A stretch of DNA of 7,699 nucleotides. Source: a virus (Duplodnaviria > Heunggongvirae > Uroviricota > Caudoviricetes). The stretch is from IMG/VR virus record IMGVR_UViG_2711768007_000002; one strand, 5' to 3'. The notes beneath the pieces are model-generated. The model had not been told where the DNA came from. It ran no database searches and worked only from the letters and a program-made list of their open reading frames with translations. Below are positions 1-7,699 of this stretch, piece after piece. How positions within the stretch are numbered: position 1 is the first letter of the stretch; the number at the start of each line of letters is the position of its first letter. The position numbers and the translations under genes were made by a program.

Positions 1-105
1 GAACAGGAGGGACAGCTGATAGAAACAGAAGCCACTGGAGCACCTCAAAAACACCATCATACACTAAATCAGTAAGTTGGCAGCATCACCTCATTCGTCT
101 GTTCC

Positions 106-612
106 TTAAATCTTCCAGGAAATTTCTGCATTGCCGTCAGCATCACCGGCACCTGTGAATTCAGCGTTGGTCAGCACCACGTTTTTGCCACTGACTGACG
201 TGGACATGAATCCACCCAGCGGCACTTTGATGGATTCATCAGTGGAGACGACAACGTATACCGGATCGCCTTTTTTGATAGTGCTGGCATCAAAATCAGA
301 ACCGAGATTAACGGTCACGTAGCCACGCTTCATGGCGTCGCCCGGGAAGTTCTTGCCTGTTCCCACCTGGCGAACCATGTCCGGCTGCGACGTGGTCGGA
401 TAAGGGCGCACGTAGATCCCCTTCACCTTGTCTGCGGTATCACCATCTGCCAGCGGCACGAAAAAACCGTCATCATCGTATTTACCAGCCAGGCCATAGG
501 CAGCGAAGGCGTTATCGGATTTAAGGACCACCGGTTCGACGGTTAAGTCCTGCGGGCGAGAGACAGCCCCGGCAATGCCAACAGGCATCCGGTACAGAAA
601 TACATTATTCAT
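106..612 (-). CDS. Phage head-associated protein of unknown function (168 aa), last ORF of the head-assembly block in this window; possibly a decoration or cement-type protein
   Basis: Uninterrupted 168-codon ORF with ATG at 612..610 and TAA at 108..106. Its start lies 3 nt downstream of the upstream gene's TAA, with an AAGGG Shine-Dalgarno just before it, suggesting translational coupling. The product is Gly/Asp/Val-rich with no hydrophobic segments. Function is inferred from position only. Confidence 0.6.
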   Translation of the reverse strand: MNNVFLYRMPVGIAGAVSRPQDLTVEPVVLKSDNAFAAYGLAGKYDDDGFFVPLADGDTADKVKGIYVRPYPTTSQPDMVRQVGTGKNFPGDAMKRGYVTVNLGSDFDASTIKKGDPVYVVVSTDESIKVPLGGFMSTSVSGKNVVLTNAEFTGAGDADGNAEISWKI

Positions 613-615
613 TTT

Positions 616-1836
616 TTACCCTTTACGGTTTGCCCAGAATTCAGCGTTTTGTTTGTTCAGGGAAGCGATACTGGTCATGCCCATGTTTAGGCGCTGTGCA
701 TCGCCGGTGGTGGCGCGGGTGTTTCGCCCTTTGGCAACCTCAGACACGGCATTAAACGCCATGTCGACCGATTGTTTCGGTAATTTGCGGATATCCGCAT
801 CACCGACTATCTGGCGAACCAGCGTTTTGTCAGCAGAAGCCAGAACCTCGCGTTTGAACGCGGTCGGTTTCATCTTACGGCTCAGATCGATACCCGGAAC
901 GATAACTTCGGCACGCCAGGCTGAGTCACCAGTAATCGTGGTTTCCTCTTCATCGTCCTCGCCGTCACCGGTCGGATTATCGTCAGGCTTATTATCGTTA
1001 TCGCCCGTGGCATTTCTTTCCAGCTTAGCCAGCAGGGCTTTCAGTAATGTTTTGAGGTCATCATCACTGTCGCCGGTTGGATCTCCGCCCATCTCTGGTG
1101 CTTTGTCCGGTAGTGGTTGCTGCGGGGACAGGTTGATGTTGAGATTAACGCCCTGCGGCAAATCCCCCTCATCTCCTGTAACCGATGCGGGAGCCGACTC
1201 CACCAGTTCGTTCATGGTGTCGGCATCTCCTGTCTTGATGGCCGCACGCATGCGGTTCCACCAGTTTTTCTTTTGATTTGCCATTGTGTCTCTGTCTCCA
1301 ATTGCACAACGATTTCCGGCTCTGCCTTTAGGGACAAGAGCCACATGGTTTCCGGTAATATCGACCTGCTCGGCTTTACCTGGCTCGGTCTGCTCGTACT
1401 CCGCGTCATAGCCGCACGACACTTCGCGCAGGCCATCTTCGATAAGCTGAATGGCGCTTTCGTCTTTGACGATAAGGTCAGCCAGCATCAAATCAGACTG
1501 CTCACCCGTCCCGCGCCGGACATTCTGGAGGTGCCCGACAGCAAGCTCTTTCCAGTTCTCGGGATTTACCAGCCGCACATTCCCGTTTTCATCTTCAGGA
1601 TGCAGGATCGTGATGCTCATCCCTTCGAATGAGGCAAGCGTGGCCGGATGGAATACCTGCTCAGGAGAACGCGTGACGACTATTTCACCGAACTTATCGG
1701 GTTTCAGTTTTGGCAGGTCATCAGCACCATAGAGCTGCTTACCTGTTCGTCCTATCGGCACGTCTTTGCACAGCAACGAGCCGTCAGCCAGGCGGTATCG
1801 GGTTTCCCCGAGCCTGGTCTCAAAAAAGTATTTCAT
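616..1836 (-). CDS. Phage capsid assembly protein, DUF2213-like (putative scaffold or prohead-protease type), 406 aa
   Basis: Uninterrupted 406-codon ORF with ATG at 1836..1834, 3 nt after the upstream gene's TAA, and TAA at 618..616. It has a globular N-terminal half, an acidic low-complexity linker (DSDDD...DNDNKPDDNPTGDGEDDEEE) and a helical K/R-rich C-terminal region, as in scaffolding-type proteins. It sits between the Mu F-like gene and a small head gene. The family assignment is from memory of DUF2213 phage proteins and was not searched. Confidence 0.65.
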   Translation of the reverse strand: MKYFFETRLGETRYRLADGSLLCKDVPIGRTGKQLYGADDLPKLKPDKFGEIVVTRSPEQVFHPATLASFEGMSITILHPEDENGNVRLVNPENWKELAVGHLQNVRRGTGEQSDLMLADLIVKDESAIQLIEDGLREVSCGYDAEYEQTEPGKAEQVDITGNHVALVPKGRAGNRCAIGDRDTMANQKKNWWNRMRAAIKTGDADTMNELVESAPASVTGDEGDLPQGVNLNINLSPQQPLPDKAPEMGGDPTGDSDDDLKTLLKALLAKLERNATGDNDNKPDDNPTGDGEDDEEETTITGDSAWRAEVIVPGIDLSRKMKPTAFKREVLASADKTLVRQIVGDADIRKLPKQSVDMAFNAVSEVAKGRNTRATTGDAQRLNMGMTSIASLNKQNAEFWANRKG

Positions 1837-1839
1837 GGG

Positions 1840-2622
1840 TTATGCTGCCCTTTTCATTGCGAATGGAACGCGAACAAACACGATCTCTTTATAGCAGCGG
1901 CAGTTTGGCAGCTCGCCCGCGTGGCCGGTCATGCCGTCCAAAGTTGGAGGTGAATCCCAGCGGACGAATTTACCTTTCATGTGATCGTGGGAATCTCGGA
2001 CATCGCCATCATCGGCTGTACGCCAAATATAACCATCCGAGCCAATAGCTATCGCTCGGGCCATATCCAGCGCGCCCGTTGCTCTTCCCAGTTCCGTTCG
2101 GGCAATCAGATCGGCCCTAGACTTAGCAACATCGCCGGTAGATGCAATCTCTTTAGCAAACTGCTCCGCCCGACCACCGGTGACAACAGCCTCTATCGCT
2201 TTGTTCTGGATGTCGTACACCCTGTCTGCGGCCTCGAGAGGCAGAGATTTGATGTACTTGACCTGTTCGGCGATGATGGATTGCATCACCTGGCCCACAG
2301 GAGCGCTTTCCACAAGATTGCGGAGCTCGCGACTGATGTTCTTGCTGTGTTGCCGCCAAACTTTCTCGTTCTGCCGGGTTAGGTCCGCAGTAAAGTTTTC
2401 CGCGACCTTTGTCGCCCAGGGGGTGATGATTTCACTGTAACGCTCCAGCGCCGCAATAATTTCCGTGATACTGTCATTTGAACCATCGTAGCGACCATTT
2501 ACGATGTCTCCGACCGCCCTCGCTATCCTGCGTAGGCTGGTTCGATACCGGATTTCCGCCTGACGGCTCCTGCGGTTCGTCATCAGGTTCGCCGATGCCG
2601 GGCGGCGCTTCATCTTCGGCAT
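1840..2622 (-). CDS. Phage head morphogenesis protein, Mu F / SPP1 gp7 family (260 aa from the first ATG)
   Basis: The C-terminal region carries the family-typical motif ...DSHDHMKGKFVRWDSPPTLDGMTGHAGELPNCRCY (conserved H...PNCRC). The ATG at 2622 is preceded by GAGGA 8 nt upstream. The ORF overlaps the portal 3' end by 149 nt in another frame, and no in-frame start exists downstream of the portal stop, so the start is uncertain. Stop is TAA at 1842..1840. Confidence 0.75.
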   Translation of the reverse strand: MPKMKRRPASANLMTNRRSRQAEIRYRTSLRRIARAVGDIVNGRYDGSNDSITEIIAALERYSEIITPWATKVAENFTADLTRQNEKVWRQHSKNISRELRNLVESAPVGQVMQSIIAEQVKYIKSLPLEAADRVYDIQNKAIEAVVTGGRAEQFAKEIASTGDVAKSRADLIARTELGRATGALDMARAIAIGSDGYIWRTADDGDVRDSHDHMKGKFVRWDSPPTLDGMTGHAGELPNCRCYKEIVFVRVPFAMKRAA

Positions 2623-3556
2623 TCTCGATGTCCTCGTCGGTAATGGATGCCCCGATGCCGGTTACGTCAGAATTTTCTCGCAAATCAGTCATAGCGGCTT
2701 TCAGTGTCATCAGACCATCACCCAGCGCCGTACTGATTGCGTTGGTGGTGTTTAACGCCACCGTTGAGCGATCGACATCAGACATTTGCCAGAGCGGGTT
2801 AAACTCAAACGTGAAATCGTCCGGCAGCGGCTTGCCAAGTTCCGAACGATGCATGATGTCCAGTATCCGCCGCACCGGAAGACGTAAACGCCTCTCCTGC
2901 AACGAACTGATGCGATCGTAATAGTTGGCAAGGTCTGCATCACCGGTAGAAAATCCTTTCGGGGACTGTCCGAACAACCGCACCAGTGGGATACCAACAG
3001 CGCCACTAATCTGTTCTACAAACTGCGAAAGGATGTCATCCAGACCACTGAAGCTGTACTGATGGGTTTCAAACTTATCCCGCGAGTCCATGAGCGTCAT
3101 GCCTTCATTACTCTGGAACTGTCGAATCAGGTCGATATTCTTCAGCAACGCTTCATACGCAGGACCACCAAGTGCGATAAGCTCGCGTAGCTTCTCCACG
3201 CTGTAGGTACGCAAATGCGCCTTGTAGACCAGCTGCGCCGCGCCGACAGTAGCGCTGTCGAACGCGGTAAGACGATCCCAGATACGCTCTACAACCGACA
3301 TTCCCCATTCGTTCTCGGTCATCTTCTGCTGAAATGGCAACGTGACGCCATCAAAGCGAATCAGGCGACTGTGATGAATGCGCCAGGCAGGAATTCCCGT
3401 TGCTGTGGTCACCACATCGTAAAACTCAGGTTTACCCAGGTCCGGCCCCATATCTTTAATGCGGCGGGTCAGTGCCGGGTCGACCATCCAGCGGTCGAGC
3501 GGGAGAATCCCCTTAAACTTGCCCTTACCGATGGTTTCGGGTCGCAGCGGGGTCAT
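2474..3556 (-). CDS. Longest uninterrupted segment of the portal frame (360 codons from an internal ATG, two codons after the second TAG); would encode an N-terminally truncated portal if translated
   Basis: This is the ORF given in the six-frame track. It is in the same frame as the upstream portal N-terminal segments. No convincing Shine-Dalgarno precedes the ATG at 3556 (upstream minus-strand sequence ATGATTGAGGGGTAGGCACCA has only a weak GAGGGG 12 nt away). Confidence 0.45.
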   Translation of the reverse strand: MTPLRPETIGKGKFKGILPLDRWMVDPALTRRIKDMGPDLGKPEFYDVVTTATGIPAWRIHHSRLIRFDGVTLPFQQKMTENEWGMSVVERIWDRLTAFDSATVGAAQLVYKAHLRTYSVEKLRELIALGGPAYEALLKNIDLIRQFQSNEGMTLMDSRDKFETHQYSFSGLDDILSQFVEQISGAVGIPLVRLFGQSPKGFSTGDADLANYYDRISSLQERRLRLPVRRILDIMHRSELGKPLPDDFTFEFNPLWQMSDVDRSTVALNTTNAISTALGDGLMTLKAAMTDLRENSDVTGIGASITDEDIENAEDEAPPGIGEPDDEPQEPSGGNPVSNQPTQDSEGGRRHRKWSLRWFK

Positions 3557-3940
3557 TGGTGCCTACCCCTCAATCATGATGAAACCCACCGCGCCGCCGT
3601 AGAGGCGCGACCATTTCAGCACGTCATTCAGCGCATCCCAGATTTGCAACTCATCCAGTTGTGATTCGAGAATGCCACGATCTTTTGCATCAATTTCCGA
3701 AGTGATGCGAATGCCTTTGCGGGTCATATCATCCGGGATAGCATCGACTGCTTCGCCGATGATCTAGGATGAACGATAGGACCATTCCACCAGCATGCGG
3801 TTACGACTGGTGAAATTAGCCCGGTAGGTGGATGCTGAGTGCTGGTTAGGTGTCTGCATCCCTACGCGGGCAATAAAATTCTCATAACCATCAGCTGTGG
3901 CCTGCACAGTTCGCCGCAGGGCTTGTTTGTTTCGTGCCAT
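2474..3940 (-). pseudogene. Portal protein gene, 488-codon frame interrupted by two in-frame amber (TAG) codons at codons 59 and 126
   Basis: The ATG at 3940..3938 overlaps the terL TGA (minus strand reads TGATG). Translation gives MARNKQALRRTVQATADGYENFIARVGMQTPNQHSASTYRANFTSRNRMLVEWSYRSS, then TAG (plus 3764-3766), then IIGEAVDAIPDDMTRKGIRITSEIDAKDRGILESQLDELQIWDALNDVLKWSRLYGGAVGFIMIEG, then TAG (plus 3563-3565), then APMTPLRPETIGKGKF... in the same frame to TGA at 2476..2474. Position directly after terL and the acidic C-terminal tail fit a portal. Confidence 0.75.
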
Positions 3941-5343
3941 CAGGCCTGTCTCCCCAGCTGTTCCCAGATATCCAGCGATGTATCGATTGGCGCGAAGGCC
4001 ATAATGAATGCATCAGCAACGTTTGGTGACGGTATCTCGCGTTTTGCGAGGTCTTTTTTACTTTCGACCATCACACGTCCGTTACGGTCGAAATCACGAT
4101 GAGGTGTTGTCAGTTCCAGTTTCAGCTTTTCAAGCAACGGACAACGAGAATCTATGCTGATCAGCTCATCCACAGGATACTGTTCTCCGTTGTTAATGGC
4201 GTTAAACGTATTTCTGAAACGGTCAGCCACCAGCCACCATGCCTGAGCCTTAAGATTTGCGAAAAAGTCTTTGTTGGGGATGCCGTTGTACTCGTCATCT
4301 GGCTCATGCACACCAGCACCGGCGTTAAACCTCTGGTAATTCACACGTCGCGCGTATGCGTTCTCGCTCTTCCGGTCAGCGTTAATTTCAGAGAATTTAG
4401 CACCGGCAGACGCACCAACACCGATAGAGTCGTAAACAATATCTGCTTCACGCTCCAGCGCCGCCTGATAAGTACGCTGGCAGCTCTTCAGTAATTCATC
4501 TTCTTTGGCCTTCCATTCGTCGGCCCAGAAAACAACGGATCCGTGACGGTAAACGTTAGCGCACTTATCTGTACCACTGTCAGCCACGTCAAAGCCAATA
4601 CGCTTTCTTCCACTGGGTTCGAAATTTAACGTTTTGTGCGCATCCACTGCGGCTTCTATCCAAGACAGTTTGATGATTGCCGCATCATCATCAGACTCCG
4701 GAACGCCCTCATACACATGTTTAAAACCATCCGGATCACGGCGTCGCGCCGCGTCGATAACCTTAAGCATGGTGTCAGACAGAAACGGATTTTCGTCATA
4801 GTTAATTTTGCGGATGAGAGTGCCTTCGGGCGGATCAACAACGAAGTTGCGCCAGACGAAATCAGTAACAAGTCCGGGGTTGAATATGAACCAGCATTCC
4901 GAACCCTCTTTACGGATCGTTGGCTCCAGAATTTTCCACTGGTATTCCGTCAGTGCGTGGGCTTCTTCCAGCCACAACACATCGATCCCCTCCAGTGACT
5001 TAATTTCTTCGATGTTGCGCCATAATCCATAAAAAACAAATTCCGAGCCAGTAACCCGGTTAATGATTTTGTTGTTCAGAATACGGAAACGGTGCCGCAG
5101 ACCAAACCTGTCTATCTGAATTTTGAGCAGGGTATACACCGACTCTTCGATTTTATTCTGGATCTGACGGGCACAACAAAAACGCAGGGTGTATTTATTC
5201 GACAGAAATATGGCAATGCCAGCGGCATCCCATGATTTTGACGATGACCGACCACCATAAAGCACTTTGTTACGTGCCCGCATAGTCCAGAAACTACGTA
5301 AAGCCGGATTCAGCGTCGGTTTGGATGTCAGAGTAGAAGTCAT
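3940..5343 (-). CDS. terL: Terminase large subunit, Sf6/P22 gp2-like (467 aa from the ATG at 5343)
   Basis: Walker A (VLYGGRSSSKS) lies about 30 residues from the proposed start, and a Walker B-like IDVLWLEEA follows. The block SLEGIDVLWLEEAHALTEYQWKILEPTIRKEGSECWFIFNPG matches the Sf6/P22-type terminase ATPase core as I remember it. Stop is TGA at 3942..3940. The start is uncertain: the track ORF begins at a TTG at 5451, in-frame ATGs lie at 5370, 5367, 5361 and 5343, and an AGGT precedes the ATGs at 5370/5367. I chose 5343 (MTSTLTSK...) on N-terminal spacing to Walker A. Confidence 0.85.
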   Translation of the reverse strand: MTSTLTSKPTLNPALRSFWTMRARNKVLYGGRSSSKSWDAAGIAIFLSNKYTLRFCCARQIQNKIEESVYTLLKIQIDRFGLRHRFRILNNKIINRVTGSEFVFYGLWRNIEEIKSLEGIDVLWLEEAHALTEYQWKILEPTIRKEGSECWFIFNPGLVTDFVWRNFVVDPPEGTLIRKINYDENPFLSDTMLKVIDAARRRDPDGFKHVYEGVPESDDDAAIIKLSWIEAAVDAHKTLNFEPSGRKRIGFDVADSGTDKCANVYRHGSVVFWADEWKAKEDELLKSCQRTYQAALEREADIVYDSIGVGASAGAKFSEINADRKSENAYARRVNYQRFNAGAGVHEPDDEYNGIPNKDFFANLKAQAWWLVADRFRNTFNAINNGEQYPVDELISIDSRCPLLEKLKLELTTPHRDFDRNGRVMVESKKDLAKREIPSPNVADAFIMAFAPIDTSLDIWEQLGRQA

Positions 5344-6058
5344 TGAGGTCACGCTCTCCATTGCCATCATCAATACCTGCATCACGGCGAAGACGATCAG
5401 CCTCCAGAGACACCTTATCAGTGGCGGCCTTGCGGTAGGCTGTATCAGCAAATATTTTTCCTACCGTCGCAAGCGTGCCAACGATGGACTCAATACGAAC
5501 TGTATTGCGCATCATTGCTTTCTCGGCGGCGCTGATATTTTCAATCAGCATCTTCCTTTCCTGGTCCCCATTAGCATCTTCCAGCGACACCAACCACCGA
5601 CCAATATTCTCTGCAGCGACAAGGTTGTTAGCACGAAGGCGAAATAATTCGTCCTCGAGCGTCAACGCTTTAGCGTCCTCTATCACCTCATCTTTGAGCA
5701 GAAGGCGACGGGCATAACCACCGTGTTTTAATGCCTGCTGGTTACCGGGTTGGAATGGGTTAGTCGGGGGATCGGTACGCATTCCGCGTATCGGTTTCGT
5801 ATCCGGTGTAGATTCTGTTTTTAGTTGCGTACTTTTTTGTGTAAGGCCAGTAATGGCAGGCTTTCTGCTGGTACGCACTTTCCTTTTTTGCGTACCATTT
5901 TTGCAAACCTGCGTACCGCCACTGCGTGCCCAACCAAGCTTTTTGGCCCTCTTCCTGATAGCCCCTTCTGTAACGCCGTATTTCTCGCCTATATCACGGA
6001 GGCTAAGGACTCCGGCCCGGTATGCCGATTCGATGGCCTCCCAGTCCGGTTTTGCCAT
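5294..6058 (-). CDS. terS: Terminase small subunit with N-terminal helix-turn-helix (254 aa)
   Basis: The N-terminus DWEAIESAYRAGVLSLRDIGEKYGVTEGAIRKRAKKLGW is the HTH signature of one terminase small-subunit family. It is followed by a basic S/T/P/K-rich linker and a helical C-terminal domain. The gene lies immediately upstream of terL, with AGGAAG 7 nt before the ATG at 6058. Stop is TAG at 5296..5294. Its 3' end overlaps the proposed terL start by about 50 nt. Confidence 0.75.
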   Translation of the reverse strand: MAKPDWEAIESAYRAGVLSLRDIGEKYGVTEGAIRKRAKKLGWARSGGTQVCKNGTQKRKVRTSRKPAITGLTQKSTQLKTESTPDTKPIRGMRTDPPTNPFQPGNQQALKHGGYARRLLLKDEVIEDAKALTLEDELFRLRANNLVAAENIGRWLVSLEDANGDQERKMLIENISAAEKAMMRNTVRIESIVGTLATVGKIFADTAYRKAATDKVSLEADRLRRDAGIDDGNGERDLNDFYSDIQTDAESGFT

Positions 6059-6255
6059 GATTATGCTTCCTGTGATTTACTGTTATCGCTGCCTGTCACA
6101 ATAGGTTGCTTTAATTCTTCCTCATCACTCACTCCTGCGACGCTCCGTGGCAGGGCCCCCCACAGGAGTACCTTGTAAATGTAAGGTGTTTAAGCCTAAA
6201 TTAAGTCGTATCACGGTTAAATAGCAAAGAAAAATTCACAGAAGGAAAGACATTG

Positions 6256-6765
6256 ATGGAGTGGATAAATGCTTTGATGAACTATTTTGTACTTCATCCA
6301 TATCGCCTATGGGGGCTTCTTTTTATAATAGCGTTCACAAAATCCACTTTACTCATTTCGGCGATATTGCCACCAGCATCAATTATGATGGCCACTGTAA
6401 TTACAGTCAGCAAGACGACTCTTTCACCATGGGAAGCTGGAATCACGGTCATGAGTGGCGCATGGTGCGGTACTATCGTTAATTACCATCTTGGTATAAT
6501 AATTGGGCATATCCCTCAACTTGCATGTATAATATCAAGCCGTTCCAATACAATAGAACGGGTTCGCCTTCAGTTGCAAAATAACTCTGTGTCAATACTT
6601 TTCACTTCGCGCTTTATCGCCGTGCTGCGTTATATTGCTCCTTTGGTGGCAGGAATGTTGCAACTTCATCCAGTGAAAGTGTATACAGTGAGTCTGATTT
6701 CAGCTGCTAGCTGGTCAGCACTTTATGTTGGTAGTTTTAGCTTCGTGTTGCCTTTTTTTAGCTAA
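6256..6765 (+). CDS. Multipass inner-membrane protein, DedA / VTT (SNARE-associated) family-like; moron on the strand opposite the late operon (169 aa)
   Basis: The ATG at 6256 is preceded by GAAGGAAAG 6 nt upstream (the track ORF starts at the adjacent TTG at 6253). Stop is TAA at 6763-6765. The product is strongly hydrophobic with several predicted transmembrane segments and DedA-like motifs (FTKSTLLISAILPPASIMMA; SGAWCGTIVNYHLGIIIGH). The region is visibly AT-rich relative to the flanking phage genes. The family call is from motif memory, not a search. Confidence 0.6.
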   Translation: MEWINALMNYFVLHPYRLWGLLFIIAFTKSTLLISAILPPASIMMATVITVSKTTLSPWEAGITVMSGAWCGTIVNYHLGIIIGHIPQLACIISSRSNTIERVRLQLQNNSVSILFTSRFIAVLRYIAPLVAGMLQLHPVKVYTVSLISAASWSALYVGSFSFVLPFFS

Positions 6766-6853
6766 ACTGCCCATAAAAAGCTCTTGCGAATCCAGCTTCC
6801 CCCATTCCTCTGACAACAGAATCTGATTTGAAGGATAATGAGTAAAATTACCG

Positions 6854-7125
6854 CTACCCCCCAAGGCATTGGATCCTGATGTACTCCTGAAGCATTCTCA
6901 ATGCTGTCTGGTCGCTGATGATTCCGTCCCGGATACCGAGAACGTTTCGTCCAGCAACTGGAGAGAGTTCGACGGTGGCATCATTGCCCATGCCGGAGGC
7001 GCTGGAGGTTTCGGCTGAGGATGGCACAGGGCATTTTCCTTTGACGAGCACCCGACCACCATTATCAAGCTTGCGCCGAAGAGCATCATTTTCAGCTTTC
7101 GCATCAGCTAACTCCTTCGTGTATT
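6854..7125 (-). CDS. Rz: Rz i-spanin, C-terminal 89 codons only (5' end lost in the assembly gap)
   Basis: Translation YTKELADAKAENDALRRKLDNGGRVLVKGKCPV...LQEYIRIQCLGG matches the conserved YTKELADAKAENDALR block and C-terminal Cys of lambda Rz as remembered. Stop is TAG at 6856..6854. The gene follows the endolysin on the same strand and contains Rz1 in another frame. Confidence 0.8.
6898..7104 (-). CDS. Rz1: Rz1 o-spanin, outer-membrane lipoprotein nested in the +1 frame of Rz (68 aa)
   Basis: MRKLKMMLFGASLIMVVGCSS carries a signal peptide and lipobox (VVGC), followed by a proline-rich segment PQPKPPAPPAWAMMPPS, as in lambda Rz1 (MLKLKMML...VVGC...PPPPPAW). A strong AAGGAG sits 7 nt upstream of the ATG at 7104. 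Stop is TGA at 6900..6898. Confidence 0.75.
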   Translation of the reverse strand: MRKLKMMLFGASLIMVVGCSSKENALCHPQPKPPAPPAWAMMPPSNSLQLLDETFSVSGTESSATRQH

Positions 7126-7305
7126 NNNNNNNNNNNNNNNNNNNNNNNNNNNNNNNNNNNNNNNNNNNNNNNNNNNNNNNNNNNNNNNNNNNNNNNNNNN
7201 NNNNNNNNNNNNNNNNNNNNNNNNNNNNNNNNNNNNNNNNNNNNNNNNNNNNNNNNNNNNNNNNNNNNNNNNNNNNNNNNNNNNNNNNNNNNNNNNNNNN
7301 NNNNN
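7126..7305. other. Assembly gap (180 N) within the lysis cassette
   Basis: Run of exactly 180 N characters. It removes the endolysin 3' end and the Rz 5' end, and makes the two genes appear as one 245-codon ORF in the six-frame track. Confidence 0.98.
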
Positions 7306-7591
7306 CCGGTATATCGACTTTGATGTACGGGTTAATTTGTCTGGCGACAGTGGCAAGGTCTTTATTCAGGAGAGCTTTGCATTCTGCTTCGGTATACGTT
7401 TTACCAGGCATGATGTCTTTTCCGGTGTGTCCGTGACATACAGTCCATACACCAATGATATCTTTGTATAGTATGTAGCTGACACCTTCCAGACCATCGT
7501 TACCACCTGGGCCAGTGATTAACACAGATGCTATAGCAACAGCCCCGCCACCAATAGCAACTGCAACAGCCTTGCGTAATGATGGCGACAT
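7306..7591 (-). CDS. R: SAR endolysin (phage-21 R-type lysozyme), N-terminal 95 codons; 3' end lost in the assembly gap
   Basis: The N-terminus [28 protein letters not shown] is a Gly/Ala-rich signal-arrest-release segment. It is followed by [27 protein letters not shown] with Glu35, Asp44 and Thr50 at the positions of the phage-21 R catalytic triad. A GAGAGGTG Shine-Dalgarno precedes the ATG at 7591. Confidence 0.85.
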
Positions 7592-7645
7592 TATTCACCT
7601 CTCGCAGCCTTACTAGACTGGCCCCCTGAATCTCCAGACAACCAG

Positions 7646-7665
7646 TATCACTTAAATAAGTGATA
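7646..7665. repeat. Perfect 9-bp inverted repeat with 2-bp spacer, TATCACTTA-AA-TAAGTGATA; candidate dimeric DNA-binding site, function unassigned
   Basis: Read directly from the sequence. It lies 55-74 bp upstream of the endolysin start in an AT-rich non-coding segment. The outer hexamer TATCAC is the same as the outer bases of lambda-type operator half-sites. Confidence 0.5.
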
Positions 7666-7699
7666 GTCTTAATACTAGTTTTTAGACTAGTCATTGGAG

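Follow-up and report, generated by a model that had tools for sequence, protein, structure and literature searches.

The portal gene carried by the window, by which we mean the whole stretch of 7,699 nucleotides that was analysed, is a pseudogene of the PF06381 portal family and not a functional member of it. Very probably, it is an ordinary pseudogene fixed in one bacterial lineage, Shigella sonnei, where it sits in a cryptic prophage that was acquired recently and has since decayed, and its two in-frame amber codons would be unselected. Three observations carry this reading: the portal frame is disrupted as compared with its intact orthologues, other virion genes of the same element are missing or interrupted, and the lesion is inherited and fixed in the host lineage. 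The frame does not code for a working protein, and no function requires the ambers to be read through.

The portal frame and its family

Translation of the window gave a minus-strand frame that runs from the ATG at 3940-3938 to the TGA at 2476-2474, that is, 488 codons and a stop, and whose start overlaps the terL stop in the motif TGATG (3942-3938). Exactly two internal stops are present, both TAG, and no frameshift, so that the window copy has no uninterrupted full-length portal frame. The two TAG codons at 59 and 126, their coordinates and the TGATG coupling had already been pointed out in an earlier reading made from the sequence alone (the sequence-only reading), together with the absence of frameshifts and of other stop types, and our retranslation confirmed each of these points. 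The features of the frame are as follows.

2474..3940, minus strand: portal (pseudo)gene of the PF06381/DUF1073 family, in which comparison with intact orthologues shows two internal TAG codons and one missense change
3766-3764, minus strand: amber 1, codon 59, TGG (Trp) to TAG; plus-strand C>T at 3765; context YRSS*IIG
3565-3563, minus strand: amber 2, codon 126, CAG (Gln) to TAG; plus-strand G>A at 3565; context IMIEG*APMT
3018, minus strand: portal missense change, GCA (Ala308) to GTA (Val), specific to S. sonnei; Ala is found in all relatives down to 86% nucleotide identity

Profile searches were performed with the intact portal orthologue WP_000113499.1, which is encoded by E. coli FDAARGOS_943, FDAARGOS_944 and VL40. 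This protein matched PF06381 (Phage_portal_3, formerly DUF1073) with an E value of 3.3e-106 and 355 bits, for a cut-off of 33.8, and TIGR01555 with 255 bits, for a cut-off of 196. It also matched the solved dodecameric portal of Pam3 (8hds; E=2e-37, query residues 15-413) and further solved portals, namely E217 gp19 (8fvh) and Pa193 / 9b41 gp19. The 360-residue fragment left in the window still reaches 274 bits against PF06381 and retains Pfam positions 84-355 of 357. Since both the Pfam model and the solved portals align from residues 15-55 onwards, the first 128 residues belong to the portal. These alignments overturn the possibility, raised by the sequence-only reading, that the family naturally starts at the internal ATG and that the upstream 384 bp form a separate gene.

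Neighbouring genes and ends of the window

The portal gene lies directly downstream of terL in a head-morphogenesis module and is followed by the genes of a Mu-F-like protein, a DUF2213 protein and a cement protein. Around it, the window contains the following features.

1..90: IS1 terminus, 90 bp; the full 768-bp IS1 is present in complete S. sonnei genomes
91..94, minus strand: remnant of the major capsid (DUF2184) gene, the ATG and one base
1840-2583, minus strand: Mu-F-like head morphogenesis gene, 247 residues in RefSeq relatives; some gene callers start it later (152 residues)
3940..5343, minus strand: terL, terminase large subunit (PF04466); the ORF is intact and its stop lies in the overlap with the portal start
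5294-6058, minus strand: gene in the terS position, 254 residues, with a TAG stop at 5294-5296
6253-6765, plus strand: DedA-family (VTT domain) gene, moron-like, located between the terS-like gene and Rz in the opposite orientation
7126..7305: run of 180 N, which stands for 407 bp of lysozyme (rrrD) and Rz, both intact in complete S. sonnei genomes
7614..7699: IS2 terminus, 86 bp; in complete genomes the IS2 measures 1331 bp, is flanked by a 5-bp target duplication and lies in a class II holin gene, about 20 nt short of its end

The Mu-F-like gene, in its 247-residue form, shares 110 nt with the 3' end of the portal gene, read in a different frame. The 254-residue protein encoded in the terS position had no match in Pfam or NCBIfam. 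Both this gene and Rz (stop at 6854-6856) end in TAG, in agreement with the sequence-only reading, which had taken TAG as a true terminator here. Because TAG terminates these two neighbouring genes, a wholesale reassignment of this codon was rejected. The DedA-family gene was found in 6 of 5,426 complete E. coli genomes, and in the five contexts that were examined (FDAARGOS_943, FDAARGOS_944, VL40, O121 201805972 and RMDEC465) it always adjoins a prophage lysis cassette. An E. coli genome can contain up to seven copies of this lysis cassette, and the assembly gap of 180 N probably results from this repetition. An ORF of 245 residues (6854..7591), considered as a lysozyme-Rz fusion created by deletion, turned out to be an artefact of reading through these N.

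The locus in Shigella sonnei and the ancestral codons

Of the ten complete or near-complete chromosomes that were fetched, six match the window at 100% identity over 1-7125 and 7306-7699, HE616528.1 and CP019689 among them. HE616528.1 is S. sonnei 53G, a member of lineage II, and CP019689 is S. sonnei 75/02, of lineage IIIc; the locus is the prophage region 75/02pp10, to which the PHAST label 'intact' was given and for which Salmonella phage SEN34 was the suggested homologue (PMC5447701). We read the portal gene at 26 S. sonnei loci, four of which (L015, L024, L025 and L028) contain single-base portal indels and were left out of the in-frame scoring. The 22 loci with an indel-free portal all have TAG, TAG and GTA at the three positions. 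The exact 360-residue C-terminal product was retrieved from 2,576 index blocks of public assemblies, mostly on contigs of 5-10 kb, and the exact 58-residue N-terminal fragment from 2,737 index blocks. The double-amber alleles are real, derived and specific to S. sonnei, and they are fixed across at least lineages II and III. The two ambers are not discussed in PMC7373316 or PMC5447701.

The ancestral state was read from relatives outside S. sonnei. The portal genes of the three closest E. coli copies (FDAARGOS_943, FDAARGOS_944 and VL40) differ from that of the window by three nucleotides only, all of them G:C>A:T. TGG, CAG, an Ala codon and an open frame are present in these three and in E. 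coli PEC148, A34 and ECMA0423, phage vB_EcoM-606R2 and S. flexneri SFBU1023, that is, in all eight non-sonnei genome or phage relatives, as well as in 39 of 39 metagenome contigs (86-99% identity). Since every non-sonnei relative examined has TGG and CAG, the ambers arose through single G:C>A:T transitions at W59 and Q126. The sequence-only reading had anticipated that Trp or Gln in homologues would indicate such transitions, and Trp (59) and Gln (126) are indeed the ancestral residues.

We looked for intermediate alleles with a single amber in three ways and found none. Exact-protein look-ups with the 360- and 58-residue fragments gave only the double-amber arrangement. With codon 59 left degenerate, the matches among genome contigs were limited to S. 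flexneri SFBU1023 and E. coli ECMA0423, both TGG/CAG; with codon 126 left degenerate, the search of metagenomes returned the 39 contigs, all TGG/CAG.

A truncated prophage of recent acquisition

The two ends of the window are IS1 and IS2 termini, and the window is therefore a typical IS-bounded contig of a short-read S. sonnei assembly. In the FDAARGOS_944 prophage, which is 99.8% identical, the cement protein gene is followed by genes for the major capsid protein (DUF2184), neck, a sheath-like DUF3383 protein, baseplate and tail fibres, and then by ipaHb and pgl. In S. sonnei 53G the prophage ends one base past the capsid ATG; the 768-bp IS1 comes next, and then the sequence just upstream of pgl. 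The capsid remnant was mapped through the locus L004, where window position 91 corresponds to position 3001 and the capsid gene occupies 2063..3004 on the minus strand. As a result, 19,075 bp of the FDAARGOS_944 arrangement, which occupy 4309986-4329060 of NZ_CP065613.1, are absent at the S. sonnei 53G locus, with IS1 in their place, and a further IS occupies the place of the upstream tRNA cluster. The statement of the sequence-only reading that all neighbouring genes are intact therefore holds inside the window and fails at its edges, where the major capsid gene is truncated by IS1 and the holin gene is interrupted by IS2. Judging from its gene content, the element would be unable to make either a capsid or a tail, whatever the ambers do.

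The gene ipaHb, which encodes a type III secretion effector, is located at the tail-fibre end of the FDAARGOS_944 locus (L029, 14761-16587), adjoining pgl, and is absent from the S. sonnei loci L006-L015. This copy of ipaHb was lost from S. sonnei in the 19-kb IS1-associated deletion.

Two more general points follow from this locus. IS-bounded short-read contigs can hide the lesions that explain a finding, as these lesions sit just beyond the contig ends. Moreover, the 'intact' call made by PHAST for 75/02pp10 is contradicted by the gene content of the region (no major capsid or tail genes, several IS), and completeness labels of this kind need caution.

The chromosomal flank (pgl, ybhD, ybhJ and ybhC; L009 14235-21083) is 97.9-98.5% identical between S. 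sonnei and FDAARGOS_944, whereas the prophages, inserted at the same site, are 99.8% identical. This difference indicates that the prophage is a recent acquisition. It would be younger than the split between its hosts, having spread horizontally or integrated repeatedly at the same site. In the S. sonnei flank, an IS1 takes the place of ybhH and ybhI. If the published S. sonnei rate (6.0e-7 substitutions per site per year) is applied to the 7.3 kb, the five substitutions would represent, very roughly, a thousand years.

The sister copies have lesions of their own. The FDAARGOS_943 copy contains an IS2 in terL and a TGG>TGA change (W209) in the Mu-F-like gene, and the S. flexneri SFBU1023 copy has a 1,331-bp insertion in terL at a site different from that of FDAARGOS_943. 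According to these comparisons, the sister copies decay independently, and in genes other than the portal gene. The sequence-only reading considered the clean frame with two ambers to be unlike slow pseudogene decay. This argument loses its force with a prophage that is only about five substitutions old, all of them G:C>A:T, and with the FDAARGOS_943 copy, which independently gained TGG>TGA in the next gene and an IS2 in terL.

Mutation spectrum and chance expectation

A raw count against the three closest genomes gave eight changes private to the window. Outgroups placed two of them (629 and 5062) on another branch and left one (5600) ambiguous, so that five outgroup-polarised, S. sonnei-derived substitutions remain among 7,343 comparable bases, at 3018, 3565, 3765, 6537 and 7470. 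All five are G:C>A:T. The first three are in the portal gene, 6537 is a synonymous change in the DedA-family gene and 7470 lies in the lysozyme gene. Two polymorphisms internal to S. sonnei (5318 and 6542) are G/A differences with A in the variant strains; they are unpolarised. A G:C>A:T-dominated spectrum in unselected sequence of recently emerged clonal pathogens was reportedly described by Hershberg and Petrov in 2010.

The dcm gene is common in E. coli and Shigella. The substitution at 3765, which created W59am, turned the internal C of a CCAGG motif (3764-3768) into T, giving CTAGG, and this position is one of the 30 Dcm-site 5-methylcytosine positions (CCWGG, assigned by motif) among the 3,753 G/C sites of the window. 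Both 3565 (Q126am) and 3018 (A308V) lie off Dcm sites. From its position, W59am probably arose by deamination of a Dcm 5-methylcytosine. A C>T change at the methylated C of CCAGG is a classical amber-generating deamination hotspot (Coulondre et al. 1978, for lacI; reviewed in PMC12606429).

We then asked how unusual two nonsense mutations in one gene are. In the portal gene, 6.2% of G:C>A:T transitions create a stop. When five such transitions were placed at random on the G/C sites of the window, the probability of at least two nonsense mutations was 0.020, that of at least two within one gene was 0.004, and that of at least three of the five falling in the portal gene, which represents 20% of the sequence, was 0.068, it being understood that these p values concern a window chosen post hoc for its pattern and not pre-specified. 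Given the observed density of substitutions (about 1.3e-3 per G/C site), the chance that two nonsense mutations hit a neutral gene as long as the portal gene is about 0.2%. Shigella reference genomes contain at least 199 pseudogenes each, and 719 coding sequences have been inactivated in one or more of the S. sonnei genomes (PMC7373316); 23 prophage regions were found in one S. sonnei strain (PMC5447701). With about 0.2% per gene and hundreds of decaying genes, about one double-nonsense gene is expected per genome. Thus, a double nonsense in one gene is unusual for a single window and unremarkable genome-wide. Strand-coordinated hypermutation by a deaminase was also considered and was rejected because the portal changes are of mixed plus-strand sense (G>A, G>A and C>T) and lie 200-550 bp apart.

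Discussion

We propose the following scenario for this locus. A lambdoid early and lysis region joined to a SEN34-like myovirus head module would have been inserted next to pgl and, after this recent acquisition, would have undergone the decay that is typical of Shigella. An IS1-associated deletion of 19 kb would have removed the major capsid, neck, sheath, baseplate, tail fibre and ipaH genes; IS2 would have entered the holin gene and another IS would have replaced the tRNA region. The portal gene would have gained three unselected G:C>A:T transitions, W59am at a Dcm CCAGG site, Q126am and A308V. Fixation of all these lesions would precede the last common ancestor that the sampled S. sonnei lineages share, and their inheritance would now be clonal. 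The identity of the locus, the ancestral codons, the fixation, the deletion and the IS insertions are shown by the comparisons above, and the order of these events, the neutrality of the mutations and the deamination origin of W59am are inferred. A recently inactivated or defective prophage was the first candidate of the sequence-only reading, and it is the right one. Against our scenario stand the concentration of three of the five derived substitutions in the portal gene (p ~0.07) and of two nonsense mutations in one gene (p ~0.004), as well as the location of two of the three portal changes off Dcm sites.

This concentration is precisely what a selective explanation would account for. In such a case, at least one amber would have been favoured because the portal or the assembly process is costly to the host, for example through an Avs4-type portal-sensing defence or through the waste associated with induction, the remaining changes being neutral. 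The clustering in the portal gene, the two nonsense mutations and the location of the third change at a residue conserved in all relatives all go in this direction. However, the pattern was picked post hoc from a scan, and about one such gene is expected in each S. sonnei genome. Moreover, a portal knock-out does not prevent lysis or killing upon induction, selection accounts for at most one of the two stops, and W59am is on a known mutational hotspot. There is also no convergent loss of the portal, as the sister copies decay in terL and in the Mu-F-like gene. We therefore regard selected loss of the portal as improbable. A more specific version, in which the location of all three S. sonnei-specific head-module changes in the portal gene would reflect positive selection for portal loss before the capsid-tail deletion, possibly through a portal-sensing abortive-infection system, seems to us a little less probable still; if true, it would represent a natural case in which the host drives the domestication of its prophage by specifically knocking out the trigger of a defence.

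The explanations that would preserve a functional product fare worse. The ambers could belong to an amber-mutant phage in which a suppressor tRNA or efficient read-through restores a full-length portal, and the fact that both stops are TAG in an otherwise clean frame is what one would expect of it. Yet the locus has lost its genes for the major capsid protein, neck, tail, baseplate and fibres, and IS2 interrupts its holin gene; a suppressor-dependent phage, as envisaged by the sequence-only reading, would be pointless, its portal having no assembly partners left. TAG is, in addition, the normal terminator of the terS-like and Rz genes, and the stops are conserved in none of the homologues (eight genome or phage relatives and 39 metagenome contigs). 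A tRNA scan found no tRNA gene in the window, and only tRNA-Met in three 21-kb S. sonnei loci (L009, L006 and L012). Such a phage is thus very unlikely, and we give the same very small chance to the expression of the 360-codon C-terminal ORF (3556..2474), the shortened product having an independent function, which was another proposal of the sequence-only reading. This ORF begins with ATG and is preceded by a GAGG at a distance of about 11 nt, it is predicted by gene callers and, as mentioned above, it keeps most of the Pfam model. On the other hand, no homologue starts at Met129, the family profile and the solved dodecameric portals begin well upstream of it, the ORF carries a substitution at a conserved Ala and the partners of the putative protein are deleted. 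The least probable explanation, with a practically negligible chance, is a sequencing or assembly error masking sense codons. In its favour, the window is an IS-bounded, draft-type contig with a run of N, and the sequence-only reading had listed base-call errors among its candidates; nevertheless, lineages II and III both carry the identical allele in complete genomes obtained independently, more than 2,500 index blocks from many projects contain it as well, and base-call error is excluded on these grounds.

The lineage-fixed portal pseudogene that we favour is nothing new in kind; the IS-driven decay of the S. sonnei genome is already well described. The cryptic prophages and pseudogenes of Shigella have been shaped by the expansion of IS1, IS2, IS600 and IS911 (Hawkey et al. 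2020, PMC7373316), and the present locus resembles them in its organism, in the locus itself (75/02pp10), in IS-mediated deletion and interruption and in clone-fixed nonsense mutations, with no essential difference. Its biological weight is small, since it adds one more fixed pseudogene to the cryptic prophages of a pathogen. What it illustrates is how readily a very young pseudogene exposed to AT-biased mutation comes to carry two nonsense codons in a frame that otherwise looks clean, one of the two being here at a Dcm hotspot. W59am is of the same type as the Dcm deamination ambers of lacI, with T replacing the second C of CCAGG, whereas Q126am and A308V differ from them in lying off Dcm sites. 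The locus also recalls the amber phages of the laboratory (lambda Aam, Bam and Sam7 on supE or supF hosts), with TAG codons within an essential morphogenesis gene and a clean frame. However, it belongs to a natural clinical lineage in which the remaining morphogenesis genes are deleted, and this resemblance is superficial.

The closest counterparts of the head module are found in SEN34, in Escherichia phages vB_EcoM-606R2, 689R2, 611R5 and 683R1, and in the FDAARGOS_944 and VL40 prophages, which all share the gene order terL, DUF1073 portal, Mu-F-like protein, DUF2213, cement protein and DUF2184 capsid. At the nucleotide level, the portal gene of the window is 85% identical to that of SEN34, 98% to that of 606R2 and 99.8% to that of FDAARGOS_944. 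The portal frame is open in these relatives, and the downstream structural genes are present in FDAARGOS_944 and 606R2, the two in which they were examined, whereas the S. sonnei copy has two ambers and nothing left downstream of the cement protein gene. In E. coli RMDEC465, a coding sequence downstream of TerL annotated as 'anti-CBASS Acb1 family' was considered as a possible truncated portal and discarded, as it has no similarity to the portal studied here. Finally, in place of the 254-residue protein of the terS position, phage 606R2 and E. coli A34 encode an unrelated, shorter terminase small subunit together with a different terL, which points to mosaicism at the terminase-portal boundary.

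What the first reader, a model, noticed from the sequence alone, without database searches (positions are those of the whole stretch)
6180..6853. AT-rich moron encoding a DedA/VTT-like membrane protein, on the opposite strand between the lysis cassette and the packaging genes
This is the position lambda uses for bor, between Rz and the packaging genes on the opposite strand. It is a classic moron slot for genes expressed from the prophage in lysogens. Here it holds a 169-codon multipass membrane protein with DedA-like motifs, shorter than typical chromosomal DedA proteins of about 200-220 aa. The gene has its own strong Shine-Dalgarno, and a weak sigma70-like promoter candidate (TTGTAA, 18 bp, TAAATT at about 6173-6202) lies upstream. 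DedA-family proteins are linked to membrane homeostasis, lipid-carrier recycling and polymyxin tolerance, so a prophage-borne copy could be a lysogenic-conversion or superinfection-related factor.
Basis: partly seen in the sequence, partly recalled or inferred. Interest (0 to 1): 0.5.

Follow-up and report, generated by a model that had tools for sequence, protein, structure and literature searches.

The report
Prophage-carried short DedA membrane gene
A decaying Shigella/E. coli prophage carries a compact 0.6-kb cargo gene for an unusually short, divergent DedA-type inner-membrane protein; its chromosomal counterpart in Enterobacter is switched on with the polymyxin-resistance (PhoPQ) regulon, so it is a plausible but untested phage-delivered envelope-stress gene.

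Summary
ORF 6256-6765 (+, 169 aa) passes Pfam's VTT/DedA threshold (52.4 bits against 33.9). It lies antisense between Rz/Rz1 and terS, is AT-rich (42% GC against 49-54%), and is absent from prophages that share the packaging module.

It is a 602-bp cassette (6181-6782). The same cassette sits in the same slot of an unrelated Citrobacter youngae lambdoid prophage.

The protein belongs to a small clade of ~170-aa DedA proteins. This clade keeps the two conserved arginines and the serine, but has an invariant Lys where YqjA has Glu39 and an invariant Ala where it has Asp51. It also lacks the C-terminal helix.

Chromosomal orthologs in Enterobacter face an M-box-mgtE gene and have two strong PhoP boxes. 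By synteny, that gene was induced 23-fold in a published mgrB-deleted E. hormaechei.

The window keeps only the proximal box-plus-−10 promoter. The box has decayed as a PhoP site (6.4 bits) but matches the PmrA repeat at 11 of 12 positions.

dN/dS is 0.15-0.23. The ORF is intact in 19 of 19 copies while neighbouring phage genes decay.

Best reading: a stress-regulated lysogenic-conversion lipid or lipid-carrier translocase. Regulation in Shigella and the substrate are both inferred. Interest is moderate.

The parts
6181..6782 (+). Moron cassette: promoter, leader, DedA ORF and 17 nt of trailer. This is the stretch homologous to the Citrobacter copies.
   Evidence: Local alignments place the homology at window 6181-6782 against the C. 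youngae prophage and 6186-6781 against C. meridianamericanus.
6187..6205 (+). Direct-repeat site for an OmpR-family activator, in the place of a -35. As a PhoP-type box it reads TGTTTA-AGCCT-AAATTA (6187-6203); as a PmrA-type box it reads TTTAAG-CCTAA-ATTAAG (6189-6205).
   Evidence: The GTT.A and ATT.A columns are invariant across the window, 4 Citrobacter and 25 Enterobacter/Lelliottia upstream regions. The PhoP matrix score is only 6.4 bits here, against 12.4 in the C. youngae prophage and 17-19.5 in Enterobacter. The PmrA-type pattern matches at 11 of 12 positions and is the only such site in the window, where 0.28 are expected by chance.
6217..6222 (+). Candidate -10 hexamer TTAAAT, 13 nt downstream of the box. 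The predicted transcription start is near 6229-6231, giving a leader of about 26 nt.
   Evidence: The T.AAT columns are invariant in the footprint alignment. The spacing fits PhoP promoter architecture I, in which the box lies 11-13 nt upstream of the -10 and leaders are 20-34 nt (PMC3335776). The transcription start is inferred, not measured.
6240..6249 (+). Shine-Dalgarno region AGAAGGAAAG.
   Evidence: Read directly from the sequence. A GGAG-type element occupies the same place in homologs.
6256..6765 (+). 169-codon ORF plus stop, encoding a short K-clade DedA/VTT-domain inner-membrane protein. Key codons are K29 (6340-6342), A41 (6376-6378), S42 (6379-6381), R119 (6610-6612) and R125 (6628-6630).
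   Evidence: Pfam VTT_dom scores 52.4 bits against a threshold of 33.9. The AF2 model has pLDDT 75. dN/dS is 0.15-0.23.
6061..6180 (.). Left spacer of unassigned origin between the terS start and the cassette. It is found only in genomes that carry the cassette.
   Evidence: Homology to the shared packaging module ends at about 6060-6093. A sensitive blastn of 6055-6195 hits only 5 of 5426 E. coli genomes. It shows no significant RNA structure.
6783..6809 (.). Right spacer between the cassette and the point where homology to the common Rz lysis module resumes (6810). It contains no intrinsic terminator.
   Evidence: The terminator scan and folding found nothing.
6854..7125 (-). 3' part of the Rz i-spanin gene, with Rz1 (6898-7104) embedded in it. 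It is convergent with the DedA gene and is interrupted by the masked N run at 7126-7305.
   Evidence: Pfam Phage_lysis, phrog_13 and phrog_3198 match. The N run is located.
5294..6058 (-). Small terminase subunit gene: the first packaging gene, immediately to the left of the slot.
   Evidence: phrog_370 matches at E 7.5e-95.

Best explanation
**What it is.** The region holds a real, selectively maintained accessory gene (a moron) in a defective lambdoid prophage of Shigella flexneri and Shigella-like E. coli. A 602-bp cassette (6181-6782) sits antisense between Rz/Rz1 and terS. It carries its own activator-dependent promoter, a leader of about 26 nt with a Shine-Dalgarno sequence, and a 169-aa minimal DedA-superfamily inner-membrane protein.

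**The protein (shown).** It belongs to a small clade of ~170-aa DedA proteins in Enterobacter, Lelliottia, Citrobacter, Kosakonia, Hafnia, Morganella and Arsenophonus. The clade keeps the hairpin arginines (R119, R125), the serine (S42) and the tryptophan (W153). It has an invariant Lys at the YqjA Glu39 position and an invariant Ala at the Asp51 position. It also lacks the C-terminal helix.

**Origin (shown for the relationships, inferred for the direction).** The gene is a chromosomal PhoPQ-regulon gene in Enterobacter. There it is divergent from an M-box-mgtE gene, is preceded by two strong PhoP boxes, and was induced 23-fold when mgrB was deleted. I infer that phages captured it together with its proximal promoter and delivered it to hosts that have no native copy.

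**How it most likely works (inferred).** In the lysogen the gene is transcribed from the box-plus-TTAAAT promoter when an OmpR-family envelope-stress regulator (PhoP or PmrA/BasR) is active, for example at low Mg2+, acid pH or in the presence of cationic peptides. The protein then acts like other DedA proteins, as a translocase of an anionic lipid or lipid carrier. The most plausible substrate is undecaprenyl phosphate. Extra recycling capacity would support PhoP/PmrA-driven envelope remodelling such as L-Ara4N addition to lipid A, and so tolerance of cationic peptides. With Lys in place of Glu, the mechanism probably differs from the acid-dependent YqjA type.
For: **Family.** Pfam VTT_dom scores 52.4 bits against a threshold of 33.9. 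The AF2 model (pLDDT 75, pTM 0.70) shows helix-break-helix segments at residues 30-41 and 118-124, flanked by long helices, with no C-terminal extra helix.

**Clade signature.** K29, S30, T31, P39, P40, A41, S42, R119, R125 and W153 are invariant in 20 members. The same signature appears in the ~170-aa representatives P0022-P0032, whereas the outgroups have Glu. The alignment to YqjA puts E39 opposite K29, D51 opposite A41, S52 opposite S42, and R130/R136 opposite R119/R125. The functional importance of these YqjA residues comes from bioRxiv 10.64898/2026.09.20.752871, and the UptA R118-E32-W146 network from PMC11474028.

**Moron behaviour.**
- Related E. coli prophages share 91-6060 at 93-97% identity but have a 61-aa gene in the slot.
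- Only 6 of 5426 complete E. coli genomes carry the cassette.
- The same cassette (78% aa identity) sits in the lysis|packaging slot, again on the opposite strand, of an unrelated C. youngae prophage with a GpA terminase and a GH19 endolysin.

**Selection.** dN/dS is 0.15-0.23. The ORF is intact in 19 of 19 Shigella-type copies, while the portal has two nonsense codons, terL is split by IS elements, or the head genes are deleted.

**Regulation of the orthologs.**
- The order mgtE<-|->dedA|<-SDR holds in the large majority of the Enterobacter/Lelliottia loci.
- An M-box riboswitch scores 113 bits on the mgtE leader.
- PhoP-box matrix scores are 19.5 and 17.0 bits in E. hormaechei, against a training median of 14.4.
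- In mgrB-deleted E. hormaechei, N5F16_08425 (MgtE) rose 19.6-fold, N5F16_08430 (DedA) 23.1-fold and N5F16_08435 (SDR) 3.1-fold, alongside arn (35-56-fold), pagP and virK.

**Promoter in the window.** The half-site and -10 columns are conserved. The architecture matches PhoP class I/II promoters. No sigma-70 consensus promoter lies upstream.

**Functional precedent.** The DedA protein PA4029 is a C55-P flippase required for L-Ara4N modification of lipid A and for colistin resistance (PMC12893004).
Against: - In the window the box has decayed. It scores 6.4 bits, rank 17 of 14,966 positions, with a 1-nt indel relative to orthologs. PhoP control in Shigella may therefore be weak or lost.
- The PmrA-type match is post hoc and only modestly unlikely by chance: 0.28 sites are expected in the window.
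- There are no expression data for the Shigella gene.
- Equating N5F16_08430 with the ortholog rests on synteny, not on sequence.
- No terminator was found, so the cassette is not a fully insulated unit.
- The substrate is pure inference. The NCBIfam UptA and DedA equivalogs score far below their cut-offs: 19.9 against 250, and 31 against 236.
- The Glu that contributes to C55-P binding in UptA is missing.
- Fold searches gave no significant match in PDB or BFVD, and the AlphaFold database library was unavailable.
Confidence: 0.5

Rival explanations
1. Neutral hitchhiker. The cassette was functional in its donor, but in Shigella it is a silent or barely expressed relic in a decaying prophage. 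Its promoter box has degenerated, and its intactness reflects small target size and recent common ancestry rather than selection.
For: - The PhoP-box score falls from 17-19.5 bits in Enterobacter to 12.4 in the Citrobacter prophage and 6.4 in the window.
- All Shigella-type copies are 99-100% identical, so they carry little independent information.
- The surrounding prophage is clearly defective.
- AT enrichment (GC3 38%) is consistent with relaxed or xenogeneic status.
Against: - The ORF is intact in 19 of 19 copies, across at least four different decay patterns of the neighbouring genes, with IS-mediated deletions ending just outside it.
- dN/dS against the C. youngae prophage copy is 0.23.
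- The -10, the spacing and the Shine-Dalgarno sequence are retained.
- The exact protein occurs on at least 1000 contigs.
Confidence: 0.2
2. General-purpose DedA paralog expressed at a low constitutive level, for example from the reader's weak sigma-70 promoter. It would add redundant membrane-homeostasis capacity of the YqjA/YghB kind, with no stress-specific regulation.
For: - It is a member of the DedA superfamily.
- E. coli and Shigella already have several partly redundant DedA paralogs (redundancy is reported in PMC10846249, listed).
- Kosakonia orthologs have a different upstream region resembling a sigma-70 promoter, TTGGTG-N18-TATAAA, with no high-scoring PhoP box.
Against:
- There is no recognisable -35 for the conserved -10.
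- The protein lacks E39 and D51, which YqjA needs to function.
- It scores 31 bits against a cut-off of 236 for the DedA equivalog.
- The ortholog is strongly inducible rather than constitutive.
Confidence: 0.15
3. Superinfection-exclusion or anti-phage membrane protein. It would be expressed in the lysogen and alter the inner membrane or lipid-carrier-dependent surface structures so that incoming phages fail.
For: - It occupies the classical lysogen-expressed moron slot, and is an inner-membrane protein on the strand opposite the late genes.
- The same slot is used in a second prophage backbone.
Against: - There is no PADLOC match.
- Orthologs are ordinary chromosomal genes in about 30 Enterobacter species, tied to mgtE and PhoP boxes rather than to defence islands.
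- No close homolog exists in 50,697 deposited phage records.
Confidence: 0.08
4. The main role is in cis. Convergent, unterminated transcription from the cassette runs antisense into Rz/Rz1 and the endolysin gene, and dampens leaky late-gene expression in the lysogen. On this view the protein is secondary.
For: - No intrinsic terminator lies between the stop codon (6765) and Rz (6854).
- The orientation is convergent in both prophage backbones.
Against: - Purifying selection acts on the protein sequence.
- Chromosomal orthologs sit in unrelated contexts.
- The lysis genes themselves are deleted in several copies that keep the ORF.
Confidence: 0.05

Closest known systems
E. coli YqjA/YghB (DedA superfamily, PF09335)
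   Same: It shares the VTT domain. The predicted core is the same, with two re-entrant hairpins between transmembrane helices. The hairpin arginines (YqjA R130/R136 = R119/R125) and the functionally important serine (S52 = S42) are conserved.
   Different: It is only 22-23% identical. It has Lys for E39 and Ala for D51, both invariant in the clade. It lacks the C-terminal helix and about 11 N-terminal residues. It scores 31 bits against a cut-off of 236 for the NCBIfam DedA equivalog.
UptA / PA4029-type DedA undecaprenyl-phosphate flippases
   Same: It shares the superfamily and the conserved arginines and tryptophan that bind C55-P in UptA. PA4029 links C55-P recycling to L-Ara4N and polymyxin resistance, and the Enterobacter ortholog is co-induced with that same pathway.
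   Different: UptA E32, which pairs with R118 and contributes to C55-P binding, is replaced by Lys. The UptA equivalog scores are 19.9 and 16.3 bits against cut-offs of 250 and 300. No substrate has been tested.
Phage lambda bor and other lysogen-expressed morons between Rz and the packaging genes
   Same: It has the same position and the opposite-strand orientation. It is a small AT-rich cargo gene with its own promoter, absent from close relatives of the phage, and it encodes an envelope protein. The comparison with bor itself rests on established knowledge of lambda.
   Different: The cargo is a multipass inner-membrane DedA protein rather than an outer-membrane lipoprotein. No terminator was found, and the promoter looks activator-dependent.
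PhoP-activated, horizontally acquired genes of Salmonella (virK, mig-14, ybjX, pagC, pagK; architectures I/II of Zwir et al. 2012)
   Same: A direct-repeat box lies 12-13 nt upstream of the -10 in place of a -35. The predicted leader is about 26 nt. The gene is AT-rich and horizontally acquired, and its orthologs have a second upstream box as in architecture II.
   Different: In the window only one degenerate box remains (6.4 bits). PhoP dependence is documented, by transcriptomics, only for the Enterobacter ortholog.
DedA-PAP2-LssY_C fusion proteins (~650-690 aa)
   Same: In the exhaustive HMMER search they are the nearest relatives outside the clade. Their VTT domain aligns over residues ~2-158. 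The PAP2 phosphatase fusion again points to polyprenyl-phosphate metabolism, which is an inference.
   Different: They are 25-30% identical, are multi-domain, and keep the canonical Glu in the sequences examined from the outgroup set.

Membership tests
DedA superfamily (Pfam PF09335 VTT domain) | Significant match to the VTT_dom profile above the gathering score | tested here: met
   52.4 bits against 33.9, E 9.2e-14, residues 41-161 covering profile positions 3-121 of 123.
DedA superfamily (Pfam PF09335 VTT domain) | Core fold of two re-entrant hairpins between transmembrane helices | tested here: inconclusive
   The AF2 model (pLDDT 75, pTM 0.70) has helix-break-helix at 30-41 and 118-124 between long helices, consistent with the validated YqjA topology. 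Foldseek against PDB and BFVD gave no significant match; the best were giant-virus 'SNARE associated Golgi protein' models at E 0.5-3. The AlphaFold database library was unavailable.
DedA superfamily (Pfam PF09335 VTT domain) | Conserved hairpin arginines (YqjA R130/R136) and Ser52 | tested here: met
   R119, R125 and S42 are invariant in the clade and align with R130, R136 and S52. Their functional role is reported.
YqjA/YghB-type DedA (acid-residue dependent) | Membrane-embedded acidic residues E39 and D51 | tested here: not met
   K29 and A41 occupy these columns and are invariant in 20 clade members and in the further ~170-aa representatives. D51A is non-functional and the E39A/D51A double mutant is predicted non-functional in YqjA.
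YqjA/YghB-type DedA (acid-residue dependent) | NCBIfam equivalog NF008102 (PRK10847) above its cut-off | tested here: not met
   31 bits against a cut-off of 236.
UptA-type undecaprenyl-phosphate transporter | NCBIfam equivalogs NF052604 / NF052605 above their cut-offs | tested here: not met
   19.9 and 16.3 bits against cut-offs of 250 and 300.
UptA-type undecaprenyl-phosphate transporter | C55-P binding or translocation activity | not testable with these tools
   This needs native mass spectrometry, amphomycin sensitivity assays or complementation assays.
Phage moron | Extra gene between conserved modules, absent from closely related phages | tested here: met
   Prophages 93-97% identical over 91-6060 lack it. 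Only 6 of 5426 E. coli genomes have it. The junctions lie at about 6060-6093 and at 6810.
Phage moron | Base composition different from the surrounding phage genes | tested here: met
   GC is 42.0% and GC3 38.5%, against 49-54% and 50-59% for neighbours.
Phage moron | Own promoter | tested here: inconclusive
   A conserved box plus a -10 TTAAAT is present, but there are no transcript data and no sigma-70 consensus match.
Phage moron | Own terminator | tested here: not met
   No intrinsic terminator or stable hairpin lies in 6760-6860.
PhoP regulon (direct target) | PhoP box (T/G)GTTTA-N5-(T/G)GTTTA at a productive distance from the -10 | tested here: inconclusive
   The window site scores 6.4 bits, is 13 nt from the -10, and ranks 17 of 14,966 positions. 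Orthologs score 17-19.5 bits in Enterobacter and 12.4 bits in the C. youngae prophage. Consensus and spacing rules are from PMC3335776.
PhoP regulon (direct target) | PhoP/PhoQ-dependent expression | not testable with these tools
   The only evidence is indirect. The syntenic E. hormaechei gene N5F16_08430 rose 23.1-fold in an mgrB-deleted mutant.
PmrA/BasR regulon (direct target) | Direct repeat YTTAAK-N5-YTTAAK near the -35 | tested here: inconclusive
   TTTAAG-CCTAA-ATTAAG (6189-6205) matches 11 of 12 positions and is the only site in the window, where 0.28 are expected. The consensus is as cited in PMC10927774. No binding or expression data exist.
Known anti-phage defence systems | Match to a PADLOC model | tested here: not met
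   0 families at E <= 1.

The most novel reading that the evidence does not exclude
The K-clade would be a mechanistically distinct DedA type. In it a fixed lysine replaces the glutamate of the re-entrant hairpin, together with Asp-to-Ala. This would create an all-cationic site (K29, R119, R125) that moves undecaprenyl phosphate or another anionic lipid without the acid-residue or proton-linked step. Such a protein would be specialised for conditions of low Mg2+ and active PhoPQ/PmrAB. Lambdoid phages would have mobilised this gene with its regulator-responsive promoter, making it a transferable determinant of tolerance to cationic peptides and polymyxin in Shigella and E. coli, which lack a native copy. 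The box may have been retuned from PhoP towards PmrA/BasR.
Probability: 0.15. Interest if true: 0.7.

Novelty: new variant of a known kind. Interest (0 to 1): 0.45.

Why it matters
DedA proteins are emerging as lipid and lipid-carrier translocases that underlie polymyxin resistance. How they work, and what their conserved acidic residues do, is still unsettled.

This locus offers a natural minimal DedA of 169 aa. It has a charge-reversed hairpin residue that is nevertheless under purifying selection.

The gene is also mobile. The same 0.6-kb cassette sits in the same slot of two unrelated prophages and has reached Shigella flexneri, where the exact protein is seen on at least 1000 contigs.

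If the gene is induced by PhoP or PmrA and aids envelope remodelling, it would be a phage-borne member of the cationic-peptide resistance regulon in an intracellular pathogen. It would also identify the function of the strongly PhoPQ-induced, mgtE-linked DedA of the Enterobacter cloacae complex, where colistin heteroresistance is a clinical problem.

If it proves inert, it is an ordinary decaying moron.

Tried and rejected
Rejected as the functional element. It matches 8 of 12 positions, the scan did not report it, and it straddles the edge of the conserved block.
- **RNA elements.** Rfam found nothing in the window. No structured leader or terminator was found around the ORF. The hairpin-like GC-rich stretch at 6143-6170 is not significant (z -0.9 and -1.25).
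- **Structure by homology.** The sequence search of PDB gave nothing relevant. Foldseek against PDB and BFVD gave nothing significant. afdb50 was not available. The first AF2 run, on a 20-sequence alignment, was too poor to use (pLDDT 54.6). A 37-sequence alignment raised it to 75.
- **Isolated phages.** No DNA match. The only protein matches were at 30% identity or less and looked like host or contig contamination.
- **Plasmids.** The only close hit is a C. freundii 'plasmid' record that carries icd, purB and phoPQ, so it looks chromosomal.
- **Defence function.** No PADLOC match.
- **PhoP consensus with 3 mismatches.** Not discriminating in the window: 25 matches against 13.7 expected. It was replaced by a matrix built from footprinted boxes.
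- **Literature.** Searches for a described prophage DedA or a Shigella PhoP-regulon DedA found nothing specific. One PmrA-box search returned only irrelevant papers.
- **dinI adjacency.** Considered as a sign of one ancestral prophage in Citrobacter. Gene orientations differ between C. freundii and the C. youngae prophage, so it was not pursued.
Full report
**1.

The + strand ORF 6256-6765 starts at an ATG, with an in-frame TTG at 6253, and encodes 169 aa. It matches Pfam VTT_dom (PF09335) at 52.4 bits, above the gathering score of 33.9, over residues 41-161.

Every neighbour lies on the - strand:
- cement protein 106-612;
- DUF2213 scaffold 616-1836;
- Mu-F-like head morphogenesis protein 1840-2622;
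- portal 2474-3940;
- TerL 3940-5451;
- TerS 5294-6058;
- to the right, Rz (6854 onward) with the embedded Rz1 (6898-7104), and a lysozyme.

The ORF is 42.0% GC (GC3 38.5%), against 49-54% for its neighbours. RefSeq already annotates the identical protein as 'DedA family protein' WP_011069285.1. The exact sequence occurs on at least 1000 contigs, named from Shigella flexneri. The gene is therefore known as an annotation. My literature searches found no study of it.

**2. It is a compact cassette in a module junction**

Many E. coli prophages share window 91-6060 at 93-97% identity. Homology stops at the terS start. In the slot they carry a 61-aa gene on the late strand and a different lysis cassette. 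On the other side, about 960 E. coli genomes share the Rz module, and there homology resumes at window 6810.

Between these junctions:
- 6181-6782 is homologous to the Citrobacter copies of the gene;
- 6061-6180 is found only in cassette-bearing genomes.

Only 6 of 5426 complete E. coli genomes carry the cassette. All copies are at least 99% identical, and the three regions I inspected (FDAARGOS_943, O121 strain 201805972 and the S. flexneri locus L021) are IS-rich and Shigella-like.

A copy 78% identical at the protein level lies in an unrelated lambdoid prophage of Citrobacter youngae. That prophage has a GpA-type terminase, a Phage_portal_2 portal and a GH19 endolysin. The copy is again between lysis and packaging genes, and again on the opposite strand.

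In C. freundii and C. meridianamericanus the gene sits next to a dinI-like gene. In C. freundii it is directly beside icd, with ars genes and an Ail/Lom-family gene nearby; I read this as a prophage remnant. No deposited phage genome has a close homolog.

**3. The protein is a divergent, minimal DedA**

The word-indexed search found only 21 relatives. Exhaustive HMMER over 1.84 billion representatives found 15 at E <= 1e-10 and 583 at E <= 1e-3. This is a very small yield for a family as large as DedA, so the protein is an outlier.

Species-level scanning places the clade as follows:
- about 30 Enterobacter and Lelliottia species, 46-53% identical;
- Kosakonia, 72%;
- Citrobacter, 57-78%;
- Hafnia, 43%;
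- Arsenophonus, about 42%;
- Morganella, about 37%.

All members are about 167-180 aa. K29-S30-T31, P39-P40-A41-S42, R119, R125 and W153 are invariant.

Aligned with E. coli YqjA, K29 sits at E39, A41 at D51, S42 at S52, and R119/R125 at R130/R136. The C-terminal helix of YqjA, DedA and YabI is absent. A 2026 preprint reports E39/D51 and R130/R136 as the conserved core of YqjA. It places them at the tips of the two re-entrant hairpins where a lipid headgroup is modelled, and finds that D51A, R136A and S52C fail to complement. In B. subtilis UptA, R118 bonds with E32 and W146, and all of these contribute to C55-P binding. The clade therefore keeps the cationic and Ser/Trp parts of the site but replaces the acid with a base.

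NCBIfam equivalogs for DedA and UptA score far below their cut-offs. With a 37-sequence alignment, AlphaFold2 gives pLDDT 75 and pTM 0.70. The helix pattern is consistent with three transmembrane helices plus two hairpins. Fold searches of PDB and BFVD were uninformative, and the AlphaFold database library was unavailable.

The nearest relatives outside the clade are N-terminal DedA domains of DedA-PAP2-LssY_C fusion proteins.

**4. Selection**

dN/dS between the window copy and relatives is 0.15-0.23, including 0.23 against the C. youngae prophage copy. The prophage itself is decaying in several independent ways:
- in the window the portal has two nonsense codons, W59* and Q126*;
- in FDAARGOS_943 terL is split by IS2 and the Mu-F gene has a stop;
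- in the O121 strain, IS911 and IS600 have removed everything from terS to the tail genes;
- in S. flexneri SFBU1023 and several IMG/VR contigs, IS elements flank the cassette.

Across the window plus 18 related loci, the DedA ORF is full-length without stops in 19 of 19. The copies are nearly identical, so this is suggestive rather than decisive.

**5. Regulation: the most informative lead**

Upstream sequences of all loci and a footprint alignment of 30 of them show three invariant elements shared by the window, Citrobacter, Enterobacter and Lelliottia:
- GTT(G/T)A;
- ATT(T/G/A)A, 11 bp downstream of the first element, or 12 bp in the window under the alignment's register (the hexamer reading TGTTTA/AAATTA instead keeps 11 bp and puts the extra base before the -10);
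- T(T/C)(A/T)AAT, a further 12-13 nt downstream.

This is the layout of PhoP-activated promoters: a (T/G)GTTTA-N5-(T/G)GTTTA box 11-13 nt upstream of the -10 in place of a -35, with leaders of 20-34 nt. Horizontally acquired genes typically have a second upstream box (Zwir et al. 2012). Enterobacter orthologs do have a second, canonical box, TGTTTAAGAACGGTTTAG, about 37 nt upstream.

I built a matrix from the 38 footprinted Salmonella boxes, whose own scores have a median of 14.4 and a maximum of 21.8 bits.

| Locus | Box score (bits) |
|---|---|
| E. hormaechei, proximal / distal | 19.5 / 17.0 |
| Lelliottia, proximal / distal | 18.0 / 16.2 |
| C. youngae prophage | 12.4 |
| Other Citrobacter | 8.6-11.0 |
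| Window (rank 17 of 14,966 positions) | 6.4 |

In Enterobacter the gene is divergent from mgtE, whose leader carries an M-box Mg2+ riboswitch (113 bits), and is followed by an SDR gene. That same three-gene order carries consecutive locus tags in E. hormaechei 4236. In its mgrB-deleted, colistin-resistant derivative:
- MgtE rose 19.6-fold;
- the DedA gene rose 23.1-fold;
- the SDR gene rose 3.1-fold;
- arn rose 35-56-fold, pagP 27-fold, virK/ybjX 45-fold, and slyB, ompX and mgtA also rose.

Equating the two genes rests on synteny. I could not read that genome.

The window retains the -10 (TTAAAT, 6217-6222), the spacing and the Shine-Dalgarno sequence, and has no sigma-70 consensus promoter. 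Its second half-site has drifted to AAATTA. Read one base over, the site is TTTAAG-CCTAA-ATTAAG. This matches 11 of 12 positions of the PmrA repeat YTTAAK-N5-YTTAAK. The cassette is therefore most simply read as an activator-dependent promoter for an OmpR-family envelope-stress regulator. Which regulator acts in Shigella, and how strongly, is open.

**6. Mechanism proposed**

Shown:
- DedA-superfamily membership;
- the clade signature;
- the cassette structure and its recurrence in two prophage backbones;
- purifying selection;
- strong PhoP boxes and the mgtE/M-box linkage of the chromosomal orthologs.

From the literature:
- PhoPQ-derepressed induction of the syntenic Enterobacter gene;
- DedA proteins acting as translocases of C55-P and phospholipid;
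- the requirement for a DedA C55-P flippase for L-Ara4N modification and colistin resistance in P. aeruginosa.

Inferred: the prophage gene is induced under PhoP/PmrA-activating conditions and supplies extra lipid-carrier or anionic-lipid translocation that supports envelope remodelling. This would make it a lysogenic-conversion factor for hosts that have no native K-clade gene. Sensitive blastn finds no divergent copy in E. coli.

The rivals are a neutral relic, a constitutive redundant DedA, superinfection exclusion, and antisense interference with the lysis genes. They are weighed in their own section. The neutral-relic view is the strongest, because the box has decayed in the window.

**7. 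Verdict**

Two corrections apply:
- the promoter is a conserved box-plus-TTAAAT element, not TTGTAA/TAAATT;
- the protein is not a typical DedA, but a member of a small Lys-for-Glu clade outside every characterised subfamily.

It is a new variant of known kinds, namely a DedA protein and a bor-slot moron. It is of moderate interest, and it comes with a concrete, testable link to the PhoPQ/PmrAB polymyxin-resistance circuit.

Noticed in passing
window 3563-3565 and 3764-3766 (- strand, portal gene 2474-3940): The portal (DUF1073/Phage_portal_3) gene carries two in-frame nonsense codons, W59* and Q126*, relative to the otherwise near-identical intact copy in E. coli FDAARGOS_943. This prophage cannot make a portal. 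The same two stops occur in IMG/VR loci L087, L088 and L094.
   Followed up: yes
window 7126-7305: A run of 180 N (masked sequence) interrupts the lysozyme/Rz junction. As a result, the ORF lists show artificial X-containing fusions such as 6854-7591.
   Followed up: partly
L036 7672-7841 (- strand), E. hormaechei: An M-box Mg2+ riboswitch (RF00380, 113 bits) lies in the leader of the mgtE gene that is divergent from the chromosomal ortholog of the DedA gene. The shared intergenic region holds two high-scoring PhoP boxes. mgtE also lies next to the ortholog in Arsenophonus and within about 3 kb in Hafnia.
   Followed up: partly
P0035, P0038, P0040, P0056: The closest relatives outside the short clade are 500-690-aa fusions of an N-terminal DedA domain with a PAP2 phosphatase domain, most of them also carrying an LssY_C domain. 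This architecture suggests coupled polyprenyl-(pyro)phosphate dephosphorylation and flipping. One 1223-aa hit (P0066) fuses DedA to ankyrin repeats and a Ser/Thr kinase.
   Followed up: no
L101 (NZ_CP056259.1, C. freundii 'plasmid' pRHBSTW-00902_4, 82 kb): A record typed as a non-mobilizable plasmid carries icd, rluE, mnmA, hflD, purB and phoPQ. It therefore looks like a piece of chromosome. The DedA homolog (74%) lies between a dinI-like gene and icd, a classical lambdoid attachment site, with ars genes and an Ail/Lom-family gene nearby.
   Followed up: no
window 6431-6444 and 6788-6801: A 14-nt inverted repeat (13 of 14 complementary, GGGAAGCTGGAATC / GAATCCAGCTTCCC) has one arm inside the DedA ORF and the other in the spacer just beyond the cassette end. 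My rough estimate is about 0.07 such pairs by chance in 900 nt. The arm inside the ORF is not conserved in the Citrobacter copies.
   Followed up: no
L026, L028, L024 (Kosakonia and a soil MAG), upstream of 8001: Orthologs that are 72-73% identical lie downstream of a 700-aa EF-G-like GTPase gene. Their upstream region is different, TTGGTG-N18-TATAAA, with no high-scoring PhoP box. Regulation of the clade therefore differs between genera.
   Followed up: no
L001 22654-22964 and L104 11146-11452: The same prophage backbone carries a cluster of four tRNA genes (Ile, Arg, Thr, and Gly or Val) between the Q-like region and the holin, just beyond the right end of the window.
   Followed up: no
L085 about 7925-7935 (IMG/VR copy): One Shigella-type copy has a 1-nt deletion inside the candidate -10 (GGTTAATAGC instead of GGTTAAATAGC). 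This is a natural promoter variant that could be compared for expression.
   Followed up: no
window 3940-5451 (- strand): The mechanically listed TerL ORF starts at a TTG 36 codons upstream of the start annotated in relatives (467 aa) and overlaps terS by about 160 nt. The longer form is probably an ORF-calling artefact.
   Followed up: no

Follow-up and report, generated by a model that had tools for sequence, protein, structure and literature searches.

The DNA immediately upstream of the endolysin gene, at the end of the analyzed window (here the whole 7,699-nt stretch of IMG/VR virus record IMGVR_UViG_2711768007_000002), almost certainly reflects an IS2 element inserted in the pinholin gene of a phage-21-type lysis cassette, and such an insertion explains positions 7614-7699. 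In the proposed sequence of events, IS2 (IS3 family, 1331 bp) would have entered the pinholin gene of a lambdoid cassette at codon 65 of 71 and duplicated the 5-bp target GTAAG. The left end of the element, with its left inverted repeat (IRL), would then face the endolysin gene, and the transposase genes would lie antisense to the lysis genes.

An earlier note on this DNA had reported that the 108 nt upstream of the endolysin start (7592-7699) contain no holin gene, and had suggested an insertion or module junction between holin and endolysin, or else a regulatory region. The insertion is borne out, since the segment carries the left end of IS2; it lies, however, inside the holin gene (codon 65 of 71) and not between the two genes. 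Nor is the holin missing, as it resumes 1245 bp past the window edge in loci with the identical junction. The regulatory features found in the segment belong to IS2, according to the assignments published in PMC3299598, and not to a module junction or a regulatory region of the phage.

Identification of the left end of IS2

Positions 7614-7699 (plus strand) correspond to IS2 nt 1-86, the left end of the element, and are identical to the annotated IS2A copy of Escherichia coli K-12 MG1655 (NC_000913.3, 381260-382590) at 85 of 86 positions. The alignment begins at the exact first annotated base of IS2A, and the single mismatch is a G for A at IS2 nt 32. Of 5,426 E. coli genomes, 4,678 contain this 86-mer, at 20,770 places in total, and its presence at more than 20,000 places on both chromosomes and plasmids is the signature of a mobile repeat. 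At the element boundary stands the left inverted repeat, TAGACTGG...CACTTAA, 42 bp in length with one mismatch. The transposase genes of IS2 read rightward from here past the window edge, antisense to the lysis genes.

Further properties expected of IS2 were observed outside the window, in three loci that carry the identical IRL junction: L008 and L009, which are IMG/VR contigs, and L011, which lies in a complete chromosome (CP151357.1, 4.89 Mb). In each of them the element is complete, at about 1331 bp, ends in a right inverted repeat of 41 bp, and is flanked by a 5-bp direct target-site duplication, GTAAG. In L011, orfA and orfB occupy overlapping frames and encode an HTH repressor and a DDE/rve protein, respectively. 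The orfA product matches the NCBIfam model 'IS2 repressor TnpA' with 276 bits (cut-off 229) and the orfB product matches 'IS2 transposase TnpB' with 728 bits (cut-off 597), while the Pfam domains found in these ORFs are HTH_Tnp_1, rve, and rve_3.

The IS2 copies at the identical junction resemble IS2A of MG1655 in their length of 1331 bp, in the orfA/orfB layout, in the 5-bp duplication (ATTAC in the case of IS2A), and in the sequences of the OrfA docking site and the P_IRL promoter. Over 1340 nt, the whole element of L009 and IS2A share 99.55% identity. The copy in the window, of which the first 86 nt are visible, differs from IS2A in one base and in its insertion site.

Junction within the pinholin gene

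On the minus strand, 7591-7613 is the 23-nt 3' terminus of a phage-21-type (class II) pinholin gene, which reads, after the interrupted R65 codon, GT AAG GCT GCG AGA GGT GAA TAA. The holin genes of E. coli VL40, whose 71-aa holin is intact, and of phage 434 end in exactly this tail. The earlier note had started from the premise that pinholin and SAR endolysin genes overlap in such cassettes; this is correct and is seen in both VL40 and phage 434, where, as in the remnant in the window, the holin stop codon and the endolysin ATG share one A (TAATG). Inside the remnant lies the endolysin ribosome-binding site GAGGT (7597-7601), at the position annotated in phage 434. One copy of the target-site duplication occupies 7609-7613, reading CTTAC on the plus strand and GTAAG in the lysis sense. 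Of the 108 nt, the 22 next to the ATG (7592-7613) are not foreign, being the conserved end of the holin coding sequence. These last 22-23 nt (six codons and the stop) are the only recognizable holin coding sequence in 7592-7699, and inspection of ORFs confirmed that no holin-like ORF lies within this segment upstream of the endolysin start.

A homology search was carried out with window positions 7310-7699 against 50,697 phage records and 5,426 complete E. coli genomes. The endolysin region is matched by thousands of E. coli records and by more than 100 from phages, with matches reaching no further than position 7613; the endolysin of E. coli VL40, for instance, is 99.7% identical to that of the window. 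The homology of the cassette ends at exactly 7613, 22 nt upstream of the ATG, within holin codon CGT-65. A comparison of the segment with phages, which the earlier note had proposed, is included in this search, and none of the 125 matching phage records goes beyond the last 22-24 nt upstream of the ATG. Since none of them extends past the holin tail, the segment is not conserved as native intergenic DNA in related phages. The same holin/IS2 junction was absent from the 5,426 complete E. coli genomes and the 50,697 phage records.

The sole ORF noted previously in this segment (7500-7694, minus strand, 64 aa, rich in Cys and Trp) does exist. It has no Pfam match, and because it crosses the junction between IS2 and its target and enters the endolysin start in another frame, it is spurious; we rejected it as a gene, as it is a junction-spanning chimera without family match.

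Loci carrying the identical junction

L008 and L009 were found by an exact-pattern scan of IMG/VR, and L011 by an exact-protein look-up of the DedA protein encoded in the window. L011 is 100% identical to window positions 2253-7125 and 7306-7699. Exact-pattern scans of the GTDB species-representative genomes found neither the pattern of the holin/right-end junction nor that of the IRL junction, which places the source genome outside that collection. The far side of IS2 (the rest of the element, the second GTAAG, and the holin body) is known from the identical-junction loci only, as the window ends inside IS2. This stop 86 nt into the element most likely reflects a short-read assembly break at a multicopy IS.

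In all three loci the order is the holin body ending in ...GATAAGC-GTAAG, the 1331-bp IS2 (5589-6919 in L011), a second GTAAG, GCTGCGAGAGGTGAATAATG, and the endolysin gene, with GTAAG directly bordering both ends of IS2. A GTAAG duplication around a full IS2 indicates simple transposition, with the 5-bp duplication typical of this element.

In L009 and L011, the interrupted holin gene reads into IS2 as a 94-aa ORF, composed of holin residues 1-66 followed by WICPYISRHLLSLNPLQARCRRYSRGER. This ORF matches PF04971 ('Bacteriophage P21 holin S') with an E-value of 1.7e-34 over residues 5-66, covering profile positions 1-62 of 64. The native holin tail and the gene overlap are lost from it: in place of residues 67-71 (AARGE) it carries 28 that IS2 encodes, and the TAATG overlap persists solely on the 23-nt remnant, detached from the ORF. 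Public records contain exactly this fusion protein under the name 'lysis protein S / class II holin family protein [Shigella sonnei]', in 234 contigs of up to 5.04 Mb. In L008 (at 4690-4715), the holin gene has five A instead of six after ATGG, giving a -1 frameshift right behind the start codon, which may be either real decay or a homopolymer sequencing error.

Features and composition of the IS2 left end

Published IS2 positions were mapped onto the window with IS2 nt 1 at 7614. The IRL, for which footprinting and genetics gave a length of 42 bp (Lewis et al. 2012, PMC3299598), occupies 7614-7655 on the plus strand (TAGACTGGCCCCCTGAATCTCCAGACAACCAGTATCACTTAA) and comprises, in the layout of that study, the cleavage domain and the binding domain of the OrfAB transposase. 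The earlier note had described a 20-bp palindrome at 7646-7665 (TATCACTTAAATAAGTGATA). It is present, but only as a near-perfect one, TATCACTTA-AA-TAAGTGATA, with 9-bp arms and a non-symmetric AA centre. Its left arm is the inner end of the IRL; this arm, TATCACTTAA, is the conserved inner end that is common to the right inverted repeat. The centre and right arm of the palindrome hold the docking site of the OrfA/InsA repressor, TAAATAA in TTAAATAAGT (7652-7661, IS2 nt 39-48), which was located by footprinting to residues 39-48 of IS2 (PMC3299598).

The right arm also overlaps the extended -10 promoter P_IRL (TGATAGTCT, 7661-7669, plus strand), a weak, native promoter that drives orfA/orfAB and begins with the TGAT at bp 48-51 (PMC3299598). 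Both TAAATAA and the promoter sequence are thus present beside or inside the IRL, presumably with the functions established in that study. Two ACTAGT hexamers follow in the AT-rich leader of orfA, at 7674-7691 (plus strand; IS2 nt 61-66 and 73-78), and the orfA Shine-Dalgarno sequence GGAG occupies 7696-7699 on the same strand, with 5 nt separating the window edge from the orfA ATG. According to the alignment with MG1655 IS2A, the ATG of orfA (insC1) is at IS2 nt 92, i.e. 91 nt after the start of the element.

The compositional peculiarities that had drawn attention to the segment were all recovered. Its GC content is 40.7% over 7592-7699 and 30% over 7640-7699, compared with 50.8% in the whole window. 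CTAG occurs three times, starting at 7613, 7675, and 7687, and ACTAGT starts at 7674 and 7686, the two copies being 6 nt apart and the only ones in the window. Calculation of the observed/expected ratio, as had been proposed, confirmed that CTAG is rare in the window as a whole (6 occurrences against about 29 expected from base composition, a ratio of about 0.2). Because the tetramer is so strongly under-represented, three copies within 108 nt are unlikely to be a chance result (P is about 1e-5, given the background density of the window). The CTAG at 7613 is a product of the junction, formed by the C of the target and the TAG of the IS2 tip, and those at 7675 and 7687 are the only CTAGs in the entire 1331-bp element. 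It is IS2 that supplies the palindrome, the CTAG sites, and the AT-richness, as its own features for transposase binding, repressor binding, and promoter function.

No specific function of the ACTAGT pair is documented in PMC3299598. By prediction, the two sites can pair as a 7-bp RNA hairpin. A functional hairpin was considered but not adopted: the first hexamer (nt 61-66) lies 5-10 nt 3' of the P_IRL -10 element (nt 51-56), which presumably places it at about the transcription start (a position that we estimated ourselves), and an IS2-like relative in E. coli RM10740 has one ACTAGT only.

We also predicted the RNA fold of IS2 nt 1-112 (L011 5589-5700, corresponding to window positions 7614-7699 plus 26 nt) as it would form in transcripts entering from outside. 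The predicted structure has hairpins at the palindrome and at the two ACTAGT sites (z = -2.7), and the GGAG of orfA (nt 83-86) pairs in it with a CUCC (nt 19-22) inside the IRL. Such a fold, if formed, could shield orfA against read-through translation.

Lysis region and neighbouring genes

The window contains a lambdoid late region on the minus strand, which could be read from the SAR endolysin gene onwards. The endolysin gene is followed by Rz/Rz1, a DedA-family gene on the opposite strand, and then, again on the minus strand, the genes for the small and large terminase subunits, the portal, a Mu-F-like head protein, and a scaffold/protease. The 5' part of the endolysin gene is visible at 7306-7591 (minus strand, ATG at 7591-7589), and the remainder is concealed by a run of N at 7126-7305. 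In L011, the product has 165 aa and a profile search found PF00959 (Phage_lysozyme) at residues 34-156 (E-value of 1e-43). Together with this lysozyme domain, a weakly hydrophobic, Gly/Ala-rich N-terminal segment identifies the protein, at the level of sequence, as a signal-anchor-release endolysin, and its homologue in phage 434 is annotated 'SAR endolysin'.

The run of 180 N replaces 407 nt of L011 (4874-5280), a locus that is otherwise 100% identical; the mask or gap is, therefore, not length-preserving. It also gives rise to an artefactual ORF of 245 aa (6854-7591, minus strand), in which Rz is joined to the SAR endolysin of 165 aa. The gene of the DedA/VTT-domain membrane protein (170 aa, 6253-6765, plus strand) has the spanin genes on one side and the small terminase gene on the other, in the manner of a moron, and exactly this protein is very widespread, occurring in 5113 indexed blocks of the sequence collection.

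Compared with cassettes of the phage 21/434/DLP12 type, which consist of the pinholin S21 or EssD, the SAR endolysin R21 or RrrD, and the spanins Rz/Rz1, the endolysin, Rz, and Rz1 genes here are collinear and >93-99% identical, and the holin tail keeps both the TAATG overlap and the endolysin ribosome-binding site. The difference is that the holin gene is split at codon 65, with its body 1.33 kb away from the endolysin gene.

Several effects on the cassette would follow from this arrangement. The fusion holin should retain residues 1-66 with both transmembrane segments, lacking AARGE and gaining a basic, IS2-encoded tail of 28 residues. The translational overlap of S and R would be lost, with the endolysin retaining its own ribosome-binding site, and the distance of the endolysin and spanin genes from the late promoter would grow by 1.33 kb. 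The outward -35 element that has been published for IS2 sits in its right end (PMC3299598), and this end faces the holin, not the endolysin. In simple scans of the lysis-sense strand across IS2, neither a sigma-70 consensus promoter reading out of the IRL nor an intrinsic terminator was found.

Other insertions in similar cassettes

Four E. coli records matched the query with at least 80% coverage, and all of them are other IS insertions. E. coli ET490 has an IS2 or IS2-like IS3-family insertion upstream of essD, and E. coli 2018-01-1CC has one inside rrrD; these are separate sites and independent events. In E. coli RM10740 (L002, 1700-3080), an IS2-like IS3-family element lies in the holin tail, within about 10 nt of the present site. 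This element is a distinct relative whose ends diverge from those of IS2, and it also represents an independent event. It is flanked by a direct duplication of 14-15 bp, CTGCGAGAGGTGAA(T), and not by the usual 5 bp; the long duplication leaves a nearly full-length holin gene and the endolysin ribosome-binding site intact. An orientation bias of IS2 in lysis cassettes was also considered and rejected as a search artefact, because the query could join same-orientation pieces only. A literature search on IS2, holin, and prophage yielded nothing relevant.

Prophage decay and its Shigella context

In comparison with an intact 488-aa homologue in locus L018, the portal gene (2474-3940, minus strand) is interrupted by two in-frame stop codons, W59* and Q127*, which makes the prophage defective irrespective of the insertion in its holin gene. 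L011 (~7130-8513) and L009 (~1803-3252) contain an IS110-family element, whose transposase is of the RNA-guided type, at about 10 bp upstream of the start codon of the holin. L008 shares the IS2 junction but lacks this element; the IS2 and IS110-family insertions are, therefore, separate events. Many other IS surround the junction in L009 and L011, namely the IS110-family element and further IS3-family elements, the latter of which we take to be IS600/IS911-like. In addition, related prophage copies in other complete genomes (L010, L013, L014, and L016) have an IS3-family element inside the large terminase gene (at ~1104-2332 in each), and their lysis genes are replaced by other IS. The same prophage backbone is a repeated target of IS.

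Five IS have expanded in every Shigella species, and IS2 is among them (Hawkey et al. 2020, PMC7373316). The present locus agrees with the IS-mediated degradation of Shigella genomes described in that study, both in the expansion of IS2 and in being packed with IS; the study does not discuss the insertion described here, and the word 'prophage' is absent from its main text. The IS2 and IS110-family insertions and the portal stops amount to IS-driven decay of a defective prophage, as is typical of Shigella. Judging by the database names of the fusion protein and by the IS content, S. sonnei is the probable source of the window.

Alternative explanations

Placed directly upstream of the endolysin gene, the palindrome and the AT-richness do look like a promoter or operator, and the segment might accordingly be read as a native module junction or regulatory region, with the palindrome as a phage operator and the holin elsewhere or absent. 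This has next to no probability in our view. The 85/86 identity with the IS2 terminus and the more than 20,000 unrelated places of the segment in E. coli speak against it, as does its absence beside the endolysin gene in all 125 matching phage records; moreover, the holin body lies across the IS together with a target duplication, and the palindrome and promoter have been experimentally assigned to OrfA and P_IRL of IS2 (PMC3299598). On this sequence evidence (IS2 identity, copy number, and the identical-junction loci), we count a native origin as already refuted. A chimeric contig end, in which the assembly joined IS2 reads to the lysis cassette, would be an obvious suspicion for a window that ends in a multicopy repeat, where short-read assemblers often give ragged or chimeric ends, and that also contains a masked or scaffolded stretch of 180 N. 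We regard such an artefact as extremely improbable, given that the identical junction is found in a complete 4.89-Mb chromosome matching the window at 100%, that two independent IMG/VR contigs share it with a proper 5-bp target duplication, and that the fusion ORF is on record in 234 contigs.

A different question is whether the insertion, once made, was retained in Shigella sonnei as a selected remodelling that tamed or repurposed the cassette, and not through neutral decay. The pinholin would then have a remodelled, more basic C-terminal tail, and the endolysin and spanins would be uncoupled from holin translation. L011 has undamaged ORFs for the endolysin, Rz, and Rz1, and the ribosome-binding site of the endolysin gene is kept; the holin::IS2 fusion retains residues 1-66 and stays open in L009 and L011; and a different IS2-like element is found in the same holin tail in E. 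coli RM10740. The insertion is also widespread in one species, but a wide spread within the clonal S. sonnei is expected from inheritance alone, and general decay of the prophage (two portal nonsense codons, the IS110-family element, and the L008 holin frameshift) argues in the opposite direction. Selection thus appears highly unlikely to us, and an IS2 insertion into the pinholin gene of a decaying prophage is the reading that we adopt.

Both IS2 and the phage-21-type cassette are textbook subjects and the insertion is already annotated, and in this respect nothing is novel. The 'missing holin' is an annotation and assembly pitfall, in which a multicopy IS ends the contig and conceals the remaining gene. 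A terminal AT-rich, CTAG-bearing palindrome of this kind should be recognized as an IS2 end, which avoids misreading contig ends as new regulatory regions or holin-less cassettes. Of little importance beyond correct annotation, the insertion described here provides one further example of IS-driven prophage inactivation in Shigella-type genomes.
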